In this document: piece after piece, positions 1 to 64,000 of the stretch
Position numbering within the stretch: the first letter of the stretch is position 1
Layout of the letters: every line of letters begins with the position of its first letter
From: an uncultured Chroococcidiopsis sp.
Lineage (GTDB): Bacteria > Cyanobacteriota > Cyanobacteriia > Cyanobacteriales > Chroococcidiopsidaceae
Direction of reading: 5' to 3'
NCBI GenBank assembly: GCA_964248365.1
Contig: CAXTYC010000027.1
Coordinates: forward strand, 8,623 to 72,622
Length of the DNA: 64,000 nt
Program-made: the position numbers and the translations under genes
Notes under the pieces: model-generated
What the model saw: only the letters and a program-made list of their open reading frames with translations
Told to the model about the DNA's origin: nothing
Database searches by the model: none

Positions 1-360
1 CACACCTAAGCTAGAAACAACTGTGAGCAGAGGATCGGAACCTTTACGGCGCAAAGGACGGAAGGCGATGCGCTCAATTGCAACTCCAATTAATCCAGCA
101 AGGGTACTTCCGACAATCAAGGCTAAAGCAAAAGGCAGTTGTACAGGTAGCGATGCATTAGCCAGCAATCCACTAAAACCGAAAGCACCGCCCATCAGTG
201 CATAGGTAAAGTAAGCACCAAGGGTAAAAATTGCACCATGAGCAAAATTAATAATGCCCAAGATGGAGAAGATTATAGTATATCCTAATGCAAAAATTGC
301 ATAGGCACTGCCTATGGACAAGCCATTCAAAAATTGTTGTAGAAACAGGGTTAAGTTCAT
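1..360 (-). CDS. Branched-chain amino acid ABC transporter permease (LivH-like), runs off the left edge
   Basis: Manual translation from ATG at 360: MNLTLFLQQFLNGLSIGSAYAIFALGYTIIFSILGIINFAHG..., typical LivH N-terminus; lies downstream of the binding-protein gene; missing from the ORF track. Confidence 0.9.
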   Translation of the reverse strand, partial: MNLTLFLQQFLNGLSIGSAYAIFALGYTIIFSILGIINFAHGAIFTLGAYFTYALMGGAFGFSGLLANASLPVQLPFALALIVGSTLAGLIGVAIERIAFRPLRRKGSDPLLTVVSSLGV

Positions 361-555
361 AAAACACTGATTTTGTCAAGGCAGTTTGTGGTTGATATTT
401 ATGGAATAATGAACCGCCAAGGCGCAAAGGACGCAAAGTAAAGAGAGAAAATTTGCGTAAGTGCTGAGAGATTTATTTGAGAAAAAATTTGTTTTTGTAA
501 AATACGCTTCTCCAAGGTTTTAAGTTGGAAATCTCGCCTATTGGTTTGGAAATGA

Positions 556-1779
556 TTATTTTAAAAACGCAAATTTGCCATCGTTTCCATTTGGTTCCAT
601 CTTAATTTGTGCAACGTAAAATTCTTTTTGGATGACCTCGCCTTCTGGCGTAAAGGCAATTTGACCTAATGGGGTTTCATACTTCCCAGTTAGCAGTTGC
701 TTGTTCAGTTCTGTACGCAGTTGAGGTAGTGGCAATTGGCTAATTTTGGTTTTTTGATCCAAAGCTTTGAGGGCTTCTACATATACTTGAACAGCAGAAA
801 AGGCTTGGGCGCTAAATTGTGGTGGTGCTTTCTTATATTGATTGGTATAAGTAGTGCGAAATACATTATTAATTTCGCTTGGATGAGCGGGGCTATAAGC
901 TTGAGCAACTAGAACACCATCACACAGCGCTTTACAGACAGATAATACACTCGATGTATTGAGTCCATTTCCACCGATGATTAAGCCTTTATAACCCAAT
1001 TCACGCAATTGCCGCACCAAATTTCCTCCATCGGCAGATAATCCAGAAATAATTACTAAATCGGGTTTTAGGTTAATTGCATTAGTAGCTTGTGTCTGAA
1101 AGTCAGTATCAGTAGTTTGAAACTTTTGCACTGTTACCAGTTCCAATCCTTGATCCTTAACGGTTTGCTGAAAAATTTCTGTTTCAGATTTGTTAAAGGC
1201 ATCGTTTTGAGCGTAAAAAACGGCAACTTTTTTGATATTTGGGTTGATTTTGAGTGCAGCTTTTACAGAATTTGGGGCAACAATTGAAACAGGCGCTGAG
1301 ACACGAGCGATATAATCACCAATCTGAGGAATTCCTTTAGCGGTATTAGATGCTGCAACTACGGGAACTTTGGCACGTTCGGCGATGGGATCTGCACTAA
1401 AAGCTTGTTGGGATAGAGTGGGACCAATTATGCCGACAACTTTATTTTGATTGATTAAAGTCTGGAAAGCGTTGATTGCGCCTGCTTCATCACCGCCAGT
1501 ATCTTGGAAGACTAATTTAATAGGAGTACCATTAATGCCACCTTTGTCATTAAAATACTTCTCGGCAATTTTGGCTCCAGCAACTCCTTCTTGACCGAGT
1601 AAGGCAACATTACTAGTTTGCGCGAAGGCAATACCGATGGGAATAGCGCTAGATGAATTTGTTGTTGCTGATGTATTAGTTGTAGTATTTATACCTGTGT
1701 TAGCTTTTCCACCGCAGGCTGATAGTAGCAAAGCAAAGGTAAAGAATAATGCAGAGGTACGAGCAGCAGAGGTTTTCAT
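556..1779 (-). CDS. Branched-chain amino acid ABC transporter substrate-binding lipoprotein
   Basis: Lipobox LLSAC, GGINGTPIKLVFQD and IIGPTLS LivJ/K-type motifs; ATG at 1779 preferred over 1797. Confidence 0.9.
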   Translation of the reverse strand: MKTSAARTSALFFTFALLLSACGGKANTGINTTTNTSATTNSSSAIPIGIAFAQTSNVALLGQEGVAGAKIAEKYFNDKGGINGTPIKLVFQDTGGDEAGAINAFQTLINQNKVVGIIGPTLSQQAFSADPIAERAKVPVVAASNTAKGIPQIGDYIARVSAPVSIVAPNSVKAALKINPNIKKVAVFYAQNDAFNKSETEIFQQTVKDQGLELVTVQKFQTTDTDFQTQATNAINLKPDLVIISGLSADGGNLVRQLRELGYKGLIIGGNGLNTSSVLSVCKALCDGVLVAQAYSPAHPSEINNVFRTTYTNQYKKAPPQFSAQAFSAVQVYVEALKALDQKTKISQLPLPQLRTELNKQLLTGKYETPLGQIAFTPEGEVIQKEFYVAQIKMEPNGNDGKFAFLK

Positions 1780-1920
1780 AGGTGAGCAAAAAAACAATCT
1801 GTATTTGGGGAGATTTTACAATATCATGGGTGTCAGCTTATATAGCAGTAAGTAGATAGATTAGGACAAGTCAATTTACTATAAGTTTTATTGTTGCAAG
1901 ACTTTTTAACCTACTCTCTA

Positions 1921-1990
1921 CTCCAAAGCGAACTACTCCAAGACGAACTGCTATACTCTAAAACGAACTACTTCAAGACGAACTGCTATA
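1921..1990. repeat. 2 x 35-bp tandem repeat (four CGAACT cores)
   Basis: ctccaaagcgaactactccaagacgaactgctata / ctctaaaacgaactacttcaagacgaactgctata. Confidence 0.85.
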
Positions 1991-2009
1991 TATTGCACCT
2001 ACCCGATGA

Positions 2010-2128
2010 CCCGCCTGCAATTAATTTGCAAGCTAATAGCGAAAGTCCTCTAAGAGAGGACTGGCAAATATATTTAGTCCGCTTGAATAAATTTAAGCTG
2101 AAGCGGGGAAATTTATTTGCTGGTAGGA
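2010..2128. repeat. Multi-hairpin dispersed repeat (CCCGCCTG...), degenerate copy
   Basis: Similar start and hairpin layout to 43960-44078; contains agtcctct-aag-agaggact. Confidence 0.55.
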
Positions 2129-2227
2129 GCGTTAGTGCAAGATATGAATAATCATGCTTCGATGATGGTTACAAATATGTGCGTTGGTGTTTTCTCTTGA
2201 CTAGAGCCTAAATAACAGGAATTGGTG

Positions 2228-4687
2228 TTAATCAATTAGGATAATCGGCTTTGTGATTTCAACCTGGCGAATAACGCAACCAATCAAACGGCATTGTGAA
2301 TATCCCAAGGCTTGAAGTGAATTTAAACAGGTGTTGGCTTGGAAGGCTGGGATGGAAGCTAAGAGTCCACCTGATGTTTGGGGATCGAATAGTAGGGGGA
2401 ATAATGGGCGATCGCAAACCTTTTCTACATTGGTAATATAACGTGCAGCTCGTAAGTTTTCTGGTTGCAGTGAGCTAACAATTCCTTTTTGTATTGTCTC
2501 TTGTGCGCCTTCTAGAACGGGGATAGCTTCTAGTTTTAACTCGACACCAACTTGAGGGGAAGCTTGAATCATTTCGATCAAGTGTCCGATTAGTCCAAAA
2601 CCTGTGATATCTGTACAGGCGGTGGCTCCATGTTCTATTAAGCAAGTAGCTGCCCAGGAATTAGACAATAGCATTGATTCAATAGCGCCATCAATCCAAC
2701 GTCCTTTAGCTTCGCGGCGCATATCAGCAGCAAATAGTGTTCCTGTACCTAATGCTTTAGTAAGAATCAATACTTGTCCTGGTTTCATCCCGCCTTTTCG
2801 TAGTAGCTTGTCAGGATGAGCTAAACCGTTGCATGATAATCCAAATCCGAGTTCTGCTCCTTCGGTTGTATGTCCGCCAATTAGGGGTGTTTGCGTAGAG
2901 TTTAGCACTTTTACTGCGCCGGATAATAGCTGGTAAAGTGTTTCTTCGACTTTGGGTTCTAAAGCGTAGGGAATAGAAGCAATAGCCAAAGCGCTTTGAG
3001 GTGTTGCTCCCATAGCAAAAATATCACTCAAACAGTGATTGGCGCTAATTTGTCCAAAAATAAATGGATCGTTTATTAAACTACGAAAATAATCAATTGT
3101 ATGTACCATTAATTGACCTGCTGGTACTTGCACGACGGCAGCATCATCAGGTGTATCAAGACCAATTATGATATCTGTGCGATCGCTCCTAAAATCTTGT
3201 TCTTGCCCGATTCGATTCAGTACACGCTCTAAAACTGTACTACCAACTTTAGAACCACAGCCAGCGCAACGCATTTGAGTGGCTAGTGGAACCGGTAGGC
3301 TAGTGGCTAGTGTTTTACCAATTTGCTCTGATTTTGCTAAATTTTCGCTTTCCCCTTCGCCCCCCGAAATTCGGGGGGTTGGGGGGATCAGTTGTTGCAT
3401 CTGGGGGAGATGATTGAAGCGATGCATGAATTGGCGATCTATGTAGTCTTTCCAGCGCCATAGTATTGGAGTAGCACCAAAGCCGAATTTCCCCCAGGAG
3501 GCGATCGCACTTCCATCACCTGTACCGATTAAGCTTAAGTATTGTTTTTGTGGCTGGTAAGGTTGCAAGGGCTTTTGTAGCAAATTTTGCTGTAAGTTTT
3601 TATACAAGGGTTTACCTTGTCTAACAGCAAATACTCCAGCTTTCGGACGGGGATGATTTACAATTGTGGCAATATCACCCGCAGCAAAGACATCTGGATG
3701 TGATATTGACTGTAATGTGTTGTGTACCTGAATAAAACCGTTTTCATCAGTTGCAAGTCCTGTTGCTTTGATCCACGCGGGTGCTGATGCTTGTGTTACC
3801 CAGAAGATGCGATCGCATTCTACCTTCAGTCCAGATTCACATTTCATTGAAAAGGTTGTAGGGGCAGGCTTAATTCCTTTATCTGTTGTCCTATACTCAT
3901 ATTTGTCAAACCTGCCCTTAGTGTGTTTAACCAAAGGTAGATCTGATAAATCCCCCTGGACAAGAGTAGGGTATGGTTGAATTTCGCATACTGTTTCTTG
4001 AAGGTGTAGCCTAATTCCACGCTGGTTCAAAATTTCCCCAAAGCGGTGACGTATCCAAGAATTATAGTTAGGCATCAATTCTGCACCACTATGGAATAGG
4101 TGAATTTCCAGATTTTCTCTTGGCTGTCGGGTTGCTTCGAGTATCTGATGCAAGTGACTTTGCATCGAGAGTGTTAATTCTACGCCGCCAGCACCTCCAC
4201 CCACAATTCCCAAAGAAATAGGTTTTTGGGGATTTTGCTTTATCTGGTCAACTAATTGATACCAATGTGCTAGTAGTTGAGCAACTGGTTTAGCAGGAAT
4301 TGCATATTCTGCCGCCCCTGGTACAGATACTTTAGCTGGTGTGCTGCCAATATCGATGGATAGGAGATCAAAAGCTACAGGGGGACGGTTAGCACACAGA
4401 ACTTTTTTGTTGGTTAAATCCAGCCCTGTTACCTGGTCAATATATAATTGTGCTTGGGAGAAAGAGGCTAGCGATCGCAAGTCTATATGACATTCGTCGT
4501 GACTGTAAAACCCTGCGATATGTCCAGGCAGCATACCAGAATAAGGAGTATCTGATGCTTCGGTAATGAGTGTAATTCTCACTCCAGGCAGTGGTTTCAT
4601 CCCAAGCATTCTTAGGACAATGGCATGACTATGACCACCGCCAATCAATACTAAGTCTTTAACAAAAGAGTTTACAGCCTGCTGCAT
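2228..4687 (-). CDS. selD: Selenide,water dikinase fused to an N-terminal FAD/NAD(P)-dependent oxidoreductase domain
   Basis: GGGHSH and IVGGGAGG flavoprotein motifs; C-terminal RCAGCGSKV, DDAAV, GGHT, DITGFGL, DPQTSGGLL SelD motifs; start 4687 or 4702. Confidence 0.92.
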   Translation of the reverse strand: MQQAVNSFVKDLVLIGGGHSHAIVLRMLGMKPLPGVRITLITEASDTPYSGMLPGHIAGFYSHDECHIDLRSLASFSQAQLYIDQVTGLDLTNKKVLCANRPPVAFDLLSIDIGSTPAKVSVPGAAEYAIPAKPVAQLLAHWYQLVDQIKQNPQKPISLGIVGGGAGGVELTLSMQSHLHQILEATRQPRENLEIHLFHSGAELMPNYNSWIRHRFGEILNQRGIRLHLQETVCEIQPYPTLVQGDLSDLPLVKHTKGRFDKYEYRTTDKGIKPAPTTFSMKCESGLKVECDRIFWVTQASAPAWIKATGLATDENGFIQVHNTLQSISHPDVFAAGDIATIVNHPRPKAGVFAVRQGKPLYKNLQQNLLQKPLQPYQPQKQYLSLIGTGDGSAIASWGKFGFGATPILWRWKDYIDRQFMHRFNHLPQMQQLIPPTPRISGGEGESENLAKSEQIGKTLATSLPVPLATQMRCAGCGSKVGSTVLERVLNRIGQEQDFRSDRTDIIIGLDTPDDAAVVQVPAGQLMVHTIDYFRSLINDPFIFGQISANHCLSDIFAMGATPQSALAIASIPYALEPKVEETLYQLLSGAVKVLNSTQTPLIGGHTTEGAELGFGLSCNGLAHPDKLLRKGGMKPGQVLILTKALGTGTLFAADMRREAKGRWIDGAIESMLLSNSWAATCLIEHGATACTDITGFGLIGHLIEMIQASPQVGVELKLEAIPVLEGAQETIQKGIVSSLQPENLRAARYITNVEKVCDRPLFPLLFDPQTSGGLLASIPAFQANTCLNSLQALGYSQCRLIGCVIRQVEITKPIILID

Positions 4688-4852
4688 CTGAACTAAGGGC
4701 AATGTCTTATTTCTAATTCTATTAGCTTTTAGCTTTTAGCTTTTAGCAACACTATTGACACGAACTCCTATTAAAGAGCCAAAAAAGCTAGCTGCAAAGA
4801 AGATATACTAACAGCTAATCGCTTTTCTGACAAAATTCATCATTTATGAATT

Positions 4853-5458
4853 ATGATTGACCTTTATACATTCACCACACCAAACGGACGTAAGGCTTCC
4901 ATTATGTTGGAGGAAGTTGGTTTACCTTATAACGTCCATAAGATAGACATTACCAAGAATGAGCAATTCACACCGGAGTATATAGCCATTAACCCGAATA
5001 GCAAAATTCCGGCAATTGTTGATCGAGACGCTGGCATTACAGTTTTTGAATCTGGCGCTATTTTGATGTATTTAGCAGAGAAAACTGGAAAATTGCTGCC
5101 TACCGACCAAAAAGGACGCTACGTGGTAATAGAGTGGCTAATGTTGCAGATGGGTAGTGTGGGACCAATGTTTGGTCAACTAAACCATTTTAAGAAGTTT
5201 GCACCAGAAAAGATACCTTATGCTATTGAACGTTACGAAAAAGAAACGTTACGCCTTTATGGTGTTTTAGATCGGCAACTGCGAGACAATGAATTTATCT
5301 GCGGTGATTACTCAATTGCTGATGTAGCCACCTATCCTTGGGTTGCTGTTTACGAGTTTCAAGGTTTGACACTGGACAATCACCCCAATCTTAAGCATTG
5401 GGTTGAGACAATGCAACAACGTCCGGCTGTACAAAGTGGGATGAAAGTACCAGCTTAG
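4853..5458 (+). CDS. Glutathione S-transferase (YfcG-like)
   Basis: TPNG, NPNSKIPAIVD, FESGAIL, YSIAD motifs. Confidence 0.93.
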   Translation: MIDLYTFTTPNGRKASIMLEEVGLPYNVHKIDITKNEQFTPEYIAINPNSKIPAIVDRDAGITVFESGAILMYLAEKTGKLLPTDQKGRYVVIEWLMLQMGSVGPMFGQLNHFKKFAPEKIPYAIERYEKETLRLYGVLDRQLRDNEFICGDYSIADVATYPWVAVYEFQGLTLDNHPNLKHWVETMQQRPAVQSGMKVPA

Positions 5459-5465
5459 ATTACTT

Positions 5466-6779
5466 TTAGTTACAGAATTTCTCCACGCAGCGGACAAAAA
5501 TCTCTACACCCATTGGCAAAGCTGTTTCATCAAAATCAAACCGAGGATGATGATGGGGGTAGGCTAAATTTTTATCTGGATTGGCAGAACCAAGGAAGAA
5601 ATAGCAGCCAGGTACTTCTTGCAGGAAGAAAGACATATCTTCACCGCCCATAGTTTGGCATTCTGGCACAATACCGACTGGTGTTTCTATTACTTCCACG
5701 ACTTGCGATCGCACTAATTCTGCCATGTCAGAATTATTGATTACAGGCGGATAAAGTCGCCAATACTCTAAATCATACGTCGCCCCATGACTGTGGCAAA
5801 TGCCAGAAATTATTTGCTCAATCCGCTGTCCAAAATAACCTTCAAAATTGGGGTTGAAATACCGTACAGTGCCACTCATCCTTGCCGTATCAGCAATCAC
5901 GTTGAGTGCATTACCAGCATGAAGTTCCCCAATTGTGACTACAGCAGATTCTAAAGGATCGACATTACGCGCCACAATCGTTTGTAAAGCATTTACTACT
6001 TGGGCAGCAACCACAACTGAATCAACAGTTTGATGGGGCATTGCGCCGTGTCCGCCTTTGCCTAATATAGTGCAGCGGAAACACTCTACAGCTGCCATCA
6101 ATGCGCCAGTACGAACGCCTACTGTACCTAGAGGTAAGTTATTCCACAGGTGTAAACCAATAATTGCATCAACATTGGGATTTTTTAGCACTCCCGCCTC
6201 AATCATTGGCTTAGCGCCGCCAGGTCCTTCTTCGGCTGGCTGGAAGATGATTTTGACTGTGCCAGCAAAGTCGTTGCGATGCTGGGAAAGATAGTAAGCT
6301 GTACCTAGTGCGATCGCTGTATGTCCATCATGTCCACAAGCGTGCATTACCCCATCGTGTTGGGACTTATAAGAAACCTCGTTTTCCTCCTGAATGGGCA
6401 AGGCATCCATATCCGCCCGTATTGCCAATACTTTTGGATTTTGGATTTTAGATTTTGGATTTTGGATTGAGAATTCTTCCCCTTGTCCCCAAGTCTTGAA
6501 GTCTTGTTGTCCTGTATTCCTCTCGCCCCTCGCCTCTCGCCCCTCGCCCCTTATAGTGGCTACAATACCCGTTTTTGCAATGCCAGTTTGATGCTCAATT
6601 CCCCATTCTTGCAATTTTTGGGCAATAAATTCGGCTGTTAGTTGTTCTTTAAATCCGAGTTCAGGACGTTGGTGTAGTCGTCGTCGCCATTCTACCAGTT
6701 GCGGCTGTAAAGCCTGGATTTCTGACCTTACGCGGGAAAGGTCAATATCAATAGGGTTTTGTGATGCGGTGGAAATCAT
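5466..6779 (-). CDS. M20 family amidohydrolase
   Basis: RRLHQRPELGF, RADMDALP, MHACGHDGH, FQPAEEG, GGEDM, HHPRF. Confidence 0.93.
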   Translation of the reverse strand: MISTASQNPIDIDLSRVRSEIQALQPQLVEWRRRLHQRPELGFKEQLTAEFIAQKLQEWGIEHQTGIAKTGIVATIRGEGREARGERNTGQQDFKTWGQGEEFSIQNPKSKIQNPKVLAIRADMDALPIQEENEVSYKSQHDGVMHACGHDGHTAIALGTAYYLSQHRNDFAGTVKIIFQPAEEGPGGAKPMIEAGVLKNPNVDAIIGLHLWNNLPLGTVGVRTGALMAAVECFRCTILGKGGHGAMPHQTVDSVVVAAQVVNALQTIVARNVDPLESAVVTIGELHAGNALNVIADTARMSGTVRYFNPNFEGYFGQRIEQIISGICHSHGATYDLEYWRLYPPVINNSDMAELVRSQVVEVIETPVGIVPECQTMGGEDMSFFLQEVPGCYFFLGSANPDKNLAYPHHHPRFDFDETALPMGVEIFVRCVEKFCN

Positions 6780-6795
6780 TTTTTTCTAAATATAA

Positions 6796-7503
6796 TTACA
6801 GTGGCATTAGCCACTCTAGATCTAAATCTGACGCAACAAGGGCTAGTTTATCCAAATCAGTTGTATTTTCTAAATAAGGCAAGCAGCCTAAAACTGGGGT
6901 ATTGGTTAGGGACTCAATTATATCAACAGGTGTCAAGTCAGCAATTTCGGCTTGTGAACGCGGTTGTACACAGTTGAGAACAATGCCTTTCAAGTTAACA
7001 TTAGTAAGTCTGGCTAAGGCAACATTGGCAACTGTTTGTGCGATCGCTCCCAATTTTACCGGAACTACTAACACTGTTGGTAATCGCCACGAAGAAGCTA
7101 AATCTGCTACTGTTAACTCACTCGTTACGGGTGATCCTAATCCTCCTAGTGCTTCTACTAGTACCCAATCTCTTTTTGAGCGCAAATTTTCTAAAGCTTG
7201 CCAAACAATTCCTAAGTCTACTGTACGTCCTTCCCTAGCGGCGGCGATCGGTGGGGCTAGGGGTGCGTCAAAATATAGTGGTGTAATTTCGTCTGGTGAT
7301 TGATTCAGGGAAAAAGTCTGCGTGTATAATTGGCGATCGCCTATCCCTGCCTGAATCAACTTCATTATTCCGAAAGTGCGCTCAAGTTGATATTTTTGCC
7401 AATAAGCGGCTAAAGCCACCGTTAAGACTGTTTTCCCAACTTCAGTATCAGTTCCCGTAATTAATAGTACATTCAAAACAAAGTCATTCCTACGACTAAC
7501 CAC
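6796..7503 (-). CDS. bioD: Dethiobiotin synthase
   Basis: [12 protein letters not shown]-loop, VEALGGL; true start may be TTG at 7476. Confidence 0.92.
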
Positions 7504-9467
7504 TATTGTAATTTGCTCACACTAACATCTAAACTAAAATCGATTTCTTTATCTGGAATCGGCACAACATCTATTTGATAATCACCACTGTCAGGTACTT
7601 GACCTTGCCAGTTTAGCAGTCTAGAAGCATCTTCCAACAATCGACCATTCGGATTGCGAATATCCAATGTAACTGCACCTTTTATCACTGCTACTGACAA
7701 CTGTTGACCGGACTTAACATTGACTAGGTAGCGCTTAATTTGCTGTCGTCCACCAGTCCGACCAGAAATCCTGGTTGCGGTTTTACCATCAGGAAAGCTG
7801 ATAGATTCAGATTCTACAGTGGGAACTTCTACACTAGGAGTTGGTGGAGATGAAGTTTGTGGGGGTGCGGGTATAGGTGCAACTGGGTTTTCTAAGCTTA
7901 GTTTAAGTTTGTAGTTGCTTTCGTCAATTCCCTCTACGGGACTTAATTGAATTGTGTATTCACCACTAAGCGGGAGTGTACCTTGATAGCGTGTCACACG
8001 CACTGAGTCCGCACCTATGGGTACTTGATTTGGTGCTAATACTGTCAGCAAAATTCCTTCTTTTTCTAAGGAAGCGGTTAACTGTTGTCCTTGTTCACCT
8101 TTGAATGTGTAGTAAACAGTCGAATCAGCTTTCAAGCTACTTTCAATACTTGTGCTTTCACCTGGGACTAGATTTAAAGACTGGTTATAAGTGGTTGGTT
8201 GATTGTTAAGTGTAGGTGTAGGTGTGGGTGTTGGTGTAAGGCTAGGTGTTGGTATTGGTGTTGGTGTTGGTGTAGAACTGTTAGAAACGGTTGGTGAGGG
8301 AAAGTTTTGTGGTATTGGACGCTGATTATTATCCTTGTGAAGCAAGGCATTCATTATTGACCACCCTCCCATGCCAGCAAGTATTGCAACAAAAATTATT
8401 AGTGGCGCAAACATCCAAGGTTTATCCAAAATTCCTCGATGTTTAGGTGTGTGAATAACTGGGTCTGGTCGAGAGGGTTTACCTGTATTGGGTTGAACGA
8501 GATCAGGATTACGCACAACTGCGACTGTTTGTAGTCTGGATACCTGTGCTGCTGACGAGTGTTGATTTGGAGGAGGGTAAGCTGAGGTTGAAGCGATCGC
8601 CGCACTCTGGTGTTCAATTGCTTGGAGAGCTTTTGCTACTTCAGCAACAGATTGGTAGCGATCGCTCGGCTTATAACTTAACATCCGATTCAATACAATA
8701 GCTAGCTGGGGAGAAACTGCTACCCAATGCTGCCAATTCCAAACTAAATTATTATCATCAAACAATTCTTGTGGTTCTTTACCCGTCAGCAGCACGACGG
8801 CTGTAACAGCTAGTGAATAAAGATCGCTACAGGGATAAGCTCTTCCTGTCTGGATTTGTTCGCTGGGTGCATAGCCTAGTTTTCCAACTGTTGTTGGTTG
8901 GGGATAATTATTATTATTTGGTGATTGGAATCGAGTAGCCAGTTCCTTTACTACACCGAAATCAATCAATACTGGTTTACCATCATCTCGCAAAATAATA
9001 TTGTCTGGCGAGATATCCCGATGTACAATTCCTTTAGTATGAATATGTGCCAGCACTGGCAACAGCTGCCGCAGCAGTTGGAGTACCTCTGCTTCCGAAA
9101 AAGTTATCCCAGCAGCTAGACGTTCATCCAACAGCGTTTTATAAGTTTTTCCTGCAACATAATCCTGTACCAAAAACAACCGCTTATCCTCCTCAAACGT
9201 GGCGCGAAACTGTGGAATTTGCGGGTGTTGAATTTGATAAAGGATGGCTGCTTCTCGTTGAAACAGTTCTTTTGACTTTTCCAGAAAGTAAGTTTCTGCT
9301 TGAGATGGAATCAGTTCTTTTAAGGCGCATAGTTCATTAAAGCGCCCTATGTCTTCTGCCAAATATGTCCGACCAAATCCTCCTTGACCTATAATCTTGA
9401 CTACGCGGTAGCGGCTTTGAAGGACAGTGCCAAGCCTGAGTGGGGGTTGGAAAGATGATTGATTCAT
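7503..9467 (-). CDS. Membrane Ser/Thr protein kinase with Pro/Thr linker and two extracellular PPC-like beta domains
   Basis: [28 protein letters not shown]; one TM segment; ATG 9467 preferred over 9596. Confidence 0.9.
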
Positions 9468-9878
9468 TTGACTAGAAGCAAGAACTGCTTTTGGGCTAAG
9501 TGAGTTTTCTGAATAAATTTTGCCACTTTGTTTACCGAGTCTGCTGATTCCTCGTGTTGCACAGAGTCTAGAGGATAGTGTCGCGCCTCGACGCACAAAC
9601 GCGAAGATGATAAGAAAAAGTTATCATAAGTTTTATACAAAGCTCTGATACCTTACTGGAGCAGTACATTTATTTTTCCCGTCTTAGCCACTACTATTTT
9701 GCTTTAGTTTCACATTTAAAAGTGAGCTTTTTGACTTGACGATTTTTTTGGGAGGAACAAAATAAATTACTTATGGATCTCTTGGTTGCCTGTTACATTT
9801 CACAGCATAAGCAATTTTACTGGGTTGAATTTTTATTTTGTCAGCAGGTAAACAGTCCCTGGCACAGGACAGAGCGAA

Positions 9879-9938
9879 ACTGGTAACTGGGTTTCTGGTA
9901 ACTGGGTTTCTGATAACTGGTAACAGATAACTGGTAAC
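9879..9938. repeat. STRR-type heptamer array (CTGGTAA/CTGATAA)
   Basis: Visible tandem heptamers; same family at about 22193-22226, 27781-27820, 39563-39680. Confidence 0.85.
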
Positions 9939-10010
9939 AGCTAAAAACAATCTTAATAAATTAATTTTCAGAAAAATTTTGCATAAACTTGTTAAATCTG
10001 TGATGATAAG

Positions 10011-11033
10011 ATGGCGATAATCGCGCTTCGAGGGACTGTTGTGCTACGTTCTGCAACTTTAAAGCTGCAATCTGCTCCAATAGCGATTGCAGATAATAAC
10101 AGACTGCGGCTATTTTCTGGCTCAGCAAACATACCTTTATCCCAGGAAGTTGCTCGTTACCTGGGTATAGATTTGGGACCAATGATCCGCAAATCATTTG
10201 CGGATGGTGAAATATATATTCAAATCCAAGAATCTATTAGAGGCTGTGATGTTTACCTAATGCAGCCAACCTGCCATCCAGTGAACGATCACTTGATGGA
10301 ATTAATGATTATGATTGATGCCTGTCGTCGAGCTTCGGCGCGGCAAATTACAGCAGTGCTTCCCTACTATGGTTATGCTAGGGCAGACCGCAAAACAGCA
10401 GGACGAGAGTCAATTACTGCTAAATTGGTGGCAAACCTAATTACCCAAGCAGGGGCAGACCGAGTGATAGCAATGGATTTGCACTCGGCGCAAATCCAGG
10501 GTTATTTTGATATACCGTTTGACCATCCTTACGGTTCACCAGTTTTGATTGATTATCTGGCAAGCAAACAACTGTCTGATATTGTTGTGGTTTCGCCAGA
10601 TGTGGGGGGTGTGGCAAGGGCTAGAGCGTTTGCCAAAAAACTCAATGACGCACCGTTGGCAATTATTGACAAACGTCGTCAGGCTCACAATGTAGCTGAA
10701 GTTTTGAATGTGATTGGTGACGTATCTGGCAAGACAGCAGTATTAGTAGATGACATGATTGATACTGGTGGTACGCTCAGTGAAGGAGCTAGGTTACTGC
10801 GTCAAGAGGGAGCGCGTCAGGTTTACGCTTGTGCTACCCATGCAGTGTTTTCACCCCCAGCAAGTCAAAGGTTATCTAGTGGTTTGTTTGAAGAGGTAAT
10901 AGTAACGAACACAATTCCGGTACCAGAAGAAGTGCGTTTTGAACAGTTAACAGTGCTTTCTGTAGCGAATCTGTTAGGGGAAACTATTTGGCGCGTTCAT
11001 GAGGATAGTTCTGTTAGCAGTATGTTTCGTTAA
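10011..11033 (+). CDS. prs: Ribose-phosphate pyrophosphokinase
   Basis: FADGE, PYYGYARADRK, DLHSAQIQGYF, VSPDVGG, VDDMIDTGGT; start may be GTG near 10041. Confidence 0.97.
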   Translation: MAIIALRGTVVLRSATLKLQSAPIAIADNNRLRLFSGSANIPLSQEVARYLGIDLGPMIRKSFADGEIYIQIQESIRGCDVYLMQPTCHPVNDHLMELMIMIDACRRASARQITAVLPYYGYARADRKTAGRESITAKLVANLITQAGADRVIAMDLHSAQIQGYFDIPFDHPYGSPVLIDYLASKQLSDIVVVSPDVGGVARARAFAKKLNDAPLAIIDKRRQAHNVAEVLNVIGDVSGKTAVLVDDMIDTGGTLSEGARLLRQEGARQVYACATHAVFSPPASQRLSSGLFEEVIVTNTIPVPEEVRFEQLTVLSVANLLGETIWRVHEDSSVSSMFR

Positions 11034-11078
11034 GGCGCCGCAGTTAGAACGTACTACAATACTTTTTTCTCTAGGAAC

Positions 11079-11100
11079 AAAGCCCGTTTATGCGGGCTTT
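11079..11100 (+). terminator. Hairpin after prs, probable terminator
   Basis: aaagcccg-tttatg-cgggcttt. Confidence 0.55.
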
Positions 11101-11142
11101 ATGCTTAATTTAGTTTGTTTGGATCTGCAAAAGGAGAATTCA

Positions 11143-11400
11143 ATGAGTAACCAGTGTACACATCTTAATCAAATCCAAGACGTGACACCCAGCGCCCAAG
11201 GTTGTGAGGAATGTCTAAAAATGGGCGATCGCTGGGTACATCTGCGCGAATGTCTGATTTGCGGTCACGTTGGCTGTTGCGACTCCTCTAAGAACAAACA
11301 CGCTACTAAACACTTCCATGCAACGTCTCATCCGATTGTCAAGTCATTTGAGCCTGGGGAGGACTGGAGATGGTGTTATATCGATCAGAGTTTCATTTAG
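11143..11400 (+). CDS. UBP-type zinc finger protein (85 aa)
   Basis: SD aaggag then ATG 11143; CTH...GCEEC...HLRECLICGHVGCCDSS.NKHATKH...WRWCY. Confidence 0.9.
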   Translation: MSNQCTHLNQIQDVTPSAQGCEECLKMGDRWVHLRECLICGHVGCCDSSKNKHATKHFHATSHPIVKSFEPGEDWRWCYIDQSFI

Positions 11401-11894
11401 TCTGCGATCTGCCACCGCACGAAAGGACGCGAACCAAGTACACTACGAACGCTGAAGCCAGATGGGTTAGCATCAGTGTCTGGTGGTAGCACTACGCGAA
11501 AAAAAACTTTGCCTTCCCGAAAGATAAACTGATAGAGGTGTTCCCCATCACTTTCATCTATAGCCGTACCAATGCAGTCAGCGTAGGCTGTTTTCAGAGG
11601 CGCTTTATAATCAACTAACTTATCACCTGAAGATATTATTTGAGCGCCTTGTGCGATCGCTGAAGTATCCGCAATTACTGTATTCTCTCCACCACCTTCG
11701 TAGTACCGAAACGAAGTCCAAAGTCCAACTGTCTTGGGGCAGTTTCCTGATTGACGTTTTACCTTGAATACAGTATTAGGAGGAGATTTTGGCAACGATG
11801 TCTTGGGTGACTGAGCTAGTGTGGCAGTAGGTGATAAAACAAGCAAACAGAAGAATAAACTAAGTATTGTTGTAAACTGCGTCACAGTCTTCAT
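11397..11894 (-). CDS. Secreted hypothetical protein
   Basis: Signal peptide ending ATLA-Q; two Cys in the mature part. Confidence 0.75.
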   Translation of the reverse strand: MKTVTQFTTILSLFFCLLVLSPTATLAQSPKTSLPKSPPNTVFKVKRQSGNCPKTVGLWTSFRYYEGGGENTVIADTSAIAQGAQIISSGDKLVDYKAPLKTAYADCIGTAIDESDGEHLYQFIFREGKVFFRVVLPPDTDANPSGFSVRSVLGSRPFVRWQIAD

Positions 11895-12070
11895 ATATCA
11901 ATAAGCAACGATCAATTATCGCTGCCATCTTTTGGCAAATGACAGCCCAGGAAGAAAGATGCGTTTTACCACTCCAATAGGAGTGCTATAAGGAGGAGAA
12001 AGGCAAAAAAAGGGCAGCCCCTACAACCGCTATCAATCCAAAATCCGATCCCCCCTGCGCCCTTAAAAAG

Positions 12071-12167
12071 CAATACGGTTCAGTTAAAAGCGATCGATCC
12101 TCAAAGATCCCCCCTAGCCCCCCTTAAAAAGGGGGGTTGGGGGGATCGTCTTATCTGAACCGTATTG
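12071..12167. mobile_element. 97-bp MITE with 18-bp TIRs and 10-bp target duplication (Nezha-like)
   Basis: TIRs caatacggttcagttaaa / cttatctgaaccgtattg (16/18 match); ccttaaaaag at 12061-12070 and 12168-12177. Confidence 0.88.
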
Positions 12168-12307
12168 CCTTAAAAAGGGGGAATCTAAAATCTAAAATCC
12201 CATAGCGAGCGTGTTTTCAGCTACAGTCCAGCAAGCAGCAGTCGTCAAGAATGGTTATTTAGACGACTAATAGGCTTTTTGTGATCAAAGCCTACTGCCC
12301 ATGAAGT

Positions 12308-13996
12308 ATGAAATCTAAAATCATTGTCTGTGGCTTGGATCGTGCTGGTTTAAAAATCTTTTGTTTGCTTAGGCAACAGGGAGCTGCTGTAGTTGGTGTC
12401 AATGATAAACCTGTTCCCGACCAAGAGGATGATATTATTATTGGTGATTTACAGGCAAGTGCTACCTTGCTAGCAGCGGGAATTGGATCGGCAAAAACTT
12501 TGGTGCTGGCTGGATCCGACGAGACACTGAATTTAGCAATTTTGTTGCAAGCGCGGGTACTCAATCCCAAGATTCGCATTATCAACCGCTTGTTTAATAC
12601 TAGTCTGGGCGATCGCCTGGACAAAACTCTAAGCGATCACGTCACTTTAAGCGTTGCTGCTTTAGCAGCTCCTGTCTTTACCTTTGCAGCTTTGGGAACG
12701 AGAGCTATTGGACAACTGCAACTATTTAACCAAACTTGGTCAATTCAAGAAGAACTTATGGATGAAAACCATCCTTGGCAAGGGCGTGCGTTAAATGAAT
12801 TGTGGAACGATCGCACTCGAATGCTAATTTACTATCTACCAGGGCAAGGAAAGGTAGATTTAGTTTCGGCTGTAGTATACGGACAATATTTACAACCAGG
12901 CGATCGCCTAATTATTGCTACTAAACCTCAGTTGCACACGATTCACAAATCTATAATTCGTAAACTGCTCAAGGTAGTATCTAACCTACGCCAATTTCAG
13001 CAACACGCTCAATCAATTGTCGTAGTGACGGCAATCCTGCTATTAACGATTTTCATTGTTACTGTTACCTATCTTTGCGTCAATCTCAACACCTCTATTG
13101 TTGATGCTCTCTATTTTTCCGTAGGCATGATTACGGGTGCTGGTGGAAACGAACAAGTGGCAGAACATACCCCCGACAGCATTAAGTTATTTACAGCAAT
13201 TATGATGCTAGTTGGGGCGGCAATCGTCGGGATTTTCTACGCACTGCTGAATGATTTTGTTTTAGGCACTCGATTGAAACAATTTTGGGATGCAGCCAGA
13301 GTTCCCCAGAGCAATCATTATATTGTCTGTGGACTAGGTAGCATTGGAGTACAGATCGTTAATCAACTCCACGCCAATGGATATGAGGTTGTAGTAATTG
13401 AACCAGATCAGAATAATCGTTTTTTAAACACAATCCGCGCCTTGGGTATTCCTGTAATTCACGGAGATGCTAGCCTACCAGTAACCCTGAAAGCTGCTCA
13501 TATTGACCGAGCATTGGCACTGTTAGCAGTTACTAGTAACGATACAACTAATTTGGAAATCGCACTCAATGGTAAAGGAATATCACCGGAAGTTCCTGCG
13601 ATCGTCCGCTATGAAGATCCTCATTTAGCTAAAATGGCGCAGCAGGTGTTTGAATTTGAGGCAGTGCTAAGCCCTGCCGAACTCGCAGCGCCTGCCTTTG
13701 CCGCTGCTGCACTCGGAGAAAAAATTTTGGGGAATGGGATGACGGCGGATAGTCTTTGGGTAGCCTTAGCTACTTTAATTACACCAGGACATCCTTTTTG
13801 CGGTAGGAGTGTTAAAGAGGCGGCAATGGATACAGACTTTGTGCCGTTGTATATCGAGGCAGCACATCAAACTATTCATGGCTGGAATTTACTAGATGTA
13901 TATCTCCATGAAGGTGATGTTTTGTATTTGACAATACCAGCAGTTGGATTAGAGCAATTATGGCGGGTTGTACCTTCTTCACTGATGGCAAGCTAA
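12308..13996 (+). CDS. Potassium channel family protein with TrkA-N/TrkA-C (RCK) domains
   Basis: Two VCGL Rossmann starts, 2 TM plus pore-like segment ALYFSVGMITGAGG. Confidence 0.88.
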   Translation: MKSKIIVCGLDRAGLKIFCLLRQQGAAVVGVNDKPVPDQEDDIIIGDLQASATLLAAGIGSAKTLVLAGSDETLNLAILLQARVLNPKIRIINRLFNTSLGDRLDKTLSDHVTLSVAALAAPVFTFAALGTRAIGQLQLFNQTWSIQEELMDENHPWQGRALNELWNDRTRMLIYYLPGQGKVDLVSAVVYGQYLQPGDRLIIATKPQLHTIHKSIIRKLLKVVSNLRQFQQHAQSIVVVTAILLLTIFIVTVTYLCVNLNTSIVDALYFSVGMITGAGGNEQVAEHTPDSIKLFTAIMMLVGAAIVGIFYALLNDFVLGTRLKQFWDAARVPQSNHYIVCGLGSIGVQIVNQLHANGYEVVVIEPDQNNRFLNTIRALGIPVIHGDASLPVTLKAAHIDRALALLAVTSNDTTNLEIALNGKGISPEVPAIVRYEDPHLAKMAQQVFEFEAVLSPAELAAPAFAAAALGEKILGNGMTADSLWVALATLITPGHPFCGRSVKEAAMDTDFVPLYIEAAHQTIHGWNLLDVYLHEGDVLYLTIPAVGLEQLWRVVPSSLMAS

Positions 13997-14004
13997 AACT
14001 AGTC

Positions 14005-14097
14005 TGCCACCCATGCCCACCATCAATATATTTGGTGGTGGGCATGGGTGGCATATCATCTTTGAATTTGTATGATAGTGGTGGGCATGGGTGGCAT
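14005..14097. repeat. REP-like cluster (GGTGGGCATGGGTGGCA, inverted and direct copies)
   Basis: Three copies between convergent genes; related copies near 30485-30535 and 41916-41938. Confidence 0.75.
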
Positions 14098-14098
14098 A

Positions 14099-14983
14099 TC
14101 ATCTTCTTGATTTAGTCCCTTCCATCCACTCGATACCTTGCAATAGCTGCTGATGCATGGTCTTTGAATCTGCGTGGTAACGCCGCCCATGACCTGGTAG
14201 TACCCACTCAAACGAGTAGTTAGCTAGTTTGCGCGTTGATTTGATTAATTCAGACCAAGAATACCAGCACACGTCAGGAAAACCTGCTAATTGATTATCT
14301 TCATCGTCCCAAGCGAGATGATCTCCTGTGAATAGAAACTTATTTCTGTAGAGCAAAACTGTGTGACCTTTAGTGTGACCTGGAACTGGGATAATTAATA
14401 AATCCGGTTCAAGTTGATAGGGTTCTAAGCCTGTTAATTTGATTTCTACATTGCGAGTACCACTAGAAATTTCATCAATGTGGAGAATGCGATCGCACCC
14501 AAAATGCTCAGCATATTTTTGATGATCTGCTACATCATCTCTATGGGTTAAATAAAGATAACGAATTCCGCCCATCTCCTCTATTCTCTTAACTAAAGGT
14601 GGAGTAAAGCGAGGAGAATCAACTAAAACATTGCCTTCTGGTCGTACAATTAAGTAGCTAGCAGCACCGTAGGAATTTTCTGCATGATAGCCGCAGTGGT
14701 AAACATTTTCGTCTACCAAAATCGGAAAACTTTCTTGAGCAGATTTGATATCTTTTGGCTTTTCTAGTGTACCAATAGAAGCCGTTGGACAAGCCAGTAG
14801 TGCTTGGAGCGATCGCAATCTTTCTGTTTCATTTTGTGGCTGATGATAAACCACCGACTGTTCATCAACACGACTGAATACTTCTGGTGTCATCCAGCGG
14901 CAAGTATCACAATCAATACAGGTAGTATCGACATAAAAATTGCCACTAACATTTTCCGAGCGACGCAAATTTAACTTAGCCAT
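14099..14983 (-). CDS. MBL-fold hydrolase with N-terminal ferredoxin-like domain
   Basis: CIDCDTC...CP; THRDD, PGHTKGH, FTGDH, LPGHG. Confidence 0.9.
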   Translation of the reverse strand: MAKLNLRRSENVSGNFYVDTTCIDCDTCRWMTPEVFSRVDEQSVVYHQPQNETERLRSLQALLACPTASIGTLEKPKDIKSAQESFPILVDENVYHCGYHAENSYGAASYLIVRPEGNVLVDSPRFTPPLVKRIEEMGGIRYLYLTHRDDVADHQKYAEHFGCDRILHIDEISSGTRNVEIKLTGLEPYQLEPDLLIIPVPGHTKGHTVLLYRNKFLFTGDHLAWDDEDNQLAGFPDVCWYSWSELIKSTRKLANYSFEWVLPGHGRRYHADSKTMHQQLLQGIEWMEGTKSRR

Positions 14984-15084
14984 ATTAAACTCCTTTCCAC
15001 CCAGCCCCAGCTAGGTGCAAAAAATCTTATATTTCTACGCTAGCGCAGTTAATATTAATTAATTTTCTTGACTAAATTGCTTGC

Positions 15085-15981
15085 TTATGATAATAAATGA
15101 AGCGCTTTGATTAAACCATGACAGACACCAGTCAGAAAGTCTAGATCGAGGGTTTCAATGCGATCGCTTGCCTTATGGTAATGGGGATTTCGCAAAAAAG
15201 CTGTATCCGTCACCATAATCGCCCAATAACCACGATCCCAAAATGGTGAATGATCGCTCAGTCGTGTTGAGGGCACAATCATACCTCTATTTGGGACTGG
15301 TAGCCACTCGCTAGCTACTCCTACTTTACGAATATTGCGGCTAAGACTAATTAAGTCTGGAATTGTGGATAAATTGCCAATCAAAGCAATAAAATCGCCT
15401 CGATTGGGGTAAAAACGTTCTAATGGGGATGGATAGCGTTGTGAACCAGGGGTAGAGTCAGAATATCCCAACATTTCTAGAGATATCATCAAGCGTAGCG
15501 GCTGCTGTTGTTGTCGTAAAAGAGTTGCATACGCAGCACTACCCAGCATTCCATATTCTTCCAGATCAAAGGCAACTAATCTCAGTGGGTATTTTGCTGG
15601 TTTAGATGCGAATATTCTTGCTAATTCCAGTAATGCTGCTACACCAGTAGCATTATCATCTGCGCCTGGTGTTCCTGGGGCTGCATCATAATGAGCGCCA
15701 ATTAAAATAGGTGACGATTCCCCCTTTCCTTCCTGATTAAGGGAGGGAAGATTCAGAATTAAGTTTTGATAGGTTTTTCCTCCTACCTCAAATTCATGGG
15801 TTTCTACATTTCCCCATTGTGATAGCTGTTGCTGAATATATTGTTTGACAAAGAAATGTCCCCCTGTAGATAAGTAGGGGTCGCGATCGCGTACTATTTG
15901 CCTCAGATGATTGTGTAAGCGTTGTTTAAGATCCAAGGTGTGGTTCTTTTTGACGAGTACTAATTCAATGCTAGATGACAT
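15085..15981 (-). CDS. M28 family peptidase
   Basis: GAHYD, GADDNATG, FDLEE, SLEMLG, SDHSPF, PHYH. Confidence 0.92.
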   Translation of the reverse strand: MSSSIELVLVKKNHTLDLKQRLHNHLRQIVRDRDPYLSTGGHFFVKQYIQQQLSQWGNVETHEFEVGGKTYQNLILNLPSLNQEGKGESSPILIGAHYDAAPGTPGADDNATGVAALLELARIFASKPAKYPLRLVAFDLEEYGMLGSAAYATLLRQQQQPLRLMISLEMLGYSDSTPGSQRYPSPLERFYPNRGDFIALIGNLSTIPDLISLSRNIRKVGVASEWLPVPNRGMIVPSTRLSDHSPFWDRGYWAIMVTDTAFLRNPHYHKASDRIETLDLDFLTGVCHGLIKALHLLS

Positions 15982-16418
15982 TCACGTTACAAGTACTATA
16001 GCAATCCTGTTTGAGCTAAGAGCATCACCAGCATTTTCTCAAACAGGACGAATACCTTTTTTTGATGATAATCTGTTCTGGTTTTGGTTCTTAGGACAGC
16101 ACAGCGGTCTTTTACCAAATGTTTTAGAACATCCACTATCTTCAGTGGGATTGTTCTTACCAATTATTTTACGCTATCCTTGCCCTTTAACCTTTAACAT
16201 GAGTGCCGCCATGAGACCTCCTGCACACAAGACAAGAGGTTAATATAATAATTTTTCTTTCTTCTTCCTTTAGATGCTAAATTATCCTTCGTTCTTCTTA
16301 GCGGCTTTGCACGATTCTCCCCATTTAATTGTTTATTAAGAAATTCCTATAAATAAAAATATTCCCCTATATCAAAATAGGGGAAGCGATCACATATCAG
16401 TTATGATGATTGCCTGCA

Positions 16419-16520
16419 CTTTTCCGTCGTAAAAATAATGGCAGCCCTGTATTAGGGTTTACTAGTTCCGTGCGAGAGATCTTTGAAAGAGGGCTGCATT
16501 ATTTTTAGAGGTACACCGGA
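16419..16520. mobile_element. 102-bp hairpin element, copy 1, flanked by 8-bp direct repeat (1 mismatch)
   Basis: Ends shared with 54942-55043; tgcctgca at 16411-16418 and tgcctaca at 16521-16528. Confidence 0.75.
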
Positions 16521-16536
16521 TGCCTACAAGCTAGGG

Positions 16537-16953
16537 CTAATCTACAAAATCTGTGATAATTTCAGGTTGCTCTGGGTTATTTGACATAATTGGACGCTTA
16601 CCATCTATGTCTAAAGTTTCTTCAAATTGAAAGTTATCAGCACTGACAGGGCGCTGACCATCTATTTCCAGGGTAGCTTTTACCTGAAGATGACTAGGAT
16701 CAATTGGACGACTACCAGCTACTTCCAACGTGTCTTCAAACTCAACATTATTAGCAGCAATTGGACGATGACCATCTACGTCTAGGTGATTGTGAACTTG
16801 AAGATCACTCGAAGCAATTGGGCGTTGACCGTCACTGTTGAAAGTTTCTTCAACTTGCAAGTCACTGGGGTCAACTGGACGATGACCATCAATATCAATT
16901 GTTTTATGCGGTTGCTGTTTGCTGGCTGATTGCTTAATTTTGTCTTCGCTCAT
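16537..16953 (-). CDS. Acidic protein of six 19-aa repeats (xxTLxxDGxRPI...LQV)
   Basis: Repeats visible in the translation. Confidence 0.85.
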   Translation of the reverse strand: MSEDKIKQSASKQQPHKTIDIDGHRPVDPSDLQVEETFNSDGQRPIASSDLQVHNHLDVDGHRPIAANNVEFEDTLEVAGSRPIDPSHLQVKATLEIDGQRPVSADNFQFEETLDIDGKRPIMSNNPEQPEIITDFVD

Positions 16954-17048
16954 CTTATAACTATTTGTTAGTGGTTCAATAATAGATACTCTACCTGGTT
17001 ACTGCTTAAACACAAATCTCCTATAAATTTTAGTCTTTACTAATTAAT

Positions 17049-17085
17049 AAAAAATCCCCCACCCCAAGGCAGGGGATTTTCTTTA
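17049..17085 (-). terminator. Probable intrinsic terminator of psaAB
   Basis: aaaatcccc...ggggatttt hairpin with T-run on the minus strand just after the psaB stop. Confidence 0.65.
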
Positions 17086-17117
17086 TTTACCTACACTGCA
17101 AGATTACGGCAATCTCA

Positions 17118-19334
17118 TTAACCGAACTTACCAGCAGTGGAGGCTATCAGGAAGGCGGCGTAGGTGAGGATATAGCCAACCGTGAAGTGAGCTAGACCAG
17201 TCAACCAACCTTGAACGATGGACAGAGCGACTGGCTTGTCTTTCCAGCGAACTAGGTTCGCTAGTGGTGTGCGCTCGTGCGCCCAGACCAGAGTTTCGAT
17301 CAACTCTTGCCAGTAACCACGCCAAGAGATCAAGAACATGAAACCAGTTGCCCAAACTAGGTGTCCAAATAGGAACATCCAGTTCCAGACAGCCAGGTTG
17401 TTCATGCCATAGGGGTTATACCCGTTGATCAGCTGAGCAGAGTACAGCCACAGGTAGTCACGCAGCCAGCCCATGAGGTAAGTAGAGGACTCATTGAACT
17501 GAGCCACGTTGCCTTGCCAAATACCTAGATGCTTCCAGTGCCAGTAGAAAGTTACCCAACCAACAGTGTTAAGCGCCCAGAATATAGACAGGAAGAAGGA
17601 CTGCTCCCAAGCGGAAGTTTGGCAAGTACCGCCACGACCAGGACCATCGCAGGGGAAGGTGAAACCGAAGTCCTTCTTATCCGGCATCAGTTTTGTACCA
17701 CGAGCATCCAAAGCACCCTTGACACAAATCAGGACGGTAGTGTGTATACCTAGCGCAAATGCGTGGTGTACTAGAAAATCTCCAGGACCAATGGTTAAGA
17801 ACAGTGAGTTAGTACCATTGTTAATCGCATCATACCAATTCGGCAGATAGGGAGCGCCAGCTAAGGAAGCAGCACTATCTGGATTGGATAGCAGGGTGTT
17901 GAAACCGTACAGCACTTTACCGTGAGAAGCTTGGACGAACTGAGCGAATACTGGCTCAATTAGGATTTGCTTTTCAGGTGTACCGAAGGCAACTACAACG
18001 TCGTTGTGAACGTACAAACCGAGAGTGTGGAAGCCCAAGAACAGCGACACCCAAGATAAGTGGGAGATAATCGCTTCTTTGTGCCGCAACACGCGGTCAA
18101 GCACATTGCCCTTGTTTTGCTCTGGGTCGTAGTCCCGCACCCAGAAAATCGCAGCGTGGGCGAACGCTCCCACCATAAAGAACACAGCGATGTACTGGTG
18201 GTGGGTGTACAGCGATGCCTGGGTTGTGTAGTCCTGCCCCATGAATGCATAGGGAGGCAGAGCGTACATATGCTGCGCTACCAGGGATAGAGCAGTTCCA
18301 AGCGCTGCCAGGTGTATGGACAACTGGAAGTGCAAGGAGTTGTTATAGGTATCGTACAAACCTTGGTGAGGCAGGTTGAACTGACCTTCGGTTTGAACAC
18401 CAAAGAAGTTTCTAGCGTTCAGCATTTCTTTGATGCTGTGACCAATACCGAAGTTAGTCCGGTACTGATGCCCCGCGATGATGAAGATCACTGCGATCGC
18501 TAGGTGGTGGTGCGCCATATCCGTCAGCCACAAAGATTGTGTCTGTGGATGGAAGCCGCCCAAGAAAGTTAGAATTGCTGTTCCTGAACCTTGAGCTGTA
18601 CCAAATATATGATTTGGTGTGTCAGGGTTGGCAGCGTAAACGCCCCAGTTACCAGAGAAGAAGGGTTGCAATCCATCTGGGTGGGGTAGGGTGGTGAGGA
18701 AGTTATCCCAACCTACGTGCTGTCCGCGAGATTCGGGGATAGCAACGTGAACTAAGTGACCAGTCCAAGCTAGAGAGCTAACACCAAACAAACCTGCTAG
18801 GTGGTGGTTTAGGCGAGGCTCAGCACTCTTAAACCAGGAGAGGCTGGGGCGGAACTTGGGTTGCAGGTGTAGCCAACCAGCGAACAAGAATACTGCCGCT
18901 AATAGTAGCAGGAACACTGCACCCTGATACAGGTCATTGTTTGTCCGCATTCCAATGGTGTACCACCAGTGGTAAACACCAGAGTAAGCGATGTTAACTG
19001 GATAATTTGCGCCCCCTTGGCTAAACGCATCTACTGCTGCTTTACCAAAGTGGGGGTCCCAAATCGCATGAGCGATCGGACGAGTTTGTAAAGGATCTTT
19101 AATCCACTGTTCAAAGTTGCCTTGCCAGGCTACGTGGAACAGGAGGCTAGATGTCCACAGGAAGATGATTGCCACTTGAGCAAAGTGGGTTCCGAAGATC
19201 TTTTGGTAAAGATTCTCTTCGGTCATGCCATCGTGGCTTTCAAAGTCGTGAGCTGTAGCAATCCCGTACCATAACCGACGTGTTGTCGGGTCCTGGGCTA
19301 GGTCTTGGCTAAATCTGGGAAATTTTGTTGCCAT
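17118..19334 (-). CDS. psaB: Photosystem I core protein PsaB
   Basis: [34 protein letters not shown] motif; 738 aa. Confidence 0.99.
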
Positions 19335-19407
19335 AGGTTTTCGTGAATCCTCTGACCTTTAGCCATCAGCCATCAGCATAATAACGCCGATCGCTGATGA
19401 CTGAGTG

Positions 19408-21666
19408 CTAACCTACTGAAATTATTCGCGCCTCGAAGAACGCCCAAATTGTGACGATCGCTCCGAAGAGGAAATGAGCTACCCCCACAGCCCGACCTTG
19501 AATAATACTCAAAGCGCGAGGCTGAACTGATGGAGCGACTTTTAGCTTATTGTGCGCCCAAACAATAGATTCGATTAGTTCTTGCCAGTAGCCGCGACCA
19601 CTGAACAGGAACATCAAGCTAAATGCCCAGACAAAGTGTGCGCCTAAGAATATTAGACCATAAGCTGAGAGTGCTGTCCCGTAGGACTGAATCACTTGAA
19701 CAGCTTGCGCCCATTGGAAGTCACGCAACCAACCGTTAATCGTGTTACTACTCATGGCAAAGTTGCCACCAGTGATATGCGCTATGTTTCCGTCTGGATC
19801 AATGGTTCCCCACACATCCGATTGCATCTTCCAGCTGAAGTGGTAGACCGCAATGGAAATGGTGTTGAACATCCAGAACAAGCCCAAGAACACATGATCC
19901 CAACCAGATACTTGGCAAGTACCACCCCGTCCTGGACCATCGCAGGGGAAGCGGAAGCCCAAGTTAGCTTTATCTGGAACCAAGCGTGAGTTGCGAGCAA
20001 ACAGGAAGCCCTTCAGCAGAATCAGCGCTGTGACGTGAATTTGGAACGCATGAATATGGTGGATCATGAAGTCCGCCGTACCCAACGCCATCGGCATCAT
20101 GGCAATTTTGCCACCCACCGCTACAATTCCACCACCCCAAACGTAGCTAACTGGTTCAAGTTGGTTAGGAGCAGTTGTACCTGGAGCCACAGTTTGGATG
20201 TTTTGCACAAACTGAGCAAATACAGGTTGCAACTGAATCGCCGTATCCGAGAACATATCCTGGGGGCGACCCAAAGCACTCATAGTGTCATTGTGTACAT
20301 ATAATCCGAAGCTGTGGAAGCCCAGGAACATACACACCCAGTTCAGGTGCGAGATAATCGCATCTCGGTGACGCAAAACTCGATCTAGCAAGTTGTTTTG
20401 GTTTACTACCGGATCGTAGTCGCGCACCAAGAAAATAGAAGCGTGCGCTCCTGCACCCACGATGCAGAACCCGCCAATCCACATATGGTGAGTAAATATC
20501 GACAGCGCAGTGGGGTAGTCTACTCCAATGTACGGATAGGGAGGCATCGCGTACATATGGTGTGCTACGAGGATGGTAAGTGAACCCAGCATAGCTAGGT
20601 TAACTGCCAACTGAGCGTGCCAGGAAGTCGTCAGGTTTTCGTAGAGTCCCTTATGACCTTCACCTGTGAATGGACCTTTGTGGTTCTCCAGAATTTCCTT
20701 GATGCTATGCCCAATACCCCAGTTTGTGCGGTACTGGTGACCAGCAACCAGGAACACCACCGCCAGTGCTAGGTGATGATGTGCTGTATCTGTCAACCAC
20801 AAACTGCCAGTAACGGGGTTCAATCCACCTTTGAAGGTGAGGAAGTCAGCATACTGACCCCAATTCAAAGTCCAGAAGGGTGTTAAACCTTGGGCAAAGC
20901 TGGGATACAACTCTGCCATCAAGCCAGTGTTCAAAATAAACTCTTGGGGCAAGGGGATATCCTGTGGAGCCACCCCAGCATCAAGTAGTTTATTAATTGG
21001 CAGAGCAACGTGAATTTGATGACCAGCCCACGATAAACATCCCAGACCTAGTAGTCCAGCCAGGTGATGGTTGAGCATTGACTCCACATTCTGGAACCAT
21101 TCCAGTTTGGGAGCGCGCTTGTGATAGTGGAACCAGCCAGCAAATAGCATCAGTGCTGCTGCTACTAAACCGCCAATGGCAGTGCAGTAAAGCTGGAATG
21201 TATTTGTAATCCCAGCTGCCCGCCAAACATGAAATAAACCGGATGTAATCTGGATGCCGTGGAAGCCACCGCCAACATCACCGTTTAATATTTCTTGACC
21301 AACAATGGGCCAAACGACTTGGGCGCTAGGCTTAATGCCTAACGGATCGACAAGCCAAGCTTCGTAGTTTGAAAAGCGAGCGCCGTGAAATTCCATCCCG
21401 CTTAGCCACAGGAATATCACCGCTAATTGACCGAAGTGGGCGGCGAAGACTTTGCGGGAAACATCTTCTAAGTCACTCGTATGAGTATCAAAATCATGGG
21501 CGAGAGCGTGCAGGTTCCAAATCCAAGTAGTGGTTTTTGGACCTTTAGCTAAAGTGCGGTCAAAGTGTCCCGGTTTAGCCCACATTTCAAATGAAGTGGG
21601 TACTGGGTCTTTATCGACAACGACTCTTGCCTTTTTATCCTCTCGCTCTGGAGGACTAATCGTCAT
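19408..21666 (-). CDS. psaA: Photosystem I core protein PsaA
   Basis: [21 protein letters not shown]; 752 aa; SD ggagag upstream. Confidence 0.99.
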
Positions 21667-21799
21667 TTAGACTCTCCTCTCTAGACAAGGAACCAGTAGT
21701 GGTTAACACCACAGCTGTCTTCAGGCTCTTATGAGCAAATATATCTACTTCAGATGGTTTCTGGAGCAGACTTAAAGACCGCTTGTGGAAACTGCTTTC

Positions 21800-21860
21800 T
21801 GATGAATTATAGAGTGTTCTTTGTCTTGGTATTAGGAGTTTGTTAACAATAATTCAAGAT
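21800..21860 (-). promoter_or_regulatory. Putative psaA promoter (-10 TATAAT at 21811-21806)
   Basis: Perfect -10 hexamer about 140 nt upstream of psaA; no clear -35. Confidence 0.4.
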
Positions 21861-22312
21861 CGCCAGAGAGCAAGCTAATTCTGGTCTTCGTCTTTGAACA
21901 TCTGGCGAAAAAGTCAAGGGTTCCTTTATATTTTTTACAAAACTAAATAATTTGCAATACTTATGAAACTTGTGCTTTTTCCAGCATCCGTTTGATAAAA
22001 TACTGTGTTTTGATTACAAGTAACTACGAAAGTAGGCACGAGGCAAGAGAAGTATGAAGTATGAAGTATTTCGTTGGAAGTATGAAGAAAACCCACGACA
22101 GAATATTTAATTCTTTCCCTTTCCCCCTTCATCCTTTACCCTTTAACGAAGCCGGCGGTAACTAAGCGAACAGCCGAGTCCCTTTTCCCAAAACTGGTAA
22201 CTGGTAACTGGTAACTGGTAACTGATAGCAGGTGGAATGAAAGCGGCGCTTCCTCCCTAGCCTTTAAGATCTAAATGGACATGGCAGCACACGTTAGTAG
22301 GAGAATATCTAG

Positions 22313-23890
22313 GTGTTTGGTGTAGATATACAAAGAATTGTTAAAGCTTGCCTCGTGTCTTTAATGACAGGCTTTTTGGTTTTGAGTCTCACCAGCTGCG
22401 GCGATCGCCCATCTGAATCTGATAACGCTTTACGTGCTGCCACGACCGCAGACTCTCGTAGCACAAGCCTTGCTCAACTTGCTGGCAACTTCTCAGAAGT
22501 GTCACCACCCCAGGCAATTCAACAATTGCGTCAAGCCTTGGAAACTTACCAACCTCAAGTGAAAATATTGAGTCCTCAACCCGATGAGGTTCTCCAAGAC
22601 GACAAAGTATCAGCGCAGTTCCAAGTTCAAGACTTACCCATCTTCAAAAATCCCGATCTAGATTTGGGTCCTCACCTGCACGTAATTTTAGATAATCAGC
22701 CATACATAGCTGTTTATGACCTCAAAGCACCCCTAGTTTTATCAGACTTAGCCCCTGGAACCCATACGCTACGAGTTTTTGCTTCTCGCCCTTGGCATGA
22801 AAGCTTTAAGAACGAAGGCGCATATGCCCAAACAACATTTCACATCTTCACCAAAACCGACGACAATAACCCCAATCCAGCCCAACCATTGTTAACTTAC
22901 AGTCGTCCTAAAGGTAGCTACGGGGCAGAACCAATACTGCTAGACTTCTACCTAACTAACGCCCCCCTTCATCTAGTGGCACAGGAAAATCCCACCGATG
23001 AAATAGCGGATTGGCGCATTCGCTGCACAATTAATGGCAATAGTTTTGTTCTAGATCGTTGGGAACCTATTTACCTCAAAGGCTTTAAACCTGGTAAAAA
23101 CTGGGTGCAGCTAGAGTTTCTAGACGAACAGGGAAACCCAGTCAAGAACGTTTTTAACAACACTGTACGAGTAATTACTTACGAACCAAAGGGCAAAGAT
23201 ACTTTATCTAAGTTAACCAGAGGCGAACTTTCAGCCGATGCTGCTCGTGGCATTATCGAACCAAACTATACTGCTATCCCAGAAACAACGCCTACACCTG
23301 TACCCACCACTTCACCAGTTCCTACTGCGACACCTATCCCTACACCATCAGCAGAAGAAACAACCCCAACAGCCGAACCGAGTGAAGAAAAACCAGTAGA
23401 AACTGAAATAGAAACAAAAGATTCAGCCCCAACGACTACCCCAGAGTCAAAACCAATAGAAAACCAAAAAGCTAACGGGTTTTTCAACCGCTTCCGTCGT
23501 CCAGAGGCTACGCCCTCCCCCACTCTTCCAGAGGTGATGGAGTCGCCAGCACCTGAATCGATCGCTCCTGATGATAATCTTCCTCAAGTAGAGACTTTAC
23601 CGGAACCACAGCCTTCAATAACACCAGCCGAACCAGAACCACTAGCTCCTTCAGAGTCTCAGGAATTCAAAGTACCAGCAAAAGAAAGATTAGGCGGCTA
23701 CTTCAATCGCTTTCGTCGTGTTCCGGCTAAGTCGTCTCCCACTCTTCCACAGGTGATGAAGTCGCCAGCACCTGAATCGATTCCTCCTGATGATAATGTT
23801 CCTCAAGTAGAGACTTTACCCGAACAGCCTTCAATAACACCAGCCGAACCAGAGCTACATTCTAGTTCCCAGGCTGAGCCTGGGAACTAG
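22313..23890 (+). CDS. Conserved cyanobacterial lipoprotein with Pro/Glu-rich duplicated C-terminus
   Basis: Lipobox LTSC; GPHLHVILDNQPY, PGTHTLRVFASRPWHESFKNEGA. Confidence 0.85.
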   Translation: MFGVDIQRIVKACLVSLMTGFLVLSLTSCGDRPSESDNALRAATTADSRSTSLAQLAGNFSEVSPPQAIQQLRQALETYQPQVKILSPQPDEVLQDDKVSAQFQVQDLPIFKNPDLDLGPHLHVILDNQPYIAVYDLKAPLVLSDLAPGTHTLRVFASRPWHESFKNEGAYAQTTFHIFTKTDDNNPNPAQPLLTYSRPKGSYGAEPILLDFYLTNAPLHLVAQENPTDEIADWRIRCTINGNSFVLDRWEPIYLKGFKPGKNWVQLEFLDEQGNPVKNVFNNTVRVITYEPKGKDTLSKLTRGELSADAARGIIEPNYTAIPETTPTPVPTTSPVPTATPIPTPSAEETTPTAEPSEEKPVETEIETKDSAPTTTPESKPIENQKANGFFNRFRRPEATPSPTLPEVMESPAPESIAPDDNLPQVETLPEPQPSITPAEPEPLAPSESQEFKVPAKERLGGYFNRFRRVPAKSSPTLPQVMKSPAPESIPPDDNVPQVETLPEQPSITPAEPELHSSSQAEPGN

Positions 23891-23903
23891 GGACAAACTA
23901 AAA

Positions 23904-24497
23904 TTATTTAGAATATCGGCGCTTGCGTCGTGCCAACATACGTGCAGCTAAAGCGCCACCAATAAATCCAAACAAATGCCCTTGCCAGGAGATGCCATAC
24001 TGCAAGGGTAAAACGCCCCAAATTATTCCTCCGTAAAGTACGCCGACAATTAAAGAAAATAAAATGGCGGCAAAGCTGCGTTCAAAGTAGCCACGTAGTA
24101 GCAGAAAACCAAAGTAACCGAAGATTAAACCACTTGCTCCGATGTGAATTGAGTTAGCTGGAGCAGTCAGCCAGACACCAAAACCACTGACTAGCATTGT
24201 AATCACAGTGACTACAAAAAAGTCACTAGTCTCGCGCAGCATGATTAACCAGCCAAGAGTTAAAAAGGGGAGAGTATTAGCAGCTACATGAGCAAAATCG
24301 CCGTGCAGAAAAGGAGCAAATAAAATACCCCGTAGTCCGATCAAGCTATGTGGACGTATACCATAACGATTTAGCGCCCCTCCTAGAAACAGGGAATCTA
24401 TGATTTCTAAAGCCCAAATAATGGTGACGAATCCACCCAGAACAAAAACTTGAGTTTTTAACTCACGCGCGATCGCTCCTGTTTCCTGTCTACTCAT
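23904..24497 (-). CDS. Rhomboid family intramembrane serine protease
   Basis: FLHGDFAH, HIGASG, WQGHLFG; SD ggag upstream of ATG 24497. Confidence 0.93.
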   Translation of the reverse strand: MSRQETGAIARELKTQVFVLGGFVTIIWALEIIDSLFLGGALNRYGIRPHSLIGLRGILFAPFLHGDFAHVAANTLPFLTLGWLIMLRETSDFFVVTVITMLVSGFGVWLTAPANSIHIGASGLIFGYFGFLLLRGYFERSFAAILFSLIVGVLYGGIIWGVLPLQYGISWQGHLFGFIGGALAARMLARRKRRYSK

Positions 24498-24559
24498 GCA
24501 TCTACCTCTGGAGGTATCCTTTACTTTAACTACCAGTGTGTCGCAAAAATCGACAACCT

Positions 24560-25219
24560 TCACAGCCTCAGCCCACGCTCGATGTTTTTGTAGTCTTGAT
24601 CAATCAATAACCACAACTGTTTATTATGAGGATCAGCTTGCAAGGCTTTTTTGAGATAGATCCGAGCCGAATCGTAATGCTGGCGTTCAATTAGCTTTCT
24701 TGCCCAACTATGATACGCTACAGCCAGCCATTGACACACTTTTGAGTCGCTGGGAAACTGTTTAGCCAAATTTTCTGCTACCTCAATTGCTTGCTGCCAC
24801 TTTTTCCGCTTGAGCAGGCTGTAGATTTGGTTCAAAGTACTTACTTTGTGCAATTTTTGCTCAGGAGAAAGCTGAGATTTTTGTGTCTGGCTTTGCTCAC
24901 GGTTCTTGACGTGGAAGCGCACGCCACCTGATGGCGTAGCTGAAGATGAAGCGTTAGGGGTAGAAGTGGCCCACTCGGTTGGAGCAGAATATTTTTTAGT
25001 ATTACTAGTTTGTGGTGTTTGCTTGCGCGCTGTGAGTAGGGTTTGGTAAGCAAGAGTAATTTGTTTAAAGCGATCTTCAGACTGGCGATCGCCGCCATTA
25101 AGATCGGGATGATACTTTCGGGCAAGCTTTCTGTAAGCTGCCTTAATCTCTTGCTCGGTAGCAACATCCGTTATTTCTAAAACTTGATAACACCAAGTAA
25201 GGTTAGAGGAATTATCCAT
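24560..25219 (-). CDS. J-domain (DnaJ) protein with C-terminal TPR
   Basis: IKAAYRKLARKYHPD; TPR-like helices. Confidence 0.9.
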   Translation of the reverse strand: MDNSSNLTWCYQVLEITDVATEQEIKAAYRKLARKYHPDLNGGDRQSEDRFKQITLAYQTLLTARKQTPQTSNTKKYSAPTEWATSTPNASSSATPSGGVRFHVKNREQSQTQKSQLSPEQKLHKVSTLNQIYSLLKRKKWQQAIEVAENLAKQFPSDSKVCQWLAVAYHSWARKLIERQHYDSARIYLKKALQADPHNKQLWLLIDQDYKNIERGLRL

Positions 25220-25392
25220 GTGTGAGGGAGTGAATTTTGAGTGGCGCTCTTGCGAGGAAAAGGTTGAAGGTTAAAGGGGAAAGGGAAAAGGGAAAAGGGA
25301 CAAGGGGACAAGGGGAAGTATTTAAACCCCCTCTTTCCCCCCCTCTCCTTGTCACCCCCTCAGCCCATCCTCTTCTAGCCTCGCGCCTACTT

Positions 25393-26121
25393 TTAGCGTA
25401 AATTAGCTGGAGGCTGTTTAGGGACAACCCAGTAATAAAGCGTATGTTCGCGCGTTGGTCCTTTGACTTGTACTACTTTGTCAGGTTTCCATTCACCCAT
25501 ATCGAAATCATGGGAAACGATACGAGTACCTGGTTTCAATTGTTTAAATAGTTGGGGTCGCAGCTTGACGTTAATATCAGGTAATAGGTAAAGCGTTACT
25601 ACTGTTGCTTCACTAAGGTTAGTTTGAAATAAATCTTGCTGGCGAAACTGGACTCGATTTGTCACACCTGCTTTTTTAGCATTTTGATTGGCTTCCCCAA
25701 TTCGCTCTGGATTAATATCTATACCTACAGCACGTATACCATATCTCTTTGCTGCTGTAATGGGAATTCGCCCGTCACCACTACCAAGATCATATAGCAC
25801 ATCACCTTTCTTGACATTTGCTAACTTGAGCATTGCATCTACGACTGGCTGAGGTGTGGGAACGTAAGGTACATCCGGTTCCCGTTGTTCAGTTTGAGTA
25901 TTAGGTGTAGGTGACGGCTTGGCTTGCGGTGTGGCTTGTGGTGAAATTTCTGGTGTCGCTCCTGGTGTGCCTCCTGGGGTAACTTCTGGTGAAGCTTGTC
26001 CAGCTGGTGGGGTATCTTGAGCTTGGGCATTAAGTTCGCTTTGTTTGATAGAACCAGCGATCGCCACAAGAGCTACACTGCTACTTGTAACTAATAGCGT
26101 GAGCATTCGTTGTAATCCCAT
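25393..26121 (-). CDS. Class I SAM-dependent methyltransferase with predicted signal peptide
   Basis: DVPYVPTP, YDLGSGDGRI, VTLYLLP, RIVSHDF; hydrophobic N-terminus plus Pro-rich linker. Confidence 0.9.
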   Translation of the reverse strand: MGLQRMLTLLVTSSSVALVAIAGSIKQSELNAQAQDTPPAGQASPEVTPGGTPGATPEISPQATPQAKPSPTPNTQTEQREPDVPYVPTPQPVVDAMLKLANVKKGDVLYDLGSGDGRIPITAAKRYGIRAVGIDINPERIGEANQNAKKAGVTNRVQFRQQDLFQTNLSEATVVTLYLLPDINVKLRPQLFKQLKPGTRIVSHDFDMGEWKPDKVVQVKGPTREHTLYYWVVPKQPPANLR

Positions 26122-26143
26122 AGCATTTTCTCCTTCTATTTCT

Positions 26144-27493
26144 TTATCTGGCTGACGATTGTGGGCGACGAATCACCAACAACAGAGGTATACCCATTAG
26201 CAAAACTGCTACGCCTACAATTGCACCGATGCTGTATGAAATACTAGTGGCGTAACTTAGGCTAGATTGAAGCATATATGCACAGATAAGGCAAAAAATT
26301 AGCGGTATGAAAGGATAACCAGGAACACGAAAGGGACGAGGTACATTCGGTTCTTTCTGCCGTAGTACCAATAGTGCTACACCTGATAGTAAAAAAAAGA
26401 ACCAGAAGACGGGGGAGGTGTATGCAGCCATTGTCTCAAAGCCTTGACGACCTTCATGCACAAAGGTAGCAAGCAATACCAGCGCTAGAGCGATCGCACC
26501 TTGAATTAGTAAAGCATTAGTTGGTGTGTTGCGGCGATCGCTCCAGCGTCCCAAAAAAGCAAAAAAGGGAAAATCTTTTCCTAGAGCATAATTAGTCCGA
26601 GCGCCTGTAAAAATTGTGGCATTAATTCCCCCCAATGATGAAATAGCCACTAAGAAACTGACAAATTTTGCTGCACCATTCCCCACCGCATGGCGCATTA
26701 AATCAGCTGACGGGGCTTTAGACGAGGCTAATCCAGAAATCCCCAAACCTCGGATATAAGCAAAATTAATTAGCAAATAAATAACTGTGATCGTGACAAT
26801 GCTGCCAAGCAAAACCCTAACCATATTCCGTTGCACATCACGCATTTCGGCGGAGATGTAAGCTGCTTCATTCCAACCGCCATAGGTTAGCAGTACAAAA
26901 ACCATTGCTAACCCAAAAGTGCCAGAAGAAGAAGGAGGAGCAGAATTTACCGGAGCGGATGAGGAGGTATATACTAAACCAGCAAGAGTTACTAATAACA
27001 AACCCAGCACCTTTGCTGCTGACAGTAAATTTTGAGTCCATTTTCCTTGCTGCACACTCATCAGATTCAATATTGTCAGGATGACAATACTCAAAGCTGC
27101 ATAAATGGAAGGGGCAAAGTTACCAAGAGATAAGATTTGAGCCGCGTAATTACCAAATACGAAAGCTAATAAAGCAATCGAACCAGTTTGAATTACTGTC
27201 ATTCGCGCCCAAGCAAATAAAAAGGCTATATCTTTACCAAAAGCTCGCATTAAATAATGGTAATTTCCACCTGGGTGCGGAAAAGTGGTTGCCAGTTCTG
27301 CATAACACAAAGCGCCAATGAGTGACATCACACCACCGAGCAACCAAGCAGCCATAGTTACATTTGCACTACCTGCATTAACAGCAATCAAAGCTGGTGA
27401 CTCAAAGATGCTTGCACCGATCACCATACCGATGATTAACGCACCTGCGTCTATTACTGAAAGGGTTGGTGGCATTACCAGTTTATTTGCCAT
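26144..27493 (-). CDS. APC-family amino acid permease
   Basis: GMVIGASIF, CYAELA, PGGNY, TYGGWN; about 12 TM segments. Confidence 0.92.
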   Translation of the reverse strand: MANKLVMPPTLSVIDAGALIIGMVIGASIFESPALIAVNAGSANVTMAAWLLGGVMSLIGALCYAELATTFPHPGGNYHYLMRAFGKDIAFLFAWARMTVIQTGSIALLAFVFGNYAAQILSLGNFAPSIYAALSIVILTILNLMSVQQGKWTQNLLSAAKVLGLLLVTLAGLVYTSSSAPVNSAPPSSSGTFGLAMVFVLLTYGGWNEAAYISAEMRDVQRNMVRVLLGSIVTITVIYLLINFAYIRGLGISGLASSKAPSADLMRHAVGNGAAKFVSFLVAISSLGGINATIFTGARTNYALGKDFPFFAFLGRWSDRRNTPTNALLIQGAIALALVLLATFVHEGRQGFETMAAYTSPVFWFFFLLSGVALLVLRQKEPNVPRPFRVPGYPFIPLIFCLICAYMLQSSLSYATSISYSIGAIVGVAVLLMGIPLLLVIRRPQSSAR

Positions 27494-27708
27494 ACAGTCA
27501 ACTACAAAGGTAGAAACGCTTGTTGATTAAATTACTTGTTAGCTCTTGCTTGCTTTTGGCTTATAGTACAGGGATGATTTTGCCCCAAAGCGATCGCTAA
27601 AGGCACAGCTAACTGATACACAATTCGACTTTTAAGTCAATTCATGGCATTATAAGTTACTTGAAGCCAAAAACTCTCAACTACTTCGTTATTCTTAGTT
27701 TGCTGCAC

Positions 27709-27730
27709 AAATATGACAGAAATATGTCAA
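27709..27730 (-). promoter_or_regulatory. 11-bp-period direct repeat AAATATGWCA, candidate OmpR-family binding box
   Basis: aaatatgacag-aaatatgtcaa about 215 nt upstream of the permease. Confidence 0.45.
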
Positions 27731-27831
27731 AAAAGCGATTAGCTTTTAGCTTTTAGCGATTAGCTAAAAGCTTGCTTAGTAACTAGTAACTGATAACTGG
27801 TAACTGGTAACTGGTAACTGCGCGCCAGCTT

Positions 27832-29115
27832 TTATCTAAGGGGAAGTTGGATTTGAAAGGTTGAGCCTTGTTCCAAGGTACTATTAGCGGTAATATGTCC
27901 TTTGTGAGCTTCTACAATTTGTTGGGCGATCGCTAAGCCTAAACCAAAGCCACCTGTTTCACGCGATCGCACCGTATCCACGCGATAAAACCTCCCAAAT
28001 ACATGAGGCAAATCGGCAGATGGAATTCCTATCCCATTATCTTCTACTTGAATTACAACTCGCCCAGATTGAGTAAACAGTCGCAGGTAAATTTTACCTC
28101 CAGTTGGAGTGTATTTAAAAGCATTGTTAAGTATATTTTTTACAGCTTGTTGCAACAAATCTGGTTCAGCTTTGATGCATATTGGTTGCCCAGATATATC
28201 GGCAACAAAACTTAAATTTTGTGTAGCTGCTTGTGTCTGATACTCACTTACTAATGGTTGCAGTAAGCCAACGAGATCAACACTTTTTAATTCTGTAAGT
28301 GCTAATGCGCCTTCATGGCGTGCTAAGAACAATAAATTACTAATCAAGGCGCTCATTGACTTAGTAATATCTACAATATTTTCCAAACGGCGACGTGGCT
28401 GAATATTATCCTCAGAGGGAGACAACAAACCGACTTGAGCATTACTCAAAATTGCTGCTAAAGGCGCTCGTAATTCGTGAGAAGCATCAGCAGTAAAGCG
28501 TTGTAATTGATCATAAGAACGGCGAATAGGTTTCATTGCAAGTCCCCCAAGAAACCAGCCAGTAAGTCCGATCAAACTCAACGCTATTGGAACACCTAGC
28601 GAAAGCGATAGCCGCGTTTGATCTAAATTTTCCCGTACAGAGGTAATAGAAGTAGCAACTTGTAGATAACCAACTAGTGAACTATTTCTTACAACTGGTA
28701 GGGTAACTTGTCTAAGCCATGCTTTTGAGTAATTTATATTAGTTTGGTTTGGTTGAGGCTTAATAGTTTGATAACCAGGAGGTTGGGTTAACTGTTTAGG
28801 AGCAGGAGTACCAACAAACTGCACCAATTTGCCTTGTGGATTATACCATCGAGCGTAGACAATTTCACCACACAGCGGTAAGGTGTTGCTTCCTAAAACT
28901 GGGACATTTTCTAGATCAAATTGCCATTGTCCTTGTTGAAATCGATACTGAGCTTTTGATGCGATCGCTCTACTTTTTTTGACAAGTTTATACTCACAAT
29001 CGCGCAGTTGAGCTTCTACTTCGAGACAATAAACTACCCCAGCAAAAATAACTAGGATACTCCCCATTGACAGAGCAAACCAGCAAGCTAAATTGCGACG
29101 GCTACGATTGAACAT
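27832..29115 (-). CDS. Two-component sensor histidine kinase (RppB-like)
   Basis: FTADASHELRAPL, NAFKYT, DNGIGI, GGFGLGL; 2 TM segments. Confidence 0.93.
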   Translation of the reverse strand: MFNRSRRNLACWFALSMGSILVIFAGVVYCLEVEAQLRDCEYKLVKKSRAIASKAQYRFQQGQWQFDLENVPVLGSNTLPLCGEIVYARWYNPQGKLVQFVGTPAPKQLTQPPGYQTIKPQPNQTNINYSKAWLRQVTLPVVRNSSLVGYLQVATSITSVRENLDQTRLSLSLGVPIALSLIGLTGWFLGGLAMKPIRRSYDQLQRFTADASHELRAPLAAILSNAQVGLLSPSEDNIQPRRRLENIVDITKSMSALISNLLFLARHEGALALTELKSVDLVGLLQPLVSEYQTQAATQNLSFVADISGQPICIKAEPDLLQQAVKNILNNAFKYTPTGGKIYLRLFTQSGRVVIQVEDNGIGIPSADLPHVFGRFYRVDTVRSRETGGFGLGLAIAQQIVEAHKGHITANSTLEQGSTFQIQLPLR

Positions 29116-29175
29116 TATGAGGGGCTAGGGGTTAGGGGCTAGAGGCTAGGGGAATTTTAGATTTTAGATTAGAGA

Positions 29176-29901
29176 TTAGAATTTCTCCTCTGCCCCTCTG
29201 CCCCTTTGCCCCTCTGCCCCTCTGCCTTCCTCTGGAACATTGAGCCGATAGCCCATACCATATATAGTTTCTAGCCAATCCTTTGCCCCAACTGCTTGCA
29301 GGCGCTGGCGTAATCTTCTGACAAGAGTGGTAACAGCATTACTTTCTGGTTCTGTACCCCACTCCCATAAGGCACTTTCGATTTGATCGCGGGATAAAAC
29401 CTGACGGGGGTGACGCATAAGATATTCCATCAGTTGAAACTCACGGGTTGACAATTGGATAGTTATTTGCTCTCGCTCCAAGCATAAACTTGTCAGATGC
29501 AGTTTTAAATTTGCGGCGGTAAGAATATCTCCGATCCATTGGGGCGATCGCCTTGCTAACGCCCGTACTCTTGCCAGCAGTTCTATAACATCAACAGGCT
29601 TGACTAAATAATCATCTGCTCCAGCATCTAACCCAACAACTTTATCAGCTGTGGTATCTTTGGCAGTGAGTATCAAAACCGGAGCGGTTTTGCCTATTGC
29701 TCGATATTGTTGACAAAGGCTAACTCCGCTTACTCTAGGTAACATCCAGTCTAATATCAGTAAGTCATACTCTTTTTGAGACATCAACCACTCGGCTGTA
29801 TCTCCATCCTTTACCGCATCAACAATATGCCCTGCTTGAGATAGAGCAGCCTGAAGCGGCTCCAGCTGCGCTACGTCGTCTTCCACTAGTAAAATCATCA
29901 T
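29176..29901 (-). CDS. OmpR-family response regulator (RppA-like)
   Basis: ILLVEDD, LDWMLP, GADDYLVKP, wHTH ending ETIYGMGY; repeat-derived C-terminal tail. Confidence 0.93.
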   Translation of the reverse strand: MMILLVEDDVAQLEPLQAALSQAGHIVDAVKDGDTAEWLMSQKEYDLLILDWMLPRVSGVSLCQQYRAIGKTAPVLILTAKDTTADKVVGLDAGADDYLVKPVDVIELLARVRALARRSPQWIGDILTAANLKLHLTSLCLEREQITIQLSTREFQLMEYLMRHPRQVLSRDQIESALWEWGTEPESNAVTTLVRRLRQRLQAVGAKDWLETIYGMGYRLNVPEEGRGAEGQRGRGAEEKF

Positions 29902-30076
29902 ATCGACTAACAATTATTACCGCTACTATTACGGCTACTCTTTGCTCATACTGATATGTTTAATGGTAATAAAAGCGGGGCAGATAGGGGCGCTTAAGCA
30001 GTGTGGGGGAGCTGGGGGATAATTATCAATAACGAATTACGAACCAGGAATTACAAATTATTTTATCTTCTGCTTT

Positions 30077-30469
30077 ATGCGTGACTTTAGAGGGCTAAAA
30101 ACCATAAAATCTTTAGGATTAGAGTTTTGGCTACCCTTACCTTTGTTAGGAATCCTTTTCTGGATGTGTGGTGGATTAGTAACAAACTATCTTTTGAGCC
30201 GCTCCTATTACAATAATGAGCAACTACAAGTTAACACTCAAATTAAAGAAAAACCAGCAAAAGTAGTTTTAGCAATTAAAGTAGAAATCAACTATAAGCT
30301 AGGTATTTCTAAAGTACAAGTCAAGACAGCTAATTCAACACTCAAACAGTTAGAATTTGAATTCTATGTTACAGATTTTAGTCAAATTGAAGCAGCAATT
30401 AGCCGCGAACTAGGATTATCTCTTGAACAAGTCAGGCAGTTAGTGCATTATCAAATCAATTACAGTTGA
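30077..30469 (+). CDS. Hypothetical single-TM protein divergent from the two-component pair
   Basis: LEFWLPLPLLG TM segment, 130 aa. Confidence 0.75.
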   Translation: MRDFRGLKTIKSLGLEFWLPLPLLGILFWMCGGLVTNYLLSRSYYNNEQLQVNTQIKEKPAKVVLAIKVEINYKLGISKVQVKTANSTLKQLEFEFYVTDFSQIEAAISRELGLSLEQVRQLVHYQINYS

Positions 30470-30666
30470 ATAAAAGATGAGCGAGTAGGGTGGGCAATGG
30501 CCACTCCTTCTGATAATGGTGGGCATGGGTGGCAAACTATGAATTTCACTTTGTTTATAGCTTTTTTGATCTTTAGTATGAGAACGTGTCAATTGTATTA
30601 CTACTCGCTACAAGCTAAAAGCTAAAAGCTAACAGCTATTAGCTTTTATCAAAGGACAAAAACCAA

Positions 30667-32250
30667 ATGGCAAATATACTTAGACAGCCATGCGATGAAG
30701 GAGTAATCCGGTCTAAGCCATGTATTCAACCTTGTAGCCGCAACCTCCGACCTTGGATATTGGCAGCAACGATCCTTGGCTCCAGCATGGCTATGATAGA
30801 CGGTACGGTCGTGAATGTAGCGCTGCCAGCACTGCAAGCGGCACTGAATGCAACAGCTGCTGATGTACAGTGGATTGTTGAATCTTATGCGCTGTTTCTC
30901 GCCGCCCTGATTCTGGTTGGTGGTTCTTTAGGCGATCGCTTTGGACGGCGACGAATCTTTGGTTACGGTGTAGCACTATTTGCCGCTGCTTCGGTGTCGT
31001 GCGGTTTAGCTGCTAATGTGCATCAACTAATCTACGCTCGTGCCATTCAAGGAGTTGGGGGAGCTTTACTAGTACCTGGCTCTCTAGCAATCATTAGCGC
31101 CGCTTTTAACCCTGAACAACGGGGAAAAGCTATTGGTACTTGGTCAGGCTTTACAGGTATTACCTCTGCCTTGGGACCAGTATTAGGAGGTTGGCTAGTT
31201 GAAAATGCTTCCTGGCGTTGGATTTTTTTTCTGAATGTCCCCCTAGCTGCGATCGTGCTTGGTATTCTATATTGGCGTGTACCAGAAAGCCACGACGAAG
31301 ATGCGAAGAAGTTGGACTGGTGGGGGGCGATGTTGGTAACGCTTGGTTTGGGAACTTTGGTCTACGGGCTAATTGAATCATCTCATTTAACCTGGACTCA
31401 CCCAAGAGTAATCAGTGCCGTAGTAGTGAGTATTTTGGCACTGGTGACATTTATCTTCCTAGAAGCTAAAAACCCAGCACCAATGATGCCTCCCAGTTTA
31501 TTTCGCTCTCGCACCTTTAGCGGAGCAAACTTACTCACACTCCTGCTTTACACAGCCTTGAGCGGTATCCTATTCTTTTTTCCTTTTAATTTGATCCAAG
31601 TGCAGGGTTACTCAGCTACGGCTGCTGGTGCGGCGTTCTTACCATTTATTTTAATTATGTTCTTGCTTTCCCGTTGGTCAGGTGGGTTAGTTAGTCGCTA
31701 TGGTTCTCAACGCCCGTTAACCTTTGGTCCAATTATTGCTGCTATTGGGCTGGCTTTATTTGCTTTTCCTGAAATTGGCGGTAGTTACTGGACAACCTTT
31801 TTCCCCGCAGTCGTCGTACTCGGTTTGGGTATGGCAATGACAGTCGCGCCACTGACAACTACGGTGATGGGTGCGGTGAGTGAACGCCAAGCCGGAATTG
31901 CTTCGGGTATCAACAATGCTGTTGCTAGAACTGCAGGATTGTTGTCAATTGCAATTTTAAGTATTGTGGTAGTACGGGCTTTTAACTCCAATCTAGATCG
32001 CCGCTTGGCTACGCTGACGTTACCGCCTGGGGTACAACAATTGCTAGATGCCCAACGGATTAAACTAGCTGGGGCAGAGATTCCTGCTAATCTTAGCCCA
32101 GATTTGGCAACAGCTCTACGCCGTGCGATCGCCCTTTCTTTTGTCGATAGTTTTCGTCTAGTTATTCTAATTGCCGTCATGCTAGCCTTAGCAAGTGCGC
32201 TAATTGCCTTTGTAATGCTCAAGCGTCAGCCATCAGATCATGGGACTTGA
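30667..32250 (+). CDS. MFS transporter, DHA2 (14-TM) type
   Basis: DGTVVNVALP, GSLGDRFGRRR, GPVLGG, WRWIFFLNVP. Confidence 0.93.
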   Translation: MANILRQPCDEGVIRSKPCIQPCSRNLRPWILAATILGSSMAMIDGTVVNVALPALQAALNATAADVQWIVESYALFLAALILVGGSLGDRFGRRRIFGYGVALFAAASVSCGLAANVHQLIYARAIQGVGGALLVPGSLAIISAAFNPEQRGKAIGTWSGFTGITSALGPVLGGWLVENASWRWIFFLNVPLAAIVLGILYWRVPESHDEDAKKLDWWGAMLVTLGLGTLVYGLIESSHLTWTHPRVISAVVVSILALVTFIFLEAKNPAPMMPPSLFRSRTFSGANLLTLLLYTALSGILFFFPFNLIQVQGYSATAAGAAFLPFILIMFLLSRWSGGLVSRYGSQRPLTFGPIIAAIGLALFAFPEIGGSYWTTFFPAVVVLGLGMAMTVAPLTTTVMGAVSERQAGIASGINNAVARTAGLLSIAILSIVVVRAFNSNLDRRLATLTLPPGVQQLLDAQRIKLAGAEIPANLSPDLATALRRAIALSFVDSFRLVILIAVMLALASALIAFVMLKRQPSDHGT

Positions 32251-32472
32251 AACTTTTTTAGGTATAAGTTTTTTGGCGCTGGACAAAGAAAGAATGTTAA
32301 TGTCACGCCAAGACGCAAAGGCGCTAAGTAAAACAAAGAAGATTATCTGTGGGGTTTTAAATTTGCAAGATTTACAAAAGTAATCGAAAATCTAAAATCT
32401 AAAATCGTAAAGTCCTGTGATCTGGGTAGCCCAAGCAACATATACTAAACACGGCATCTAGTAGTTATTAAT

Positions 32473-33183
32473 ATGACCGCAGCAGCAGATCCAGTTAAGT
32501 TAATGAAACAGGAAGTGGGCAAAGAAGCCGCTAACCTTGTCAAATCAAATTCTATTGTTGGATTAGGTACAGGATCGACCACTGCCTATACTATTCAGTT
32601 TTTAGGCGATCGCCTTAAGTCTGGTGAATTAAAAGATATTGTTGGTATACCTACATCGTTTCAAGCAGAGGTACTAGCCAAACAGTACGGCATTCCTTTA
32701 ACTACATTGGATGCAGTCGATCACATTGATATCGCAATTGATGGCGCAGATGAAGTCGATCCGCAAAAGAATTTAATCAAAGGCGGCGGTGCAGCACATA
32801 CCCGCGAAAAAATTGTAGACTACCTTGCCGATCAATTTATTGTAGTTGTGGATAGTTCTAAGCTAGTAGAGCGGTTAGGTTCCAGCTTTCCCGTCCCAGT
32901 CGAAGTAATACCAATGGCGATCGCGCCAGTCATGCGGGCAATTGAAAAACTCGGAGGCAAACCCGAACTACGCATGGGAGTCAAAAAAGCTGGACCAGTC
33001 ATCACTGACCAAGGAAATATGGTTGTCGATGTCAAATTTGACACCATTGATCAGCCTGCCGAACTCGAAAAAACACTCAATAACATTCCAGGTGTCTTAG
33101 AAAACGGTATATTCGTCGGTCATACCGATTTAGTGCTAATTGGCGAAGTCCAAAACGAACAGCCCATCGTCCGCCAAATGTAA
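32473..33183 (+). CDS. rpiA: Ribose-5-phosphate isomerase A
   Basis: GLGTGST, DGADE, KGGGAA, REKIV. Confidence 0.97.
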
Positions 33184-33338
33184 ACAAAACAGTTAACAGT
33201 AGGGTGCGTTAGGCACTTAAGCTACTGTATTCTCATTAGTAAATGATGATCTGCCGGAACGCACCGTACAAAAATAGCAACTTTAGATTTTAGATTAGAA
33301 GTGAATCCAAGGCTCCAAAATCTAAAATCCAAAATTCA

Positions 33339-34523
33339 GTGATGCAATACCGACGATTTGGTCGCACAGAATTACTCATGCCAGTGTTTTCTTGTGGCGG
33401 AATGCGCTATCAGTTTAAGTGGCAGGATGTGCCAGCATGGCTAATTCCTCAGCACAATCAACAAAATCTAGAAGCCACGATCCGAAGATCAATAGAAGTA
33501 GGCATTAACCACATTGAAACTGCGCGTGGTTATGGTACTTCTGAACTTCAGTTAGGGCGGATTCTGCCTCTTTTACCCCGTGACCAAATTATTGTTCAGA
33601 CTAAAATTAGTCCCAGCCCAGCTCCGAAAGAGTTTCGGCGCAAATTTGATGTGTCTCTACGCAATCTCCGACTTGATTATATAGATTTGTTGGGGTTGCA
33701 TGGCATCAACAACAAGGAGACAATGCACCAGAGTATTCGTCCTGGTGGCTGTTTAGACGTAGCCAAGCAACTGCAAGCACAAGGAAAAGTTAGATTTATC
33801 GGCTTTTCCACTCATGGAGCCACAGATACTATTGTGCAGGCGATCGCTACCGATTGTTTCGATTACGTTAATCTACATTGGTACTACATCAATCAAAATA
33901 ACTGGGCTGCGATTGAAGCTGCCCAATGTCATGATATGGGAGTGTTTATTATCAGTCCTACCGATAAAGGCGGAATGCTTTACAAGCCGCCACAAAAGTT
34001 AGTAGAACTGTGTGCGCCCCTTAGCCCGATAGTATTTAATAATCTATTCTGTCTAAGTGACTCGCAAGTACATACTCTCAGCATCGGTGCATCCTGTCCC
34101 CAGGATTTTGACGAACACCTGAAAACTTTGGAATTGTTGGATCGATCTGATGAAATATTACCGCCAATTTTGGCACGGCTAGAACAAGCAGCGATCGCGG
34201 CTTTGGGAGAAGATTGGGTAAAAACATGGCATATCGGTTTACCCAAGTATGACGAAACACCTGGCAATGTAAATATTCCTGTGATTTTGTGGCTGAGAAA
34301 TCTAGCGATCGCTTACGATTTGACTGAATATGCCAAAATGCGCTACAACCTTTTGGGTAGTGGCGGTCACTGGTTCCCTGGTAATAATGCAGCACAAGTA
34401 AGTAAACTCGATCTGGGACAAAGTCTCATTCATAGTCCCCATGCAGACAAAATTCCAGCTAGACTAGAACACGCTCACCAGTTATTAGCATCTCAAGCTG
34501 TCAAACGCCTTTCTCAACAATGA
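33339..34523 (+). CDS. Aldo/keto reductase
   Basis: [28 protein letters not shown]. Confidence 0.92.
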
Positions 34524-34661
34524 AAAATAGGGGGTTGCAGCAATTGAGGTATGATTTCGGATGTACCAATGTAGCCCTTCTACGTCTGTTCTGGATTTAC
34601 CCTGCTTGGCAGTGTATTAATATATTTAGAAAAAATACCGCGTGTGTTGAGGCTATCCTCA

Positions 34662-34907
34662 ATGGATGACAAACATTTCCATAATGTAGATCCCGATGTT
34701 CTGAAGAAGATTACGGTTAACGATATCCTCACAGGTGATAAAATTACGCCAGTTCAAATTGACTATTCTGTTCAAGTACCAACCCGAAATCAGAGTTTGC
34801 CTCGCTTGAGTAAGAAAGCATCGTTATATCCTCGGTGGGGTGGCTTGGATTATGCATCACTACCAGAATTAGATCCTGGTTATCGTGGTCGCCTTGGCGG
34901 TTGTTAG
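34662..34907 (+). CDS. Possible small hypothetical protein (81 aa)
   Basis: Open frame with protein-like composition in the gap before sodA; no family recognised. Confidence 0.4.
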   Translation: MDDKHFHNVDPDVLKKITVNDILTGDKITPVQIDYSVQVPTRNQSLPRLSKKASLYPRWGGLDYASLPELDPGYRGRLGGC

Positions 34908-35233
34908 GTAGCGGTTTATACCAAAACTTTCTTTTCAACCGCCAGAGGATGAAATGCTGTGAGTAATAGTCAAGAGGGAGTAGGGAACCCATGCTTAAAA
35001 GCACGGGATTGAGATAAGGACACTTTATGTCTCGGTACGTAGTGCGAGACATAATTCTTTGTCTAAAGTGGGCAAGTGACCCACAACTGAAGTTTTTTTG
35101 TTTTTCCCCACTCCCTACTCCCTTCTTCGGTCAAAAGCGATCGCAGTTTTTTACCAATTTTGTATGTTTTTTTATCTGGTACCTGAGAATATGAAAACTG
35201 TCAACTGACATAATTTAAGTAGACAGTAATCTT

Positions 35234-35980
35234 ATGAGTCTCAATCGTCGCAATTTTCTGTTTTTAATTGGAGCAAGTGCGGGTGTATATGCCTTAGATA
35301 CTTACCGTTCTTCTATTGTGCTAGGTGACACCTTAACCGCACAGACTCCTAAACAAAGTGGAACGTTTGAATTACCGCCTTTGCCCTACGCTTATAATGC
35401 CTTAGAGCCGCACATTGATGCTCAAACAATGCGGTTTCACCATGACAGACATCATGCAACCTATGTCAAAAACCTGAATGCAGCAATCGAGAAACATCCA
35501 CAACTTAAAGGTAGAAGTGTTGAACAACTGCTGCAAGATTTAAATAGTGTACCAGAAGATATTCGGACAACCGTTCGGAATAATGGTGGTGGTCATGTAA
35601 ACCACAGTATGTTTTGGCGGATTATGAGTCCCAAAGGTGGCGGGCAACCAACGGGTGCGATCGCTTCTATAATTAATCAAAACTGGGGCAGCTTTGACAA
35701 ATTCAAAACTCAGTTCAACCAAGCAGGTGAAAAACGCTTTGGTAGCGGCTGGGCGTGGCTAGTTCGTACCCGTGACGGTAAATATCAAATCACAAGCACC
35801 CCCAATCAGGATAGCCCATTAATGGAGGGTAGCTATCCAATTATGGGTAACGACGTATGGGAACACGCTTACTATCTCAAGTATAAAAACCGTCGTGCTG
35901 ATTATCTAAAAGCTTGGTGGAATGTTGTTAACTGGAATGAGGTTAACCAGCGTTTAGCGCAAGCAACTAAATCAGCTTAA
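35234..35980 (+). CDS. sodA: Mn superoxide dismutase with twin-arginine signal
   Basis: NRRNFL Tat motif; [26 protein letters not shown] (Mn-type signature). Confidence 0.93.
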
Positions 35981-36166
35981 ACTCAGTCACCAGTGACCAG
36001 TTACCAATTGGTCACTGGTGACTGATGATGCGATCGCCTGCAAAACGGGTGGCTAACCATAGTTACTTAAGATACTTCAAATGTCCTTTGGTTGCTGCTA
36101 AACTACATCAAGAGTAAAACTATACTGGCTCGTTAAACATTATTTTATTTTAATCTACCATCCTGC

Positions 36167-37927
36167 TTGCAAGTCAAATTAAATAAACCTAAATTTAATA
36201 TGTTAGGAAAAACTGTTGTAAGTAACAGAAAAAACTACTCACTAAAAGCTATCTTTTGGGTTTTAGCTATATTTTTAGGCGCTCTTCAAGTTGGCGCTAA
36301 TTTTTATATTCAAACTGCCGATGACATCATTGCTTATTTAGATATTGGTGAGGCTTACTTTCGAGGTGACTGGGATACAGCTATTAATGCGTATTGGAGT
36401 CCTCTTTACTCTTGGATACTAGGGCTGACTTTAGCTGTCTTTAAGCCTTCTAGTTACTGGGAGTTTCCCTTAGTTAAAATCATCAACTTTTTAATTTATT
36501 TGTTTGCTTTAGTTTGGTTTGAATTTTTTCTGCGCGAGTTGATATTTTATTACAACCATAAACTTGCAAAAGAAGGACGAAATAGGGCTTTTAAGATACC
36601 AAGTTGGGTATGGATAGTGTGTGGCTACACCCTATTTATTTTTTCTTCGTTGCAATGGATAGGTGTCTATAGTGACAGCCCCGATATGTTGGTGGCAGCG
36701 TTTGTATATATAGCTACTGGTTTAATATTACGCATATCTAGGCATTCTGATAGCTGGTTGAACTTCCTGATTTTAGGAACAGTGCTTGGATTGGGTTATT
36801 TATCCAAAGCAGTTATGTTCCCGCTAGGTTTTGTCTTTTTAGTAGTTAGCTTGTTTTCAGCAAAAAATCTCCGCCAAGCATTACCAAAAGCATTAGCGGC
36901 ATTGCTAGTTTTTACTATTATAGTAACTCCTTTTATTGCGACAATTTCTACAGCGAAGAACCGCCTAACTTTTGGCGACACTGGAAAGTTAAATTATGAA
37001 TGGTTAGTAACCAATGAAGTTATACCTTATAGGTTTTGGCAAGGTAAAGAACCTGGTCATGGTATCCCCAAACATCCGGTTAGACAAATTTTTGATAATC
37101 CTAAAGTTTTTGAATTTGAGAAATCAGGAGGTGGTACATATTCTCCTTGGCATGATCCATCTTACTGGTATGAAGGGCTTGTATACAAATTCAGTTTGAA
37201 AAGACAACTAATAATTATAGGAAAAAATAGCATTTTTTATTACAAACAATTTATTGGAATTTTAATATTTGCTTACTTAATACTGGTTTGCGTCAGCGGC
37301 AGGTTTTGGCTTTCAATAAAAAACTTAATAGGAAATTGGATATTAATCATTCCAGCAGCAGCAGGCTTAGGTATATATATGTTAGTGATTGATATGCCTA
37401 CTGCATTCCAGCCCACAAGGTACATTGCTCCCTTTATTGTGCTGTTGTTTGCTGGAGTGTTTACCAGTGTGCGTCTTCCTAATTCCCCAGAATCGAAAAG
37501 ACTGATAGCTGGAATGTCTATTGCTACTTTAGTAATAATCAGTAGTCAGGTGTTTGGACAGGCTGCAAAAAATTTACGAACTGTATTAAGTGGTTCACAG
37601 CAGCATATTGAGTGGGAAGCTGCACAGAGTTTGCAACAGTTAGGGCTTCGCCCTGGAGAAAAAGTTGCCGTTCTGGGACAATATTTAGCGCCTCATTATC
37701 ATTGGGCTAGATTAGCACGAGTCAAAATTGTTGCAGAAGTTTTTGATGAAAAAAGCTTCTGGGAAGCAGATCCTGTTATCCGAGCTGAAATTCTCAGACG
37801 TATAAAGAATACTGGAGTAAAAGCGATTGTACAAAGACCTGGGTTTAAGATCCCCAATGGGGCTATTGCACCAGGTTGGAGAAAAGTGGGGAACACTGAC
37901 TACTATGCCTATTTCTTCAATAAGTAA
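36167..37927 (+). CDS. Polytopic membrane protein, probable GT-C (PMT/ArnT-like) glycosyltransferase
   Basis: DD..AYLD and YWSPLYS in the first loop, SPD, GLGYLSK, many TM segments; AT-rich; start may be ATG 36199. Confidence 0.7.
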   Translation: MQVKLNKPKFNMLGKTVVSNRKNYSLKAIFWVLAIFLGALQVGANFYIQTADDIIAYLDIGEAYFRGDWDTAINAYWSPLYSWILGLTLAVFKPSSYWEFPLVKIINFLIYLFALVWFEFFLRELIFYYNHKLAKEGRNRAFKIPSWVWIVCGYTLFIFSSLQWIGVYSDSPDMLVAAFVYIATGLILRISRHSDSWLNFLILGTVLGLGYLSKAVMFPLGFVFLVVSLFSAKNLRQALPKALAALLVFTIIVTPFIATISTAKNRLTFGDTGKLNYEWLVTNEVIPYRFWQGKEPGHGIPKHPVRQIFDNPKVFEFEKSGGGTYSPWHDPSYWYEGLVYKFSLKRQLIIIGKNSIFYYKQFIGILIFAYLILVCVSGRFWLSIKNLIGNWILIIPAAAGLGIYMLVIDMPTAFQPTRYIAPFIVLLFAGVFTSVRLPNSPESKRLIAGMSIATLVIISSQVFGQAAKNLRTVLSGSQQHIEWEAAQSLQQLGLRPGEKVAVLGQYLAPHYHWARLARVKIVAEVFDEKSFWEADPVIRAEILRRIKNTGVKAIVQRPGFKIPNGAIAPGWRKVGNTDYYAYFFNK

Positions 37928-37961
37928 TTTTGCTAAACCTATTGCCTAGCAAGCATTTTAC

Positions 37962-38735
37962 TTAACGAGTATGTAAATAAACGCAATGACGAATGCTATT
38001 ACTTATAGGAGTTGTAAACCCTTGGATTGTCTCAATTAAACCACCCAAGTTTTTGGCTGTATTTTCTAAGGTTTCTGTCTCCTGTGTTGTCCAATTACCC
38101 CGATAAAGTACTGCTAAACCTCCTGGCTTGAGTAAAGGTAAGGCATATTCAGCACAAACAGAGGCAGAACCTACAGCTCTAATTAGTGCAACATCGTAAG
38201 CTTGCTTATGTTGGAATTCCTTGTTTACAATTTCTGCTCTGCCAAGTACAGTATTAGCATTTTGAATGTTCAGTTCGGCTATTAAGGTATTGAGGAAAGT
38301 AACTTTCTTGCGAACTGAATCGAGGAGAGTTACTTGGGCATGAGGTAAAGCGATCGCAACGGGAATACCAGGAAATCCTGCTCCTGTTCCAATATCAATT
38401 ATTTTTCTGGTAGTTGGTAATTGGTGAAAGGCGAGAGGCAAGAGGCGAGAGGCAAGAGGTAAGTTCTCACAGGGCAACGCCTGCTCAAAATGCTCCCCCT
38501 GCTTTTTTCCTCGCCCCTCCAACAAAGGCGCAATTCCCCGCAAGGAATCCCACAAGTGTTTTTCCCAAAATTCTAGGGGTTGAGTGATGCGAGTTAAATT
38601 TAGTGTTTGGTTAGCTTGTATTATTAATTCATAAAGACGCTGAAATAGAAACTGTTGCTCAGCGTTGGGTTGCCAATTCAAGCTTTGCTGCCATAAATCC
38701 GCCATTTGGGGCAGCTGCGGTATATTATCAAGCAT
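37962..38735 (-). CDS. rsmG: 16S rRNA m7G527 methyltransferase
   Basis: NLTRI, KHLWDSL, IDIGTGAGFPG, GRAE, RAVG. Confidence 0.95.
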   Translation of the reverse strand: MLDNIPQLPQMADLWQQSLNWQPNAEQQFLFQRLYELIIQANQTLNLTRITQPLEFWEKHLWDSLRGIAPLLEGRGKKQGEHFEQALPCENLPLASRLLPLAFHQLPTTRKIIDIGTGAGFPGIPVAIALPHAQVTLLDSVRKKVTFLNTLIAELNIQNANTVLGRAEIVNKEFQHKQAYDVALIRAVGSASVCAEYALPLLKPGGLAVLYRGNWTTQETETLENTAKNLGGLIETIQGFTTPISNSIRHCVYLHTR

Positions 38736-38742
38736 CTTTCAC

Positions 38743-39399
38743 TCAGGCTACACGAGGCTCAACAGGGTAAGGTGTAGTGGGAAACAGTTCACCTTGTTTG
38801 ATTGTCCAACATCTATCAGCGATCGCTAACAAGTCCCCAGCATCATGAGTCACGACTAAAAGCGTCCAATGCTGTTTGAGTTTCGCCAATAAATTCACTA
38901 ATTGACGGCGCATCGACCAGTCTAACCCCGCAGTTGGTTCATCCAATAGCAATAAATGCGGTTGACGAATTAGCTGTACTGCTAAAGCCAAACGACGCTG
39001 TTGACCTCCACTTAATGCATAGGGTGATGTATGTAACGGTATATTTTCTAACCCCACTTCTAGCAAAGCTTGTTTGACTCGTTCTGGTCCCAACTCTGGA
39101 TGTCCTAACCGTAGTTCTTCTAAAATGGTATTACCACAGAAATGACGCTCAGGAAACTGAAATACTAAACCTGCCAATTGTTGCAAATAATCAGGGGTCA
39201 ATTCCTGCTCCCGCCAGCAAACGTTACCAGATGTGCCTGCAACCAGTCCAGATAGAATTTCTAATAGAGTACTTTTACCAGAGCCACTAGGACCAATAAC
39301 TAGCCCCAGTTGTTGTGGCGCTAATTCTAAGTTGATAGATTTTAAAATGGCTGTAGGGGTAGCTGGAGGGTGATAACTTAGATTTTTGAGATATAGCAT
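38743..39399 (-). CDS. ABC/ECF-type ATP-binding protein
   Basis: GPSGSGKST, VFQFPE, LSGGQ, LLLDEPT. Confidence 0.92.
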   Translation of the reverse strand: MLYLKNLSYHPPATPTAILKSINLELAPQQLGLVIGPSGSGKSTLLEILSGLVAGTSGNVCWREQELTPDYLQQLAGLVFQFPERHFCGNTILEELRLGHPELGPERVKQALLEVGLENIPLHTSPYALSGGQQRRLALAVQLIRQPHLLLLDEPTAGLDWSMRRQLVNLLAKLKQHWTLLVVTHDAGDLLAIADRCWTIKQGELFPTTPYPVEPRVA

Positions 39400-39544
39400 C
39401 CGTTAACAGTACCAGAAAAAGTTAATGTTCATTTAGTCAGTACCAAAAATCATTCTGCCTATATTCTGGCAAACAGATACTCTTACTGATAATGCGATCG
39501 CGGCAACTTAACACCAGCATTAACGTCAAATAATTACAGCGATT

Positions 39545-39680
39545 AGCTTTTAGCTTTTAGCTGTAACTGGTAGTTGGTAGTTGGTAGTTGGTAACTGATA
39601 ACTGATAACTGGTTCCTCTGGTTCCTCTGGTTCCTCTGGTTCCTGCAGGTAACTGATAACTGGTAACTGGTAACTGATAA
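39545..39680. repeat. Composite short tandem repeat tract (TTTTAGC, TGGTAGT, CTCTGGTTC, CTGRTAA)
   Basis: Directly visible tandem 7- and 9-mers. Confidence 0.85.
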
Positions 39681-39772
39681 CCGCTAATGATGACAGAAGT
39701 TTAATTGTTAAGCCATATTATTTACGACTTGTCAATCACCTACCAACGCGCTTGATTCTTTTGAGGAAAATA

Positions 39773-40699
39773 ATGAATCGTCGGTTTTGTGCTTCTAAAC
39801 AGCTGTTTGCTGGTATTGCTAGTGCTACTGCACTCACACTTAGCCTTTGGGTTAGCCCTACTCTTGCTCAAGATCCCTTTCGCGCCGCCCATCAACATAC
39901 GATTGGTGAAAAAACAGAAGCAGCCTTCAGAGCCATCTTTGAGCAGGGAGATTACATGATGGGGGAACGTTATCTAGAGCAAGCAGAAAGAACTGAACCA
40001 AAAGAACCATTGACTTATGCAATGAAGGCATCTCTAGCCTATGCTAATAATCAAGACTTCAATGCCCTAGAATCCTACGGTAAAAAAACTTTAGAAACTG
40101 CCCAGGAACTAATAAATACAGATCCCTTGCGTGGAAACTTGTATGCTGCTGTAGGTCATTTCTTACAAGGTGCTGCTGTTGTATCTCGTGAAGGTACTAT
40201 AAAAGGAACGCCCACAGCTTTATCCCAACTGCGTCAAGTTTACTCTTATCTAGATAGAGCAGAAGCCATTTCCCCTTCTGATCCAGAACTTAATTTAGTG
40301 CGGGGATATATGGATTTGATGCTTGCTGTCAATCTACCCTTTGCTAACCCAGAGACTGCGATCACTCGATTAGAAAAATTTGCTGGACCTAGATATCTAG
40401 CTTATCGTGGTCTTGCGCTGGGCTACCGCGATTTAAAACAGTATCCCCAAGCGATCGCCGCTGTAGATCAAGCTCTGCGCGCTACGGCTAACAACCCAGA
40501 GTTATACTATCTCAAAGGTCAAATCCTTTCGGCTCAAGGTAAACGGCAAAATAGCCAGCCGATTTTGCAGGAGGCTATCAAGAATTTTGATCTGGCGATC
40601 GCCAAAAAAGATCAACTTCCCGCTGATTTAGTCAAACAAATTGAACGGGAACGCGCAAAAGCCGCCCAACGCCTGAGCGTCGCTCAGCAGTCTAAATGA
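39773..40699 (+). CDS. Secreted TPR protein (Sll0314/Alr1548-like)
   Basis: Signal peptide TLA-QDPFR; DPLRGNLY, DPELNL.RGYMDLMLAVNLPF; SD gagg before ATG 39773. Confidence 0.85.
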   Translation: MNRRFCASKQLFAGIASATALTLSLWVSPTLAQDPFRAAHQHTIGEKTEAAFRAIFEQGDYMMGERYLEQAERTEPKEPLTYAMKASLAYANNQDFNALESYGKKTLETAQELINTDPLRGNLYAAVGHFLQGAAVVSREGTIKGTPTALSQLRQVYSYLDRAEAISPSDPELNLVRGYMDLMLAVNLPFANPETAITRLEKFAGPRYLAYRGLALGYRDLKQYPQAIAAVDQALRATANNPELYYLKGQILSAQGKRQNSQPILQEAIKNFDLAIAKKDQLPADLVKQIERERAKAAQRLSVAQQSK

Positions 40700-40926
40700 G
40701 GGGATCTGGGGGGCTAGAGGAACCAGGGGCAAAGGGGCTAGAAGGGGACAAGGGGACAAGGGGACAAGGGAAAGAATTAAATATTCTGTTTTGTGTCTTC
40801 ACAACTTCATAACTTCACAACTTCTGTCTCCTGACTTCTGTCGCCTGGCTCCTGACTTCACAATTTCACAGCTCGTGGCTTCAATCTTTCTGTATTATTA
40901 CTTTTATTCAATTGGTACAAAAATAG

Positions 40927-41382
40927 ATGAAAGTAGAGTTCCGCGAGTTTAACCAATTCGATTTATGGATTTGGATACAGTTTAGTACTGTTCCTTCTCA
41001 GGTTGAAAAGCAGTATGTTGAAGAGGTTTTTCGCTCCTGGTTTTATCTTGGTAAGCTGGGGGGATTTAATGCTGAAAATCTTCAGGTCCAAGAAGAGGGA
41101 TTGGATCTGAGCTATATGGAATATGATGAGCAAAGGGCTGACGAGAGCTTGATGTCACTCATGCACAATATGGGTGAGTTTGAATATTTAGGTACATGGG
41201 CGCGTTGCTGGTTTGACTTAGGAACGAGTGATGCGATCGCTCTGGATATTTTAATTAATGCCCTCAAACAATTGAGCCGAGAATACGTCACTATTGAATT
41301 GTTATATATTGGTGGAGAAAATGAGGACTGGGCAGTAGAAGACGACGACAGCAAATCTAGTTTTGTTTACGATGGGAAATAG
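40927..41382 (+). CDS. DUF3531 family protein
   Basis: SWFYLGKLGGFNAENLQ, MHNMGEFEY, WARCWFDLGTSD. Confidence 0.85.
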   Translation: MKVEFREFNQFDLWIWIQFSTVPSQVEKQYVEEVFRSWFYLGKLGGFNAENLQVQEEGLDLSYMEYDEQRADESLMSLMHNMGEFEYLGTWARCWFDLGTSDAIALDILINALKQLSREYVTIELLYIGGENEDWAVEDDDSKSSFVYDGK

Positions 41383-41390
41383 CAATCATA

Positions 41391-41825
41391 ATGCATAAAC
41401 AAGGTGAAATACGGGTTCTAGCCTTGGGAATAATTCGCCAAAGCGATCGCGTCTTTATTTCCGAAGGCTACGATCCGGTTAAGCAACAAACATTTTATCG
41501 AGCAATGGGCGGCGGTGTAGACTTTGGTGAAACTAGTCGCGAGGCTTTGCAACGAGAATTTCAAGAAGAAATCCAAGCAGAATTAACTAACATAAAATAC
41601 CTGGGCTGTATGGAAAACTTGTTTACTTTCAACGGTAAACCAGGTCATGAAATTCTATTTATTTATGAATGTGATTTTGTCGAGCCTAAATTTTATCAAT
41701 TAGAAGAGCTAACTTTTGCTGAAGGAGAGCGCAAAAAACGCGCACTTTGGGTAAACATTGACCGCTTTAAATCAGGTGAATTAAAATTAGTGCCTGAGCA
41801 GTTTTTTGAATACCTTGACTTTTAG
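41391..41825 (+). CDS. NUDIX hydrolase
   Basis: GGGVDFGETSREALQREFQEE Nudix box. Confidence 0.92.
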   Translation: MHKQGEIRVLALGIIRQSDRVFISEGYDPVKQQTFYRAMGGGVDFGETSREALQREFQEEIQAELTNIKYLGCMENLFTFNGKPGHEILFIYECDFVEPKFYQLEELTFAEGERKKRALWVNIDRFKSGELKLVPEQFFEYLDF

Positions 41826-41946
41826 GAACAAAAATAATATAATATATAGCAATTTCGGCAACTGTAGCAAAAGCGCCGATTTTGAGACATTCCTCATACG
41901 AGTTAGCCAATGTGAATGGTGGGCAATGCCCACCCTACCAACTGTA

Positions 41947-42981
41947 TCAAGGTCGCACCATTACCTTAATTGCTTCTCGCCCATCCATTGCTGCATATCC
42001 AGAGGGAACGCCGTCGAGATCAACGTGAAGATCTAGCACGGGGGAAGGGTCAAGCTTACCCGCCACTACATCGGCAAGCAGTTCGGGAATGTAAGCACGA
42101 GCTGGCGCGACTCCACCGCGTAAGGTGATGTTAGACATAAACATAGTCCCTAGATTGATTGTCTCACTACCGTGAGGCACTCCCACATAGCCAATCGCAC
42201 CGCCAGGACGGGTAATTGAGATCGCCGTATCCATAGATGACTCACTACCAACGCATTCGAGTACAGACTCTGCTCCGCCCAAAGTCATTTCCTGAACTTC
42301 TGAGATAGCCTGCTGATCTCGACTTGTCACTACATCGGTAGCTCCAAAACGCCGCGCAATTTCCAGACGTTTTTCATGGCGACCAATGATGATAATGCGA
42401 TCAGCTCCCAAGCGCTTTGCCGCTAGTACTCCACACAGTCCAACAGCACCATCACCAACTACTACTGCGGTTCCCCCTTGACGCACACCCGCAGAAACCG
42501 CCGCGTGATGACCTGTCGCCATCACATCAGTAAGCGGTAGAATTGCTGTTAGCATGGCATCGTCGCCCTCAACTTCCTTGGGAATGACGACAAGAGTACC
42601 ATCGGCAAACGGCGCACGAACCGCTTCTGCTTGTCCGCCGTCATTAGACATACCCCAAAAGCCGCCTTGAACACAGGAAGTCTGTAATCCTTTGCCGCAA
42701 AATTCGCAACTGCCATCAGAAAAAGCAAAGGGAGCAAGGACGCGATCGCCTTTTTTGATATTGCGAACTTCCGATCCGACTTCCTCGATAATTCCCATCC
42801 ACTCATGACCTGTGCGCCAGCCTGGTTGCCAATTATCTAAGCCTCGGTAAAACCACAAATCCGAACCACAGATGCAAGCATGGGTAATTCGGGCGATCGC
42901 ATCGGTAGGCTGCTGAATTTTTGAATCGGGGACGTTCTCGACTCGCACATCGCCCGGCGCATGGTAAACTGTTGCTCTCAT
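41947..42981 (-). CDS. Zinc-dependent alcohol dehydrogenase family protein
   Basis: CICGSD, GHE, GDGAVG. Confidence 0.93.
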   Translation of the reverse strand: MRATVYHAPGDVRVENVPDSKIQQPTDAIARITHACICGSDLWFYRGLDNWQPGWRTGHEWMGIIEEVGSEVRNIKKGDRVLAPFAFSDGSCEFCGKGLQTSCVQGGFWGMSNDGGQAEAVRAPFADGTLVVIPKEVEGDDAMLTAILPLTDVMATGHHAAVSAGVRQGGTAVVVGDGAVGLCGVLAAKRLGADRIIIIGRHEKRLEIARRFGATDVVTSRDQQAISEVQEMTLGGAESVLECVGSESSMDTAISITRPGGAIGYVGVPHGSETINLGTMFMSNITLRGGVAPARAYIPELLADVVAGKLDPSPVLDLHVDLDGVPSGYAAMDGREAIKVMVRP

Positions 42982-43047
42982 TGAATGATCCTTGTAGTTT
43001 TTCTAGCTATTGCCGTTGATTTTTCAGGGAACTTCTGATGCCTAAAA

Positions 43048-43797
43048 TTATGATTCCTGTTCAGTTGGACGAATTAAAATTTCGTTGACATTGACGTGAG
43101 GGGGCTGGGTAACTGCATAAACAATCGCTGCCGCAATATCTTCACTTGCTAAGGGTGTAATTGATTGAATCCAGGTTTTGGTTCGTTCCTTTGCCCCAGA
43201 ATCTGTGATGTGATCGGTCAATTCTGTCGCAACTGCTCCAGGTTCAATGATCGTGACACGAATTTTCTCTTTATGAACTTCTTGGCGTAGGGATTCTGAA
43301 AATGCACCCACCCCCCATTTTGTCGCATTGTAAACACCCGTTCCTGCACGGGCTGTGCGACCTGCCACTGAGGAAATGTTGATGATATGCCCTCCACCCT
43401 GCGCTTTCATAATAGGTAGGGCTGCATGGGTAGCATACATCAAGCCCAGGAGGTTAGTGTTTACCATGCGCCGCCAGTCTTCGGTATTAGCGCCATCTAT
43501 GGAACCAAGCAGCATCACACCTGCGTTATTAACGAGGATATCCACACTACCAAAAGAGGCTTTGGCTTTAGATATCATGTCATGTGCCTGCCCATCATCT
43601 GCAACATCAGCGACAATTGGCATCGCTTGTCCGCCGCTGTCTGAAATTTGTTTTACCAGGGTTTCTAGGCGATCGCTCCGTCGTGCTACGAGGGCTACCT
43701 TTGCCCCAACAGAAGCCAAGGCGATGGCAGTTGCTTCACCAATGCCTGATGAAGCCCCTGTCACAACCGCAACTTTGCCATCTAACTTGCCAGTCAT
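43048..43797 (-). CDS. Short-chain dehydrogenase/reductase
   Basis: TGASSGIG, NNAG, YNATK. Confidence 0.95.
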   Translation of the reverse strand: MTGKLDGKVAVVTGASSGIGEATAIALASVGAKVALVARRSDRLETLVKQISDSGGQAMPIVADVADDGQAHDMISKAKASFGSVDILVNNAGVMLLGSIDGANTEDWRRMVNTNLLGLMYATHAALPIMKAQGGGHIINISSVAGRTARAGTGVYNATKWGVGAFSESLRQEVHKEKIRVTIIEPGAVATELTDHITDSGAKERTKTWIQSITPLASEDIAAAIVYAVTQPPHVNVNEILIRPTEQES

Positions 43798-43959
43798 GAT
43801 GTGCCTTAAATACTACGCTTTTTAGCCTAGTTAAGTTGCTAGATTTGATATACACCTTTAGGTTGAAGTTTAAGAACGAATTGGTATTAGTAGAGACATA
43901 GCACTGCTACGTCTTTTATGGTAGTTGTTAGTTCTGAGATCTTGCACCGATTGCAACGC

Positions 43960-44078
43960 CCGCCTGTGAATTAATTCACACTCTCATAGCCCAAGCCGGA
44001 TAAATCCGACTACAAGATCGTTTTTAGTCTACTTCAGTAGACTTTTGCTATTAGCCTTGAACTTAAGTTCAAGGCGGC
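43960..44078. repeat. Multi-hairpin dispersed repeat (CCCGCCTG...GGCGG)
   Basis: tgtgaattaattcaca, agtctac-ttca-gtagact, gccttgaacttaagttcaaggc hairpins. Confidence 0.7.
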
Positions 44079-44087
44079 TCTGGATAC

Positions 44088-45467
44088 TTATGACAATTTA
44101 AGCGGCAAACGCACCTGAAATTTAGTATTTCCAGGTTGGGAAGAAAAACTGATATCGCCTTGATGTTGCCCGACAACGCGATAGACAATGTGCAAACCTA
44201 ATCCTGTTCCTTCGCCCACACCCTTGGTAGTGTAAAACGGCTCGAAAATATGGGATTGAATTTCTGGGGGAATGCCAGGACCATTGTCAGCGATTTCGAC
44301 TAGCAAAAAGTCACTTTCGCAACTAGTACGAATCACGATTTGACCTTGTCCGTTCATCGCATCGATCGCATTATCTATCAAATTCGTCCATACCTGATTT
44401 AGTTCACTGCCATAAGCACTAAGGCGCGGCAGATTACAATCATACTCCCGTTTAACAACTACGTTACCCTTCTTAAGTTTGTGACTGAGAATTGTTAGGG
44501 TACTTTCTAGCCCTTCATGGATGTCTATTTCCTGAACTGGGGCTTGATCCATGTAGGAGTAATCTTTAACTGCCTGCACAAGGGTAGAGATCCGTGTGGT
44601 ACTATGCTCAATTTCTTCTAATAGCCCCATTTCTTGCAGCGTCACCTCTATCCAAGTCAAAACATTACTAACTAGAGAGTCGCCTACATTGTGCAAAACA
44701 TTCTCTAGCCAGTTGATATCTAGTCCGGCTGCGACGAAGGTAGGAGCTATTTTCCAGCAATTGGCAATCTCGTGGCTTTCTAGCCAGTTTATCAGTTCGT
44801 CTTCACGATCGCTTTGTGTGACTGGATCGAGTTTAACTGCTGTTTTGGCACGGGCGATCGCTTCTTTTTGCAACTCGGCAAGAAATTCTTGTTGGGCGCA
44901 ACCCAGTTTCAGCGTCAGTGGTTGCAACACCTCTACCGTCTCTCGTAATTGTCCCACTGCCCTACGACCTGCGGAAGCGGGATTATTCAACTCATGTGCC
45001 AATCCAGCCGCCAAAGTCCCCAGTGCTACCAATTTTTCTCGATGCTGTGACAGCGTCTGTACCTCTAGCAATCTTTCTGCCATCGTGCGCAGAATCTTGA
45101 TCATCACGCAAGTACAACTCGAAAGCAGTTGCCAAAATACCTGGTTTGGCAATTCTAGAATATGGCAGCGAGTAACGGCGCGACCAGCTGCCCAAAAATG
45201 CGTATCTCCTAACAACAAAGGCAACTCGCCAAACAATGTTTTCGATTCGTATGTCGCTAGAATGATTTCTTGATTGCCTACCTTCTGCGTTACCCGAAGT
45301 TCACCGTCAATCATGAGAAATACGTGTTCAGCAGGTGCGCCTTGTTCCCGATGGATTTCACCTGGTTCTCGCCATACTTCTATACCATGTTCAATTAACC
45401 ATTGCAACCGTTCATCTGGTAAATCTGCCAAAAGTGGTATTTGACGTAAAGTGTTGATGTCAAGCAT
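44088..45467 (-). CDS. Soluble histidine kinase with N-terminal cNMP-binding-like domain
   Basis: LFGELPLL; AAGLAHELNNP; LNQVWTNLIDNA; GTGLGL; no TM segment. Confidence 0.93.
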   Translation of the reverse strand: MLDINTLRQIPLLADLPDERLQWLIEHGIEVWREPGEIHREQGAPAEHVFLMIDGELRVTQKVGNQEIILATYESKTLFGELPLLLGDTHFWAAGRAVTRCHILELPNQVFWQLLSSCTCVMIKILRTMAERLLEVQTLSQHREKLVALGTLAAGLAHELNNPASAGRRAVGQLRETVEVLQPLTLKLGCAQQEFLAELQKEAIARAKTAVKLDPVTQSDREDELINWLESHEIANCWKIAPTFVAAGLDINWLENVLHNVGDSLVSNVLTWIEVTLQEMGLLEEIEHSTTRISTLVQAVKDYSYMDQAPVQEIDIHEGLESTLTILSHKLKKGNVVVKREYDCNLPRLSAYGSELNQVWTNLIDNAIDAMNGQGQIVIRTSCESDFLLVEIADNGPGIPPEIQSHIFEPFYTTKGVGEGTGLGLHIVYRVVGQHQGDISFSSQPGNTKFQVRLPLKLS

Positions 45468-45796
45468 GATTACAACTTCTATTAGTAGGCGATCGCTATT
45501 ACCATTTGTGACGCACAGAAGAATATTCGATTAATTCAGATAATTTTCCTGCCTTTCAGAGTAGTCAAGTGTATACAATTTGTGATATATACCTTCAGAC
45601 TGAAATTCAAAGATGTTGCACAAAGTCTAGATATGGTGTCGCGCCTCGACGCGGAGGCGCAAAGGTAATAAGAGAAAAGCATTACAAGTTTTGTGCGGTA
45701 TCTAAATTTAAAGTAATATCCACAAATAGAGTTTTGGCTATGTCAGTAGTTAATTGTGTGTCACTGTTGCCAGAAGGTTTTTAAAGAGTCAGTAAT

Positions 45797-47218
45797 TTAT
45801 GACAATTTAATCGGTAGCCGAACTTGAAATTTTGTATTTCCAGGCTGAGAATCAAAACGGATGTCGCCTTTGTGTTGTCCTACAATAATCCGGCGAGTAA
45901 TATCTAATCCCAATCCCGTCCCTTTGCCTACGTCTTTGGTAGTAAAGAACTGCTCAAAGATGCGTGGTTGAATTTCTGGGGGAATACCTACTCCATCATC
46001 AGCGATTTCTACCAAGATGCGTAGGGCATTGCCCTTGCCTGCGGCATCGCCTTCAACAGCTGTACGTATCCAAATAGTTCCTTTACCACCTGTTGCATCA
46101 ATTGCATTATCAATCAAATTTGTCCACACTTGATTCAATTGACTACCATAAGCACTAATTTTTGGTAAGTCACCATACTCGCGCTTGACAACAATGCTAC
46201 CTTTTTTAAGTTTATGCTTGAGGATGGTTAATGTACTATCAATTCCTTCATGAATATCAACTTCTTGTATCGGTGCTTGACCCATGAAAGAGTAATCTTT
46301 CATTGCTTTGGTTAACTCAGAAATTCGCACCGAACTCAGTTTGATCTCTTCTAATAGTCCCATCCCTGTAAGCGTGGCTTCTAGCCAATTCAATATATTC
46401 GCTAGACATTCAGGTTCTGAAAAATTAGCAACAATTTCGTCTAGCCGTTGGCTATTGAGTCCAGCTGTAACCAAGGTGGGGGCGAGTTTCCAAGCGTCAG
46501 CTACATCACGATCTTCTAGCCAGTCAGTTACTGCATCTTCTGCTTCGCTTCTGTTGATAGGATCAAGTTGGGAGGGATTTTTAGCTGTTGCAGTTGCTTG
46601 TTTGTACAAGTGTGTTAGAAATGCTAATTGTTCTTCAGTCAGTGGTTGTTGATGTAGCTTCAAAGCCAGGGTGGGTAGCTTCTGTAATATTTCGTCTAGG
46701 TTTTGTACCCCCCGTTTAGTAGCAGCTGCGGGATTATTCAACTCGTGTGCCAGACCAGCGGATAATGTACCCAGTGACATTAGCTTGGCTTGCTGTTGGC
46801 TTACGGCTTCGTGAATTTGCGATCGCTGTGCCGAAATTTTGATTATACTTTTTCGTACTTGTGGGCAAGTATCGAGCATTTCCCAAAAACCATCAGGACT
46901 CAGCTTGTATAGATGGACAGCAGTTAAAGCGCGTCCACTGGTAGGATAAGGTTCATCCAATAGTAAAATTAGTTCAGCAAAGACATCCCCAGTTCCCAGA
47001 TTAACAGCATGAGCGGATTGCCCATCAATATTTCTTGTCCACTCGGTTTGTCCATCTAGGATGATGTAAAATCCATCAGGCGGATCTCCTTGGTTAGCAA
47101 TTTGTTCTCCTGGCTGTAACCAAATTTCTGTACCTAATTGGGTCAAACATTGCAATTGATCGTCCTGTAAGTGGGCAAACAGTGGCACTTGACGTAAAGC
47201 TTCTTTTATGTTTGTCAT
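45797..47218 (-). CDS. Second soluble cNMP-domain histidine kinase (paralog)
   Basis: GDPPDGFYII, VFAELILL; SAGLAHELNNP; GTGLGL. Confidence 0.93.
   Translation of the reverse strand: MTNIKEALRQVPLFAHLQDDQLQCLTQLGTEIWLQPGEQIANQGDPPDGFYIILDGQTEWTRNIDGQSAHAVNLGTGDVFAELILLLDEPYPTSGRALTAVHLYKLSPDGFWEMLDTCPQVRKSIIKISAQRSQIHEAVSQQQAKLMSLGTLSAGLAHELNNPAAATKRGVQNLDEILQKLPTLALKLHQQPLTEEQLAFLTHLYKQATATAKNPSQLDPINRSEAEDAVTDWLEDRDVADAWKLAPTLVTAGLNSQRLDEIVANFSEPECLANILNWLEATLTGMGLLEEIKLSSVRISELTKAMKDYSFMGQAPIQEVDIHEGIDSTLTILKHKLKKGSIVVKREYGDLPKISAYGSQLNQVWTNLIDNAIDATGGKGTIWIRTAVEGDAAGKGNALRILVEIADDGVGIPPEIQPRIFEQFFTTKDVGKGTGLGLDITRRIIVGQHKGDIRFDSQPGNTKFQVRLPIKLS
46022..46045. mobile_element. 24-nt small dispersed repeat inserted into a HIP1 site (SDR5-like), in frame
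   Basis: gcg|tagggcattgcccttgcctgcggc|atcgc; removal restores GCGATCGC. Confidence 0.8.
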
Positions 47219-47265
47219 TAGACCACCTTGCTAAGAGTGTATTTATGGATTTGGGAATACTGATT

Positions 47266-47844
47266 TTATTCCACTAACATAGACTTCCGTACAGCAACAG
47301 ACGACACACACTCATATCTATATTCATGGCTGACACATCTCTTAAAAAAGTCAGCGTTTTCTTGTTTGGATACGCAGGTAAATCCAAGGGATTTAATCAA
47401 TTGAATAGATGGGATATCACGAGTGTCTATCTCGGCTGCGATCGCGGTGACTTTATAGTCATTGAAAAGATGATTTAGCAATCTTAAACATCCTTCCTTG
47501 GCGTAACCCTGTTGCCGGAATGATGGAAAAATCATGTATGCAATTGTAGCTGTTCGATTGTTATATACTGTTGCTTCTAATGTTCCTATATATATGTTCT
47601 CTTGGCGTAGCCTCACCGCCCAATTTAGCCATGCTTCTTGTTCGTCAGGCGAAAGCCTGGAAGATAGCGCACGGTATCGATTCTCCAAAACCTGCAATGA
47701 TGTAGGAGCCTCCTGCGGGATAAACTGATAAAGCTTTTGATCCTGTAATTACCTGTAAATATATGCTGCATGAGATTCGATTAGTGGCTCAAGCAACAGT
47801 CGTGAAGTCTTAAGCGTTGTTTCATTTATAATCAATTCTATCAT
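47266..47844 (-). pseudogene. GNAT (RimJ/RimL-like) acetyltransferase with internal stop
   Basis: Frame from ATG 47844 reads ...LKTSRLLLEPL...YIYR*LQDQKLYQFIP...; TAA at 47749-47751; QQGYAKE motif A. Confidence 0.8.
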
Positions 47845-47951
47845 TGTATTATTAATTTTAATAAAAAGTTAAACTATTTTGAGATAAAATGGTAAGAAAC
47901 TGATTGATAAATTAAAAGCGCGATCGCCCTTGATTTATTTTGAATTTTTAC

Positions 47952-48337
47952 TTACCATAGTTGCCTAATTGGATAAGCATCAAAAGTAGAATCAGCGCTC
48001 AAAATGGGAAGTTGCTCTACCATAGCTTTGGCAATTAAAAGCCGATTAAATGGCTCGCGGTGATGAAGAGGTAGCGTTGCAACAATATCAATATGATCTA
48101 GATTGTTCTTCAGTAAATCGATGCTGTTAAGATTAAGTTGCTGGTCTATAAATACTTGAAAGGGCTGACCAAAACTTAGTTTACCAGTGCTGTGCTTAAT
48201 TGCCATTTCCCAAATACTAGCTGTACTAAGAAGCTTCTCGTTATTTTCATCCTCAATTAGCTCCTTTACTGTAACGCTGACCTGGGACTGTCAGTGACGA
48301 ACCAAATGAAGGTATGAGTATCGAGCAGTAACCGCAT
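47952..48337 (-). pseudogene. Frameshifted PIN-domain (VapC) toxin
   Basis: MRLLLDTHTFIW...SPR then frameshift near 48280 into ...ASIWEMAIK; HRDPFDR motif degraded to HREPFNR. Confidence 0.88.
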
Positions 48338-48567
48338 TACATATAATCTTTGAAGTCATCTATTGGCTCGTCAAAATCATCTGCTATTGTGACCAAACCT
48401 TTAGCACTTCCAGTCTTAGCAGGATGACGTTTCTTCACTGGCGGCACTGGCAGGAGTTTAGCAATTGGCTGATCATCTTTTGTAAGGATGATTTCTTCAC
48501 CCTTGATAGCTGCTTCAATTAATTCAGGCAGGTGTTTAGATGTCTCAGGAATATTTATTTGTTGCAT
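48337..48567 (-). CDS. Phd/YefM-type antitoxin (DDFDEP C-terminus)
   Basis: LPELIEAAIKGEEIILTK..PIAKL; GSAKG...DDFDEP; TAATG overlap with the toxin start. Confidence 0.88.
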   Translation of the reverse strand: MQQINIPETSKHLPELIEAAIKGEEIILTKDDQPIAKLLPVPPVKKRHPAKTGSAKGLVTIADDFDEPIDDFKDYM

Positions 48568-48699
48568 AGTTATAACCTCTCTATTTTTAAGAACGTAATT
48601 TTCATTTCGGTGATAAATGATAATTGGTAACTGGGATATATTACCAATTACCAATTATCAAACTTCGTTCGTTAAGCTGACAATCCAACTTGGTGCTAG

Positions 48700-48828
48700 G
48701 AGGATGTTTGAAAAGTATTGTTTTGAACTTGTAGACTCTCTAGATCCCCCTCTATCCCCCTTGGATAGGGGGGCGAGGGGGGATTGATAAGGACTTAATG
48801 TATTACGTGAGACTTTCTAAACATCCTC
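48700..48828. mobile_element. About 130-bp MITE with 17-bp imperfect TIRs and an internal GC palindrome
   Basis: gaggatgtttgaaaagt ... actttctaaacatcctc; TA beside or near both ends. Confidence 0.75.
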
Positions 48829-48840
48829 TAAAACTTACGA

Positions 48841-50508
48841 TTACAAAACTTTGCTGAGATATTGATGAACAAACTGCACACAAATTGAACCTTCACCTAC
48901 CCCAGAAGCAACTCGTTTGACTGAACCATGACGTACATCTCCGACTGCAAATACACCAGGAACATTTGTTTCTAATAAAAATGGATCGCGATCCAATGTC
49001 CATCCTTTTGGGCGATGACTATCGTGGTTTAGATCTGGTCCAGTTTTAATAAAGCCGCGTTCATCCCGCTCTACCACACCATCTAACCATTCGGTACGGG
49101 GGACAGCACCAATAAAGATAAATAGCGAAGTAGCGGGAACAATTTGGGTTTCGCCAGTTACCGCATTCTCAATAGCGATCGCCTCCAAACTTGTCTCACC
49201 TTTTGCCTCAACTACACTAGAATGTGTCTGAACAAGAATGTTTGGTGTATCTGCAATTTGGTCAATTAGATACTGTGACATACTCTTAGTCAGCGACTCG
49301 CCGCGTACCAACATCGTGACTTGACGAGCGTACTTAGAAAAGTACATCGCCGCTTGTCCAGCGGAATTTGCCCCACCGACGATATAAACATCTTCATCCT
49401 TACAAGATAGGGCTTCTGTTTGCGCTGCACCGTAGTAGACACCCGCCCCAGTTAAGTGATTAAGTCCAGGCACATTACTCAACCGTCGCCACGATACCCC
49501 AAGCCCTAAAATCAGGGCATGACAACTAATTTCTGTGCCGTTTGCTAGCTGGATAAAACGATATGGATCTTTGACACGAATGCCTGTAACTTCTTGCGGT
49601 GTGAGAATTTCCACCCCAAAACGTCTTGCTTGATCTACGGCACGTCTAGCTAAATCGCTTCCGCTTAAGCCAGAGGGAAAGCCTAGATAATTCTCAATGC
49701 GAGAGCTTGTTCCCGCTTGTCCGCCGGGGGCTTCCCGTTCAATCATGACGGTACTTAGCCCCTCGGAGGCTCCATATACCGCAGCTGCCAAACCCGCAGG
49801 GCCACCACCGACGATAATTAGGTCGTAAAATGGCTTATTAGCTTGTGTCCTAAGTCCAATTTTTTCAGCAACTTGGATATTTGTCGGTTGAAGTAGACTA
49901 GAACCGTCGGGCAAGAGAACTAAGGGTAAGCTTAAGCGATCGCAGTTGGCGTATGTAGCTAGCTGTTGTGCTTCTTCAGATAACTCGATATCTAGCCACT
50001 GATAAGGCACTTGATTTCGCGCTAGAAAGTCTTTAATTTGATGGGATTGGGGTGACCAGCGATTACCAATTACGCGAATACCTTCAAACGGTGGGCGGAA
50101 TTTCACCAGCCAGTCATCGAGCAAATCATCAAGTACGGGATATAACCGCTCTTCTGGCGGGTCCCAAGGCTTCATTAGATAGTAGTCGATTTGGGTGGTA
50201 TTAATGGCGCGGATCGCTGCATCAGTGTCTGCGTATGCTGTTAGTAATGCCCGTTTTGTGTCTGGGAACAGTTGCAAAGCCTGCTCTAGAAATTCTACAC
50301 CTGACATCTGTGGCATCCGCTGATCTACTAGAAACAGTGCCACTGGGTCATTACGGAGTTTCAATTGTTGCAATGCCTCCAGAGCGATCGCCCCTGACTC
50401 GGCTCGTAATACCCGAAAGCGATCGCCATATTCCCGCCGCAGATCTCGCGCTACTGCTTGCAAAACTTCTGGATCATCGTCAACTGTCATGATTACAGGT
50501 TTAGCCAT
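48841..50508 (-). CDS. Receiver domain / glutaredoxin-like / thioredoxin-reductase-like fusion
   Basis: VDDD, LVDQRMP, LTAY, MKP receiver motifs; GGGPAG, IENYLGFP, VGGANSA, FAVGDVR TrxB-family motifs. Confidence 0.92.
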   Translation of the reverse strand: MAKPVIMTVDDDPEVLQAVARDLRREYGDRFRVLRAESGAIALEALQQLKLRNDPVALFLVDQRMPQMSGVEFLEQALQLFPDTKRALLTAYADTDAAIRAINTTQIDYYLMKPWDPPEERLYPVLDDLLDDWLVKFRPPFEGIRVIGNRWSPQSHQIKDFLARNQVPYQWLDIELSEEAQQLATYANCDRLSLPLVLLPDGSSLLQPTNIQVAEKIGLRTQANKPFYDLIIVGGGPAGLAAAVYGASEGLSTVMIEREAPGGQAGTSSRIENYLGFPSGLSGSDLARRAVDQARRFGVEILTPQEVTGIRVKDPYRFIQLANGTEISCHALILGLGVSWRRLSNVPGLNHLTGAGVYYGAAQTEALSCKDEDVYIVGGANSAGQAAMYFSKYARQVTMLVRGESLTKSMSQYLIDQIADTPNILVQTHSSVVEAKGETSLEAIAIENAVTGETQIVPATSLFIFIGAVPRTEWLDGVVERDERGFIKTGPDLNHDSHRPKGWTLDRDPFLLETNVPGVFAVGDVRHGSVKRVASGVGEGSICVQFVHQYLSKVL

Positions 50509-51289
50509 GCGCCTTGCCTACTCCTTTTTTGAGATGCTGGTAGTTCAAGAGCCATTTACTTACAAATGGCATATTCTCCAAAAGCGAAAATCAATATTTC
50601 TGCCTCACTTTCTCTGCTGACACTCAGATGCACCTTCTTTTTTATAGGCGCTTTTCAGCCGTTACTCAACGCTGTTGGGGCTATAAATTCGTCTTTACTT
50701 CGTCCTATCTGTTTTCTTTTTAAATCATCCTTTTTGTTTGTAAATAAACACTTGCGATCATCAACTTACAAATTCTAGCTTATAACTTTGTTCTTATATT
50801 TTCCATCTCCAGTTATATTTACTATTTAAGTGCAATCGCCTATAATTTAATTCTCCTCAGCAGTCCGAGATAAAATATAGTTCCAAGTATCAATAAACTT
50901 TCTAGCTATAACCTATAAAAATAACTTTTATTGCAGTTATAAATAACTTGTAAAATCATTGATTTATGCAACAATTTCAGCTTGCAAAACCGCATTAAAA
51001 AATATTTTCCAGTTGAAAATGCAGGATATACATTAGCCCTCTTGCCAAGACGAGTGCAAGATAGAAGTAATAGTTTTAGGTTAAAAGTTAAACCTGTTGT
51101 ATTTACCTTTTGCCTTTTCACGGGCGTGGCAAGAAGTCTATTTTATGGTTCACGCGCAATAGATAATACGCCAAGTAGCAACCTACCACTTGTTGCCGCA
51201 TCAATCAATAAAATGTGAATTATATTAACAGCTTGTTCGGCTAATGTATAAAGACAACTAAAGCAACATCATTGCAGGAGATTCAGAGC

Positions 51290-51738
51290 ATGGTAAATTT
51301 CAATCGTTCTAATCAAATGGTTAGTGAGAGCATGGGAGAAGTTCGAGTACAGGTGAAGCTAACGAATGCCGTTGATGAAGAGTTAGTCAATCGAGGGGTG
51401 CTTAACCCAAATCAATTGCGTGTGTGTGAGACACAAGCACTTGTAGATAGTGGTGCAGTTCGCACTGTCTTACCGATGCGGATAGTGCAACAGCTAGGTT
51501 TGAGAATTCGGGATCAGCAGATAGCAAGTATGCTGATGGTAAAGAGCAAGCAATAGGTGTAACTAGACCTGTGATAATTCAAATAGAAGGTCGTGAGACT
51601 ACTGAAGCTGCATTAGTCACTGGTGATGTGCTGATTGGTTAGACTGTATTGGAGACGTTAGATTTACTTGTAAATTGTAAAAATCAACGTTTGATCCCAA
51701 ATCCCGCTCATCCTGACTATCCAGTGTTGAGAGTGTAG
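51290..51738 (+). pseudogene. Clan AA aspartic protease pseudogene
   Basis: ALVDSGA motif; frameshift near 51527 before YADG; TAG at 51640-51642 within LIG*TVLE.LDL. Confidence 0.85.
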
Positions 51739-51825
51739 GTAATATTTGGCGATCGCACTAGAAGAAAACAGTTTTTAAACGTCAAAATAAAAATATACCC
51801 AATTCATTAAAAAGCTATTATTTCA

Positions 51826-62447: not shown

Positions 62448-62485
62448 TGTAGGGTGCGTTAGGTGCTTGTGCGCCGTAACGCACC
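62448..62485. repeat. GTAG-type REP-like palindrome (GTAGGGTGCGTTA...TAACGCACC)
   Basis: Related copy near 33198-33265. Confidence 0.7.
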
Positions 62486-62502
62486 TGACGGTAGAAACTA
62501 CT

Positions 62503-62652
62503 TTAATCTCTATCACCAATTTCTACAACACCTTCTCCAGCTTGTAATATCTGTAATGCATCAGGAAAAGTCAGGGTTAAAATTCTCCGTAAATTTCGGT
62601 TAGTCACGTTCCCACAAGTCACCCATAAAATTTGAGGCGGTGTTCCCAAATG
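62503..62652 (-). pseudogene. 3' remnant of a DUF5615 (PIN-like) gene
   Basis: LGTPPQILWVTCGNVTNRNL...GEGVVEI; in-frame stop immediately upstream, N-terminus absent. Confidence 0.7.
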
Positions 62653-62750
62653 AACTTATTTTAGATTTTACAAATATTCTTTTGACTACTAAACTAAAAC
62701 TCGGAATGAAGAAAATCACCCTTTTGAAAGGAGAGTAGGGGGAGCAGCTT

Positions 62751-64000
62751 TCAACCTTCCATTTCTTGAATAATCTTCATTGTTTGTACACTAACTGTGC
62801 AGATTCGTTGTAATAAATCAATTACTTGCTGTTTATAATTTGCAAAGCTGTAGGTGTTGAATTTTGCAGCAATGGTTGGATATTTGGTTTTTTTTTCCTT
62901 ATACTGATCCAAAATCCACTCTAGGGCAGAACGATTACCCAACCGATATTCCCAAGCAATTTTTGGAATACCTTCAAGGGTCGTTATATCATCTAAAAAT
63001 ATCGTTCCCTTGTCTTTATCTGCTTTTAATTTTGTTTTTGGAGTTCGGGCAGATTTATTCTGTTTATCTGTATGTTGCAATAGATTTTTCGTGTTGGTTG
63101 GGGCGGGTTTACCGTGCGTATGTGTAGTAGGGGCGGGTTTCCCCTGCATATCTGTAGGAATACGAGAAATTTCATTAAACCCGCCCCGACGAGAAATTTC
63201 ATCAATCCCGCCCTGAATGTCATCCCCCACAGGTAAATCAATGCGTTTTAAACCAAATGGTGCGACAGATTCATAATTGATGTGTAAATCCATCAACTGT
63301 TTACCCCAGCCAACCCATTTGTGAAAATCATCATAAAACGGTAAACGGGGAAATTCGCGTTTTAGGTTGAGTTCGTATTTTGTTCGATATGCCGGATTGT
63401 GTAATACAGCGTAGGTATAGTGAAAAATATCTAATTTGGTAATTGTATTGTCGCTGTAATGATTTTGGAATTGTTCTAATCCCCAGTCGGTAATATTATC
63501 AATGCGATTTCCGTCTTTGTCGTATCGGTAGAGAGGCAGACATTGAGTTTTTTCAATTGTATCTAAGCCTATCAATAAATCAGATGCTAGACAGTGGAAA
63601 GACTTGCTGGAACCAATACCAGAAAAAGCAATAATCAAGTTATTATTTTTTAAGTTTTTTGAAAACATTTCATAATGATTTTCTGTTAACCTATGATTAA
63701 ATAGCTTTTCTGTGTAGTGATAGAGTTTCAAATATGGTCTATATAGAGATTGTTGATTTAAATATTCATCAAAGTTAGTCTTCAGTCCATTATGGTAATA
63801 ACTTGTTAAAGATGAACTCCATTTTATAGAATAATCTATTTCTTTATTTTCAATAGAGCAGTTGTATGTTTTAATGAAAAACTTTATTTTTTCGAGCAAG
63901 TTTAAAGTATTGAAATCATAAACCCATTCATCTGTTGTAGTTTCTACACCTCTTGAAAATAGCTTAAATACTGCTTGTTCTGAATTTCCAGCTTTTACAT
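62751..64000 (-). CDS. Type ISP restriction-modification enzyme, C-terminal specificity region (5' end outside the window)
   Basis: Frame open to the window edge (DEWVYDF); YRPY, QCLPLYRY, IFHYTYAVLHNPAYR.KY..NLKREFPRLP, EYRLGNRSALEW. Confidence 0.88.
   Translation of the reverse strand, partial: VKAGNSEQAVFKLFSRGVETTTDEWVYDFNTLNLLEKIKFFIKTYNCSIENKEIDYSIKWSSSLTSYYHNGLKTNFDEYLNQQSLYRPYLKLYHYTEKLFNHRLTENHYEMFSKNLKNNNLIIAFSGIGSSKSFHCLASDLLIGLDTIEKTQCLPLYRYDKDGNRIDNITDWGLEQFQNHYSDNTITKLDIFHYTYAVLHNPAYRTKYELNLKREFPRLPFYDDFHKWVGWGKQLMDLHINYESVAPFGLKRIDLPVGDDIQGGIDEISRRGGFNEISRIPTDMQGKPAPTTHTHGKPAPTNTKNLLQHTDKQNKSARTPKTKLKADKDKGTIFLDDITTLEGIPKIAWEYRLGNRSALEWILDQYKEKKTKYPTIAAKFNTYSFANYKQQVIDLLQRICTVSVQTMKIIQEMEG

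What the first reader, a model, noticed from the sequence alone, without database searches (positions are those of the whole stretch)
16411..16528. Candidate new family of fixed-length 102-bp insertion elements (copy 1; partner at 54942-55043)
Seen: two segments 38 kb apart are both exactly 102 bp. They share left ends (cttttccgtcgtaaaaata / gttgtccgtcttaaaaata, 16/19) and right ends (tatttttagaggtacaccgga / tatttttagaggtacatcggt, 19/21). Each is bounded by its own 8-bp direct repeat (here tgcctgca/tgcctaca). The two ends are not inverted copies of each other beyond the TAAAAATA/TATTTTTA core, unlike ordinary MITE TIRs. The interiors are unrelated in sequence, yet each extends the stem (here taaaaataatg-g-cagccct / agggctg-cattattttta), so structure and length are conserved rather than sequence. 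Inference: a non-autonomous element mobilised through a folded single-stranded DNA or RNA intermediate, or one carrying a variable cargo between fixed recognition ends. I do not recognise it as a named family.
Basis: partly seen in the sequence, partly recalled or inferred. Interest (0 to 1): 0.8.

Follow-up and report, generated by a model that had tools for sequence, protein, structure and literature searches.

The report
Mobile DNA hairpins with flipping cores
The two segments belong to a large family of roughly 110-base DNA hairpins in this cyanobacterium that have inserted into genes, transposons and each other, share a core that lies in either orientation between interchangeable pairs of ends, and likely move as folded single strands with an enzyme not yet found.

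Summary
The genome holds 26 paired copies with these ends (20 of them 110-115 bp). A related strain has copy 1's empty site: the insert is 110 bp and only TGCCT is repeated. Exact 8-bp repeats flank 4 of 25 copies. The interiors are homologous but flipped (9 forward, 10 reverse). The same ~76-bp core (A-tract stem with covarying arms, loop with two repeats 20-21 bp apart) occurs at 114 places, between at least 8 different end pairs. Copies nest in each other and split IS, intron and Tn554-like genes; 0-5 bases are shared at junctions. The core is in 3 of 27 family relatives and four metagenome contigs, and was not found elsewhere. No partner enzyme carries the ends (Y1/RAYT, IS607, IS110 loci checked). 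It works most like a REPIN but fails REP/RAYT membership. Likely mechanism: folded single strand, circular junction, insertion at look-alike sites; a DDE-type MITE is a close rival. This scan noted smaller (17-45 nt) nested hairpins elsewhere, not this family.

The parts
16415..16524 (+). Copy 1, inserted DNA, 110 bp (TGCAC...GGATGCC; the register can slide 5 bases, 16411-16520 to 16416-16525)
   Evidence: Empty allele in run X4 joins ...GATGAT to 16521; fold
16411..16415 (+). Shared junction repeat TGCCT, left copy (target side)
16521..16525 (+). Shared junction repeat TGCCT, right copy
16415..16430 (+). Left outer arm of copy 1 (class-1 arm, ...TTTTCCGTCGT)
16431..16447 (+). Left stem arm: A-tract plus variable, covarying stem
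16448..16490 (+). Loop in forward orientation, two degenerate ATCT-type direct repeats (AGATCT at 16477-16482)
16491..16506 (+). Right stem arm ending in the T-tract
16507..16524 (+). Right outer arm of copy 1 (AGAGGTACACCGGATGCC)
54938..55047 (+). Copy 2, 110 bp (CAGGG...GGTTTCC); boundaries inferred from the family, no empty allele seen
54954..55029 (-). Core module of copy 2, loop inverted relative to the outer arms
54934..54941 (+). TTCCCAGG left repeat: target TTCC plus the element's own start CAGG (inferred)
55044..55051 (+). TTCCCAGG right repeat: the element's own end TTCC plus target CAGG (inferred)

Best explanation
These are non-autonomous, roughly 110-bp mobile hairpin elements of one cyanobacterial lineage, each made of a shared invertible core between a class-specific pair of short ends, and they likely move as a folded single DNA strand whose ends are joined into a small circle and inserted, likely by a single-strand (HUH, TnpA/RAYT-like) nuclease acting in trans, at sites that resemble the element's own right end. 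Shown: family, empty sites, core shared by at least 8 end classes, flipping, nesting, 0-5 shared junction bases, head-to-tail junctions. Inferred: the single-strand or circular intermediate; an enzyme that reads the stem, A-tracts and phased loop repeats and cuts about 13-18 bases outside the A-tracts; strand switching within the fold as the source of flips and of matched stem changes. The enzyme is not identified.
For: Mobility: empty allele of copy 1; a class-1 copy splits PRFIP|EEVM of a Tn554-like tnpB whose homologue reads LPRYIPEEVM; other classes split IS1, IS5, IS630, IS701 and intron RT genes with inserts of 104-114 bp. No fixed duplication: shared bases are 5 (copy 1, C12), 3, 2, 1 and 0 at the resolved sites. 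Polarity: the class-1 right end is TTCCC in most copies whatever the left flank, and targets resemble it (own pairing 5.36 vs 4.71 shuffled, 10 of 5000). Three head-to-tail right-end|left-end junctions exist (C28, C40 twice), as a circle or rolling copy would give. Structure over sequence: 12 of 16 stem pairs show two-sided changes; arms 82% complementary within and 40% between copies. No RNA-strand bias in the stem. Flips: 9 forward, 10 reverse; an identical 76-bp core is flipped at the same site of two 92%-identical IS1 copies; loop centres also flip alone. REPINs are described as keeping length and hairpin capacity with compensatory changes, moved by RAYT (PMC3116915, passages); IS608-type enzymes cut at a target tetranucleotide and the last four bases of the right end (PMC6006769, passages).
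Against: No HUH gene carries these ends: the three RAYT-like genes of the genome have their own unrelated repeats and 30 Y1 loci of relatives gave no core match. The arms lack the GTAG or CGTC tag plus palindrome of a REP. In TA-class elements, near-identical copies carry the target's variable bases on both sides (TC...TC at C86; TAA, TTA, TCA in G014), which is what a staggered DDE cut and fill-in gives and HUH does not. Two IS605-type tnpA copies do lie 0.3-0.7 kb from core clusters, but in IS-rich regions and with other ends. No excised strand or circle was seen; only contigs were available.
Confidence: 0.35

Rival explanations
1. A superfamily of DDE-type MITEs. Each end class is an imperfect terminal inverted repeat read by a transposase in trans (IS630-like for the TA class), short 2-5 bp duplications are true target duplications, the fixed length and loop serve to bend the short element, and flips arise later between the long repeats.
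For: TA...TA flanks in class 2 with 106-bp inserts; target bases copied on both sides in TC and TNA cases; 13 of 25 class-1 copies read as an exact 5-bp repeat in one register (my reading); a symmetric element explains why loop orientation does not matter.
Against: Shared bases are 0-1 in three classes. About half of class-1 copies have a consensus right end that differs from the left flank. Terminal bases differ between and within classes while the interior is shared, the reverse of a DDE MITE. No IS in the assembly ends in these arms (ISAs1 shares only CAGGG).
Confidence: 0.25
2. A double-stranded circle integrated by a recombinase at a short core: IS607-type serine transposase, IS110/IS1111 recombinase, or a Tn916/Tn554-like tyrosine recombinase that carries coupling bases from site to site.
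For: IS607 elements have unrelated termini, a subterminal inverted repeat, phased internal direct repeats, a GG core and no duplication (PMC6188088, passages), which fits class 1 (CC) and the GG class. One-sided consensus junctions fit coupling sequences (Tn916 behaviour recalled). Head-to-tail junctions fit a circle.
Against: No IS607 tnpA in this assembly (0 matches) and it is present in non-carriers; 30 IS607-search loci show no core. IS110: only a fragment at a contig end here, 7 loci of carriers with one sub-threshold core match. No loop or stem complementarity to the copy's own target. Cores differ between classes.
Confidence: 0.2
3. Target-primed copying: a nicked or stalled target strand anneals by microhomology to a folded copy (DNA or RNA) and a polymerase or group II intron-type reverse transcriptase copies it, giving variable duplications, small deletions, mosaics and flips without a dedicated transposase.
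For: Junction overlap of 0-5 bases; apparent 2-3 base target loss in nested copies (C64) and possibly C90; all four left/right arm combinations among near-identical class-2 copies; several group II intron RT genes in carriers.
Against: Both ends are precise and lengths constant; no G-U bias in the stem; no transcript seen over copy 1 (run X2 has no cover there, which proves nothing); no such bacterial pathway is known to me.
Confidence: 0.15
4. Not mobile: bidirectional terminators or other regulatory hairpins that arose in place.
For: A-tract/stem/T-tract shape; copy 2 lies just after a thiO-like gene.
Against: Empty allele, split reading frames, nested stacks up to 1.3 kb, not found in 5 of 6 congeners.
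Confidence: 0.02

Closest known systems
REPINs with RAYT (Bertels and Rainey 2011, PMC3116915; Di Nocera 2013, PMC3733652; Quentin 2018, PMC6006769; passages read)
   Same: About 100-bp non-coding hairpin; length and folding kept with compensatory changes; patchy between close relatives; clusters and nests.
   Different: No GTAG/CGTC-tagged palindromic REP at either end; the two ends are not copies of each other; no RAYT gene flanked by the element; one core shared by many end classes; loop flips.
Prokaryotic MITEs, e.g. cyanobacterial Nezha (described in PMC3184786 and PMC10969869, passages read)
   Same: Short, non-coding, inverted repeats, filled and empty sites; the TA class looks like an IS630 MITE.
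   Different: Inverted repeat is subterminal and its sequence varies; termini differ; no constant duplication; no IS with matching ends found.
IS607 family ends (Chen 2018, PMC6188088, passages read)
   Same: Unrelated termini, subterminal inverted repeat, phased internal direct repeats, short core, no duplication.
   Different: No tnpA in this assembly; IS607 ends in relatives do not match; core is not always GG; 16-bp covarying stem.
Cyanobacterial small dispersed repeats, SDR
   Same: Small structured mobile repeats of cyanobacteria that nest and have no known transposase.
   Different: SDRs are recalled as a few tens of bases and reported from Nostocaceae; these are 104-115 bp and the core model found no convincing match in 150 phylum genomes.

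Membership tests
REPIN/RAYT | Long hairpin with conserved length and compensatory changes | tested here: met
REPIN/RAYT | Two inverted REPs, each GTAG- or CGTC-tagged with its own palindrome | tested here: not met
   Left arm holds CGTC but no palindrome follows; right arm differs
REPIN/RAYT | RAYT gene flanked by the repeats | tested here: not met
   Own RAYT-like genes have other repeats; 0 core matches in 30 Y1 loci of relatives; contigs under 2 kb are missing from the assembly
REPIN/RAYT | Single-strand cleavage by the HUH enzyme | not testable with these tools
   Needs protein and DNA in vitro
DDE MITE | Conserved terminal inverted repeats | tested here: not met
   Class-1 termini differ; repeat is subterminal and variable. 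Class 2 has imperfect terminal repeats
DDE MITE | Constant target-site duplication | tested here: inconclusive
   Not constant in class 1 or across classes (0-5); 2-3 bp duplication fits class 2
DDE MITE | Autonomous IS with the same ends | tested here: not met
   Arm scans of the genome find only cores, remnants or nested stacks; GTDB right-arm scan gave 2 chance hits
IS607 derivative | GG core, no duplication, phased internal repeats | tested here: inconclusive
   Fits class 1 and one other class; TA, A and no core in others
IS607 derivative | IS607 tnpA with matching ends | tested here: not met
IS110/IS1111 derivative | Recombinase element with the same subterminal repeats, guide complementary to the target | tested here: not met
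Cyanobacterial SDR or Anabaena MITE families | Sequence match to published family consensus | not testable with these tools
   Elhai 2008 and Wolk 2010 not held; indirect: no convincing core match in 150 phylum genomes
Rfam RNA family | Match at gathering score | tested here: not met
   Only a tRNA in the window

The most novel reading that the evidence does not exclude
A new kind of mobilisation: one undescribed enzyme reads the folded core (A-tract stem plus two helically phased loop repeats), cuts a set distance outside it whatever the terminal sequence, and pastes the rod where the target matches the element's own end. The ends would then be self-carried addresses: each end class evolves its own target, and flip-flop strand switching keeps the stem perfect while its sequence drifts.
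Probability: 0.25. Interest if true: 0.85.

Novelty: new variant of a known kind. Interest (0 to 1): 0.62.

Why it matters
Known miniature elements keep their ends and vary inside. Here the inside is shared, flips, and is flanked by many unrelated end pairs with different targets. If one enzyme serves them all, target choice is written in about 15 bases of the element's own end, which would be a compact, reprogrammable insertion system. The family also gives natural filled and empty alleles and flipped alleles with which to test how small bacterial hairpin repeats spread, an open question for REPs, REPINs and cyanobacterial small repeats.

Tried and rejected
Partner search: PF01797, PF02371 and PF01548, PF00589 (31, 32; the integrase near a copy is the Tn554-like tnpB that the copy splits), PF00239 and NF033518, PF04986 (96; nothing rang in the controls either, so uninformative). 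ORF lists around clusters and on small contigs showed IS, intron and host genes only (12, 44, 59; output of 28 and 59 was cut). Orphan arms that I read run into nested IS1, IS5 or IS630 copies. Guide-in-loop idea: own target no better than shuffled in three window sizes. Distribution: right arm in 0 of 40 relatives, 0 viral contigs, 2 chance hits in 185,579 species; loop pattern 2 single 3-mismatch hits in 60 relatives; class-2 arms 0 viral and 1 isolated hit in 400 phylum genomes; another arm 8 viral hits without a hairpin; plasmid and phage BLAST only chance or nothing; 22 of 26 metagenome hits were not elements. Empty sites in congeners for the two window copies: not alignable. Paralogue empty sites: 5 of 93 blocks, and 7 DNA alignments plus 1 protein match of 30 cases, of which C90 and L124 stayed ambiguous. 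Run X2 (guessed RNA) has no cover at copy 1. ISAs1 ends share only CAGGG (93). Paper searches showed no description of this family; that library lacks most subscription journals.

Full report
Setting. The window is part of contig C27 of a 5.58-Mb, 102-contig genome with 43% G+C and 5,556 HIP1 octamers and a psaB gene near copy 1, so a cyanobacterium. Copy 1 lies between two genes on the minus strand upstream of a peptidase-like gene; copy 2 lies just after a thiO-like gene. Rfam finds only a tRNA in the window.

Observation. A weight-matrix scan gave 33 left and 38 right ends (reversed-genome control 7 and 1) and 26 paired copies. Twenty are 110-115 bp, one is 51, and five are 158-1,297 bp because other copies are nested inside. 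One remnant has both arms with the whole stem-loop deleted (C26).

The interior is shared and flips. A loop-only profile from 78 other copies scores copy 1 on the plus strand and copy 2 on the minus strand, above all 1,000 shuffles each; the two loops compared alone are not significantly alike. Of 19 distinct standard copies 9 are forward and 10 reverse (two of the calls are close because the loop centre is itself flipped). In a metagenome an identical 76-bp core is flipped at the same site of two IS1 copies that are 92% alike. Run X4 also holds a copy-1-type stem joined to the opposite arm (loose end at 16430). In G014 and in some copies here the loop centre is inverted relative to the loop edges, so strands have crossed at several depths of the rod.

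The core. It is about 76 bp: an A-tract, a 10-bp variable stem, a 43-45 base loop, and the complementary arm. Twelve of 16 stem pairs show two-sided changes across 43 copies (copies were partly chosen as hairpins, so this leans upward). Among class-1 copies, chosen by their ends, the variable stem is 82% complementary within a copy and 40% across copies. Stem mismatches are G-T 26 and A-C 25, so neither strand is favoured as an RNA would be. The loop holds two ATCT-type direct repeats most often 20-21 bases apart.

A superfamily. A core profile finds 114 non-overlapping places, none in the reversed genome. Cores lie in HIP1-poor DNA (0.62 vs 1.01 per kb) and 38 of 93 blocks have multicopy flanks against 98 of 500 random sites; class 1 alone is weaker (0.84 per kb, 5 of 19). 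A covariance model finds 11, 22 and 2 matches in three relatives and none in the other 24 of 27 family genomes, and one weak, short match in 150 phylum genomes searched with stricter filters. A metagenome scan gave 26 hits, 4 of them true elements. The class-1 right arm was not found in 40 relatives, in viral contigs or in the species collection.

Junctions. Run X4, a relative about 90% alike at depth near 375, skips copy 1: GATGAT is joined to TGCCTACAAG, so 110 bp are inserted and TGCCT is shared. Another class-1 copy splits a Tn554-like tnpB at PRFIP|EEVM; a homologue reads LPRYIPEEVM, which by reading frame gives 113 bp with ATTCC shared. A third sits in IS1 (114 bp against a diverged paralogue; CCA shared by my reading of the frame). 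Other classes give 106 bp with TTA or TA, 106 with one base, 107 with none or one, 107 with GG and 108 with none. Exact repeats of 8 bases or more flank 4 of 25 class-1 copies; left and right junctions still covary more than shuffled pairs (5.36 vs 4.71, 10 of 5,000; three rows of that count caught off-register words). In about half the copies the right side is the consensus TTCCC while the left flank differs, so TTCC belongs to the element and targets resemble it. Three head-to-tail junctions show the right end joined to a left end. Against this reading, near-identical TA-class copies carry the target's variable bases on both sides (TC at C86; TAA, TTA, TCA in G014), as a true duplication would.

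Partner. None was found. RAYT-like genes have their own repeats. Sixty Y1 and IS607 loci of relatives gave no core match. IS607 tnpA is not in this assembly, IS110 is a fragment at a contig end, and the nearby integrase is a victim. Two IS605-type tnpA copies lie near core clusters but have other ends. The assembly lacks contigs under 2.1 kb, so a multicopy partner could be missing. The loop and stem show no complementarity to their own target.

Mechanism. Shown: insertion, nesting, shared invertible core, interchangeable ends, 0-5 shared bases, head-to-tail junctions. Inferred: an enzyme that reads the fold and phased repeats and cuts 13-18 bases outside the A-tracts, an end-joined intermediate, and insertion where the target resembles the right end. 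I put a single-strand HUH route at 0.35, a DDE MITE superfamily at 0.25, a serine, IS110 or tyrosine recombinase at 0.2 and target-primed copying at 0.15. That the element is real and mobile I hold at about 0.95.

Literature. I read passages, not whole texts, of PMC3116915, PMC3733652, PMC6006769, PMC6188088, PMC10969869, PMC11602168, PMC3184786 and PMC5861425, and no supplements; MITE catalogues in the supplements of PMC11602168 might list these copies. Elhai 2008 and Wolk 2010 were not held. Eight searches showed no account of this family. Tn916 coupling sequences, IS630 TA targets and SDR sizes are recalled. This scan's index has no look-alike sequence and lists smaller nested hairpins in other phyla.

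Verdict. A real, lineage-restricted superfamily of miniature mobile hairpins that works most like a REPIN but is not one by the defining tests. The architecture (shared flipping core, many ends) looks undescribed, the enzyme is unknown. New variant of a known kind; interest 0.62.

Noticed in passing
G000:C41:28700-30300 (L068), C40:6300-7200 (L001), C7:143300-144400 (L073), C58:3836-4388 (L076): Nested stacks of up to about ten cores of several end classes inserted into each other's stems and loops, 0.3-1.3 kb long.
   Followed up: partly
G000:C90:768-886 and C92:3258-3376; G005 L118 and L132; L187 and L189: Identical or near-identical elements at the same position of diverged paralogous IS5 or IS1 copies (flanks 86-92% alike): repeated targeting of one site or gene conversion.
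   Followed up: partly
G000:C37 (L065, L066): At least seven near-identical TA-class copies on one 50-kb island-like contig; left and right stem arms occur in all four combinations, and loop halves are mosaic.
   Followed up: partly
G000:C26 near 49127-49145 (minus strand); C50:19010-19066: A 32-bp remnant with both class-1 arms and no stem-loop, and a 51-bp copy with a minimal stem.
   Followed up: no
G000:C12:4598-8482 (L013, L250): Tn554-like tnpA-tnpB-tnpC element whose tnpB has a zinc-finger-rich N-terminal part and is broken by a stop and by a class-1 copy.
   Followed up: partly
L002:1850-2230, L004, L005: Three RAYT-like genes, each with its own flanking palindromic repeats unrelated to this family.
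   Followed up: no
G000:C4:94617 and C14:70048: A different two-copy hairpin (about 50-bp interior, GGAGCGG stem) picked up by the A-tract hairpin scan.
   Followed up: no
loop of the core, e.g. window 16477-16482: The loop repeats resemble GATCTNTT-type origin unwinding 13-mers and the AGATCT box (recalled); probably chance.
   Followed up: no
G014:C276:1289-2378 (L125, L244): Two copies of one class flank a short-chain dehydrogenase-like gene about 1 kb apart, a possible composite unit.
   Followed up: no
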